In this document: positions 1 to 64,000 of the stretch, one piece after another
Layout: each line of letters opens with the position of its first letter
Numbering within the stretch: position 1 is the stretch's first letter
NCBI GenBank assembly: GCA_964106645.2
Contig: OZ067042.1
From: Podarcis pityusensis
Taxonomy: Eukaryota
Length of the DNA stretch: 64,000 bases
Direction: 5' to 3' (one strand)
Notes under the pieces: model-generated
What the model saw: the letters and a program-made list of their open reading frames with translations, nothing else
Database searches by the model: none
What the model was told of the DNA's origin: nothing
Translations under genes and position numbers: made by a program

Positions 1-219
1 TCTGATTCTGAGTTTTGAAGACTTTCTATGGGGTTTAAAAAGTATTTTTTGTGCTTCATAATGGCCGAAAAACCCAGGTAGTGCCTTTTCAATCAGTTAG
101 AAAATCTAGGAACTGAAAAGCATAGGCAATTGTTACTTGTGCAGACTTCCTCTGCCCTGCCTCAAACCCATCAAGTTCAACAATAGGTAAAGCTAAAATT
201 TAATGGAATTATTTTTCAG

Positions 220-399
220 AGCAAGAAGCGGCAATATGACCAGGAGATTGAAAACCTGGAAAAACAGCAGAAACAGACAATAGAGCGCTTGGAACAGGAA
301 CATACAAATCGCTTACGTGATGAAGCAAAACGCATCAAAGCAGAACAAGAGAAAGAATTGTCCAAATTTCAGAACATGCTGAAAAACAGGAAAAAAGAG
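220..399 (+). CDS. SLK: SLK exon (180 nt)
   Basis: ttttcag|AGC...GAG|gtaaat; [16 protein letters not shown]...MLKNRKKE. Confidence 0.95.
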
Positions 400-3300
400 G
401 TAAATACTATTTATTTAGTTGGAGGAAAGAAGGTTGGTATTTCTTGGTCTCCAGTGATGTCTGCAGTCTTACTTTGAAAAAAAGATGTATCACCATAAGA
501 TGCCTCAACAGTAGATGTATTTTTATAATAATATTTAGCACTGAAAAGTTTTTTAAAATAAGAAACAGCCATGTGCAATGAAAATAGTAACCTTAGATAG
601 GAGCAAAGAAAATATAATGAAAAAACAATTATGTGGTGTAGATGTCTCCACCCTTATGATTTAAACATCATCGTTAGCTTAGGAGTTTTGCCATTTATTT
701 GGAACAGTATCAAATGTTATATGTAGTTAATACCTGTATGTTACAGACAATGTAAAATTGAGCTAGGAGTTCAATAGGGAGAACTGCTAGAATCCATTGC
801 ACACATATCTGTCACATGTGCCTCTTTGGATATGTGTGGCAAGTAAATATTTTCCTTACTATATTCAGTACATATAAAAGCAGCACAAAGGTGGAGGGAT
901 GAGGATACTTGTGCATTGGTTCATGAAACATTCATAGCAAAATGCAATGGTTTTTTGTTTTTCTTTTTACTTGTAGTTGAATTTGTTAAAAAGGCGATTT
1001 AATTAACTTTGTGTGGAAGAGTCTAGAACTCTGTGCTGTGGAAGACTACTCTGTGCCTCCAGAAAATCTTAAAACTGCAATCTTAAGCAACTTTGTTTGC
1101 ATTCATAATTCTGATAGCAAGATTTATTGTTGCCAACTTGGTTCTACACATTATAAAGCCATTAATCTAATAATCTAGATTCAGCTGTTGAGCCCTGCTA
1201 GCAGAAGCCTGCACGTGGACATTGAATAATGCAACAGGGCTTTCTTCCTCCCTCCGCACAGCATTAAAGTGGCTCGGATGGAGAAGGATAACCTCCAGAA
1301 CAGCACACTTTCCATTTGGCAAGATGAAACACTTGTGCTGCAAGAACGATTACCATGGCACTACTTTGAATTAGTCCCAGTGAACCTAAGTTAGTGATGA
1401 CTGCAACTTCAGTGAATCTACCCTGAGTAGGACTAGCATTGGATACAGTTGTACCTTGGTTTGCATACGTCTTGGTTTGCATATATTTCGAATTACAAAC
1501 ACATCAAACCCAGAAGTGCATGTCCTGATTTGCAACCTTTTTTTGGATTGCAACCCATTTTTTTTGGATTACGGACAAAATTTTTTGGGAGGCCCCATTG
1601 GTGAAAGCGCGCCTTGGGTTAAAACCTGTTTTGGTTTACAAACAGACCTCTGGAACAGATTATGGTTGTAAACCAAGATACCACTGTATAACCCTTGATC
1701 TTTCAGAATGACTCACATGGGGGATTGATTGTAATATATGTTAAGAACTAGAAATGACCCAGTCAGTGATAAAGGCATTTTTAAAATTTAATTTGAGTTC
1801 AGCAGAGAGCATAGTTGATTTAAAATCAAACCAATTTGAAATTTATATTCTTTCATTACACTGGATGGAAGAAATACAGCTGTGCAAAATGCAGAAATTC
1901 TACCTATGATCTCATTGTTCTGCAGAAAGTGCCTGTAATCTTTTACTTCTCATCTTAACTTTTAAAAAAGCAGTTCAACAATTTCTAGATAATATACCAA
2001 TTTTGAGGCATATAATATGAATAGATTGCACAGATTTCTAGATGCTTTCATTTGGTTTTTAAACCAAATTTTTATACTAAGTAATATATGTCATTTAATC
2101 TCCAAGATACCATCACTTGTGTTTAATTTGCACAATATTGACTATTACTTCTTCTTTTTGCTGAACTTCTTGCACTCTGAGTCTCTATTGGTAATTGGGT
2201 CTCAAAAGGAAATCTGGTGAAGAGGTTTAATGCACTCAGGACCAATCTTTTTCATTGAACAGTAGCATGTGGTGATTTGGGCTTTGTTTTCTGTGGGTTC
2301 TTTGACTTTTAAACAGCCATTTGTTCTTGGATAGTTGTGACCTCCTAGTTCTTTTGTAGGAAATAACATCTAGAGTACTGAATCTCTTCATGAGAGTATG
2401 AAAAATATACAATCATACTTTTGATTATCTATATAACATGCATTATTATTTCCTGACAAAATGATCCATTAGATCCTTTGACATACATTGCTGAAACATA
2501 TTTGTAAGTGATTGCCTTCTTTGAATGTCACTAGCTAGATAAGCTATATGAAACTGGACACTTGATTTACACTTTCCTCAGCTCTGCAAATGCCCCCTTT
2601 GAGTGGCTTACTTTTATGAAAGTTGTTCTTTAGACAATTGTGTCTCAAATAAGACATAATGTCAACAGTAGCTGTTATTTTTGAGAAATCTAAACATCCT
2701 GCTATTTTGGAGCTTTTCCATGACGGTAAAATCATTTGTTGTCCCTCCCAATATCATTCTTGCTTTGACAACGGTCTCAAATTCCTTCGTGTTATACTGA
2801 ATGATTGCATAAAAAGTAAATGCAAAAGCATCTCTAATTAGTAGTTGCATGCAAAATGAAACTAGTTTCTAGAATACGATTAGTTCATGCACTTCTTTGT
2901 AGAATGCAGTTCGCAAATGCTTTGTGCATGTCTGCTTCTTCCATCCATCTTCTGCCAAGCTAACTCTTCTGGCTTCAATGCATGCTCTCTGATAACCTTT
3001 ATAATGCCTGACCTGCTCCTCTCGTATTCACCATAAAATGCTTGCTGTGGAGAAAAAGGGTTATCTTCCCCACCTTCTGCATGCTTGTGCACTATAGGTT
3101 TTTAATGAAGTGGAGAAAGCACCAAAAGAGCTGAGAAAAGAGCTCATGAAACGCAAGAAAGAGGAACTTTCTCAATCCCAGCATGCTCAGGTAACCGCAG
3201 CAGCTTCATGCTTCTAAAAACAAGCAAGCAGCTTTGTTCACAATAGCTTTAACCATTCCATAGTGGTTGCTTTTTGTTTTCCCTCTGAGTAAATATGTTA

Positions 3301-6300
3301 TTAATTTGTAATGACTGACCATTCTTAAAACCGTAGCTCAAATGTGTCATATAAACAGAAGTGCAATATATTCAGTATTCATTTACTTAGATGTGATTAG
3401 TTAGAACGACAGCCAAAGTTATAAAAATGCAATTTATGTAGTTAAAGTGTGTATTCAGGTGTGGATATGAATTTCAGGCTGTAATGTCTACTTTATTCAG
3501 GGCATTTACCATAAAGAATAATGTTATCAAAGTGTAAAAGTAGTAAATAATATTTTTATAAGCAATTTTTCATTATATCTTACCTTTGAATCTTTTAATC
3601 CCAGGCAATGCAGTTGACATGATGGTGTCCATGTTTATTATTTAATGGCTTGCCTGTACTTTCTGTGTTCCAAGCATGCTATTGCAGCAGACATACTATT
3701 GATTACTTTTCCTGTCTGAAACGAAGCGCATCTGAACTATATAAGGATCTGGATGTGTGGTAGTGTATATAGTGAATAAGGCAATGAAGAACTCTTCACT
3801 TTTTGTTGACATTCCTTGTCTTGGTATTAAATCCCAGACTAAGTACAAATAACTTCTGATATCCATGAATACTTCCTATGTATTCATGTACAATGAGACA
3901 GAAGTAATTCTGAAGTAATGCTTCAGGTATAAATTTTTAAAGTGAGCTGTATCACAGTTTCTGTACAAGGGTGTGAGGGGGTCAGGAGACTGCTGCTCAA
4001 CTCCCTGAATGACAGAGAAATCTCAGGAGTCAGTGCACTAAAGAAAGACAGGTGGAATGTTAGGGGAGTAAAAGATAGGAAAGAGGGTTAAAATGGAGGC
4101 ATTGCCAGACTGTCCAAAGCCAGTTTATCTCATGTATGGAGCAGGATCCTGCTTTTGCAGATATTCACAGTAGTGTATGCTACTTCCCTCTAAATACAAC
4201 TGTGTATATTTGAATGTGCACATCTCTTGGAACTGGATATTTGAAAAGGTGTACGTCCAGCCAATATTGTACTACATGAAGGCTTATTGAGTAACTACAG
4301 TCTTAAATATATTGGAGAAAATTCATTAATATATTTTGGGCACAGAGAGTTAACAATATAGGTTAAGTAGGACTAGGTTGTAGGGCATTATCTAGCAAAA
4401 TAAAATTAATACTGAAGACATGACATAAAGGTTTTTACTTCGTTTTGCAATTGGTGTCTTTATGAATACAGTGTAATTTTTGTTCTCATAGCTCCACCCA
4501 CATCACTGTAGGTATAAACTATAGCTTCAGAAATTTTACATCTTTTAACAGAAGTAATTCAGTACAACTTCGACTTTTAGGGAGGGAGGTGCTCCACTAA
4601 TGAGTCATACAGTCTTATTGCTTATGTTCGGTGTTTGAATGCATGGTTTGTGCTTGCATTCTGACCTCGGAAGTACATTGTATTCTGCTCTGCAGGGCGT
4701 TGCTCAGGTTATGATTCAGTCTTTTCAGTTGTCCTCATGTACCCTCTTCAATGCAATAATGCAGGATGTAAGTCCAACATGCCAAAAATTGGATGTTTCT
4801 TCTGTAGTTCTAGCTTGTTGTTCTGCTTTTTCTCTGACACGCATGTGCTGATGAATTAAAAAAAATAAATCTAAAAATGTGTTCATCTGCACAAAGGTTG
4901 TGATGGACAAACTGGGCAAATGAGTCTTGTTGATTTTCAGCACATGTGTGAAACCAGTGCTATGTTTTGCTTTTCTGTGTGCAGTGAAACAGGCATTTTC
5001 CAGAATGCTTCCTGATACCACCTGACAATGGGTGTTCCCTGCTGTACCTTATAGAGTCAGCCATCCTAAGTTTTGACTCATGGGGCAAGGAACACCCTTG
5101 TGACATTTTTTTCTTCTCTGCCTTGTGCAGTAGTGGTAATTTATTTTTTAAACAAACCCGCTTCTACCTTTGTGTTCTCTCTTCTGTTCCACCAGATGGT
5201 AGTTGGGATTTTAGTAGGAAGGTGGAAAGTTTGCTTTGCAAACTTTATTGAAACAGCCTTTTGTTACATGGCTCTGGGAATCTGTAGAACATCTAGGCTC
5301 CCCCATCAGCACTGTGTACCAAATATCTCTGTCTCTTTTACCGTATTTTTCGCTCTATAAGACACACCTAGTTTTTGGAGGAGGAAAACAAGGAAAAAAA
5401 TATTCTGAATTTCAGAAGCCAGAACAGCAAGAGGGATTGCTGCGCAGCGAAAGCAGCAATCCCTCTTGCTGTTCTGGCTTCTGGGATAGCTGCGCAGCCT
5501 GCATTCGCTCCATAAGACGCACACACATTTCCCCTTACTTTTTAGGAGGGAAAAAGTGAGTCTTATAGAGCAAAAAATACGGTAATTGCATAACAATGTT
5601 AGTGATCACAAGCCTGACATGGAAGTCTATGTCAACTGACCTTTCGTTCACAAAACTACAGAATAGGCTGTGGTAATATCCTTTATCTAGGTTATTCTCA
5701 TGTTCTGTGTTCTAAAACATACTCATCTAAACTGAGGAAGCCTCAGGACTGAAACACTACTTGCTTTCATTTCAGTTTAATAATCCAGCTCCTGCAATTT
5801 GGCAGAATTGCTGCTTGAGAAGGGCAGGTACATTTGCCAATTGTCTCACTTCATCAAAGCGATTAAGTAGACAGTGGACCTTTCTTGTTGTTGACATATG
5901 TTTCTACAGATCTGGGTTTTTGGATTTGTCTCTACAGATTTTTGGTTTTTGTTGTTGGAGCTTTTTTCCTGCTTTTCATTAGAATTTTGATAGTGGTAAA
6001 CTACAAACTTTTTCTCCCTCTCTTCCTCTCACATGCCACCCCCCCCCCCGGCAGCATCCTCTGAAATTTGCTCTGGGGTTTCCTTCAACTCTCCAGAGCA
6101 GATCTGTGGAGTCACAGGGAGTTAAGGCAATTCAATCCCTAATACAGTGGTACCTCGGGTTACATACGCTTCAGGTTACATACGCTTCAGGTTACAGACT
6201 CCGCTAACCCAAAAATAGTACCTCGGGTTAAGAACTTTGCTTTAGGATGAGAACAGAAATTGTGCTCCGGCGGCGGCAGCAGGCGGCCCCAGTAGCTAAA

Positions 6301-9300
6301 GTGGTGCTTCAGGTTAAGAACAGTTTCAGGTTAAGAACGGACCTCTGGAACGAATTAAGTACTTAACCTGAGCATTTGTAAAGAATTGATTCTGAAGGTA
6401 AAGCTTTCAGTTTTGGGGGGATGTTTAAAATAATGCATATTTTCTATAGTTCTCAGGAAACACAAGCTAACCAAAGTTGAACATACTTCAGTCTCACTGA
6501 CTTTCATTAAGAGACAATTTAAAAAAGAAACTATACTTTAACTATATATAGGTTGTACAGATATTCCACACTTACATAATTTATAATTTCCAGAAACTAT
6601 GTCTGTGCCATTGATCTAATACATATATAATGAGAGTGATACCTAAACCATGGAATCGTGCAGTAGGCTTCCAGGTCCCCCCTTCTGGTTAGTGTTAACT
6701 CTCGTTTGGTGTTATGTTTACCTCACCACTAAATATGCTTAGTTTTTAAACTAAGATTTGAAAATCTACTTTTCAAGTTTTGATTAAAACTAACCATGGT
6801 TAGCACTGGTGCAAACTTAATGTTGCATTGTAGTTAATGCTAACCAGGGGTAATTTGCATGCAAAAAGGGAAAGGGATCTTAAGAACCTAATGTCCCCAA
6901 ACACAGAGGATCACTACCATTACTGCTGCACTGTTCCATTGTCCATCTAATTTCTTTGCTACATTGTGCTTTTCCTGAAGAGGATGAATAAATAGAATCA
7001 CATAAGTTCATTTTGGGGTTTTTTGGCAAATGGATTCCTCATTTTCCTCCTCCCCCACCCACTTGATAGAAGCTGCTGGTTAATCCCTTGTAGCTTTTAA
7101 AAGTGAGTTAGCATGTGGCACAGAGAAGCTGCTGTTAGGAAAAGAAGTGACCAATTCTGATGGATGTACAAATCTTCCTATATGGTGCTTTCTGTTGGTT
7201 CTTGTGAGATGAGTAGGAACATCAGACATCGGACTTTGATAACATCTTCATCAAATTGGTCAGATGCAATTTGTCTGAAGATAACTAGCAAGTAAAGAAT
7301 TGCGATCAGGGCGGATGATTTCTGTGCAACCTGGCCTGGAGGTGAACTTTGCAGATTTGTTATTATTTTCTCATTTGTGTCCATAAATCACACGTCTTCC
7401 TTTTATATGAACCTTTTGAACTACAAGGACATCAGATGTGACTTACCCAATGCATAAAACATGGGCCTGTCTCAACATGAAGTGTCCCTGTTGTATTTGA
7501 TACAAGATTTCTGCATAAATTTTATTATATAATAGAGAGAGATGCACATAATACCATGTGCCCACCCCACACCTGGAAATAATGTGTAAGTGTTCAGACA
7601 TTGTTAGATTTCCACACAGCCTTCTTTCCGTTGGTGGAATGATCTGTATAGGATTGGATCAACTTCTAATGTAGGGCCAATATTTCTAGTTATTTTCTGA
7701 GCTTGTGACATCTGTTTTCATAAAGCTCCTTTCCACAAAGTAGGTGATAAATACTTCACATGTAACCACTTCCATTAAAATAGCTACACATGACTTGTTA
7801 TGTTAATCTTTGGAAGCCTTTTTCTCATGTATGTGCACTGTTCAAAATGTGCATCTGGAAGCCATTGGCCTCATTTCCCCAGCATTTGCTTATCTACCAG
7901 CCTCACATTACACGCTATAGATGGTGCAGCTTAATAAGTACATCAGTTGCCTAATGTGAAACTGTTTACAGTGCCATTGAGGAGCCAATCTTGTAAATTC
8001 TGCATTTTGAATTTTGCAAGTGTTTGGTCTTTTAAGCTATCACGTGTCCTCTACCTGGTCTGGGTATCTTGCTCTGAAACATGAAAATACAATGTTGACA
8101 ATATAATAGGTATCCTTATCTTGGAGAGGATTCATGTGGGCCAGAGGTTTCCCCAGACTTTGCACATGTTCTTTAAAAGACAGATGTACACATTCTAACC
8201 TAAACCTTTTCAGTATCCTTCACACATAGAGTGAATCAAGACAGTTCAATTGATTCTCAAGAGTAATTTGCCATCCATTGTTAACAGATAGCAAGAGAGA
8301 GCTGGTTCTGTGCAGCAAATATTCTTGTTTATATGAAGGCTTTTTTTTACATGGGTTAAATCCCCTCCCCAGTTTCCATTTCTGCTTGAAAGTAATGATT
8401 GAGCCAGAAAATAGACATTCTCTTCCCACAAAATACATTAAACCTACCTCAGTCGCAGTAGTTTTCAGCCATTTATTTATATTTGCTGTTCCTTGGACTA
8501 TTCTGACCTTCATCCCACCCTGCTTTCTTCCTCCTTAAGTGATCCCAGCCATTTATGGATCATATAATGGAGATGTCACAATAGCACTATGTACTGAATC
8601 TGATATGGCTATTTGTCAACATCAAGAAGTCTTTTAGAGTAAAGGCAGTGTTTCCTAAACTGGACAGTGATCAATCCCAGTCCCCCAGGGATCATGAAAT
8701 GGACACTTTTTACAGCTATTTTTGTAACAATCTACCAAAAAGAAAGAAACCAGAAAATTTCAGGGGGTGGGGGTGGGTGGCTTTCTTTTAATTTTGAACA
8801 AGTTTCTTCTGAAGCAGCTCAGCCCTAATCTTCTCATTTGTTGCTTTCCTAAACAGAATTTAGTTTACTTGGTAATTTAATATAAATGCATTAATAATAA
8901 TTTGCAAGCAAATTTGTATAAGAGTTGAACTTAATGTCCTTAAATTAAAGATTCTCTAAGTTGTGTGTGTGTTTTTTCCATATTTGCTGATTAGCATAAA
9001 GGCTGTACAAAGACATAGCAGGGTACAGCAACTGATCTGACAAGCTACTTGCCCACGAAGAATTAACTTGGGCTGGCAAGTGGCTGCCCGCAAGGCTGTC
9101 TCATATATAATTGGCCAAATTATATGTTTGCTGAAAAAGCAGTACTTGGTGGAGGGAAAAGAAAGAGAGAGAACTCATAGGGCCCATTAGTTTCCCAGTA
9201 TAGGTTTGCTACTGTTGAGAAATGCATGTTTCCCCTCACACTTTATAGTGCTGATTATTTCAAATGCTGTGGTAAGTACAGCAAGCTCACTTGCTGTGTA

Positions 9301-12300
9301 AATGTTTTAATTGACCCTTAGAAAATAATGTTGTGATTTGAATATGGGTTACCCAGGTTCAGATCCCTGTTTGAAGTTTGGCTTGTGGCAAAGTGTATGC
9401 ATCTTTCGCTCTCCGCATATTGCGCCTTACCTGCTAGTTGTGAGCTAAAAGGCTGCTCTGAGATCCTTTAGAAGAAGGCTGTATACAAATTAAGACATCT
9501 GAGACTTGTGCATAATGTACTCAATTTGGCTTAATTTCTGATAGGAGCAAGAGTTTGTACAGAAGCAGCAGCAAGAACTGGATGCGTCACTAAAGAAAAT
9601 CATTCAGCAGCAAAAAACTGAGCTAGCTACCATTGAGCGGGACTGTCTGAATAATAAGCAACAACTCATGAGAGGTATTTCTCCCTTTCCCCCTAGTGTT
9701 GGATTACTGTTCATCAACTTAAAGAAGCATTAAGGGCTCTGGGCACCTAGTACAGCTCACATGCAAGCCCCATGAAACTTGTGGAATGATTCATGTCCTA
9801 AATTTATGTCCTTCTAGTGAAGGCATGAAAATCCACTGAAGACTGTAGCTGTACATAAGAGTTTTTATTAGGCATGCAGAAAATGGTGTACAGAATCCAT
9901 TTTAAAATGGCTTGTCTGTTTCTGAAACAAGCCTACTTGTGTCTACAATTTTGGTGAATTGTTATTGGATAACTTGATGGGGAATAATTTCTTCAATGCA
10001 TTTCTCCATTAAATATTTAATTGGGGTTATTCTGTTATTGATTGCTTCGTGAAATACATTGTATAAGGAATGTTTTGGGGGTGACTCCTCAGTAATTTTG
10101 ACAGAATTTTTCTTCCCTTCTAGCCCGTGAAGCTGCAATATGGGAACTAGAAGAACGACACTTGCAGGAAAAACACCAACTGCTAAAACAGCAACTGAAA
10201 GATCAGTACTTCATGCAAAGACATCAGCTGCTTAAACGGCATGAAAAAGTTAGTACGATCCTAGTTCATCCTCTTTGCTGGCTCCAAAGCCTGGTTCAAA
10301 AACATCCTGTCCTCCTACCTATATTTATTTATTGCCTTTTTTCTTTAGTATTTAATACTTTTATATTTTGTGTAAGTTATTTGATATTTAGTCCCAATGT
10401 TCATAAGGTCAAAACAGCGCCTTAAATTCAGGGAGGGAGGGACACACAAACACTTTAGACCACCATTTCTCAACCTGTTGGTCATGACTCACAAGTGGGT
10501 CACAGTACCTGAGCAAGTGAGGTGTGGCCTTTATAAGTAAAACCAAAATAAGTATTGCTTTTGCTCTGAACTGGTATGATGAATACCTCTTGCAGGTTTT
10601 TGTTTGCATATTCTAATGCTGTGTTGGCACATGTAACCAAATGACAGAGTGCTGCTCCCACCCTAGCATGGAGGCAGGTTTGCCTCCTGCATTTCCTGAG
10701 AAGGCATGGGTGGTTTCTTCTGTGGAGGGGGTTAGGAAAGGGACGTGTGCCTTTCTACCCCTATAGTGCAAGGGCAGGTGTCAAGCTTTATAGGCTTAGC
10801 ACCACCCTCAGTCCATCCTTTCTTGCTTAGTCAAAATAATAATATCATTATCTTTTGTATCAATAATGATCTGAGACCATGTCTAGCAACCGTCAAAACC
10901 TGCATCAACCTACTTGTTGACAAAATGCAAGCTCAGCTACCCCATTGATACTTGCCAAAATGGACTTTTTCATGACTAAAACTATTTAAAATAGCCATAA
11001 TTTGTTATATTTAACATAGCGGTTTTTGAATAAAAATTACAGCTTTTGAAGCAATACCGTATTTTTCACTCTATAAGACGCACCAGACCACAAGACGCAC
11101 CTAGTTTTTGGAGGAGGAAAACAAGAAAAAAAATATTCTGAATCTCAGAAGCCAGAACAGCAAGAGGGATTGCTGCGCAGTGAAAGCAGCAATTCCTCTT
11201 GCTGTTCTGGCTTCTGGGATAGCTGCGCAGCCTGCATTCATTCCATAAGACGCACACACATTTCCCCTTACTTTTTAGGAAGGAAAAAGTGAGTCTTATA
11301 GAGCAAAAAATACGGTATATTGCAGTCAGATAGCTGGTCTTACATTCCTATAAATAAAATTATGAATAGCATATTTTTATAAACGTTTACACAAATTTCA
11401 TATCAATAGGGGTATTAAGGAAACTTTTCCTTGGATGCCTCAAGTAATGGTTATAAAATAGACAAAATTGCAGTTAAACAGATGGATGTTGAAGGCCTAC
11501 CGTATTTTTTGCTCTATAAGATGCACCAGACCATAAGATGCACCTAGTTTTTGGAAGAGGAAAACAAGAAAAGATATATTCTGAATCCCAGAAGCCAGGA
11601 CAGCCAGCGGGATCGCAGCACTGCAATCCCGCTGGCTGTCCTGGCTTCTTGCTTGGCCGCGCGCAGCCTCTCCTGGGCAAGGGGAGCCTTCATCCCCTGC
11701 CCGGGAGAGGCTACACACGGCTAAGGCTCCCCCAAGAGCCGCGCTCCCTTTAACGAGCTGCTTGGAGTGTGTGTGTGGCTCTTGGGGGCTTTTCCCCGAG
11801 GAGGGAGAAGGGCTGCCGTCCTCCCTCCTCAGGAAAAAGCCCCCAAGAGCCGCACACACGCTCCAAGCGGCTCGTTAAAGGGAGCACTGAGCAGAGCCTC
11901 CCGCCTGCATTCGCTCCATAAGAGACACACACATTTCCCCTTAATTTTTAGGAGGGGAAAAGTGCGTCTTTTAGAGCGAAAAATATGGTTGCGAAATCCA
12001 TGTGACAATAAAATGATGGGTCACTATACCAAGTAAATTTGGACTTGTGGGTCATTATACCCAAAGGGTAGAGAATCACTGGTTTGGACAATAAATAAAT
12101 AAATAAATGAAAACTATGAGTGATGGTAGTAGGCAAAAGTAGAGCTGCAAATTTTGAAATGATATTATTTAATGATCTTTTCAGTTGGCTGAAATTTGTG
12201 TGTTGTTATTACTGCTGGTTGACTAACCGGTTATTTTTTTAAAAAAATATTTATTGTCAGTTTTTCTGATACAGAAAATTTAATTATGAAGTGTTTTATT

Positions 12301-14810
12301 TGCACAGGGTAAGATGTATATTAAATACTTTAAATGTACTGTTGAAATGGCGACGAGACCGCATTGGCCTATTTATTCTGAACGTTTGTAAGTGATGCCA
12401 GTAAAGGTTTGATATATAAAATGCATTTCCCCTCAATTTTTTTTTAAAGGAAACAGAACAGATGCAAAGATATAACCAGCGGCTTATTGAAGAATTAAAA
12501 AACAAGCATACCCAGGAAAGAGCTCGATTGCCCAAAATCCAGCGTAGTGAAGCAAAAACTAGGATGGCAATGTTTAAAAAGAGCCTAAGAATTAACTCCT
12601 CAAGCACTCCAGAACAGGATCGTGAAAAGATTAAGCAGGTAAAGCAGTGATTTTAGACAAAGGGGGAATCTGCATACACACATTATGCAATTCTATGAAA
12701 CTCTCAAGTCAAAAATCTGATGAGTCCAAGTCTCTGGAAGTGATGTCTTCAACTATGTGTGTGTGCTTGAAGCTGATTTACTATTAAACTATTGAATCTA
12801 GCGGGCCAATTAGAATTGGTTTAAGAACCAAGTCACATTGTTGCTTATGTGTTTTGTGGATCAGCTTCTTCAGGTAAGATCCACATTTATCCAGTATGTA
12901 CTAAGAAGGAACCAAGAAGGTTTTTTGCAAGCCCATGTTTTTTCAAATCTGTCTAATATTAGTTATTTCAATGAACTGTTTTTGAATGTTACACTGTCAT
13001 TTAATTATATGCTTGTGTCTATAAACATTTTTAAAATTCTAATTTAAGTCCTCCTGTTTCTCTGAAAGTTTGCTATTCAGGAAGAAAAAAGGCAAAAAAA
13101 TGAGAGACTGGCTCAACATCAGAAACATGAAAATCAAATGCGAGACCTCCAGCTGCAGTGCGAAGCCAACATTAGAGAATTACATCAGCTACAGGTTAAA
13201 CAATGTTAATCCAAAATGTGCCCTTTTATGTTATTTATACATGGGATAGGTCTGTTTTGAGTGTGATGGCGCTTCGTGTACTGCAGTTACATGTGACACT
13301 TTATAGTTGTGGTACTACACACAGTATTTCTGTTCTTTGTTTTTTTTTACAAATGAATCTGCACCAGTTTTTCTTTCCAAGGCCCTCCTCTAAGTCTCCA
13401 CACCTTCTGAAGTCAGGTGGGTGATATCCAGAAAGAGGGCCCTTCTCTGTGGTAGTGACCTGCATGTGGAATGCCCTTCTCTGTGAGATTTATGTGCCAA
13501 TGAGTTTGGTATCTTTTTGGTGTTTAGGTGAAAACATCTCTTATTAATCCAGATCTTCCAGCATGTCTCTTAGCTGGGTTTAGCTGCAGATTTGTAGCAG
13601 TGTTACAGTTTTGTTACTGCTATGATCTCTTCTAACTTTTTCAACTGCATGAAGTATATTTGTGTATCAACATTTTCCTGTGCTACAAGTAGCTGTGGAA
13701 ATTTTGGCAAACTGAAGACCGGGGGAATATTTATACACAAAATGGACTGTGTATAGGGACCGTGTGTGTAGAGAGAAGCAGTGCTTTTTTTCTGGGGGGG
13801 ATGCAGGGGTACACATACCCCTGAACATTTTGTGAATCTAAGTTTGGCCTCATTGAGGGGCAGTATTTCAACATTAGGAAAATGAGAGTGCCTCTAAATA
13901 TTTTTTTTAGGAAAAAAAGCACTGGGGAGAAGACAACATGAGGTTTCTGGTTGGGCTGATCTCATAAAAGCTAGTACCTCTATTGAAATAGAAGAATTTC
14001 TGTGTGAGAGAACCAAAAAAAGTAGAATTCTGATAGATTGTATAACTTTTTGCAACTTTTAAAAAAAATGTCATGCGGGAAAGCCCCTGTCAGTCTGCAC
14101 TATAAATCTTGTGATTCTAGCTCTGAGATATGTTCATAGTTTTAGCTTCAGATAAAGTTTTAAAAAGCCATAATACATACTCTTCATGCCCTGTTTGAGG
14201 AATTCAAGTAACAGTTTCTACTGAAAAGCTAAAATCTTGATAGAGAACATTGCTATGTAGGAATTATCTTGGCTACTGTACAAATTAAGCTAATTAAAGA
14301 ATTAGGTCAGCATATGCTTCTATACAAGTAGCCAAATGTCTAATCTGATTTAGTTTTACTAAAGGATTATCTGTATCCCATTTTCAGAATGAGAAATGCC
14401 ACCTGCTGGTTGAACACGAGACTCAGAAATTAAAAGAGCTGGATGAGGAACATAGCCAAGAACTTAAAGAATGGCGAGAGAAACTGAGACCAAGGAAAAA
14501 GGTAATGCAGATTGATTTTGAATCTCCAATAGAATATTTTATTCTATACTAATACTATATGGGGCAGTTGATTTTGTAGCTTGTCTCTGATAAATCAGAT
14601 CAAAAACTAACACCAAGCTCATCATGTTTATTTTGTTTAAATGTTCTTGTTGTTTGTCATTAGACATTAGAAGAGGAATTTGCTCGTAAACTTCAGGAAC
14701 AGGAGGTTTTCTTTAAAATGTCTGGAGAATCTGAATGCCTTAATCCATCAACGCAAAGCCGGATTTCTAAATTCTACCCAGTCCCTAGCCTGCACTCCAC
14801 TGGATCATAA
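220..14810 (+). CDS. SLK: STE20-like serine/threonine kinase SLK, 3' part (C-terminal coiled-coil/PKK region); spliced, 5' part lies upstream of the window
   Basis: GT-AG exons 220-399, 3098-3190 (alternative), 9545-9674, 10124-10248, 12450-12638, 13069-13194, 14388-14501 and 14664-14810 join in frame. They translate [40 protein letters not shown]...[17 protein letters not shown], which matches the vertebrate SLK C-terminus. The neighbouring COL17A1 fits the known synteny. Confidence 0.97.
1446..1686. mobile_element. Tc1/mariner (Tigger/pogo-like) MITE, diverged subfamily
   Basis: TIR CAGTTGTACCTTGGTTTGCA...TGTAAACCAAGATACCACTG; TA on both sides. Confidence 0.8.
2846..3083 (+). promoter_or_regulatory. 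cluster of RBFOX-type TGCATG splicing elements upstream of the 93-nt SLK exon
   Basis: TGCATG at 2846, 2925, 2979 and 3078. Confidence 0.7.
3098..3190 (+). CDS. SLK: SLK 93-nt alternative cassette exon (equivalent of the human long-isoform exon 13)
   Basis: tatag|GTT...CAG|gtaacc; [31 protein letters not shown] (31 aa, phase 0/0). Confidence 0.93.
4696..4767 (+). CDS. SLK: candidate additional SLK cassette exon (72 nt)
   Basis: ttctgctctgcag|GGC...GAT|gtaagt; open, phase 0/0, [24 protein letters not shown]. Confidence 0.6.
5341..5582. mobile_element. Tc1/mariner-superfamily (Tc2/pogo-like) MITE, copy 1
   Basis: TIR CCGTATTTTTCGCTCTATAAGAC...GTCTTATAGAGCAAAAAATACGG; TA TSD; internal palindrome. 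Confidence 0.88.
6145..6372. mobile_element. Tigger-like MITE, right end truncated
   Basis: TA|CAGTGGTACCTCGGGTTAC...AAGTACTTAACCTGAG; same family as 19846-20055 and 38854-39084. Confidence 0.82.
9545..9674 (+). CDS. SLK: SLK exon (130 nt)
   Basis: gatag|GAG...AGAG|gtattt; [43 protein letters not shown]. Confidence 0.95.
10124..10248 (+). CDS. SLK: SLK exon (125 nt)
   Basis: ttctag|CC...AAA|gttagt; [42 protein letters not shown]. Confidence 0.95.
11057..11315. mobile_element. Tc2/pogo-like MITE, copy 2
   Basis: Same TIRs and TA TSD; near-identical to 5341-5582. Confidence 0.88.
11500..11988. mobile_element. Tc2/pogo-like MITE, longer subfamily with a large internal hairpin
   Basis: TA|CCGTATTTTTTGCTCTATAAG...TAGAGCGAAAAATATGG; inverted arms at 11743-11885. 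Confidence 0.82.
12450..12638 (+). CDS. SLK: SLK exon (189 nt)
   Basis: tttaaag|GAA...CAG|gtaaag; [17 protein letters not shown]...[10 protein letters not shown]. Confidence 0.95.
13069..13194 (+). CDS. SLK: SLK exon (126 nt)
   Basis: ctgaaag|TTT...CAG|gttaaa; [42 protein letters not shown]. Confidence 0.93.
13779..13924. mobile_element. hAT-type MITE
   Basis: TIR CAGTGCTTTTTTT/AAAAAAAGCACTG; 8-bp TSD GAGAGAAG/GGGAGAAG. Confidence 0.85.
14388..14501 (+). CDS. SLK: SLK exon (114 nt)
   Basis: ttttcag|AAT...AAG|gtaatg; [38 protein letters not shown]. Confidence 0.95.
14664..14810 (+). CDS. SLK: SLK last coding exon
   Basis: cattag|ACA...TAA; [48 protein letters not shown]. Confidence 0.96.
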   Translation, partial: TLEEEFARKLQEQEVFFKMSGESECLNPSTQSRISKFYPVPSLHSTGS

Positions 14811-16520
14811 ATTTGGAGCCTCTTGTGAGGTGGCTTTGGGTGCGTCTTTCAGCTTCTCCTCTTCAGCTTCTGTCACAATGAAATCTACACTCTGCATCCA
14901 AGAACCTCAGTGGAACTCCATCCACCTTCAGTGGAGACAATCAGTGATATCAGATATAGAAGCACAAATGTTGGTCTTGAAATCCAATATGCTATGTTTC
15001 ATGTATTTCAAGGATAGCCATTTGAAAACTGGACTGAAAAAAATGTATCCAACTGTGTTGGCACTGGAAAGCAAGCCTAAACTATTAAAGATAATCTGCA
15101 ATGCCCCAGGAATAATTGTAGAGGATTCTTAGGCAGATATACTACTACTCATTTAACCAAATATTTGTTGTGTTATGCCCATTATGAGGAAATGGGTCAC
15201 TAGCCTCATTCAGTGCCTGAAACCTGTAAACATGCTACGGTTTTTTTTGTAAGAGGATCATGTTTCTTTATCACTAAAGAAGTCCTCATTACTGATATTA
15301 CTGTAACAGAAATGCTTGCTGCTGCCACAATTTTTGTCAAATCCTTGCACTAAAATATGTAAAAGTTTAAAAAAGAGTACTCCTGTCTACTTTAAAATAT
15401 ACACCTTATTCCTCTACAAACTGAAATAAAACAGTATCATTTATTTCTCGAGAAAAAGTGTGCAAAAATTGCACCCCCATTCTCACCTCCACAATTAGAG
15501 AAACTGAATGGATTCTCTCCTTACTCAAAGTAGCAGTTTTGAAACTCCGGAGCAGAAAATGGCTGTGACTGTCCCCGTTCGTACAAATCAATGCTGATGT
15601 CTGGATTGCAAGGCATGTTTTCTTTCAAAATGTATGTTGATCTATAGAAGGATTTAAGTTACATGTATAGACAAACGTTTAATCTGCTTCATTGTTTTAC
15701 CATGAAGTAACTAAAGTTAAATGGTTTTATTTCTAAAATTCATAGTTGTATTATAACTTATTTGCTGTGGGGGTGGGATAGAAATATTTATCATGTTGTT
15801 GGCAGGAGATGTGCCTGCATTAAACAGCAGCTGCTGTCTTTTCAGGCTTCAGATCTGAGTCATATCAAAAACAGTATTGTAGACTGTCCTTTTGATATGC
15901 CAAAGTTAGATTTGTAATATAAATGTTGGTTGCTTCCTGTTTTTTCGCAGCCTAATCTTTTAGTAGGTAGCTTTGAATAATCAATTGTAAGTTTTCACAT
16001 TTGCAGTCTTTTCAATAAATGTGAATACTGTCCAATTTCTTACAAATTTTATATTATGTCAGCAGCATTCCTGCATGTGAAGGAAGCAGATTATAAAAAT
16101 ATATAGTACTTTAATCAAGTGTGCTCAATACTTTGGCTACTGAATCCGGATACTGAGGTTGATCTTATCAGATCAGATTGTTTAATTGTGACAGTATAGT
16201 AAACATACTTTGAAGATGCATGTTTCAGTTAAATTTTGTTTTCCTTTAATCATAATCTACCTAACAAATATTTCATAGCTAGCCTTAATACTTCACATTT
16301 TATTTTATAAATATGTATTGTGTACCAGGTTGTACATTCACATATACATCAACTAGAATGTGGCATTTTGCTCTTTACAAAGTTCTGAAATCTGTTTATT
16401 CTGAATTGTTTTGGTGGGAAAGTTTTCAAAAGCCTTTACTTTTTTTAAAAGTCACCTTTACGAAATAACTAGTATTGATTATAACATTAAATACTGTTTC
16501 TATCTGTTTAAAAAACTCTT
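14811..16520 (+). other. SLK: SLK 3' UTR (end approximate) with candidate poly(A) signals
   Basis: AT-rich and free of recognisable repeats. AATAAA at 15425-15430 and 16014-16019; ATTAAA at 16486-16491 followed by a GU-rich tract at about 16555-16570. Confidence 0.55.
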
Positions 16521-17648
16521 TAAAAATCTCAAGTTTGTGGCTTCCTTTGGGGAGTTGTGTGTGTTGTGTGCTAGTCTGAAAGGATTCTGTGGTGTTGCTG
16601 TTTCTTGGGGCACCAGAACCAAAATGAGCACCAGAACTTAGCCCTACTCGGTTTCTTCCTATATTGATGATTGCCTGGTGGCGTTCTTCCATCATTATTG
16701 CCCTGTGTTGCATATAAAGTGTTCATTTCTTTGCATGTTTCACATGCTACAAAATCAGACCTTTATTATCCCAACATGGTTCCCGGTGTCATGACACAGG
16801 ATGTTAGGGTCAGGTGCCAAACCATGGTTCAACTGTCAGAAATGTGCATGTGTTTTTCCTCTTGTACTTGCATACTCTGATTCTCTTTTTATTTTCCAAT
16901 TCATGGTAACCCTAGGTTTCCATGACATCAAAATCAGTGGTGCTATGGTTACTATATACCGGAAATTGATCTAGAAGCAACTTGATTTGTATATACAGTA
17001 CATTAGTTGTATTTTATCTAATTTGGTTATCCCTGGAAACCAGGGATAACCAGGTCCTGCAGGAGGAAATTAGAACATAAAAGGGACCCTACAAACAAAG
17101 GGCACGTTCTTGAGAGTCAAACCATGCTGTGTGTATGTGATGTCTGAACCTAGCCACAAATAAACAGGGTAAAGGCTGGCAGTCAGATAATGCATTAATT
17201 AGAGGGGCCCCATGAGAGGGGTCTGCCCTTTGTTCCACCAAGTTCCCCACCATTATAAAAGCAGGTTTAATTGTACAAAAAAGTTGCATTTTTGTTTTGT
17301 GTTTGGCTCCTCCTCCTGGCTGAAACTTTGAGCACCTGCACCTGATTGGTTTCCCTATAGAGGTACACAGTGGAGTTTATTGAAAATGATATCAATATAT
17401 GGCTTTGATTTGATGGCGTGAGAAATGGCTTCCTTCACAGATAATCTGATGAAGGAAAATACACTGCCATTAATATTGAAGCTCAGTTTTGTTGCTCTAC
17501 TACAAGGGCACCAAAAAGCCCTCATAATTCTGAGCTAAGCTGATTACGTCAAAGAAGAAAACTTTTTACTGAATCACTGTCTTTATTTTAGCTTGTCAGT
17601 TGCTAGAATCATACCACCTAAGGTCAGTTTGCAATTCCTGTCACCTAT

Positions 17649-18782
17649 GGATGGAAGAGGTCTCCAAGCGGATTGTGTTGCTGCAACTTGAAGACAGGAA
17701 ATGCCCAAAACTTCTACAGAAGATTTTTCTGCTCTCTTTTCTGTTGAGGCTCAGTCCATTTCCTGTCTCAACTCGGAGAAACATTCTGTTTGGAATCTTT
17801 AAGGCTTTTCCCTTATAGCCAGCCTGTTGTTTTTTCTCCTTCTTATATTGAGTCTTTTGTTCTTATTTGTTTTCTACAGCTGCTCTTCCTCTCTTTTTCT
17901 CTTACTGTGTAAAAAAGAAAAAGAAAAAATCCTTCACCTTTCCTGCCTTTTTTTCTTTCTCTCCCTTTCTAAGCTCCATCCTGAGCTGTGAGGCTAGGAT
18001 TTTCCACTTTCTCATTATGGGGAAGACAGACAAACCCCTACAGTTCAGGGCTACTTCTTTGAAGGGGGGGGGAGCCGAGTTTTGGGGTTGGGGCCACACT
18101 TGGCAGTAGCTGCAGCAAGCATCCAGGGGGCCGCTGTTTCTGAAGATCCCAGGGAGAGCCCTTGCAAGTGCAGCCTCTTCCTTTGAGTCCTGTGCAAGGG
18201 ACACCCAGTGTTAATTTTCTAGAAAAAGAGGTGCTGGACTCACCACGAACACCTCCCTTGTTCTCTTATATTGGCAGTGGTGCCTACCTGAGAGGGGCCG
18301 AAATGGAGTTCTGGTGAGTTGCGGCTGGGAGGGAAACGGGGGATATCATCTGCTGCTGCTTCATTGAGTCCTAAACCAACCAGATCTGAGACTACAACAT
18401 CTGGAGGCAGCAAGGAGTGAAGAAACGGGCAAGCATAATGGCGGCCATTCCTGAGGAGATGCAATCCATGCCTGGTGAACGACAGGCACTTTCCTCACTG
18501 AGCCCTCAGGCTCAGCATGGGAAAGTCATACATATTCAGTTGTGTTAGTCCTTGTGGATTTTGTTGGTTTCCAGAATGGTTTTTCTCCCACTTTTTCTGG
18601 TTGTTTCCTATTTTGTACACATTTTATCACATTTTGTGCTGTTGAGTTTTGTTTTCTCCTAAGCTGTTCCAAGAAATAGGACTGAGCCTCAACAGGAAGA
18701 GAGCAGAACACTTATATAGGCATTTCCTGCCTCCAAGCTACAAGGCAGGCAACGCAATCCGCTTGGAGCCCTCTTTACATCC
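17649..18782. mobile_element. unclassified ~1.1-kb element with long (~110 bp) diverged terminal inverted repeats
   Basis: 17649-17763 is the reverse complement of 18673-18782, with exact blocks of 14, 11, 12 and 17 bp. Confidence 0.6.
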
Positions 18783-19623
18783 TCAGTGAAATACCATTTA
18801 TGGTAGGAACAACTTTCCCTTTATCCTACTTTCATTTAAATCAGTGGAACATAGGAATACTGTTGGATCTTAAGATTCTAAATAATCTCTTTGGAAGTTG
18901 ATGCTACTCATTTCTTCTGGAGCACAAAATTTTTATTCTTGCTAAGGTGTTACTATTTGTTTTCTTTAGAAAAGCTTCTTACCAAAGCACAAGTTCTGGC
19001 CCCTTGAAAGTGCTATTTTAAGGGTTGGGATGTGGTTTCTTTTATCTCTAGGCAGAGATACAATAAAATTTCAGAAGGAAGAATTTCAATTCAGTTAGTG
19101 CTGTACTTGAAGTATTTGCCTGTGAGCCGCCTACTCTTGGTAGCAAACTTTTTTTTTAATTGGTGAATTAAATTGGCTTTGAAAGTTCATTTTCATTTGA
19201 AAGCATAGGAAGTGAAGCCCATATATTTCAAACAAAATAAACTGCAAGAAAGATCTGTAGAATAAGGACTGTGGTCCATTACCTATTTTGTAGGAATCTA
19301 TACTTTTCTTCCACTAGCCCTGTTCTTTCTGTGTCTTGAAAGAAAAGGGCTGTTAATGCCAAAAACCACACTGGCCACTGTATTTTGTACCAGCTGCAGC
19401 AAGGGTATAGGTAGGACACAAGCACAGGCAATTCTGACCACAACTGCCACCACTTGGATGGCAGCTGAAGGACTTAGGTATGTTTTGCCTGATAATGAGA
19501 ATGAGAGGAGAGATATTAGCCATCTTCAAATATTTAAACGCTTTTTTGCCACAGAAAACCAAAATTCAGATAAATGACTGAAATTATTTTGATGCTCTTA
19601 AGGTTGCAATCCTGTGCATTTTT

Positions 19624-20207
19624 AAAGGTAAAGGTAAAGGGACCACTGACAATTAAGTCCAGTCGTGAACGACTCTGGGGTTGCGGCGCCCATCTCGCTT
19701 TACAGGCTGAGGGAGCCGGCATTTGTCCGCTTCCACAGTTTTTCCAGGTCATGTGGCTAGGATGACGTAAGCTTCCCCTGGCGAAACCAGAGCAGCGCAC
19801 AGACACACCGTTTACCTTCCTGCTGGAGCAGTACCTATATATCTACAGTGGTACCTTGGGTTACAGACGCTTCAGGTTACAGATGCTTCAGGTTAGACTC
19901 CGCTAACCCAGAAGTAGTACCTCGGATTAAGAACTTTGCTTCAGGATGAGAACAGAAAGTGTGGTGACAGTGGGAGGCCCCATTAGGTAAAGTGGTGCTT
20001 CAGGTTAAGAACGGATCTCTGGAACGAATTAAGTACTTAACCTGAGGTACCACTGTACTTGCACTGCGTGCTTTTGAACTGCTAGGTTGGCAGGAGCTGG
20101 GACCAAACAATGGGAGCTCATCCTGTTGTGGGGCCTCAAACCGCCAACCATCCAATCGGCAAGTCCAAGCGGCACAGTGATTTAAACCGCAGCGCCACCC
20201 ATGTCCC
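19624..20207 (-). mobile_element. Sauria SINE interrupted by a MITE
   Basis: (AAAGGT)n tail on +, Bov-B-like body, tRNA-derived head GGGACATGGGTGGCGCTG on -. Confidence 0.88.
19846..20055. mobile_element. Tigger-like MITE nested in the Sauria SINE
   Basis: TA|CAGTGGTACCT...AGGTACCACTG|TA. Confidence 0.9.
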
Positions 20208-20419
20208 TTAGCTGGAAGTAAATCCCACTGAGCTAAATAGGAGTTCTCAGCAGATATGTATAGGATTGCACTTGAAAGATAATGTTAAGAAGAAACATGG
20301 GCACTTTGTATCAAAACAAAATGGGGTTTGAAAGAGGGAAACACATTGTTTCACATTGCTTGCATATCAGGAAACATAGTGTAATCCACACAGCTCATGG
20401 GACAGAGGAAGAAAGAAAC

Positions 20420-22304
20420 TTAACACATTGGAAGTAACTTTATTTTTTAAAAAGTAAATGTCTCAGTAACAGATACAGCTGGTTTAAATGCACAACCAAT
20501 TGCTTGATCAGTTGAAAATATTATTTAATAGGATGTTTGCTCCAAACTTGCAAAACCAGACAAACAGTATGCCAGTTACAGGAGATTCATCTTACCCTGT
20601 TTGGAATCCCTTGAGCACAAGTCATCATGTCAAGGGTCACAGATCCAGACATAATTGTGCACTTAAGGGCTTGTATGCAATTCTGAGTCCCTTAGCAAAC
20701 AGCTCCCAAGCTCAGTACCATGTCACAAACTAATTTTGATTAGCTACCTAGGTATGTTGGAATTGAGGGAGAAAAAAGTTCAAAGCCCCACTGGACACAT
20801 TTAGTGGAATTGCTAGTCTTTGGTCACACCAGAAAGCCATGCAACTATCTACCTCTTTGTATTGTAGAAAACTGGTTTTTATTTCACAAGATGGCGAACT
20901 GCAGCTATCAATTTCTACTTATATGTTTGATAAGGTTGGAGGCAATAGGTAACCTGTCCAGGAAATGTGTATTTCCAACACTGGTGTTAATTTTTCTAAT
21001 TTGATCTTCCTTGATCTCTTAGCTAAATTCTGAATCTTTTGCTATCAGTTATGGAACACTAAATTTGTATCTTGAAGCAAATGGAGGAGTTAAGGTTGAC
21101 CTATACCCAGCAATGTTTTTAACAAATTACAATTCCGTAACATCTTGAGATGTGTCGCAACATCAGGATTTACATTGATAAATTTCCTGTGGCCCAAAAA
21201 CATGTCCCTCCAGACTTAGCTATCACTTTATTGCTGCCATGATTGCATGTATAACGGGATAGAGGATTCACACTGTACAACATTAGTTTCTTGATATGTT
21301 GATATGATTTAGGACACATGAAAATAAACTTTATTGACTTTGCACAGACTCAGGCATGTTGCCTAAATTCCCCTTGCTGCACATCATTCTATGCTAATGG
21401 GGATTGCCGCACCTTAAAAACAACAGATGGCTTAGGAGATGCTCACTGCAAGCAGGCGGTAGAGGAAGAAATGGTCATAGATAAAACTGCTCACTTTTGA
21501 AGGTGGGCGGGCTACTGTACTTATATGCATAAGCTTCCCTGACTTTGTCTGTCATAATACTTCAGTGTCTGGTTTCTGCTAAAGTGAGGCTGGAGTGTAA
21601 ACAAGCTCTAATCGGAAAGCTTTATATTAAAAAGGCACTTTTATAGTAATTAAAACCACAGCAGACATTTTAAAAATTGTTTCCAACAAAGTGCTTATAT
21701 ACTAACAGCCCCAAGGTCCTTCACATTTTTGCAATGCATTTTATAACAGATTAAGTGGATTTAATAATAATAAAATGTAGCCTATGGTTATGCATCCTGC
21801 TAGCATATAGTTGAGTATTATCACAACTGGCATAGCCTTTACTCTTAAATCCATATTCTTGATAATTTTGGATATGCTTTCTCCTACTTCAAAGGAAGAT
21901 ACATAACCTCTGACTCCAATCCTTTCAACTTTGGTTGAGTTTCTGTTGAAGATTTCTCATGCTAATCTTCATCCAGAGAAACTGAAGTGTGAGTTTCCTG
22001 GGAAGTAAGTTACAACTTTTGAGGCTATGCTGTTATAAAATCGTTGGGTTTAGATGAGGGCTATACTCTGTTCCAGCCAATTCATATGGGACAACAAGCA
22101 AATGAGCCATTAGTTCAATATGTACTACTGGAAGCCACCCATATCTTAGAAATAAGATAAAATGTTATGAAAACCATTCCCAAAGTACCAAGTGTTAGTC
22201 GTCACTTGCTGGAAGTCACTGGAAACGGGGGTTTTGTCTCCACTGAGATAAAAAAGCAACCATAAGCAGTTGAGAAATCTTCTGCTCAAATTTGTGTTCT
22301 TAGA
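20420..22304 (-). other. COL17A1: COL17A1 3' UTR (end approximate) with candidate poly(A) signals
   Basis: Minus-strand AATAAA (TTTATT on +) at 21330-21335, 21227-21232 and 20439-20444; the last is followed by U/GU-rich sequence. Confidence 0.5.
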
Positions 22305-22354
22305 TTAGACCCCAATGCTTCTCCTTTTCCTTCGGCCAACATACACTGCTTCAC
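22305..22354 (-). CDS. COL17A1: COL17A1 last coding exon
   Basis: ctcttag|GT GAA GCA...GTC TAA; [15 protein letters not shown]. Confidence 0.93.
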
Positions 22355-25300
22355 CTAAGAGAGATGGAATAAGATGAAGAAAGTGTTACTTCACAGGTAC
22401 AAGTACACATTTTCCCAACTTTCATGCTACTGTTAGGAACTGAAGAGCAGCACACTTTGGCCTCTGCCATTTGCCAGGGAACAAGAACCACTGCACTTCC
22501 AACTGTCCCTCAGGATGGGGAGGCCAAGGAAGGAGCTGCCTGAAAGACCACTTGGCTCCAACTGCCCTGGGACTGCAGAAGCAAGCAAGGATACTCTGAC
22601 TGCAGCCACAGGAACAGAAGCTATCAGCTGCTATTCAAGCAAAGGAAGTTCAATCTGGCCACATCCTCAGCCTCTTCCCTCAATTCCCCTTCCATTGTGT
22701 GTTGTGTATTTTTCATTTGTAAACTTAATTGCAGGTTCTTCTTTTCATTTACGTAATCCACTTTGGGAGACACAAGTTGTCTGAGAAGCAGGATAAAATA
22801 AATAAAGTTTGCTTGAGTCATTGCCTATGTATGGGTCTCTGAAAAAAGTGGGGGAAGGTTGACTCTCACAATACAGGTGGCTACACTAGAACTATGACAA
22901 ATGCTAAGTCTTCATGCTTGGACCCGCGCTATGCTTCCCCAGCATGGTACTGGTAAAATCCAAAATACACTCCTTTCTAATTTGAAAAACAAATACCTTT
23001 CTCGCCCTTTTCACCCCTTGGTCCTCTTGGGCCTTGGCGGCCTGGGGGGCCCATTGGTCCTATGTCACCTAGCAGAGGGAAGAGAAATGATATTTTACTG
23101 GATTGAGATTGCTACTCATTTAAAATAGTTCAGCTACAACACAGGCCCACTTCTTGAAGAGTGTATCTTCCAAAGCTGACCCCATGCGTTATCCCATCAT
23201 GCTGCAATCTGATAAGTATGCCATAGAGAACGATGAAGCATATTTCTCAGATCACACACAACATGGCCAGATAATGCAAGTCTCTTGTTTGCGCAGTTGG
23301 GCTAGTCCCATGAGGATAATTTATCTACAGAACATGTGCTCATTCACTCAGGGGTGCTGAACATCTATGGCACATGCTACTACTCAGAAATTAAGGTGAA
23401 ATGCACACATTTTCAAATAGCATTTTACAGAGAGAATCTAACTATCCAGATACAGAAAACAATATGGTTACAGCCAGATAATCATCCATTGTGGCAACAG
23501 TTGGGCTTTGTCTGAATACTCAGTAGACCAAGCCCATAATATCCATCTTATAATGAAATGGAAGAAGTGAAACAAAGTGTTTTTTAAAAAAAGAATTCCT
23601 GTATATGTAAACTGAATCAGAAAAATGTGTGTGGTTTAAAATGGTGTTCCTCCCACATTTTCTTTCTTCAGCAAACAACCTTTGTAAGTGACACATTAGT
23701 GACCATGTTGTGGAAGTGTTCAGAAAACAGCAATCTAGATACATTAATGGGAACCTTAGTGATGTCAGCTGAATTCAATTATGTATTCAATTATCTCTTC
23801 TATCAAAGAATTATTTGTTTTCTGCAAGTTTGGATTAAAAATTTGTGTTTGTGAGAGAGATATTTTCTATTTCATACAAATGATAAGGTAAACTCTTGTT
23901 TACAAATGCTAGTTCTGAGATAAATTCATATCTAAGGTGTCACAGGACTTTGCCTTCTTTGTAGGAAAAGGATTAAGTTTAATTCATACAGCAATTAAAG
24001 GGTTAAAAACACCCTGTACTATTTTTACTTTAGGGACTTCCAAATGTGGGCTTAACATTGCAAATGGACAGCTGGAAACAATTTTTTTTAAAAAAACAAA
24101 ATCTTACCAGATTTTCCATGGAAAGGCTAAACCCAGATTAAGATATGGGGAAGGATAGATTCGTATTTTTATGCCAACACAGTTGGTGCAAGGGGCAGAC
24201 GTACACCTCACATTTAAAGCACATGATTCCCAAAGAATCCTGGAAGCCGCAGTTTGCCAAGCATCTTGAAATCATAGCTTTCTGAGGGGCAAATTATAGT
24301 TCCCAGAATTCTTTGGTGTAAACCTTACAATTTAAATCTGCTTTAAATGTATGGTATGTATGCAGCCTGTGTCTTTAAGATATCACAAGACTCTAAGCTG
24401 TTTCTGCAGCAACTTATTAACAATGCTACCACTTTGGAAAAAAATACTTCAGAGCCGAGCAGGCACACCTCTGTTAGGTAACAAGCATATCAGTATTTAA
24501 AAGTAGGAACTCCTGCCTGGGAACAGGCAAATAGCCAGAATATGCAAACTTGTTCACAGGCAGGATTAAACAAAGGAAATTCAGCATTCGCCCACACCAG
24601 CAGGACAGGGCTGCTTTGCAAGCTCCCAAAAAGGATTTTTGCTCTTAAGATAGCCAGCTTCAAATATCTCAAGGGCTGCCACATAGAGGATGGTGCAAGC
24701 TTGTTTTCTCCTGTTCCAGAGGCCAAGACCCGAACCTGAACCTTCAAGTTACAAGAAAGGAGATTCCGACTAAACATTAGGAAGAACTTTCTGACAGGAA
24801 GAGCTGTTTGACAGTGGGACAGGTCTCCACAAGAGGTGGTGGACTCACCCTCCAAGGTTTTTAAGCAGATGTATGATCTAGGTGAGATTCCTGCTTTGCA
24901 GGGGGTTAACCTCTGGATCCTTTCCTAATTACAATTCTATGACACCAGTGTCAGACTGGCCAAACTTTAACAGGTGTGAACAATATATGTCATGATCATC
25001 ACAACACTTGACTCAAGAATACACCTGGAACAAGTATCTTAAAGAAATTATGAAAGCAAAGAGGGTGGACAGAAATGATTAGACAAACATAGTTGGGATG
25101 GTTTAATCAGACAGAGCACAGCCTGCCTTAATGCAAATGCTTAGACCAGGTGACTGCTGAGACCCCATGCTGTCTAGGACCAAGAAACAAACCTTGATCT
25201 TTCAGTTTCATGGGCAACTAAAGGTCACATTTTCCCCTTTATATTCAGGTGTATATGATATGATAACGGGGGAATAGTAGAGTACAGCCCATCACTATTT

Positions 25301-25537
25301 TATATACCTGGTTGTAGCACCAATGTGAAACAGACTTGATCCAAAAATAAACATTGTTTATAGTCACTGCAAGGCCCTAATACCATTGGAGAAATGTGAG
25401 TTTCAAAGGATGGCTGTGTATTGTTTGGAAAAGCGTGAATTTAGTAGATTCGCTAGGCTGGAGCCCAAGTGAAGCCACTGAGAAGCAAAAGGGAGCTATT
25501 AGCCTGCTCAGGGGAACCCAAAGGCTTCTGGTAGCAT

Positions 25538-25579
<42 letters not shown>

Positions 25580-27598
25580 CTCTCTCTATCTAAGGATGCT
25601 CAGTCACTACAGAACACTGTGTGTCAGGAAAGAAAAACCGAAAATGGCAGACGGTGGTGGGATGGAGGATCTAGCTGGCTGGCTAGAACCTTGCACAGGA
25701 GCACTGCTACTTGGGGGTGAGGATGCATGGCAACATTTGCGGCAGGCCCCACTTGCATCCTCTGAAACAGAAGTGCTCTATTGGGTTTCCTTTCAGTGTC
25801 TTCAAGAGGAGGAGACTACTTGTACAGGGGGAGGAGCCATCCGTCTCCCTGCCTCCCTCCTGGATTCTCAAGTTGGCAAGTGTGGCATCCAACTTCTTAC
25901 CTTTGGGTCCTGGGAATCCTATCTCTCCTTTCTGTCCAGGTGCACCTGGGATAGTTCCATAAGCTGTAGAAAACAAACAACATCATGTTTGTGGATATCT
26001 GCTCTTAATTGTAAATATAAGAACGTCCATAATGAAAAGCTCTGTGCTTTTGGCCCATTTAACAAAGTAATTCAATACCGCAAAGCCTGAAGGGTCCAGG
26101 TTACAAAATCAAGGTAAGCCATATCTGAGGGACTGCCTCCTCTTCTAATGGGGCAGAAATGCAGGTTGTCACAAGGCTATATTCTACTACACACATCTAG
26201 GGCCTCTTTATTGAGCATTCATCATGATTTGTACTCATCAAGTTGTTGCAGCAGTTACACACAATCACACTTTCAATACCATTTGTTCCTGCAAAAGTTT
26301 TGGCGTGTCATACTGCTTTGTTTCCAGGCAGTGCATGTCCCATAGCTTCCTGCTGAAACCCTGTAACTTTCTGTACCACAAACATTCCAAGAATATTATT
26401 ATTTTGTGGTTGCACTATATACGGCAAGAGTGCCCCTTGAGAAGGCACTAATGTATAACATTGAGGGATTATTGCAAAACAACCAGTATAGGGGAATGAT
26501 GTGTAGACCGTCCAGTATGCATCCACCATTAACACGCTACTATTGCATCAATGACATGTTGCAGAATGCACCTGCTAAAAAAAATCCACTAATCTGGAGT
26601 GGTCCCTAAACTACTCCCTACCCAGTAAAGCAGCAGCTGCAGTATTTCATTTCATTTAAAATCTCTGTATATCCTAAATTAAAATGACAACTGGGATGTG
26701 ACTTACTTCTGAAGAATTCCATGAGGTCCGCAGTGATATTGCCATAGGATGCAAACACTTTGCTGATGCCTGGAATGCCAGGAGGCCCTGGAGGCCCAGG
26801 TGGTCCTTGCACAGCATAAGTCATCATGTCCTGCAGAAGCCCTCGGCCTGGGAAATTAGAACATAAATTTGAAATAGAGTATACGAAGGTTGATGTGACC
26901 AATTTCACCCCCTGGCTCTTCAAAATGCTTTGTGTCCAGCAGTGAAAATTCCATTCAATAAAGCAGAGGTAGGCAACCCCTAATTCTGATCAGTCCCAAT
27001 TAGCATAGTCAATGAACAAAGATGATAGGAGTTGCAGTTCAGAACATCAGGAGGGCCACCGGTTCTACATCCTTGCTATGAAGTCAGAACTCAAGGAAGC
27101 ATCTCTTCCCACCCCCCACCCTTTGAAGCTGTGGCATTTTCCTGTACTACTTTTAAAGCATCCTTAACACTCCAGAAAAAGACTCAGCCCATAATTGAAG
27201 CATTGTACTTCAGCCTTCACCAACCTAGTACCCTCCAGATGTTTTGGCCTACAACTCACATCAGCCCTAGTGCTGGTGAAGGATTCTAATCTGAGTTAGG
27301 AAACTGATTTAATGTTTTGATCCTCGGGGGAAACTTTTTGCACCAATTCTGCTGAGCACATATATTAAACTGTTTTGCTGTGATAATCCAAGATCTAGCA
27401 GTCAAGGAAGGAACCTGCTCCTGGGATTTCCCTCAGAGGTACATACAGCACGTTTCAATTTAACATTTCTCATGTGTGCACTTTTAGGGTCATTTCAAAA
27501 AAGAATGCCAAGTTTTTCCTTAGAATAGCTCATGGAATGTACACTGCATATATTCAAAGGAGTGGAACACAACTTAATGGTCTAAGAATCACATGTCC

Positions 27599-27645
<47 letters not shown>

Positions 27646-30600
27646 TCTAAACAGTCCACAGCACTTTAGATAGCATGGGGTAAAATATGGATATACTTAC
27701 TTTGTATGTTTTCTGACACTCTGGCTGCCAACTCATTGTAATCCAGTGCCCCAGCAAATGATCCACTATAGGATCCTCCTGCACCTGTAGATCTCATCTG
27801 TGATCCGCCTGCTCCAGTTGAACTACCGTAAGATCCACCCGCTCCAGCACCGTAAGATCCACCCGCTCCAGCACCGTAAGATCCATCCGCTCCAGCACCG
27901 TAAGATCCACCTGCTCCAGTCGCTCCACCATAAGAACCATCAGCTCCAAGAGATCCACCATAAGAGCCATCAGCTCCAAGAGATCCACCGTATGATCCAC
28001 CAGCTCCAAGTGATCCATCAGCTCCAAGAGATCCATCAGCTCCAAGAGATCCACCATATGCTCCATTGCTTCCCAATGAGCTGCTGTATGATCCCCCTGT
28101 GGCAAGTGATGCATCATAGGATGTGGCAGAACTTACGGACCTGCCATACGACCCATCTGAATTTAGAGACCTTCTGTAAGATTCAGCCATCAAGCTACCA
28201 TCTCCTCCTATACCAGGTGGTCCTGGAGGCCCGGGGGGTCCTCTGATGATGCCACGAATATCGTCACCTACAAAACACAGCAATGGGTATTAATGGAGCT
28301 GCACAAGTTATAATGGAATGTTCTACAGGGGTGCTGAAGCCAGCAAAGTGTGCTTTGGGACGGCATCCCAGAGGGTCACACGATACATCAGATCTTCTTC
28401 AAGGGAGCTCTGATGTTGAATCCTTCTCCCATCCCCACAACTTCCACAAACCCAGCCCTATCAGTTTTGGAACTCTTGACATCCCACAACCAAAATGTGT
28501 TGGGCCGGTTTGGGGGCATGCAGAGGGAGCACTGGAATCTGAAGGATCTAGTGCCTTCCCAATTCCACCCATTATTCTTAACAGGAGTGCTTCTCCACTG
28601 TCAATTCCACCCACAGGCAAGAACCTGATAGTATGTTAATGATATTGATGTAAATCTCTTTAAGTTTACTGAAGCCGGATGCAAATTTTAGTAAACTTGG
28701 AGCAGCATGGTGCCCCAAAGAGAACCTATTTCTGGAAAGCTTTTCATTAAAGCAAGAGGATGCTACTTGAGACTGAGTTGATGGTTAGAGGTTATGCCCT
28801 ACCAGCTAAGGTGCTGTTTTTTAGACCTTCTGGTTCCAGTAAAGGAAGCACAAATTAAAGAACAAGTCTCTTCCATAAATGAGACATGTCAAAGATGACC
28901 AAACAGAAATAAATCTTAGGATCCACCTTAAGACAAAACCATATTCAATACTTTTGATTTCTTGAGGGACTTTTCAGTCCAGGATAGCAGCTGTAGTAAG
29001 CATTTCTCAGCTGCTACAAAAGAGCTATGAGATCAGCCCTAGGCATAGTGCCAGGATGAGGCCCAGACTTGAAATTTCAAGAAGAGCAACAGCTGGTTAT
29101 AGCAATCAAAATTGTGGAAGTGGTTTTGTGTGTGTGACTTACTAGTAAGGTACTTGATCAAGTCACTTCTGAACTGGTCAGTCCAAAGATCATCACCATA
29201 GGAAACAAGGCCACTTCCTGACAAGCCAGGTGGTCCTGGAGGGCCTGGCGGACCAGGTGGTCCAGAAAGTGTGAAGTATCCCAAACCTTGGAAGAAGAAG
29301 AAACTGGGTTAATAATGTGCTTTTTAAGAAAGTGCAAGCAGACCCTTTGCTTGAATTCTTTTTCCTATGTCACCCCCCCCCCATTCTAACAGCAGAATCA
29401 TATGCACTTAGCCACCATTATGTTTAAAAACAATTTCATTGGCATGTCAAGATGGCATGCTATTTTATACCTGTGTAATTTTTGATTCAGTTTTTTTTGG
29501 GGTGGTGGCAGCAGGGTGGGGGTGGGGTGTTGACACCCTTTTACCCTGTTAGCAAGGAAGGTCAAAGTATCACATAGCTTTCATTTTAGGGAGCTACCAG
29601 CAGAATTTTAGATCAGCTGATTGACCAATCATACCATTTTGTCACTAGCATCCTTTGCTGGTGATGACTAACACACCCAGATCTTACGATATTGAGATTC
29701 ACTGAATTGCTGCATGTTGAACGTGGATCAAATTCTTTACTCTGTCCTAGAAAGCCCAACAACTCCCCACCCACCACAAGAAATCCCAGACTCCTAAAAG
29801 GTACCCAAGCGCAGAGTATGGCAAATCATATTTACTTTGTAAGTAGGCGGAGATGTCCTCTGCAGTGATGGAGGAAAGCGCACTGCCTGGTGGGCCTGGT
29901 GGCCCAGGTGGCCCTACAAAGCGATCAAATTCTGAGTCTGAAAGAAGGAAGAATGTGAATAAGTATCTGAGGCATAATTTACACACACACACACTTTTCC
30001 CCCACTATGCAAGCAAATCCCCTCTGTCCCTACCCACATTGCCAGGACAGAATAGCTAAACAAAAGGCAGAAGGACTTTTCTGTCCTACTCTGTTAGCTT
30101 GTATAACAAAGTGAGGATTAAGAGTGGCAGAATTAGCTATGTCTTGAGGAATAATTAGGACTATGCACCTCACACTTGTAGTCTCTTTGCAAAAGAAATT
30201 ATAAAGCACATACTACTTTTGACAGTGATCTTACAGCTCATTTCTAGAATGTGCCCGTAGGAACATAAGAAGCTGCCTTATACAGAGTCAGACCATTGGT
30301 CCATATAGCTCAGTATTATTATTTATTAAATTTGTATACCACCCTTCATCAGAAGATCACAGGACACTTCACAACATAAAAATACAAAATGAGAACACAA
30401 AACACATAATAAAACACACACACCTTTAACCCACAAATACCTTTTAAAGACAATAGAATGTTCAATCAGCCTAAGGCCTGGTTATAGAGAAACATTTTTG
30501 CCTGATGCCTAAAGATACGTAATGAAGGCACCAGATGGGCCTCCTTGGGGAGTTTTCCACCAGCGTATTATCTACAAAGATGGACAGCAGCTCTCCCGGG

Positions 30601-33600
30601 TTCCAGGCAAGGGATATTCCCAGATCTATCTGGAAATGCTGGGGATTGAACCTCAGACCTTTGGCATGTATAGCATGTGCTCTGCTACTGAGCTACTTCC
30701 TCCATTAGGCAATTTCAGCTGAAGTAGGAATACAACCATTCAGCTTACTATAGCAATCTACCTCCTGGGAATGAGGTGGAGCCACACCTTTGCTTCACTG
30801 AACTAAATGGATACCTAGATGTCTCCACTGCATTTCAACTCTTTTTTGAAACCCAGAGATGAGCACAGAGGGGTAAATCCAAGTTGGGTGTCTATGAACC
30901 ATTGGTCATTGTAGGGAAGCCTAAAATCCAATAGTTGTGAGTCCATAAGATTTCCCAAGATGGCTTGATAGGATTGCAAAGCTTACTATAGTTCCAGTCA
31001 CTACTGCAATTCATGATTGTGGTTCTGGCAAGATGCTCACATCCACACCGTACATTTAAATCACATAACTTGCCTCAATGAATCCTGGGAACTGCAGTTT
31101 ACCAACAACATAGTACCCTTAACCCACTATGGTGTGGCTCTTAGTGTGTTGAAGCAGTAAATGTGCTAAATACTGGATTATTGAAAGCATCTCTGTAAGA
31201 TTTATTTTCAAAGCACTCCTATAGTATGTAGTGTTTTGTAGAGAAATGTTAGGGGGAAAATAATATTACAGTGCTTCACATCCTAAATTCCTGAAAATGT
31301 TCTCTGGATCAACTCTTCAGTTTACTCTGAGAATTCTGTGAACTAACAGCCACCAAAAATGGATTATTCAGTGTAAATGGAAATCAACAATAGTATATTC
31401 TTACTGACCACTACAGCATATCATCCAAACATAGTGGGACATGCCCTGATAGCCCTTGTAGCAAAAAGTGAGTACACATGAAGATATTGGGTGGTGGCAA
31501 ATGGGTAAAGAATAAGCATCCTATAACTATAGGCCCCACCTGTGTGTGGCATCCTAAGGGACTTCTATACCAAGGAGTGTGTAACCATACACACACAACA
31601 TGTGGTTGCAAAATTTACGAAGGGGCCTGCAGCCAACAGGTAGTACCAAAAAGCCAATTTGTATCTCACAGTGCTGTTGGGGAAATCACTTAGTGCAACA
31701 TAATAGATAGGCATATGACATTACTTGTTATATAGCTGACAACCCGTCTTGTCAATTCATCATAGTCCAGGGACACAGATAAGCTGTCTCCTCCCAGTCC
31801 AGGGGGGCCAGGGGGTCCTGGGGGACCTTGGGGTCCAATGAAATACTGGCGAACATCCACTCCTAAGAAAATAAAAGAAAATTAGTCCTGCTTTTCTGGT
31901 TTGTCCAGAGATGGAACAAAATTGACGAGCCATGAAAGCATGGTGCTTACCAGACATATAGCTCACGACACGGCGGGCCAATTCAGTGTAGTCCAAGGAT
32001 TCCTCACCAATGGCGGTAATCATTCCTGGTGGTCCTGGAGGACCAGGAGGTCCAACCAGATAGGATGCACTGTCACCTAGTGAAGCAGAAGGGCAGAGTA
32101 CAATCATTATTGGAGTGGATGGACATGGTGATTACATGGTTTTTGTGGTTCTCCTGCAGCTCCACCAGCATAACCCTACGAAATCACACACACTCTTGAT
32201 TATTCTACATCACCCCTTGGCTGCTCCTACCATAGAATAATTTGTTATCTGCTCTCATACAAAGGTTTAAGTAGGGTACTTTGGGATCCAGAGTCCAAGC
32301 TTTTTAATATATTGGTCTGTATTATTTGTTTAGTGCTAAGGTTCTCTTAGTCCCTAGGGAGGAGCCATATACCTGGACCAGAGGTAGGAAACCCCTGCCT
32401 CTCCAGTTGTTGGACAACTTCCATGAACCCCTGCCTGTTAAGTACAATGGTTTAATTGACATTGAAATGAAAAGTACATATATGTATTCTGCTGAAGGTT
32501 TAACTGGAAAATTTCATTGGGGTATATTGAAACTTAAGTTTTGAATGGCAGGAGGCAGGAGGCATTCCAGCCCCCTTCTACCTGCAATCTGAAATGTCCA
32601 CAGTAAATCAGATATTAGATGATCAGAAGGCAAACAAGCTCCAGACTTTCCCCAAACCCCCAAAGGTGTCTGAACTGAGTGCTGTCAGATAGTGACATGA
32701 TAGTATGACTCTAACAAAAGGTGTGTGACTTACTTTGCAGGTACTCAGCGATCATCAGCTGAATGTCTCGGGCCGAACTAATTCCACTGATTCCTAGGCC
32801 TGGAGGTCCAGGAGGACCTGGAGGACCTGGAAGACCCTGAGATGCTCTTGATCCAGCTGCAGAAGTACAAAAGTTGATTTGTTTTTATTACTATGGAAGC
32901 AAGGCACAGCCTAAAAAGGCCATTGTACTTAAGTGCATTATACTGACACATAGGATGAAACAGTACATTACAAAGCAACTGTGTGTGTTTCACAAGCCTG
33001 CATTTGCCACATGACAGGAGAATGACAGGCCTCCTTAACCTGTCATGGCCCCAGACCAAGACTCCTCAGAGACCGAGTTCTTCAGCATCTCTGTGACATG
33101 AGTGGGATTTTCAGCCCTGCTCTGTGAGCTGAATTGCCTTATTTTATTTGCCCAGGAAGAAGACACAATACATTTCAGAAAGCTTTAACACTAGGGATGG
33201 CTATGATGGTTTATACTATATACAAAAGTGTACATTACTGATGCTGTCATCTTACCTCCTCCAGGGATGCCTGGAGCTCCTGGTACACCTGCATCACCTA
33301 ACAGGAAAACAAAGAAAAACATGTGTTCATTGACTCCATTCAGCAAGCCTGTGGACCTTTCTAATTGCACTCCTTCTGGGGATAAAATTCCAAGTCACAT
33401 TGGTGGGAAAGCTTTTTCAGAGCGAGGGCCACATTCCCATCAGGACAATTTTCTGGGGGCCACGTGCCAGTGATGGGTAGGGTCAGAGGCAAAAGTGGGC
33501 AAAGCAGTGACTGCAAATACTACCTTTGTACAGTAGGCTAGTTTTTACACCCTTCCACCCATCCATCTGTCCTCAATACAGGAAACTAAAAGGCATTGTC

Positions 33601-36600
33601 TGAGTTTAAGTACACATTCCAACCACTCAAGGGGATGATGTAGGGCTGGTAAAGGGCATGGCATGGGGAGTGGGGGGTGGCCTGGAAAGAATCCTGGGGG
33701 CCACACAGAAAAGCCTACAGGGCCACACTTGGCCTCTAAGCCTGAGGTTCCCCACTCCTGGCTTAGGAGAACTGTAACAATCTATTTTGCCCTGTGGGAA
33801 GAGGTAAGAAAAGCAGCAAAAGAGCTTTCTCAAGAGGGTCACCCACAATGATTTCCATTACATCACAGCTGGGCACTTTTACAGCTAGAAGCAAGGCTCA
33901 TCACAGCATGCCAGAAGCCACCGATTTTGCCTCTCACACAAAGTTCAAGATGCAAAAGGGTGCTCAGTGCTCTTCACAAACCTTTCTCTCCTTTGGGCCC
34001 AGGTGGTCCTGGTAATCCAGGTGGTCCTTGGATGGCAACTCCAGCACCTGCAAACAGGAATCAGGGAGATGGTGATGAGAAATCTGGAGAGGGGGTGGTG
34101 GAGAGAACAGGGGCTTCACATGTGACATTGTACTGTTTAGCGCCTCCTTCATTACATGGTGCCCTCCAGATGTTCCGGCCTACCTACCATCCCTGATCAT
34201 TGTGGCCCTGCTGGCTGGGGCTGATGGAATTGTAATCGAAAATGTATGGAAAGCACCAGGTTGGTGAAGGCTGATTGTCATGGACAGGCTGGATGCAGAG
34301 AAGTGGCGGGGGGGGGGGAGGAAGCAGCTGGGAAACCCCCAGGAAAGGAGGCTCAGAGCCAAGGGCCTGGTGGTGGGGTGACAAGGAGTGGTCAGAGGGG
34401 GAAGAAGGAACAGACTAGGGGGAGGTGGTGTCAGAAGCTGAAGGGGAAACAGGGTTTAGTGATCAGGAAGAGGCTGTGGAAGAGGGCAGGTCAGACTCAG
34501 AGGCAGGAGAGGAAGGGGCTGATAAGAAAGAGAGTGCATTTAGACTCACCTGACACAGAGGCTCCTGGTAGACCTGGCTGACCTGGTTCACCTGTGAGAA
34601 AGATTGGAAACCACGCAACCAGGTTATTACAGTGCATCAATAGCTCCTGGTTCCCATAAGGAAAATTTTAAAAATAGTTATTCAATTATTGAGGGCTGAG
34701 TGAGCTGGCAATTAAGAAAGGCCCATTAGATCTCTGGTGCTTAGTGATGGGGAACACTCAGGGTCTCTTGCCCTCTGACCAGCAGAATGGACCAAGACCA
34801 GCACCACTGCTGGTGGATATGCCAGATCTTTGTGTGTGTTTTTTTAATGTTCAGGTCTGCACCCACTTAGCTCCAGCAGCTTTGCAGCATTAGCTGCTTC
34901 CGGACCATTCATTGGGTCAGGTTGCAGCAAAGGAAAAGTTGAGCCTTAGAGACCTGTTCTCTTCTGCTTTCCTGCTTTCATTCTACCTACATTCATAACC
35001 CTCTTAGCAAACTCAGGCTCCTATACAACTGCACCAGTCTGTAGAGTAAGGCTTCCACTCCCATCACCTCTAACCAGTGGCTATGGTGATTAGGGCTGAG
35101 TTGGCGCTGGAGCTCAACATCATCTAGAGCAAGAGTAAGGAACTTTTGTTATCCCAAGGGCCAGATTCTTATCTTGCCAGCCCTCTGAGGGACAGGTGGG
35201 TAGGACCTAAAACCAACTGGGTGAGGCTAAAGTATAGTGCTTTATCCTGAAGTAGCATATACCAAGGCTATCACATACTGAAGTCACATTTTAGTTCCCA
35301 AGTCACAAGTAATCACACACATGGTCTGAGACTTGTCAATTATTACAGAAGGAAGAGAGGGGGAAGTCTGTAAATCACACAGGCAGATCAGCTTGTGCTT
35401 TCACTGAACAAATTCTTCAGAAATGCGTTGGGGATTAAACCTGTGCATTAAAACTGTGTTTCACCAAAACAATAGAGCAGCTTTTGAAAATCCCTCAAAG
35501 GGAAGTTCTTAAATCGAACAAAAGCCCTTTTTACCTGGTATGCCACGAGGTCCTGGTGGGCCTTGAACAAAAGCGCCTGGGGAAAAAAGAGGGGAAAGTA
35601 TAACACTGGACTCCCATTTCTTTTCATAATGCTTGGAGTTCTATCCTGCCTCTGTTCCCCCCATACCTACTGACTTCCAAAAATAGAGACAGCTTTAGGG
35701 CCTATTCACACAGTCACTGGACATGTGGCAGCCATGGATAAGGGACTCAAATAGAGTGTACCACCTACCAGCCCATGGCTGGCTAGGCATGTGCATGAAG
35801 CAATAGACTTTGACAAAGATATAAGGCTGTCCACAGGCTAGGATGTAGCACATTGTGTAGGCATTTCCTGCTGCTACCTCATAACAAAGATGTTGCTTGA
35901 TGAGGTTAGTTTTTTTCTGTCTGACCTGATATTAAAGGACTGTTTATCAAACTTTCCAGGTTTTTAAATCTTTATATTCATTAAGGCACACTTTTGTTCA
36001 TAGTCAACTCAGAAGTTGTATCTTGCAAAGTCCATCTTGTACAGCAGTTTAACTACACAAAACGTGACCTCTTTAAGTAGCTGCTAATTTCTTACGAAGG
36101 TTTTATTCTAACAGAATACGAGGTATTGCAATGTTGATTTTTTTTTTAACGGCAGCAGCTCAGTTCTTGTTTTTCTTGCCACCTGCTAAAATAAATATGA
36201 TTTCTGGGCACTCTGTTGAGTGTGTATGTTGTCTTTCTCTCTTTGTGTCTATGAAATGCTTCAGTTCACTTTATATCACGCTGATTAGAAAACTGCTGGT
36301 TTTCTGCCAAGACTATCAAGGGGACAGATTAGAAGCCATCGGGAATATTTATATAAAAAAGTACATAGAAATATAAACTGCAAAGTGGTTGTGTGTGAAA
36401 TTCCCTTTTTAGTATAGGAAGACTTACAGCATGCTTATTTTTTTTCTACTTAGCTTCCTCACCACCATTTTTTCACTTATATGCTAGTACAGAATAGAGA
36501 GTCTATACCTGGAGGTCCTGGCGGTCCAGGGGGTCCTGGCGGTCCTTGCATCTCTGGTACCACTAGACGAAAAAGGGAAACAGAAGTATTACACAACTGC

Positions 36601-36899
36601 TGCTACCGCAGCATATTTTAGAAACAGAAAGAGGCTGCTTTTAATAATAATAATAAATGATCTCACGGGTTAAAATATTAAAGGAAACCAGACAGCAGTT
36701 GTATTTGAAAGGATGGCTAAATCATCTCATGTGTCTATAAATCAAAATGAAAGAAGCTCCATTGACTAGAACGTACACTTTGGGTTCTGTCTAACTAAGG
36801 TGCATTCAGAGCAGACCTGATGAAATCAATAGACTTAGCTTACCTTGAGCTGCATTGGTCTTTCTTCCCAAAATGAAAGGTGGTATATGGTATATACAT

Positions 36900-36930
<31 letters not shown>

Positions 36931-39900
36931 AAGAAGAAGAAGAAGAAGAAACCCAAGTCCCTTGATTTCAAAGTGTCTACTCTGAGCATGACTTAGATTC
37001 AACCAACTGTCTTGAAAGTTGTTACTTCCATACTGAAATCCACACCAACATTCACAAGTGACACAACCAACACTAAAAAGTAATATCTTGTGACAATGCC
37101 CAAAGAAACATTCTATCTGTGTCTTTTTTTCTTTTTCTTTTAAGGAATAAAGTTGAGAATGAGGAAAGCTGAGAGGAAAGTGAAAATTTTGGCAGGGTAA
37201 ATTGCAGGCAGAACAAAAAAACCCCAATACAATAAATGAAAACTAGATGGGCTAAGTATCTGACTTGGTCTATATAGTAAAATGATATTTCAATTAACTC
37301 AGGATCCCCATGTCTCTAAAACAAACCAGCGACTCTAAATGACCACTTACCCTCTTATTTTATAGCAATAAGTAGGTTTGGGCTTAGTTTGACTTGGTTT
37401 TGAATAGGAGATAAAAGTTTATTGTTCCAAAGTAAAGATAATGGTCTGGTACATGTGTCACATTAAATTACAGTTAAAATAAACTTGGGGCTCATCCAAA
37501 TTTATCTCATCTAGGCTATGCCTAGAATGCACAGGCCTAAGGGGTTTTCTGCTTGATTGGGTCTTAGTGGTTTCCCCCTTGGCCTGCTTCTTTCCAAAAG
37601 AAAACCCACTCTTTGGCAATAGATTGGAACAAATGGCAATCTGAGGGAAACCTCAATTGCCATTTGCTCTGACTGAGTGCTAAAGAGCAGTTTTTCCCAG
37701 GAAAAAGCAGTAAGACAAGAGGAAGTGTGGGTTAGCCCTTGGTTATATTGCTAAATTTGTGGGTACTTCACTCCTCTCAATTCCTACTGCTGCCACCCTG
37801 CCAGAAAAGAAGCCATGGTCTGGCTTGTCATGTCATACAAACCTGGACTTATGGCTTGTTTGGGAGGGCAGAAACAAACCATAAGAACATCTGAAGGCAT
37901 AAGCAGTCTGTTAGAAAGTGACAGTATTTAAAGAGTTGTCTTCACAAACAGAAGCGTAGAAGAGACAATTTTCTCTACCTTGAGCAGCTGAAGCACCAAC
38001 TCCCGAACGGATGGTTTCCACAACGGTGGCTTCACCTGGGTCACCTTTCTCACCACGAGGACCTGCATCAGAACATAAGAAATGACAGACTATTTAATTA
38101 AGCAAAAATAAGCACACTGGCTGAAACTCAAGTTGTCAGGTTCTGGTTTCCACCTAATATGCATGTAGGCATTATGTTTTTTAGCTTAAACCTAATCTAG
38201 ATAGGACCTGAACTGGTCCTCAGTTTATGTGTCTTGCATGACAATGATGATACTGCAGAGAGAGATAAGGCCAGAAAAACCTGGGGATTCCTTAATGTGG
38301 ACAAATGTGGAAAGACTGCAGTGAAGTTTCAATTGGTGTGGGAAACCCGTGGTCCTCCAGATGCGATTGGACTACAAATCCCATCCTCCCTGGTCATGCT
38401 TTTTGGGGCTGGTGGAAGTTGGAGATCCAACAATGTCTGGAGGGCTGAAAGTTCCCCAACGCTTACTTAAATGAACAGGTCTGCCAAAAGCATTATGGCT
38501 GCTTGATGTGCTATAGGACTCCTGCATGGAAAATGATTCCTTGTAGGAAACAGCATAACACTCACCCACATATATTGGTCATGTATATGCACCAACATAT
38601 ACCCATAGTGTTATCATCACCTTGGCTTTAGTGTCTTGAATGTAGGAGATCTGTAATTTGTATTACATGACAAAGTCCTAAATAATCAATTTTCCTCACC
38701 ACACAAACTAAACCAAAAATTTTGGAGGTAGTACCAAAAAAAAGAGAAAAAAAAGAAAGAAAGAGATTGCACAAGACTTGTTTTTGGATTGTACTACTTG
38801 AGCTAATGTTGCTAATCTTCCAGTCTACTATACGCAGAGGAAAGGATCCTATACAGTGGTACCTCGGGTTAAGTACTTAATTCGTTCCGTAGGTCCATAC
38901 TTAACCTGAAACTGTTCTTAACCTGAAGCACCACTTTAGCTAATGGGGCCTCCCGCTGCCAGAGCACGCTTTCTGTTCTCTTCCTGAAGCAAAGTTCTTA
39001 ACCTGAGGTAATATTTCTGGGTTAGTGGAGTCTGTAACCTGAAGCGTATGTAACCTGAAGCATATGTAACCTGAGGTACCACTGTACATGGCTTGTAGGT
39101 CATTGATACGCTGTGTCTGGAAATGTATCATTTGCCATCTACACTGTACTTATTTTCATTCATCCACCCCTTTCTCTGAAACTTACAGCAAATATTAAAA
39201 CAGTAAAGCCTAGCAAACAGAAAAGAATGGAGGGGCAAAAAAAGGCAACAAAAAAACCCAACCATCTCTTTTCCCAGAGAGTCAATAAAACAATCATCAG
39301 CTCAGCAGGCCAAGCGCCTGTCAGAAAATAAAGATCTTCACAAAATAGTGAAAAAACATCAGCAAGTGGGTGAAGCAGACCTCTCTGGGCCGGGTGTTTC
39401 AAAGCTCAGACCTGGCCCTGGAGAAGGCTCTCCCCCACATCTCCACCAAGCGCACCACAGATGTCAGCAAGACAGAAATTAGCAGGAAAGCTTATGGAAG
39501 CTGGTTGTCGAACAAAAGCAATTACATCCCTGCCCAAAGGGTTTACAGTGTGAAAGAAGGAAACACAGTGTTATGTACTGAGTTGAATAGGATCCAAACT
39601 GTAGCAGTCTGATTGGTCCTAGAACAATAGGATCCAAAAGGCAGCAGTCTGATTGGTCCTAGAACAATAGGATTCAGAATGCAGCAGTCTGATTGGTCCT
39701 AGAACAATGCAGCAGTATGATTGGTTGGCAGGAACCACCCAATCCTGCTCCAGATAGAAGTGAATCCACAACCTGATTGGCTTACAGTAGAATTCCAGAA
39801 TTAGCCAATCATGTGCAGCCCATTGTGTAAATAATGTATATAAAGCAGATACTGTGAGGGGACATTTATTCATTCCTCCTCACCACTATGAGCTGAATAA

Positions 39901-42900
39901 AGAGCATGAAATCACTTTGCGACTCTGAGTATATTTCACTGGCGACGAGGGTGGGATCCCGCTGAGCTGACTGCCACACACAGCACCGCAGCACCGCCAA
40001 CTGCCGCACCGCTGCCTCGCACCGTGTATCCAGGCTTCAGCTCCGGGGCACAAGGAACTCAGAATGGCAGCCAACAGCAGCTTCTCGCCATTCAACCCAG
40101 CATCTGGAGACTGGGAAGCGTACGCCTCCCGTTTCACCTTCCTCCTAGAAGCCAAAGGGGTCACCGACGAAGAAGACGCCAAGAAGAGGGCGATATTCTT
40201 CAGCGTCTGCGGAGAGGAGACGTTTGAAATCGCCCGGGCTCTCCTTGCGCCTGAAGACGTCGCTACTGTTCCATACAAAACAATAATGGAACAGCTGAAG
40301 GGGCACTTTTCGCCGCAGCCCTCAGTGGTGGCTCGTCGAAATGCCTTCTACGCAAAGCGGCAAGCCCCTGGGGAAACCATAACTGGGTTTGTGACCTCTC
40401 TCCGCCAAGCCGCCCGGTTCTGCAACTTCTCAGAGCTGGAGAACATGCTTCGTGACCGCCTCGTCGGTGGCCTGAAGGATGAGAAGCTGCAACGACGCCT
40501 CTACGCTAAGAAGGACCTAACGTTCCAGGTCGCTCTGGAGGAGGCCCTGGCAACAGAAGCTGCCGAGAGGTCGACCCAAGAGGCACGGCCGAGCCTGCCA
40601 TCCCAACCGAGGGTCCACCATGAAGACCTCACCGACGACTCAGGATCCGACAGGGAGGAGGTGCACCGAGTACAGCAGCGCACTCAAGCAGCGCACAGAC
40701 CACAGCTGCCTCGACGAGAAGGAGGGAACTGCGCAAGCTGCGGGGAGAGTCACGAGAGGAGGACCTGCCGTTTCCGCAACGCAGAGTGCAGGCAGTGCAG
40801 AAAATCGGGACACATCGCCCGGGTGTGTCGGGCTCGGCCCACCCGACACCAGGCATCAGATGACCAATCCAAGAGCCCCAGGTCCCGGGGCCCAACGCAC
40901 CAAGGCAACTCGACGGAGCTCACGGACTTCCAGGTATACCAGTTGCCCCACCCCAACGTAGAGAAAATTTATGTAGAGGTACAGATAGAGGGGGCCCCAT
41001 GCCGCATGGAGCTTGACACGGGTTCAACTCTATCCATAATCTCGGCAAGGACCTTAAGGAAACTGTGTCCCACTGGGGGTCCCAAACTCAGGCCGGCCCC
41101 ATTCACCCTCCGGGACTTCCAGAAACGTAAGGTCCCCACAATGGGGGTGGGGACCTTCAGGGTGCAATACCGAGGGCGGACGCGGCAACTGGACTTGCTT
41201 GTGGTCAAGGGCCCCTACATTAGCTTACTGGGATTGGCATGGTTTGGACCACTGGGGCTAGCTGTCACCGGGGTGAACCACACTAGCTTACAAGTGGACG
41301 TGGACGCCATATGCAAGGAATTTCCAGGGGTTTTCGATGGGAAATTGGGACAGTATACGGGCCCCCCCATTGCGCTACAGCTTGACCCCGCAGTACGACC
41401 GGTCAGGCTCAAGGCCCGCCGGGTCCCGTTCGCCTTGAAACCCCGTATAGACGAGGAATTGGACCGACTCGTAGAGCAAGGAGTGCTGGAGCCGGTGCCT
41501 AATGCTCCCTGGGAAACCCCAATCGTCACACCCGTCAAGCCTAATGGTTCGGTCCGCATCTGCGCAGACTACAAATGTACCATAAACAAGGCCCTCACGG
41601 CCCACGCATACCCAGTGCCAGTGGTCAGCCATGTCCTTGCCACCCTGGCTGGGTCGAAAATTTTTGGCAAGCTGGACTTGGCCCAAGCATATCAACAGCT
41701 GCCAGTAGATGAGGCCACAGCAGAGGCACAGACGATTGTGACGCACAGAGGAGCGTTCAGGGTAAAGCGGCTGCAATTCGGTGTCAGCGTGGCACCAGGC
41801 ATATTCCAGAATATAATGGACTCTCTCCTTAAAGGGATTCCTGGCGTCACCCCCTTCTTCGATGATGTGTTGATTGCCGGCCCCACACCAGAGGAGTTTG
41901 AGGACCGCCTCCGCACCGTTCTGCACCGTTTCCAGACGGCGGGTCTCAAGGTGAAGCGGGAAAAATGTCTACTAGGAGTGCCTCAGGTGGACTTTCTGGG
42001 ATTTATGGTGGACGCAGAAGGGGTCCACCCGACTGGGGACAAGGTACGGGCCATTTGTGATGCCCCAGCGCCCAAGAGCAAGACTGAACTTCAGGCCTTC
42101 TTGGGACTATTGAACTTTTACCATTCCTTCCTTCCCCACAAGGCGGCGGTAGCGGAGCCCCTACACAGACTCCTGGACAAGCGGGCCCCTTGGGTGTGGG
42201 GCCAGCGCCAGGAGGCCGCATTCCAGGCAGTCAAGGACTTGCTTGTCTCAAACTCGGTCTTGGCACACTTCGACGAGAGGCTGCCGGTGGTGCTAGCATG
42301 CGACGCCTCACCCTATGGCATTGGAGCTGTCCTGGGGCACCAACTCCCGGATGGAAGAGAGGTACCGGTGGCGTACTTTTCCCAGACACTCAACACAACC
42401 GAGCGGAACTACTCGCAAATCGACAAGGAGGGTCTGGCAATCGTAAAGGGAGTAAAAAAATTCCATGATTTCTTGTACGGGCGGCCCTTCACCGTGGTGA
42501 CTGACCACAAGCCGTTGCTTGGCTTGTTTGCCCCCGAAAAGCAGACCCCCCAAGTGCTGTCTCCTCGCGTCCTCAGGTGGTCAATTTTCCTTGCCAGCTA
42601 CCAGTATGCACTGATTCACCGACCTGGGAAGGCGATGGGCCATGCGGACGCCCTCAGCAGGCTACCACTACCGGAAACAGGCCCTGACCCAGCACCTGCA
42701 CAAGAGGTTATGAGCCTGGAGCTGCTTCCCGACCGCCCCATTCAGGCACAAGAAGTTGCACACCATTCCAAGAAAGATAGGGTCATCTCCCGGGTCCTGG
42801 ACTGGGTGTGGAGGGGATGGCCCAGCAGCAGCCCCGGGCCAGAATTCGCCGGCTACACAACCCGCAAACATGAACTGTCGGCCCACAAGGGGTGCCTGTT

Positions 42901-45900
42901 ATGGGGAAGCAGAGTCGTTGTTCCCCAGCCCCTCTGCAAAAGGGTCCTCACAGCCCTACACGAGACACATCCAGGGGTAGTAAGAATGAAGGCCCTTGCC
43001 AGGAGTTATGTGTGGTGGCCGGGGATCGATGGAGAGATAGAGGCCTGGGTCAAACACTGCCAGGCCTGCCAAGAATCCCGCCCAGACCCCCCAAGGGCCC
43101 CAGTCCAGTCCTGGGAGTCCGCCCGAGCACCATGGTCACGCCTGCATGTGGATTTCGCTGGCCCCTTTCAGGGGAAAACATTCTTCATAGTGGTGGACTC
43201 CTACACCAAATGGCTGGAAGTCGCACTGGTACCGTCCACTTCCACGTCCGCAGCCATCCGGGTACTACGCAGGCTGTTTGCAACCCACGGGCTCCCTGAC
43301 ACTCTCGTCTCAGACAACGGGACTGCATTTACGTCAGGAGAATTCCAAACCTTCACAGCGCAGAACGCCATCCGCCACATCCGTTCGGCGCCGTTCCACC
43401 CTGCCACCAATGGCCAAGCAGAACGCATGGTGCGGACCACCAAGGACACCCTTCGCCGCATGACGCAAGGGGACTGGGAGTACCGCCTTGCCACATTCCT
43501 TCTAGCACAGCACAGCACCCCCAGCTCAACGACTGGCCGGAGCCCCGCTGAACTACTAATGGGTCGGCGCCTTGCAATCAGATTGGACCGCCTTCACCCC
43601 GATAGAGCTCAGGATGAGGTAGTGGTGGGGGAAGGCAGGAACCCCCGGACCTTCGAGGCCCAGGACCCAGTGTACGCAAAGAATTTTGGGGCAGGCCCAG
43701 CATGGGTACCCGCCACAATCACCAGGGTCACTGGCCCCGTGTCGTACGAGGTGCTAACGGATGGGGGGCAATGCTGGCGCCGCCACTGCGACCAGATACG
43801 GCGACGATTCCCGGGAGAAAACCAGGAGGAGGACAGGTCAGAGGAGTCCCAAGGGAACAGCGGGGCAGTGAGGCCCATAGAGCAGGAGGGGCCAGCAGGA
43901 GAGGCAGAATCAGTAAATACAGAGAGGACCCGTGAGGCCGAAAGGACACCGGAACCAGAACCACGACTGAGCGAGCCGGTTGCACCAGACCAAACAGCCG
44001 CATCACAGCCAGCATCCTTGGAACACGAGCCAGAACCCGGAGCCCGGACCAGGGAACACCCCAGGCCACAACGCACACGTAGGCCGCCGGCATACCTTGA
44101 GGACTATGAATGCGACCTCCCGGGCAGGACTGGAACTTAGAGGGGAGGGGTGTTATGTACTGAGTTGAATAGGATCCAAACTGTAGCAGTCTGATTGGTC
44201 CTAGAACAATAGGATCCAAAAGGCAGCAGTCTGATTGGTCCTAGAACAATAGGATTCAGAATGCAGCAGTCTGATTGGTCCTAGAACAATGCAGCAGTAT
44301 GATTGGTTGGCAGGAACCACCCAATCCTGCTCCAGATAGAAGTGAATCCACAACCTGATTGGCTTACAGTAGAATTCCAGAATTAGCCAATCATGTGCAG
44401 CCCATTGTGTAAATAATGTATATAAAGCAGATACTGTGAGGGGACATTTATTCATTCCTCCTCACCACTATGAGCTGAATAAAGAGCATGAAATCACTTT
44501 GCGACTCTGAGTATATTTCACACAGCTTGATAGACAAGTAATAAGGATGGGAGGAAGTAGCAACGTGTGTAGCGGGGGGCGGGGGGGGGGAACAAGGCTA
44601 GGCTGGGGCAGAAAGACTATGGAGAAAAGCAGAGTTTCAGGGAGGAGGTGCTTTGCAGAGTTTCAGGGAGGTGACCTCCCTGAAACTTTTAGAAGAGGCT
44701 GAAAGAAGATGAGCTAAAGCGGAGCACAGGGAAAGACACATCATAAGGGGTGATGACAGGGACTGGAAAACAAAGGAAGGAATCCAAAGATGCAGTTGCA
44801 CCGAATGTATTACCTTGAGATCCAGGAAGTCCAGCTGGGCCAATAGGACCTTAGGGGGAAAGAGGGGGGAAGTTAGATCACCTTAGTGGATAAAGCAACC
44901 TTAGTGGATGAAGCTCCTCTTGAGAAATGGAGCAGAAACTTACAAATAATATAACTGCCTGAAAGGCTGAGTTAAAATTTAAACAGATTTTGATAGCCAT
45001 TGGCATGGTACACAACTGTCAAGTGGGTGATAGCTTTGAAACAAGTAATTTCTCCCATTGTCCTATTCTCTTTGTACTTCCCACCAAAACACCCTTTTGC
45101 ACTCTGTGAGCATTCTCTGTTTCATTGAGTAGAGAAAACAGAAGGTACTTAAATGAAAAGGTCCTGGTAGGCAATTCCAGCTACAGCAGGTATGCTAGTT
45201 TGAGAAAGAAAGGAGTGTACTCTTCTCTAGAAAGGGATAGATTCCAGTTGGTGGATAAGTTTGGGGATCACTTCACACAAATGTGGATGCTATCGGGTGA
45301 AAACTGTTGTATTCCAATTCCATGTGTTTTTTTAAGCTACAGCGCAAGAAATAGCACTAAGCAGTGGCAAAACCATACATCACCAAGGCAAAAGGAATGC
45401 TAATACATAATAGTATTTGTGTGTGTGTGTGTTTCCTCTACAAGAGGTTCTCAAGTTATAAGCATCAGCCAGAAATCCAGTCCCATCACCAGCTTTTCAA
45501 CACAACATTGGCCAGATAATGAGAGACAAGTAGGGAGCAAGTCTTTGCAGACAGCTGTAATGGTCCATATTGAGAGGAATTACTGCAATGAAAGCAGAAA
45601 GATCTGTAAATTTCAGTTCTTTCTGTTTTTCATTTATCTATTCAAAATTTGGTTCTCAACATTTCTGCAGCAGTTTGAGAATTAAAAAAAAAAATTCTCA
45701 TAATTCTTCAGCAGTTTCGTGCAGATTACTCCTAACAAACAAATTTGCCGTTTTGACTAACATAAACATTTTTGCAAGCAATTTATCCTCATATAACATG
45801 TTTTATGTTAGGTATTTTCATGAATATATTGGTTGTTATGCAAACCTTTTAAAAATATATGCATTTTGTGAACATTGGGTGGTTGAAGAACTGCATCACA

Positions 45901-48900
45901 AAATTTCAAAGGATGGCTATGTTTCGGTTCTCATATTGTTTGGGAAAGCGTGTATTAGAAAAATTCAGCTTTAAATGTGAACCGAACAGATTTCTCCCTC
46001 ATCCTTACATATGGAGAAATATTAAGAATAAAGCAAATAAAAAGGGCAAGGAATTAAAAAAGGTTCTCACCTGGAACACCTGGTGGGCCTTGAGGACCAA
46101 CAGCCCCTGGTGGACCTGGAGGTCCTGGGACAGAAATAGTTGATGCACCATCTGAAACAGCAAAAAGTTCCACAAATCACTTTGTGAGGAAAGATTATGG
46201 CACCATGGCAGTATGACAATTATCAGGCATGGGACTTTTCCTGCTACAGCAGTGATACATACCTGAAGTAGTAACCCGGCCTGGTGCGCCTGGTTCACCT
46301 GAGGAAACAGGAAAGGAAAGGGAAAGATGTTACCAGGGCTTCAATGATAACAAGTTTATGACCCATGATATATCTGTGCCATTAAATACTTTGCCAAAAT
46401 GATGATTATTATAGTAAGATTGGGAATTGCTGGTATAAGGGCACAAAAGTGGCTCTAATGGCAATTGCCCCAAATGATTGTCAGAATTAAGTGTATGCAT
46501 CTGTTATCAGAAAAGACAGGGCTGCCTTATGTCCAAAATTTCCCAGACATAGCCAGGATTTGCCCTTCGGAAATAGCATCCTGGCGGAATTTCCGAAAAT
46601 TGTTTAAAATGTCTGGGAAAACTTGGGTGCATTGTTGATGTTTGGCTCAACAACTTTTGTGTTTTTGTGTTCGGATTTTCACTTTTTGAAATATGCAACC
46701 CTAGAAAAGGCCCTGTGAGCAACCAGTAGTACTCCATATTTCTCATCATCCCTATCCAAAGCCAGAGGTTGTGAGACTTTTGTAGCTGACAGCAGAGTAG
46801 GGGCAATTCTTTGCTTCTACTCCTCACCTTTTCCTGGTTCATATATTCAAGCTGCATAGACCTGTAATAGTAGTATGATGAGAAAGGGCATGAGTCCCTC
46901 TGTTTGGGCAGGTAATAGAGGCCTCCACATTAACACCAGAACACCTAAGGTCCTGAACAGAATGATTTTCCACCTGCTTTTGTTTTGAGGAACAGGGAAT
47001 CGCACAACAGGAGCCTCTGCATGCTTAAGACAGGTAGTCACAGAGGGCAAAGTCCAGTGTGCAGGCTAACTGTGCAGCAGAGGGGTTCTTAGACAATCTG
47101 AGGGACTAAATAGCCTGGCTATTGCAGTGTTGCCCTGGTCTGAATGTATGAACAAGAGCATTTTCTACTGAAAACATGCACATCCAATATTCATCTCTAC
47201 TCACCTTTAGCTCCTGGTCGGCCTGGATTGCCTGTGAGTCCTGCAGAGAGTTAAAAATGAAAATTCAGTATACAAAATACCGTACAACACAGTGTGTGTG
47301 AGAATGCTATAATACTGGACCATAAAGAATCGTGTATTCAAAGTTCCTTCATTGCAAGGCATATCTTTCTCACACATACCCTTCCCAGATATTGCAAAAG
47401 GCAGCCTGCTTTTGTTTCATTTTCATTTGTTTTCAAAGGACGCATAAACATGCAAACACCTTTCTGTCCATCCATATCAGTCCCCCAGTACTTGGAGTGC
47501 AATCTATACCCCCATTCTCAGATATTTTGAATGGATCATTTGGAATGCACCATTTGGTAGATGTAACCATTTGTTGTTGTTTAGTCATTTAGTCGTGTCC
47601 AACTCTTCGTGACCCCATGGACCAGAGCACGCCAGGTAACCATAGGGCACCACAATTCAATAAGGATATTGACAAGCTGTAATGTGTGCAGAAAAGGGTG
47701 ACCAAGATGATAAAGGGTCTGAAAACCAAGCCTTATGAGGAACGGCTGAGGGGATTGGGTATGTTTAGGAGAATGAGAGGAGATATGATAGCCATCTTCA
47801 AATATTGAAAGGCCTGTCATATGGAGGCTGGAGCAAGCTTGTTTTCTCCTGCTCCATAGGCTAGGACCCAAACCATTTGGATCAAGTTACAAGAAAGAAG
47901 ATTCTGACTAAACATCAGGAAGAACTTTCTAACTGGAAGAGCTGTTCCACAGTCCTACTATCTTCCCTTGGAGGTTTTTAAGCATAGGTTGGATGGCTAT
48001 CTGTCACGTATAAATCTAGTTGAGATTCCTGCATTGCCATATGTTGGACTAGATGATCCTCAGGATCCCTCCCAACTCTACAATTCTATGAGATGCCGCT
48101 GATTGCTTGCATATTAATGCCATTTATATTCTGCTTTTAGGGCATAGCCCTCACAAGGCAATGTACAACTAAAGAAGATCCAATTAAGATAACATGCAAA
48201 GGTAACCTCTAATTATGTGGTAATCCCAGAATTACCAGGCTCACCACATCTAAATTTCCATAGCCAGGTATGACAGGAGACCAGTTCTCCATGTGGTTAC
48301 ATCTGCCACACTGTAAATGACAACTGTGCATTAAGTAGTTATTGTTTCCCACTAAAATGAACCTTCATTATCTGCTGCACCAAATTCAGCATTTTTCAGT
48401 GTTTAAAAAGGTAAAGGTACCCCTCACTTAAGAGGCCGGGGGCCAGCGCTGTCCAAAGACACTTCCGGGTCACGTGGCCAGCGTGACAAGCTGCATCTGG
48501 CGAGCCAGCGCAGCACACGGAAACGCCGTTTACCTTCCCGCTGGTAAGCGGTCCCTATTTATCTACTTGCACCCGGGGGTGCTTTCGAACTGCTAGGTTG
48601 GCAGGCGCTGGGACCGAACGACAGGAGTGCACCCCGCCGCGGGGATTCGAACCACCGACCTGACGATTGGCAAGTCCTAGGCACTGAGGTTTTACCCACA
48701 GTGCCACCCGCGTCCCTAAGCGCCACCCGCGTCCCTTTTCAGTGTTTAGTAGGTACTTAATGCTGATCTCTTTCCATACATAGTGTATTTACCTGGTGGT
48801 CCTTGAAGTCCTGTAAGACCTAGGAAAACAATAGCAAACATTTGAAGAGGTTCAGAATTTACAACCATGGTCTTAATTTCAGCAAGTAAGAACCTGGCCT

Positions 48901-51900
48901 TTTCAGCTGATTCAACAGCATCCAAAATGGAAGCCACTGCTGCCTAGTCCTTTTCACCACATCTGTGATCAGCCCTTGCCTTTTTTGCACCTACTTGCTT
49001 AACTCTTCCTTCATGTGTTTGTCATTTTTAGCCTCAGTACCTGCATTGTCCTCCCTTTTGGCCTCCTTTTTCATTTTGCTGATATAAGTTCTTTACACAT
49101 CCCCCCTCTTTTCTGCCACCATAATGGTACAGTTCCCTTTCCTAAGTCTCTATGCTGAATATGAACCAGCTTGCAAACAGTCTGCTCAGTGAATGACGAC
49201 TTTGGGCAAAATGAATATACGAATGAATTAAGATTATCCTCCTATCCCAAAACTACCTCCAGGATTTTCACTTTCCCACATGGGAACCAAGCTACTTGCT
49301 TTTCCCTTCTCAATCTTTCTTGCCTCCCTGCTCCTCTTCCTATGGGGAGCCTGATGTTCCTTCAAGGCTAAGGCTACAGTAAGTCCTGGTGTTCCACCTC
49401 TGCTCCTCAGTTTGAAGAGAACTTTTCAGTGGCAAGGGGGCTGTTCATTTGCTTAACAACCAATAAATGTGTTTGGTTTGACTTTTATTACCTGGTTGCC
49501 CTGCATCTCCAGGAGGTCCTGGTGGGCCTCGTGGGCCTGGCAATCCCATAAGACCTTGCTCTCCTAGGAAATAATTGGAGAATTAGTATTTTCATTTTAT
49601 GCAACAGCAATGTTCACTGAAATTCAGAGCTACTCAGACCAATGGAACTGTACTATTATTTCATTTGTTTACTTATTTTATTTCTGAATTGCTTGCTATG
49701 AAACATTAAGAAGTGATACACTGATAAAACCAAAACTATAACCAACCAAATGTGCAATGCTATATTCGAGATCTGCAAGCTAAGCGCCATGGGATTTGGT
49801 AGAAGATCTTGCTATGCAAGATACACCACCGTCATAAAAATTATGGTGGTAGAACACTGTAAATCCATGTCCAGATCCATTTGGTGTTATTTTTTTCACG
49901 TTCTTCTCTATAATTAAAAGAAAAAGAAAGCAACCATCTACCTCTGGAGCCTTGCCGTCCATCTGGTCCTGGTGGACCTATACAGACAAAAGAGTTGGTT
50001 AGTTATATCATAGAATCATATATATTTGTTACTTAACACAAAGCCATACAGAGGAAGATAGCTAATTGTTTAAAGTTCAAGTACATTTGGCTGAATGTAC
50101 ATCATATACTAGTAGCTGCATTCCTCACAATGTTCAGGAATTGTATGAAATCTGAAAATCACTGCCATTTTTAAAGTTTCAGCCTACCACCTTGATTCAA
50201 AATGGCATCCAATTATATCCAAACATAGAAGAAAACCTGCTCCTTGACCTCAGGAATGATCATGCAAAATTTCACTATAATATCTTAAGAAGTGTTCAAC
50301 TGCATAATGAACAGATGCACAACTTTCAAAAATACATAGTACATAAGTGAACAGGTATTGTGCTGGTGCACAGTGATTAAAAGTGCCCATGGCACTCACC
50401 CCAAATTTCTGCTGCCGCTTCATTGTGAATAAACCAAGCCAGAACCCTGCAAGTGGTAGCCACAGTTGGTTCTTGAATTACTACTTAGGATTTGTTTGAG
50501 GAAAACAAACCACAAACCTGGATTCAGACTGCATGACAAACCAGACTCGGGCTTGTTTCAATCCAATGCAGCAGCAGCAGCAGCAGCAGCAGCAAGAGCA
50601 GGGGAGCAGCACCAAGATAACTTTTGAACAGCATACAACAGCACACTGCTCATTCAAATAAACCATGGTTTACTGTGGCATGTGAACTGGGCCAATATAA
50701 TCTTATCAATGGCCAAGTGTACAGAAGACCGGAATACATGTTCATATCCATACTAGCCTTCACTAAGTGGCACAAAGAGATCATTCACACATGACTTAAA
50801 ACATGCACATATGCCAGTCACACCTCTTGCATCCCCCAACAGCGAGGAACATAGAATCATGGAATTGTAGAGTTGGAAGGGACCCTACACTGAACTGCGT
50901 TAAAAAAAATGCTTTCTGTCTTTTGAAGGCAGCTAAATTTCAGTCCCTCAGATTGACTTTTATTCTGAATCTTATGATCCAAGAGTCCTAGAGACAGTGG
51001 TTTGAAGTAGATTATCTTCCAGAAAGGTCAATATTATATATTTTCACTCACCTACTGATCCTTTAGCTCCTGCTTCACCTGGAGGCCCAGGTAGTCCTCG
51101 GGAACCTGGTTCACCTGCAAATCAAACAGGAATGGCTTAGAATGATGTGCACAGTTCTGCTTTAATGGGTTGCTGCTGGTATAAGAACCAAAGAGGTGAA
51201 CTATGTAACCATCTTCAATATCAGATTAAAATACAACATGCAATTCTTGCAGGTGCTTCTCTTGAGATCACATCAGAGCATCAAGACCTGGGTGAGAGCC
51301 AGTGGCCAAGTCTTAGTTCCTGTCATAAGCTCCCAGCCTGAACTGCTTCATCGCTGATGCTCCCAGAAAAAACCTTCCTGATCTTTCAGGTTTTCTACCT
51401 TTTGAATGGAGGGAGCCCATGGTTCTCCTTAGAACTAGGGAAAAGCCCTTCACTTCCTGCCTGTCCTCAAGGATGACAACCTTCCAGGCACACCTCTTAG
51501 TCATCATGGGCAAGCATGGATGCTCATGTGTTGTCCTTTCAAAATCCTTGATAATTTACTACATACCTGTAAGACCACGGGGTCCTTTTTCCCCTTGATC
51601 TCCTAAAAGGAAAACACAAAAAGAAAAGTTGATATTATGCAATTAATTCACACTGAAACTTCCCCATCAAAGCAAAAAACATATTAATGGCAAACATATA
51701 AGGAACACCCCAGTGACTGGGGAAATAGGAGTCTGATAGCTATTGAGGAATCACATATTATTATCCAGCATACCTTTGGTTCCAGGTGCTCCTGGGGTTC
51801 CTCTTTCACCTAAAAACACACAGAGACAATGGAATTGGGGCAAAAAGATTGGATAGTAAAATCATTCATCCATATTGGACTGAAAGGAACAGTTAAGGTG

Positions 51901-54900
51901 GGACATCTGTCAAACTCCTAAGGGAGGATTCTACACACCCCAAATATCTTTAATGCTCAATGTAATCTGGATTAGACTGCCTTGTCTTTATTCATTTTAT
52001 GAAATCCACTCTGGGAGCTTTTTTAGGTAAAGAGAGGGGTAAATAAATAAATGATATCCAAAGGCCTTTTCCCAATGATATCCAAATGATATCCAAAGGC
52101 CTTTTCCCAATGATATCCAAATGATATCCAAAGGCCTTTTACCAACACATGTCAATTCACTAGCAAATTAAAAAATACACACAGTTTTGAACATGGCACT
52201 CTCTCTTTCTCTTCTTTATTTTTCCATGAACGCATGCATGCACCCACTTTTTAAAACTGTTACCCTCACCATTTAAATTACTTATATTTTTCATTTTATT
52301 ATTTAATTTCAGTCAAGAGGTGCTCCCACGTCCTCCTTGGGATAGGGATTCAACTATCTGCTATAGGTACTCAATAGATAGTGGCAGAAAAGAATCATAT
52401 ATTATTTTCTCTCCTATAATTTGAAACAGATAAGTTGGGCTCTGGGCGCTTATTCATACCTTTACCACCTGGGATACCAGCTTCACCTCTAAATCCTTGA
52501 AGCCCAGGAGGACCTAAAAAGAAAAGTAAAATCAATAAGGGTCAAGCACATAATATATGAAGTTTCTGAAAAGCAGAAAATTGAGTGGATGACATATTTT
52601 ATTTGTAGCTCTCTCTTTTCTTTTTTCTTTTGTATCGTTTTACTACTTTTCAGCCAGGAGAAGCAATATACCAGATGCTGCCAGTTACAGTACCTGGGTT
52701 TACTATATTTTACAACTACATAATGAGAACATGATACTTACCAGGAGGACCATGGGGACCTGGTGAACCCATCATACCTAGAAAAGGAAACATTGCAACT
52801 GCTCAGGAATTATGTGATTTAAAGATGAACAAATAATACATTTGCAATCTCATGAACGCAACTTTTTGTAGCACCAAGACAACATGGTTGGCATGAAAAA
52901 TGCCAGCCTGTATTTCCCCCCATTTAATCTGGATTTACCATTTATAGGTAAAGAAACCAGTTGCCAACAGCATGTTTGCAACATCTGAACAACCTGTTTT
53001 CAATATTAGATGCATCTAGAAGTACCCTTAGCCTACACTACGGTCTAGGATAAAAATAGATTTCTTTTAAAAACACATCAATGACCATACAGAGAATTTG
53101 TGTATGTAAATACAACAACAGAGGATAACTAAGGACTACTCCATTGTATTCTAAAATATACACCCAGTTTATTCTGAATAGCCTCAAATATTTCCTTCAT
53201 CACAATAAAGCCAAGGGGTAAAAAAGCGAAGTACTATTAATGCGTTCAGCCTCACTGTTGCAACTCATGTTTCCTTCATAGATAACTGTTGAGCTTTTTT
53301 ATTTGTGTGTTTTTTATTTGTTGTTTTTCCTTGCTAGGGACTAAATTTACCTTTGAGACCAACAGAACCTGGGGCTCCGGGGGGACCTTGAGGTCCTGGT
53401 TCGCCAGGAGTACCTGCAGAGTAAAATGTGAGAGAAATCCATTAAGTAACCTACTGAAGCCTATTTCTTTCTGTCATGTTTCTCCTTGGTTGCATGGCCC
53501 TGAACCAAGAAGACCAACTACACAGCACTGACATTTGTTATTGTGTTCAGCCTTAGCAGGAAGATGCTTCTCTTCCTGACCCTGTTGATGCCGATGTGGT
53601 TGGTAGGGTTGGTTACATGGTCTATGAGGTAGTCAGGTGACCCCATTCAGAATATAAGGTTACAGTTAGGTAGTGTTTGGGGGACAGCAGCTGAGTAGTG
53701 TTTTCCAAGCCTCTCTTTCGTCACCTCACCCCTCAACACCATGAGCAGAGAGACACATTCTGTAGGAACCAGAGTTCTATGGACACAGATAAGGTATTGT
53801 TTTCCCTGCCACAAAACAAACTCCCATTGTAGTTCCATTGTATCCCATTACTCATATGAATGACTAAGGGCTGGTAGCCCCATTTACTTGGCATCTGAGG
53901 GGCATGCAGTTGTGGTCCCCAGCCCTGTTTGTATCGCTGATTAATGAGTAATTAAAGTACAATAGACAGTACATTACTGGGAAACAAACTCATCTCTCAG
54001 CCCAACCTTTCTTACATTTATGTCATTCGGAAAAATACCAGACTGTTACTGCCTTTTCCACAACAGTATTGCTGCCATTTTATGCAACTGTTGAAACTAT
54101 CCAAGCATAGCTTATGACACAGATATTGTCATACCCATGCACAATATTAAGGCAGTGTTTTTCAAACTATGGGATTCCTAGGAATTTTATCTGGGTAAGT
54201 TCTCCTGAAAGGCAACTTGACCATTACTACAGAACTTCCCCAGCAATATATAGTAGACACAGGGGTGTCAAGTGTGTTTTGGGGTTGGTGTGGGGCAACA
54301 GAGCTCCAAAAGTCCTAGTCATTGCCAAGTATCACATCCTTTGCAATACACAGGATTTCCTGTCAGACATTCTTTGGTAGACAAGCTGAAGTAACAAGTG
54401 TAGCTTGAAAGCAGAAGTTTGAAAGCCACTGTCATAAGAAAAACATCTATTATGAGGGCCTCCCTTCCCACAATAATTTTGTAATATTCATTGAAGTGAT
54501 CAACAATGGTAGGTGGGAAAGCAAGACACAAAAGTATTCTTTACCTCTGTCACCTTTCTGTCCAAATCCAGGGGCACCAGGCTCTCCACGAGGTCCAGGA
54601 GGTCCCTCTCGCCCTCTTTGTCCCATGGGACCCTCCATGCCGGTTTCACCTGAGGAGAACCAGTACCTTAGAATCCAGGTCCCAACATATGCCACATTCT
54701 ACTCAGTTGAGCTAAAAAATTCCCCTGTGTCAGTAGCTGCTGCCCACTGAGCCATTTCTTTGCAGCTTCTCAGGAAAATATCAGGAACTGCTGGATGCTA
54801 CCTAATAAGGCAAGCAGTGTCACTGACTTCTCGGGAAAGAACCTTCCAGACTGACTTGGCCATTGGCTCCTCCTGGGCTGGATGTATAAGAGGGCTTCCT

Positions 54901-57900
54901 GTCACAGTTGAAGCTTTGCTTGAGCAACAAGGTCTATCTGAGATCTAGCGTTTCTGGCCTCTGACTCAAATTGCTCATTATTCTTTGATCTGCTTACCCA
55001 TGCTGCCTTTCTGTCCTTTTGGCCCTTCACGCCCAGGGATGCCAGGAATACCTGTTAAAACGACATTATTTTTCTTTTTAGAAAACGAAACAAATGATAT
55101 TAAAAAGAGCTATGCACTGCTACTTTGTGACACGCAGGGAAATGTAGAGAAGCTGAAATGAAAGCAGCATTAATATCTGAATTCAAGTTTTGATTGTTGC
55201 TTCAAATTTAACATTTTCAATGAACTGTGGCAATAACCAGAAGAGTTGGTCTGAAACAGAATCAGTTTAAGGGCAAGTTTAAAAAAATAAGAATGTGGGG
55301 ATCAAACACTGAGTTCTACTATGGCAAACCACTCCCAGATTTGATTTAAAATGAAGTCTAGTATCATATATTAAATTTTCAGTATTTGAGTTCTACAGTT
55401 CTGCCTACTCCCTGCAGAGACCAATCTGTCCTTAGTGAAGGAATCTGTCAGTAATTGCTCTTTTTTTCCATCTCGTCTTCCAATGAGTATCATCTAATAC
55501 AAAGGCAATCTAAGTGCCTTACTGCAAATTGCTGCAAGTCAACTTGAAGGTACCTCTCATTGTGCTTGTGATGTTCAGACTTGACAAAACAGATCAAGTT
55601 GCAGCAACTGATCACAGTGGGAAGCAGAGAAAATGAACAAGGTGTTCTGTGGTAACAGCTGATATTCTCCTCCCCACTAATTTTAAGCACCCTACCTGCA
55701 AAATCCAAATTTCTCTTCTCTTTTTCAGTACACTTATATATAACTAGCACTCCAATAATATAAGAATTTCCGAACTCTTTACATCTCAGATAGTACCACA
55801 ATTGTTAGGCAGGTGTGCCCAATGCTAATCTCTTCCTTAACAACAATTGTTGCTTAATATCAGACACTAAACAATTCAGCATTTAGACTATTGATTCCCG
55901 CCCCCATTTCACATAACGATGGCATAATTAGAGCACCTGTACAGGTTTATTGTCCTGATTCCTAGTGGCCATGGAAGCTCCATTGCACACACATGCTCAC
56001 ACACAAAGAAAAGTTACTCCAAATAAGTTGTCATAGCACACAGGAACTGAGAATCGTAAACTCACCTGGGGTGCCCATATCGCCTAAGACAGAACAAAAG
56101 GGACAGAAATGCATTAGTTGTGGGATCAAAATAAGGCTTTGCTCATTTTATCAACCTCTCTCTAATTACTGTCACACATTGGGGTAGTTCTGGGAGATCA
56201 TAAAAGACAGTGTCAAGGCCATCTCTAGGTCAATCAGCTCTTCAGCTCAGCTGAACCAGTTTACTCCTTACACCTTTCTCTGTATTTCTTTGGAATAATT
56301 TTTTCCTGTGAATTCTCTAAATTTTAAACAAATTGGCTTGTGTCTAATGCTGCCATTCATCTCATGCAGCAGACTTCCCCTAGCGCAACAAAACTTTCCC
56401 CCCCTCCCCTCTCCCCTGCAGCCCCTTAAAAATGAGCACCCTCAAAATCTGCTCGAGGTCGGGGGATTCTCTGGAGCAGATTTTGTGCGGAGCACGGGGA
56501 GAGGAAGGGAAGGGGACGTCCCATTGCACTAGTAGAACATTGCTTACGTAGTGTTGTATGCAATCCATTTAAACCAGTTTGAAACTGGTTTGAAAGTGGT
56601 TTATCTATCACGGCTTCCCATGGAGAATCACAAGAAACTTTCTCATAGAACGCCATTCTGGGTTGAGAATCATAATTATCGGGGGAGACGAAACCCATCC
56701 TAAACACTTGTTCATTTCTATGACATGCATTGCTGAAACGAAGAGAGATCCCTAATACATATCAAAACAGAGATGCAGCACACGGGTACCTTTCTGTCCT
56801 GGTTCTCCTTGGAAATAACCTGCAAAGGAAACAAAATGGTAGTCATATTTCTGTTGTGCAAATGACCCAAAACTACTTCTGGCTTAATATAACAACAGAA
56901 AGGCAGTGCAATTAAGTGGAATGTATGTGCAGTTTGGAAACCAGATGCATTTTGTCCTGGAACCCTTTCAGTGGGCTATGGATCTTCTTTAGACTACTTG
57001 CCCATTATCACAAAATTAGGCTGCATAGTGTCATCCAATTTGAAATCTCTTAGAATGTTTAAAGCCAGGGAGTAAACATGGCATCCTGGAGGTGTGCCAA
57101 TGGCAGACGAATTTGCTCCTAATTTTCCCAGCATCATGTCGCTTGATACAGCAGCTTTCTCAAATATAAGGATCCTCAGTACTGGAGGAAAGGAATGAAT
57201 GCTCCACCTTCTGGACATCTGGGTATGGCATTATTCCAGATAACCTCCAGAATTACACTTCATTCATTAAAACTTAGACCAGAAAAAAGTGTTAGTCTTT
57301 AATTTGAGTTTAGTTTAGTCTTTTGCTTTATACAAATATACAGATTGGTTTGGACTGACCTCAAAGTCCACATAATTCAGTTATGCTCCATTCTTTCCCT
57401 CCAGTTTAATTGCGTTATAGGAAATTTAGAAGTGTAGCTAAAGAACACTACACATTTTCTGGCAAATACATTGCTTCTTTTTCTATCCTTGTGGAATTTT
57501 GTGGGCTCCTCACCTTTGCTTCGTTCCACATCCAGCCTCTTCTTCATTAAAAACCACAACTGATCGTCACTAATATCACCCTGTACTGCTTTATATCTCT
57601 CAGAATGTACAGCATGTACATTTTCAACTGTGTTGGGTTGAACCTGCCAGCGGCTGGCTTGGGATTCAAGGATCTCCACCCGGGATCTCAGCTTCTTCAC
57701 TTCTTCCGCTGAAAGAAGTTAAAACAAAGAATTAGATGATCATTGGTTTTACTATTTGCATGTGTGAATACAACTTTAGTCCCCGCTCTGTGCCTCCATT
57801 CCGCTTTTCCAGAACTGAGATGAAACTTAGGGTTCCTCCAGACTGCTGTTTTATTGCAGGTGTGTTCTTCAACATGTTCTTTATTCAAAAATGGTGCATT

Positions 57901-59284
57901 ACTGGTGGATTTATTCTGCTTTTACTTGCACTGTGAAGTGTCCCCAATGCTACTACATTAGCACTATCCAGAGGAACTATAGAACAACAAAAACAGACCA
58001 AAAACAACAAACCCAGACAATTTGTGATAGAAAAAGTTATAGGGTTTCACCAGGAAGTTTGGGATATGCACTGATTGGAAGTGAAGCAATGTGACTGCCC
58101 CCACATTCTTGCAGACACAAGCAGTATTGAAAGTGAGGTTTTGTGTCACGGCCAAAATACCATAATAATCACAAATAGTTATGAGTGTGGGGAACTTACT
58201 GAATACAAAATGCCTAGGGGTGGGGAGAGTGCAACAGAAAACCTTCTTGAATTGTGGGAAATTTAACTCAATTCTGATAGAGAGCGTCTTCCAAAGGAGT
58301 GAACAGTGGATTCTCAGAGGAGGATGTATGTGTGTGTGTATGTGTGTGTGATGTATATATCAGATGGTAGAGCATCAGACTCTTAATCTCAGGGTTGTGG
58401 GTTCAAGCCCCATGTTAGTTATACATACCCAGAGCATTTTACCTAGGAAATTCTGTATCATCATATGACTGGCCAATTAACTCAGATTGGTCAGTTCTCT
58501 AACCAAAGTCAAAATATGTAATTAAGTTGAATTGTTCCTTTTCAGTGAAGGTGTCCCTCCTGCATTGCTCATTGGGAGAAAAACAGAATGGCACTTGGGC
58601 TTCCAGGTTCTTCACAGAGAACTTTGCCTAGATCCCTTCACCCCAGTCCTAAATAATTTAAGACCATGCTCTCATCATAATCAATGGCTGAACTTTCCTC
58701 CCCATGTTTGTTTTGATTGCTCAGTAGTAACTGGTACAGAGTACTACTTGTGGGCTTCTTGCAGACTTCCCATAGGCACCTGGTTGGCCACTGTGACTAC
58801 AGGATGCTGGATTAGATTGGCCTTTAGCCTGATCCCGTTGGTCTCCTCTTGTGTTGTTCCTAAGCCATCCCCTTCCTTAGCTGCAACCCATCACTTCTCC
58901 TGTTCACTTGTAATAACTTACCCAGAGCAATAAGCCCAAAGAGTAGACCAAGGAGAAGCAGCCAGGCTAGCAGCAAGCCTAAGAGCCACTTCCACCAGCT
59001 GCAACAGGAGGCACAGGGGCACCAGGCTGGAGCAGCTCCTGCTCCACCACATCCATCATCACCTCGGATTTCTATAGTGAGCAGAGACGTAACAGTAAAA
59101 GCAGGTTAGACAAGAGAGTGTGGCTCCACAAAGGTGTAGGCTGGAAAACGTTCCAAGGTGTCCCACACAAATGTTTGTCGAGATTCTTTTACTTACTGTC
59201 TTCCACTTAATGATTATTATTAAACAGATTTATAAATTGGCCTTCATCACATAGAAATTGCATAGCACTTTCCAACACAACATA

Positions 59285-59325
<41 letters not shown>

Positions 59326-62300
59326 CTTTGAAGTTCTCTCCATAATGGCTTCATTTGGGAATCATGACAAACCATGGTTGATATAATGACTGGGATGAGC
59401 TGAGCCCCCTCCCTTTGGTTCATGAACTCCCCACTATTCCTTTCTCCCCTAGTGCAGCTTTAATTAATCACATTTAGCTACCACCTAAACTTAACTTTGG
59501 GTTTCTGAAACAAGCCAGCTTCAAAACTGCAGTAGTGTGAAGATGGCTTCTTTCAAACAAGCCATAGTTAGGATTAACCATAGTTTTTGGGGCTTGAACA
59601 ATGTGTCACACTGTAGTTATTTTTTAAAATGGAAGCAAATGCTTCCAAACTTCTCCTTGTGGCTATGAAAGGGAAAGGGCACACCAAGTTGTGTGAGGTT
59701 ACTGCTCATTCCCACCATGGATCAGTTATGGTTCATCATGATGTCTGAACACAGCCATTATATTTATCTTTCTTTAAATGTAACATCCCAAACTTGGTGA
59801 GGGTTTGTGTCATGAAGTGATTAAAATCACAAGCAATGAACCAGCAGTCCCCAGTTTAAGTCTCTGCCAAAATCAATGGGACTAAGAAAGATTTTAAAGC
59901 TTGACAAAAGATTTCAAATAGTGTTACACTTCCTCTGGGAAAACTCTCTAGCAACTGAAGTAAGGGAGACATCTGGGATTGATATTCTGGACTCAGTAAA
60001 AGTACATGAAAACACTAAGTGAGCTCTTGTGCAGCTTCTGTTCGCTTGTGAGGCATAGACAGGAGAACTCCCTGTGGGTTGTGATTGCAAGTTGCAATCC
60101 CCAGTAGACTGGAACATTTCTATTGGAGTGTCATTGACTTTAGTTGGCATATTAAGGAACATTTGAGCTTGGGTTGTAGCTCTGTTGTGCCTCTGCAGAT
60201 CAGCTGTTAGCGGGGCTGCATTTTACCTAGTGACATTTTAAAGCTATAATCACTATAAAACGTTGCTTCCCTTCTAAGGCACACTCACTCACCTGCATAA
60301 GTAGCTTTGTCCTTTGTTGAAATAGATCTTAGTCCTCCTATTAGGAAAACAAGAACAAATGCTAAATAGTCTTCCTACATGCAGCCACACTGTTTCTAAA
60401 TGAAATTCAACCCAGGGCGACAGCTGCCAATCCAAACAAGGATCATGAGAGAAACAGTTGCAGTGTGGCTTCACTGATCAGATAATAGGGCCACAATTAT
60501 GCAATTTTCATTGTTAAGGGTGGTAAGTATTAGACTGGTTTCTGCAACCCACATAGGAATTTTTTAAAAATGAAAAAGGATAAGAAACCCTAAAAATAAT
60601 GGTGCAGAAGCATATGCAAAAAGAGAAAGCAACAGTTGCAAACACCCATGCACAACCACAAGAAAGATACCTTTAAAGAAAATGTTTCCCCTCCCAAAAC
60701 CCGACTCACCCTAAAGCACTTTTTTCACCTCCAGAATGACTATAGCAACACCTCAATTATTTCCTGCACATGGCACTTTCTAGCACATGTGTATAGAGGG
60801 GAAAACATTGTTTTATCATGTATAGGTGCTAGGAAGCCACAAATTACATCCAGTTCTCAACACGTGATTCCATGGTACAATAGCCACCTACACAATTTTC
60901 ATGTATGTTAGTGTATGCAAGCGCACACATTTATTTCTATAGCTATGTTGGAAAAATATTATTCCCACTTCAAGGCAGAGCATCAGAGGTTTACCATTTG
61001 TTTCTGATTTCAGATAGGAATCTCCAGCATAAGAGGAAGAGAAAGCCTGCTTGTCTTTCTTTAGGGTGTCTTCTGAATAACAGCCTGTAAACAGCCCAAA
61101 CAAAACACATTTAGAAGTATCTCAAAGTAGGTATCACACCTGGTATGTCTGAACTGACAGTTCATTTGGAACAATCTTCTTCCTCATTCATGTTGACTTA
61201 GTTATTATGGGGTGATTACATTGTCCACCAAAAATATGACTCCACTACTCCCAGGATAACCACATAGCAACTGATTGTGTGAATACACAGGGACTGGAAA
61301 TGAGCTCTCCACACTTCAGATCAGGGGCTTTAGAAGCAAACCAGAAGTGACTGGGAGAACCTTTTGGCAGATGCAACTTGCACCGCTCCCACAGATGCTC
61401 TCAATGGCAGCACAGACGGCTGGGCTAAGAGCTACCACATGCTGGTCACTGGATACCTAATGAGATGTAGCACAAACAACCCCTGAAAAATACCTTGCAT
61501 ACATGCAGCGTAGGACCAGTTCATATGTTACCACAAGAGTTTTACATAAAGTACTTATAGTTTTTTAATATTCAGTGGTATAAGATTCTTGATAAACAAA
61601 CAAACAGCATGGGAGCTGGGAGTCAGTTAACATTTGCATGGGAAGGAATTATGCTGTCTCCCCATTTAGACCTTACTAGAGTAGTATAAAACTAGACCAT
61701 AGGAAGGCAGCTTCTACCCCACCAAAGTAATGTCTGAGTTAAGTCTAAAGTCGCCAATGGGTGTGACACATGAGAACGAGGCAGGAAACAAACCTCCACT
61801 GAGCCCAGTGCCGGAAGCACTGAAAACTTTTCCACTGTCCTTGGTCATGATCAGCAGCTCCACATCTTTCTTGGGAGCCACGTTCTCTTTCTCTAGGAGC
61901 AGGAACTTGCAGTCCTTGCGCAGGATGTCATCATTCTGAGAGCCTGTGGTAGTGGCAGCTGGATGGCATCGAAAAAGGTAAAAGTAAATGAAAGCATGCA
62001 ACTGTTGCACAATAACCCTATGAATATCCAAGCTGTTGGCAGGAATCTGTGATTTCCCTATTCCAGCCTCATCATATATTTTGGGGACCTGAACATTTGG
62101 ATTTCCATATTTAGGGAACAATTTTTTAGTGAAGATCAGTCGGCTGCCAGACTACAGAGTTTGGTGGCAGACCATGCTAAACGGGTAGCATGCCAGATAC
62201 ACTACAAGCATGGCATAAATGCCAGGAGAAGGACTCAGACATGCTGGCGAAGTGGCTCCACAGGCAAAAGTTTGGTCTAGTGATTGCCAGGAGGACACTG

Positions 62301-64000
62301 ATCAAGTTCTGAGGCTGTACATATGCATAGATCCCATCTTGCAGGGGAACCCAAGTTCTCTTGGGAGCAGTGTGCTGCTTCTTGTGCTGCTGAACTCATG
62401 TGCTGGAGGCACTGTGGCATCACTGCACTATGGCCATGCCCTCAGATCAGCTGGCATGGAATGCCTCCCTCTGTTCTCTGGCTGGTGTGAGTGCATAGCA
62501 TCTGCCATGCCCTGGGATTGGTGGGCAATGCTGGCGTTGCCAAGGATGCATTTCTGAGACATTTACATTTTTTATTCGCAAGTGCTTTCTCTTTCTATAC
62601 TGGACTGAGCACGTGTTGGATAGGGCAGTTGTTCTGCCGGTGTAGCGGCAGCTTATCCCTGGCCCCAGTGTAACTGCAGTAGAGGATTGCTTTGCCCATT
62701 TTCAGACAGTTATTTAAAATTCCACAAATGTTGGATTCAGACAAAATGCATATTGGGTTACGAATTTATGCTGGGTAGAAAGACATTTTTGCTAACACTT
62801 TCAGTACATATATAACAGGGGAAAGCTCCAGCTATTGAATTCCTGCCTTGGTTGTTAAAGGCACTGGAACATGCTAGAAAGAAAAAAAGGTAAACATCCT
62901 GTCCCAAAAAGGATGTATCCAAAGTATATTTCTGCTAGGGTCTTTTGGCCCTTTCTGCTGTAGGCTCAAATGTAAATTTAAATATTTGGACTATCAAAAT
63001 GTCATTTTCAGTATTTGGACTGTATAATGTCAATTTCAGTATCTAGACTTGTAAATGTCTTATTGCATGTGCTCTGACACCCTTGGCAATGCTAGCAAAG
63101 GCACCAAAAGCACCAGCATCAGCAAAAGCACAGGGTGGAAAAAGTCTATATGGGTGAGAACAGGGAATAAATCCCATATGGGTGACAGCAGGGTTTGCTG
63201 CTGTCTTGATTAAAATATGTTCTTTTTTAGTGATAATGGGTTCATGGAATTGCCATGCAAGCAACTGCTGCCTTTGATTTATCCAACAAAACTATGAAGA
63301 AATGTTTCTGTGAAGACCGTCTGGCATAAATTTTAAATTAGGGACAATGATATCAGTTTTGCAATTAGACTTCATGATGTAAATCCAAGTCAGCTCCCCT
63401 TTGAGAAAAATGGCTGCAAAACAGGCACTAGGGAGAAGATTAATCTGTTCTCCAAGTGCTTTAGTGCACTAGGCCTTTATTCTTATTTTCAAAATGCAGC
63501 AGCAGCTGCATCTAGTGGACAATCTGGATAACAACACACATTGGTAGGGGCTGATGGGAATTTCAGTCCTGTGATATCTGGAGTTCAGTTTAGTTCCCAA
63601 CATTTCTACATCAGTTTGCAATTCTTATTTTTTTAAAAAAAATGTCAGCATTTTAGTGCATATTTATCCTAATAGGCTTTTTTTGGTATGTGATTTTTGC
63701 AAGGAATTTCCCCTAATATAATATATTTTTATATTATTGTGTGTTTACGGGGGGTGGTCAGTCTGTATGAGGCCCGAGTCCCTTCTAATCCCCTGCATCC
63801 AGAAAACATTTCTATACATGAAAAAATTGCCACTAGCATGTCCTCAATAGTGCCTATGATATCACTAGTGACACAACCCCACCTCCCCATTCCATGGCAG
63901 ACATGTGTATACTATGGATTGCAGAAAAGGTACCATTCCATCAGTTATATAGAGACTGGTTTTCCATATAATGCAAAATGAAAACGAAGACTCACCAGTT
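22305..64000 (-). CDS. COL17A1: collagen alpha-1(XVII) chain (BP180); spliced, 5' exons lie beyond the window end
   Basis: 39 phase-1 exons with GT-AG boundaries; internal exon lengths are multiples of 3. They encode the endodomain motif [32 protein letters not shown], the TM segment [30 protein letters not shown]16[16 protein letters not shown], interrupted Gly-X-Y domains and the C-terminus [12 protein letters not shown]. Confidence 0.97.
22997..23068 (-). CDS. COL17A1: COL17A1 exon (72 nt)
   Basis: [23 protein letters not shown]. Confidence 0.92.
24650..24942 (+). mobile_element. CR1 LINE 3' fragment
   Basis: ORF2 C-terminal remnant [14 protein letters not shown]; ends in ATTCTATGA. Confidence 0.8.
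25540..25577. repeat. (AC)n microsatellite
   Basis: about 19 units. Confidence 0.95.
25901..25963 (-). CDS. COL17A1: COL17A1 exon (63 nt)
   Basis: [20 protein letters not shown]. Confidence 0.92.
26707..26847 (-). CDS. COL17A1: COL17A1 exon (141 nt)
   Basis: [46 protein letters not shown]; includes an N-glycosylation sequon (NIT). Confidence 0.94.
27602..27641. repeat. (AC)n microsatellite
   Basis: about 20 units, 60 nt from a COL17A1 donor site. Confidence 0.95.
27701..28267 (-). CDS. COL17A1: COL17A1 large Gly/Ser-rich NC4 exon (567 nt)
   Basis: [18 protein letters not shown]...([10 protein letters not shown])n(GAGAGGSY)n...[19 protein letters not shown]. Confidence 0.94.
29143..29286 (-). 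CDS. COL17A1: COL17A1 exon (144 nt)
   Basis: [47 protein letters not shown]. Confidence 0.92.
29836..29937 (-). CDS. COL17A1: COL17A1 exon (102 nt; alternative in-frame acceptor 6 nt downstream is possible)
   Basis: [33 protein letters not shown]. Confidence 0.9.
30259..30697 (-). mobile_element. tRNA-derived squamate SINE (Squam3-like), interrupted by an AT-rich LINE-tail fragment at about 30315-30565
   Basis: B-box-like GGGATTGAACC and A-box-like ACTGAGCTAC on +; tail GAAGCTGCCTTATACAGAGTCAGACCATTGGTCCAT. Confidence 0.6.
31725..31862 (-). CDS. COL17A1: COL17A1 exon (138 nt)
   Basis: [45 protein letters not shown]. Confidence 0.92.
31951..32076 (-). CDS. COL17A1: COL17A1 exon (126 nt)
   Basis: [41 protein letters not shown]. 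Confidence 0.92.
32734..32856 (-). CDS. COL17A1: COL17A1 exon (123 nt)
   Basis: [40 protein letters not shown]. Confidence 0.92.
33256..33297 (-). CDS. COL17A1: COL17A1 exon (42 nt)
   Basis: [13 protein letters not shown]. Confidence 0.88.
33982..34047 (-). CDS. COL17A1: COL17A1 exon (66 nt)
   Basis: [21 protein letters not shown]. Confidence 0.9.
34550..34591 (-). CDS. COL17A1: COL17A1 exon (42 nt)
   Basis: [13 protein letters not shown]. Confidence 0.88.
35535..35576 (-). CDS. COL17A1: COL17A1 exon (42 nt)
   Basis: [13 protein letters not shown]. Confidence 0.9.
36509..36562 (-). CDS. COL17A1: COL17A1 exon (54 nt)
   Basis: [17 protein letters not shown]. Confidence 0.9.
36901..36950. 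repeat. (AAG)n microsatellite
   Basis: about 16 perfect units. Confidence 0.95.
37979..38062 (-). CDS. COL17A1: COL17A1 exon (84 nt)
   Basis: [27 protein letters not shown]. Confidence 0.88.
38854..39084. mobile_element. Tigger-like MITE, opposite orientation to the 6145 and 19846 copies
   Basis: TA|CAGTGGTACCTCGGGTTA...TAACCTGAGGTACCACTG|TA. Confidence 0.9.
39569..39938 (+). repeat. 5' LTR
   Basis: TGTTATG...TATTTCA; 40-bp tandem units with ATTGG; TATATAAA at about 39837-39844; AATAAA at 39896-39901. Confidence 0.96.
39940..39957 (+). promoter_or_regulatory. primer-binding site complementary to the tRNA-Ser(GCT) 3' end
   Basis: TGGCGACGAGGGTGGGAT, 1 nt after the LTR; reverse complement of ...ATCCCACCCTCGTCGCCA. 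Confidence 0.85.
40064..44140 (+). CDS. Gypsy gag-pol polyprotein (gag with two Zn knuckles, aspartic protease, RT, RNase H, integrase), 1358 aa, uninterrupted
   Basis: Zn knuckles [13 protein letters not shown] and [14 protein letters not shown]; protease LDTG; RT LDLAQAY and FFDD; RNase H CDAS, DKEGLA and TDHKPL; integrase HETH..CQAC, VDFAG, SDNG and NGQAER. PR-RT-RH-IN order identifies Ty3/Gypsy. Confidence 0.97.
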   Translation: MAANSSFSPFNPASGDWEAYASRFTFLLEAKGVTDEEDAKKRAIFFSVCGEETFEIARALLAPEDVATVPYKTIMEQLKGHFSPQPSVVARRNAFYAKRQAPGETITGFVTSLRQAARFCNFSELENMLRDRLVGGLKDEKLQRRLYAKKDLTFQVALEEALATEAAERSTQEARPSLPSQPRVHHEDLTDDSGSDREEVHRVQQRTQAAHRPQLPRREGGNCASCGESHERRTCRFRNAECRQCRKSGHIARVCRARPTRHQASDDQSKSPRSRGPTHQGNSTELTDFQVYQLPHPNVEKIYVEVQIEGAPCRMELDTGSTLSIISARTLRKLCPTGGPKLRPAPFTLRDFQKRKVPTMGVGTFRVQYRGRTRQLDLLVVKGPYISLLGLAWFGPLGLAVTGVNHTSLQVDVDAICKEFPGVFDGKLGQYTGPPIALQLDPAVRPVRLKARRVPFALKPRIDEELDRLVEQGVLEPVPNAPWETPIVTPVKPNGSVRICADYKCTINKALTAHAYPVPVVSHVLATLAGSKIFGKLDLAQAYQQLPVDEATAEAQTIVTHRGAFRVKRLQFGVSVAPGIFQNIMDSLLKGIPGVTPFFDDVLIAGPTPEEFEDRLRTVLHRFQTAGLKVKREKCLLGVPQVDFLGFMVDAEGVHPTGDKVRAICDAPAPKSKTELQAFLGLLNFYHSFLPHKAAVAEPLHRLLDKRAPWVWGQRQEAAFQAVKDLLVSNSVLAHFDERLPVVLACDASPYGIGAVLGHQLPDGREVPVAYFSQTLNTTERNYSQIDKEGLAIVKGVKKFHDFLYGRPFTVVTDHKPLLGLFAPEKQTPQVLSPRVLRWSIFLASYQYALIHRPGKAMGHADALSRLPLPETGPDPAPAQEVMSLELLPDRPIQAQEVAHHSKKDRVISRVLDWVWRGWPSSSPGPEFAGYTTRKHELSAHKGCLLWGSRVVVPQPLCKRVLTALHETHPGVVRMKALARSYVWWPGIDGEIEAWVKHCQACQESRPDPPRAPVQSWESARAPWSRLHVDFAGPFQGKTFFIVVDSYTKWLEVALVPSTSTSAAIRVLRRLFATHGLPDTLVSDNGTAFTSGEFQTFTAQNAIRHIRSAPFHPATNGQAERMVRTTKDTLRRMTQGDWEYRLATFLLAQHSTPSSTTGRSPAELLMGRRLAIRLDRLHPDRAQDEVVVGEGRNPRTFEAQDPVYAKNFGAGPAWVPATITRVTGPVSYEVLTDGGQCWRRHCDQIRRRFPGENQEEDRSEESQGNSGAVRPIEQEGPAGEAESVNTERTREAERTPEPEPRLSEPVAPDQTAASQPASLEHEPEPGARTREHPRPQRTRRPPAYLEDYECDLPGRTGT
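44139..44150 (+). promoter_or_regulatory. polypurine tract
   Basis: AGAGGGGAGGGG directly before the 3' LTR, overlapping the pol stop codon. Confidence 0.9.
44151..44520 (+). repeat. 3' LTR
   Basis: No difference from the 5' LTR seen by eye; the ORF track gives the same 84-aa translation in both LTRs at an offset of 4582. Confidence 0.96.
44814..44849 (-). CDS. COL17A1: COL17A1 exon (36 nt), immediately 5' of the Gypsy-containing intron
   Basis: [11 protein letters not shown]; aag/gtaata. Confidence 0.9.
46071..46151 (-). CDS. COL17A1: COL17A1 exon (81 nt)
   Basis: [26 protein letters not shown]. Confidence 0.92.
46263..46298 (-). CDS. COL17A1: COL17A1 exon, end of COL15 (36 nt)
   Basis: [11 protein letters not shown]. 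Confidence 0.9.
47205..47240 (-). CDS. COL17A1: COL17A1 COL15 exon (36 nt)
   Basis: [11 protein letters not shown]. Confidence 0.9.
47571..47635 (-). mobile_element. Bov-B (RTE) LINE 3' tip
   Basis: (TTG)n followed by TTTAGTCGTGTCCAACTCTTCGTGACCCCATGGACC. Confidence 0.75.
47660..48091 (+). mobile_element. CR1 LINE 3' fragment
   Basis: Decayed ORF2 end, homologous to 24650-24942; ends CAACTCTACAATTCTATGA. Confidence 0.8.
48406..48735 (-). mobile_element. Sauria SINE with a 13-bp TSD and a duplicated 5' end
   Basis: TSD TTTTCAGTGTTTA at 48393-48405 and 48736-48748; AAAGGT tail; CpG-rich. Confidence 0.92.
48793..48819 (-). CDS. COL17A1: COL17A1 COL15 exon (27 nt)
   Basis: LTGLQGPP. Confidence 0.88.
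49492..49563 (-). CDS. COL17A1: COL17A1 COL15 exon (72 nt)
   Basis: [23 protein letters not shown]. Confidence 0.92.
49942..49977 (-). CDS. COL17A1: COL17A1 COL15 exon (36 nt)
   Basis: [11 protein letters not shown]. Confidence 0.9.
50568..50594. repeat. (GCA)n microsatellite
   Basis: 9 units, intronic. Confidence 0.9.
51052..51114 (-). CDS. COL17A1: COL17A1 COL15 exon (63 nt)
   Basis: [20 protein letters not shown]. Confidence 0.92.
   Translation of the reverse strand: MNQVPEDYLGLQVKQELKDQ
51567..51602 (-). CDS. COL17A1: COL17A1 COL15 exon (36 nt)
   Basis: [11 protein letters not shown]. Confidence 0.92.
51774..51809 (-). CDS. COL17A1: COL17A1 COL15 exon (36 nt)
   Basis: [11 protein letters not shown]. 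Confidence 0.9.
52049..52140. repeat. 35-bp minisatellite, about 2.6 copies
   Basis: unit AAATGATATCCAAAGGCCTTTTCCCAATGATATCC. Confidence 0.9.
52460..52513 (-). CDS. COL17A1: COL17A1 COL15 exon (54 nt)
   Basis: [17 protein letters not shown]. Confidence 0.92.
52742..52777 (-). CDS. COL17A1: COL17A1 COL15 exon (36 nt)
   Basis: [11 protein letters not shown]. Confidence 0.9.
53351..53413 (-). CDS. COL17A1: COL17A1 COL15 exon (63 nt)
   Basis: [20 protein letters not shown]. Confidence 0.92.
54545..54649 (-). CDS. COL17A1: COL17A1 COL15 exon (105 nt)
   Basis: [34 protein letters not shown]. Confidence 0.94.
54998..55051 (-). CDS. COL17A1: COL17A1 COL15 exon (54 nt)
   Basis: [17 protein letters not shown]. 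Confidence 0.92.
56066..56083 (-). CDS. COL17A1: COL17A1 18-nt microexon
   Basis: cttag|GCGATATGGGCACCCCAG|gtgagt; (G)DMGTP(G). Confidence 0.82.
56790..56819 (-). CDS. COL17A1: COL17A1 exon, start of COL15 (30 nt)
   Basis: YFQGEPGQK; cag/gtaccc. Confidence 0.88.
57514..57708 (-). CDS. COL17A1: COL17A1 NC16A exon (195 nt)
   Basis: [20 protein letters not shown]...[18 protein letters not shown]; cag/gtgagg. Confidence 0.93.
58360..58417 (+). pseudogene. tRNA-Lys(CTT)-derived fragment (SINE head or pseudogene)
   Basis: TCAGATGGTAGAGCATCAGACTCTTAATCTCAGGGTTGTGGGTTCAAGCCCCATGTT; no acceptor stem. Confidence 0.7.
58922..59071 (-). CDS. COL17A1: COL17A1 transmembrane exon (150 nt)
   Basis: [49 protein letters not shown]; tag/gtaagt. 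Confidence 0.95.
59293..59323. repeat. (TA)n microsatellite
   Basis: about 15 units. Confidence 0.9.
60293..60337 (-). CDS. COL17A1: COL17A1 endodomain exon (45 nt)
   Basis: [14 protein letters not shown]; tag/gtgagt. Confidence 0.88.
60995..61084 (-). CDS. COL17A1: COL17A1 endodomain exon (90 nt)
   Basis: [29 protein letters not shown]; acag/gtaaac. Confidence 0.9.
61794..61958 (-). CDS. COL17A1: COL17A1 endodomain exon (165 nt)
   Basis: [54 protein letters not shown]; ccag/gtttgt. Confidence 0.9.
63996..64000 (-). CDS. COL17A1: COL17A1 exon, 3' end only (truncated by the window)
   Basis: AACTG|gtgagt donor at the window edge; phase compatible with the next exon. Confidence 0.55.

Follow-up and report, generated by a model that had tools for sequence, protein, structure and literature searches.

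A probable 72-nt cassette exon of SLK in Podarcis pityusensis, absent from the named human records compared, recurs in predicted isoforms from sharks to mammals

Results

SLK exons in the window

The stretch of Podarcis pityusensis DNA analysed here (64,000 nt, hereafter the window) opens inside SLK, which lies on the + strand. Exon 12 (human numbering; 220..399), a constitutive exon ending in phase 0, aligned by tblastn at 97% to residues 878-937 of zebra finch SLK, and exon 14 (9545..9674), constitutive and starting in phase 0, aligned at 98% and carried RNA reads. STK10 is located on another contig and reached 51%, so the flanking exons at 97-98% to zebra finch SLK exons 12 and 14 are those of SLK and not of STK10. 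Between them lies exon 13 (3098..3190), a 93-nt ESRP-promoted cassette encoding a charged peptide of 31 aa, 90% to zebra finch isoform X1. Supplement rows of Burguera 2017 (PMC5703972) give exon 13 as ESRP-dependent in human, mouse and zebrafish, and RBFOX2 represses the human exon according to the accessible part of 10.1101/2022.10.28.514146. Correspondingly, four RBFOX-type TGCATG motifs (2846, 2925, 2979 and 3078; 2846..3083, + strand) precede exon 13 in the window, a density of 4 per 298 nt where 0.26 would be expected in 300 nt, which matches the RBFOX2 repression of human exon 13 described in that source. In the accessible parts of the respective reports, exon 13 bears a nuclear localisation signal and controls nuclear SLK (PMC12423296, PMC12621887), the form skipping it is cytoplasmic (PMC12423296), and its inclusion changes SLK localisation and apoptosis (PMC9132324). 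In addition, short interspersed repeats are present in the SLK introns at 5337-5584, 6143-6372 and 11055-11316.

Sequence and splice signals of the 72-nt exon

A probable second cassette exon, here called exon 13b, occupies 4696..4767 on the + strand, and 23/24 of its residues are those of the bird, frog and sturgeon peptide. The first-pass annotation had described the site as a CAG acceptor and a GTAAGT donor around 24 open codons in phase 0/0, and all of these features are present. The acceptor reads ...TATTCTGCTCTGCAG| at 4695/4696, with 12 pyrimidines among the 17 bases preceding CAG, and the donor reads GAT|GTAAGT at 4767/4768 (GTAAGT, 4768..4773). The acceptor region (4654..4695) comprises a CTGAC branch-point candidate at 4661, the single branch-point-like motif before the exon, followed by the pyrimidine tract, a TGC at 4686-4688 and CAG. 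Its in-frame read-through resembles that of genomic records (GGALYSALQ in P0003 and GGALYSDPQ in the mammal type). The exon has 24 codons without a stop, and its length is a multiple of 3. Among 10 acceptor/GTRAG-donor pairs in the two introns it alone is both frame-preserving and open, and of the GTAAGT sites in the window (28, counting both strands) that of this exon is the only one to yield an open phase-0 exon of 45-150 nt. The 72-nt stretch is single-copy in the P. pityusensis genome. Taken together with the orthologues described below, we regard 4696-4767 as almost certainly a real exon.

The neighbouring motifs lie exactly where they had been placed, namely ACTAAT at 4596 (4596..4601), which we take to be a QKI-type motif, the RBFOX-type candidate TGCATG at 4640 (4640..4645), 56 nt upstream of the exon, and GCATG at 4841, part of an RBFOX-type candidate element GCATGTG downstream (4841..4847; all on the + strand). 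No enrichment was found near the exon; the upstream 300 nt contain 1 TGCATG (0.26 expected) and the downstream side 1 GCATG (0.43 expected). The downstream GCATGTG element is possibly conserved: His-Val follows the peptide in the fish-type read-throughs and in most of the mammal type, as GCATGTG would allow, though this is seen at the protein level only. RNA structure prediction for the exon was negative (folding z 0.54), and an Rfam search with it returned 0 matches. The encoded peptide is hydrophobic as proposed (GRAVY +0.67, 1 charged residue), whereas that of exon 13 is charged (GRAVY -1.47, 14 charged residues).

RNA reads over the locus

Reads from three raw RNA runs and one contig run (4 of the 24 listed), about 6% of each raw run, were mapped to 3170-9700, a range that begins in the last part of exon 13 and in which repeats filled the tables. 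The 72-nt exon had no depth in 4/4 runs and no splice joint was listed, while exon 14 itself drew only about 7, 8 and 25 reads. Run X1 contains 8/8 words of the region of the 72-nt exon according to the index, yet it also showed no depth there. No RNA dataset was listed among those containing words from 4680-4790. Most of the placed reads were drawn by the repeats at 5337-5584 and 6143-6372. All isoform support for the exon comes from automatic gene models, in which both inclusion and skipping forms are on record in other species.

Conservation from sharks to mammals

A query made of the 72-nt exon with its in-frame flanks gave 110 matches among 181 candidates, which are cluster representatives only and consist of 100 full-length SLK-type records, from sharks, sturgeons, teleosts, frogs, birds and one marmoset, and 10 genomic read-throughs. 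A query with the marmoset junction gave 205 matches among 432 candidates, of which 120 were listed, and added goat and many more teleosts. Within the records of at least 900 aa (n=197), 133 carry the peptide alone, 24 carry it after exon 13 and 2 carry it with intron-derived extensions; the rest comprise 17 with exon 13 alone, 16 with neither exon and 5 that were unparsed. Thus, 159 protein records have the 24-aa peptide at the same SLK junction, and they span sharks, sturgeons, teleosts, frogs, birds and mammals. The similar peptide suggested for predicted fish SLK isoforms does exist (for example, zebrafish XP_005156929.1). The exon had also been called ancient, which is borne out by predicted SLK isoforms, ranging from sharks to mammals, that have this peptide at this junction. 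No jawless-fish or invertebrate match appeared among the protein-record matches, and no named lizard, snake, turtle or crocodile record among the 110 matches, which are cluster representatives only.

Of the 24 columns of the peptide, 12 are invariant among the 159 records, a figure inflated by the fact that this set is redundant and was mostly fetched with the peptide itself. A panel of 10 isoform pairs is the fairer measure, and its mean identity was 94% for the 24-aa peptide, 87% for each flank (24 residues per side) and 65% for exon 13. The window peptide shares 22-23 of 24 residues with the non-mammal records of the panel. Substitutions are mostly conservative (T/A, L/V/I, M/L and G/A), and Cys15 is present in 159/159 records. 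At position 21 (window 4756-4758) the window has Ile, while the 159 records have Gln (150), Pro (8) or Glu (1) and read-through P0003 has Val. Ile21 is a lineage-specific change in P. pityusensis that makes the peptide more hydrophobic.

In the genomic read-throughs, Gln precedes and Val-Ser follows the peptide in 17/17, as CAG and GTA AGT would encode. Moreover, the flanks of fish-type and window-type read-throughs are wholly different while the peptide is kept, indicating that conservation ends at the exon borders. Runs of 5 other organism labels contain 8/8 sampled words of 4680-4790. Reads of two of these labels, D and A, differ from window exon 14 at a minimum of 8 and at 3 listed positions, respectively, and labels that diverge in exon 14 yet share all words around the 72-nt exon suggest an added constraint on the DNA. 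Conservation was measured at the protein level, and part of the constraint on the exon may act on RNA.

The paralogue STK10/LOK has exon 12/14 borders as in SLK in the P. pityusensis genome, with an intron of roughly 985 nt lacking a counterpart of the exon (the best score in a 10-kb stretch was 24, while the true exon scores 111). Because STK10 has no counterpart in this genome, the 72-nt exon is likely SLK-specific, and judging from the records compared it is likely at least as old as jawed vertebrates.

Two groups of records stood out. A faster-changing teleost set (P0079, P0085, P0106, P0107, P0110, P0111, P0135 and P0137; the Astyanax slkb cluster, Alosa and salmonids) differs by Pro21 and further changes, and most of its members combine the two exons, which suggests divergence of a duplicate gene. 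In several songbirds (P0026-P0036 and P0042-P0051), isoform X1 and X2 records both have the 24-aa exon and no exon 13, suggesting that inclusion of the 24-aa exon gives a major form in the sequenced songbird tissues.

The exon in mammals

Absence of the exon from the canonical human isoforms agrees with its absence from all 3 named human records. The further claim that mammals have lost it does not hold, because marmoset (UniRef100_A0A5F4WIM2), goat (UniRef100_A0A452EZX9) and Camelus ferus records contain the peptide. The SSCAVF signature of the mammal peptides, with intact borders, was found in 12 genomic read-throughs. The peptide is present in 3/251 full-length mammal-side records, a set made of the best 120 of 2,272 matches and the listed members of 11 clusters (up to 15 each), and including records assigned as mammalian by similarity. 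The non-mammal records were chosen for carrying the exon, so this contrast is not a controlled rate. It seems that mammals keep the DNA and rarely include the exon. The TGC at -10 (4686-4688) of the window is an Ala codon in the read-through, and the mammal-type read-throughs have Asp or Asn in its place, which makes TGC impossible at that position. SRRM4 works via UGC motifs near the acceptor, as stated in the accessible part of PMC9303857.

Relation to exon 13

A tandem-duplication origin, in which exons 13 and 13b would form a classic, strictly mutually exclusive pair, would suit their adjacency, equal phase and similar size. Isoform sets of 13 species include 11 with both single forms, and 10 of these 11 list no double form, sturgeon being the exception; in two eels, no exon 13 form was among the members listed. 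The skip, 31-only and 24-only forms are all listed for zebrafish, five sharks, two frogs and sturgeon. To this extent the mutual exclusion that had been proposed stands, but double forms exist elsewhere. Both exons occur together in 24/159 peptide-bearing records, and isoform-numbered double-exon records are found in 6 species (sturgeon, white shark and four salmonids), all of them predictions. Double inclusion (93+72) keeps the frame, the branch candidate at 4661 is about 1,470 nt away from the exon 13 donor at 3190, leaving no steric block, and the two peptides gave no alignment at E up to 100. With unrelated peptides, this spacing and in-frame doubles against it, a strictly exclusive duplicate pair is extremely unlikely. 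We read the use of exons 13 and 13b as mostly alternative by cell type and not strictly exclusive.

The 72-nt exon resembles SLK exon 13 (HsaEX0060174, MmuEX0043706 and zebrafish DreEX6061391; the SLK-L/SLK-S switch) in being a phase 0/0 cassette at the same junction of the same gene, conserved from sharks to mammals and with RBFOX-type motifs nearby. In contrast to exon 13, its peptide is unrelated, hydrophobic instead of charged, better conserved (94% against 65%), predicted to be non-helical and rare in mammal records (3/251).

Position relative to the coiled coils

The insertion point is after human SLK residue 928. According to the accessible part of PMC5419656, the predicted SLK coils 826-929 and 942-1038 mediate dimerisation. 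The exon had been placed inside the coiled-coil at the same point as exon 13; the shared junction is correct, but it falls between two predicted coils and not within one. In an AlphaFold2 model of the frog 24-aa isoform, the exon (894-917) forms part of a low-confidence linker between helices 782-890 and 915-1028, residues 891-914 being non-helical with pLDDT 48/41/56. In the model of the frog exon-13 isoform, residues 894-924 are helical except about 901-905 (pLDDT 81-85). Both models are weak (mean pLDDT 52 and 48, pTM about 0.3, monomers, built from 40 and 16 sequences), and 2/16 rows of the alignment for the exon-13 model carried the 24-aa exon. Where columns are near-invariant, low pLDDT may stem from a lack of covariation. 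The PDB contained 0 sequences matching the 24-aa peptide, and the best hit of an ESM Atlas search (0.80) was at chance level. The fold search gave generic long helices only (best Z 9.1 at rmsd 175) and does not support a hairpin or BAR-like fold.

Discussion

Proposed role of the 24-aa segment

Our analysis points to a likely ancient optional exon of SLK, predicted to place a flexible linker between the C-terminal coils. We give about an even chance to the reading in which this linker is a motif that docks a partner protein. The splice signals and frame are intact in the window, and predicted isoforms across the range from sharks to mammals have this peptide at the corresponding junction. Judging from the isoform lists, most transcripts would take exon 13, exon 13b or neither, and some would take both; because of the latter, the exclusion would be regulatory. 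Regulation is probably by cell type, with ESRP including exon 13 in epithelia and other factors, for which RBFOX- and QKI-type motifs lie nearby, including the 72-nt exon elsewhere. Exon 13 is predicted to lengthen the helices, and the 72-nt exon would insert a non-helical hydrophobic segment instead. A segment that is loose, hydrophobic and near-invariant would most simply be a binding motif that folds on a partner, and the 24-aa isoform would then differ in SLK location or binding and not in the catalytic domain. Mammals would retain the DNA and seldom include the exon.

The segment may instead be a hinge or spacer that uncouples the two coiled coils and so alters the geometry of the dimer and the activation of the kinase without involving an outside partner, which we consider unlikely. 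Its insertion exactly between the predicted coils and the broken helix in the AlphaFold2 model fit a hinge, as does the report, in the accessible part of PMC5419656, that coiled-coil mutations reduce dimerisation and ezrin phosphorylation. Also, the optional peptides of 24 and 31 residues are both 3 mod 7, otherwise a 1-in-7 coincidence. A spacer, however, has no need of 12 invariant, mostly hydrophobic residues unless they pack on the twin segment in the dimer. It is also very unlikely that the stretch has been conserved chiefly as a regulatory RNA element or a relic, with little or no peptide-bearing protein made, at least in this lineage. DNA words across the exon and its flanks are common to several organism labels, the window has the unusual Gln21-to-Ile change and mammal records seldom include the exon, all of which would suit such an element. 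Nevertheless, the frame, both splice sites and the peptide persist while the flanking read-throughs diverge, neither RNA structure (z 0.54) nor an Rfam match was found, and isoform-numbered records of many species contain the exon.

Two further readings assign the hydrophobic residues a role in localisation, and both appear quite improbable. As a membrane anchor, the peptide would be a hydrophobic loop, perhaps S-acylated at Cys15, holding SLK at the cortex near its ERM substrates. GRAVY of +0.67, a best 11-residue hydropathy of 1.39, a single charge and a Cys15 present in 159/159 records are in line with this, but the peptide is too short and polar for a transmembrane helix, its amphipathic moment is weak (0.37 against 0.67 for exon 13) and no fold match backs a membrane-shaping domain. 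The other possibility is a putative CRM1-type nuclear export signal opposing the nuclear localisation signal of exon 13. Under the class 1c definition of nuclear export signals, the required spacing is provided by V2, M6, F10 and L12 in 14/14 distinct variants. Exon 13 governs nuclear SLK in the accessible parts of PMC12423296 and PMC12621887, but 72% of 20,000 shuffles of the peptide also fit an export consensus, the invariant Ser, Gln and Cys would be unexplained, and the skip form is already cytoplasmic in the former source.

In a wider reading, which we hold to be unlikely, the exon would define a third SLK isoform of jawed vertebrates whose invariant hydrophobic motif would work in opposition to the cancer-linked exon 13 (docking, export or membrane attachment as against nuclear import). 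Mammals, possibly including humans, would then keep the exon intact but turned down, perhaps via loss of the acceptor UGC, with use restricted to certain cell types and overlooked or counted as SLK-L.

Comparison with known exons and isoforms

SRRM3/4 neural microexons share with the 72-nt exon a UGC just before the acceptor (4686-4688), frame preservation and high conservation, but 72 nt exceeds both the microexon class and the short class (28-50 nt) given in the accessible part of PMC9303857. Text matching, table contents aside, found no SLK in the SRRM3/4 supplements of PMC9303857 (18 files) and PMC12626424 (12 files). The supplements of PMC5703972 (6 files) had only 93-nt SLK rows among the matches listed, and those of PMC5989265 (12/15 files) had one 93-nt SLK row and no 72-nt exon. 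No second SLK cassette exon appeared in the supplements of PMC5630039 (11/27 files) and PMC8187152 (3/4 files). Published SLK work, in its accessible parts, describes two isoforms, and neither the peptide strings nor a second SLK cassette exon was found in the accessible literature; other supplements or VastDB may list the exon. The predicted SLK isoforms of zebrafish (XP_005156929.1, X2), zebra finch (XP_012430027.5, X3), Heptranchias (XP_067858056.1, X2) and marmoset (UniRef100_A0A5F4WIM2) contain orthologues of exon 13b at the same place. They are automatic and lack a description, and P. pityusensis differs in having Ile21. The 72-nt exon is a deeply conserved cassette exon that is already present in public automatic gene models and was not found in the accessible literature.

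A second optional exon at the exon 13 junction, better conserved than exon 13 itself, points to an unstudied function of the SLK C-terminal domain, and it is an easy knockout target in zebrafish or chicken. In exon 12-14 RT-PCR, the 24-aa product would run only 21 nt below SLK-L and could be miscalled. The significance is moderate, as events of this class are ordinary, automatic annotation already includes the exon and its mammalian use is apparently rare.

The neighbouring collagen gene

A many-exon collagen gene, presumably COL17A1 by synteny, is marked by 23 Gly-X-Y stretches on the - strand (22989-55052) and lies tail-to-tail with SLK. At 27825-28116, tandem repeats of 24-30 nt overlap a Gly/Ser-rich coding stretch of this gene (- strand), possibly a length-variable coding repeat. 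Identical 40-nt x 3.1 tandem arrays at 39586-39708 and 44168-44290 bracket a GC-rich stretch (58-60% GC over 40001-44000), and 39586-44290 resembles an LTR-type element that has entered an intron of the collagen gene.
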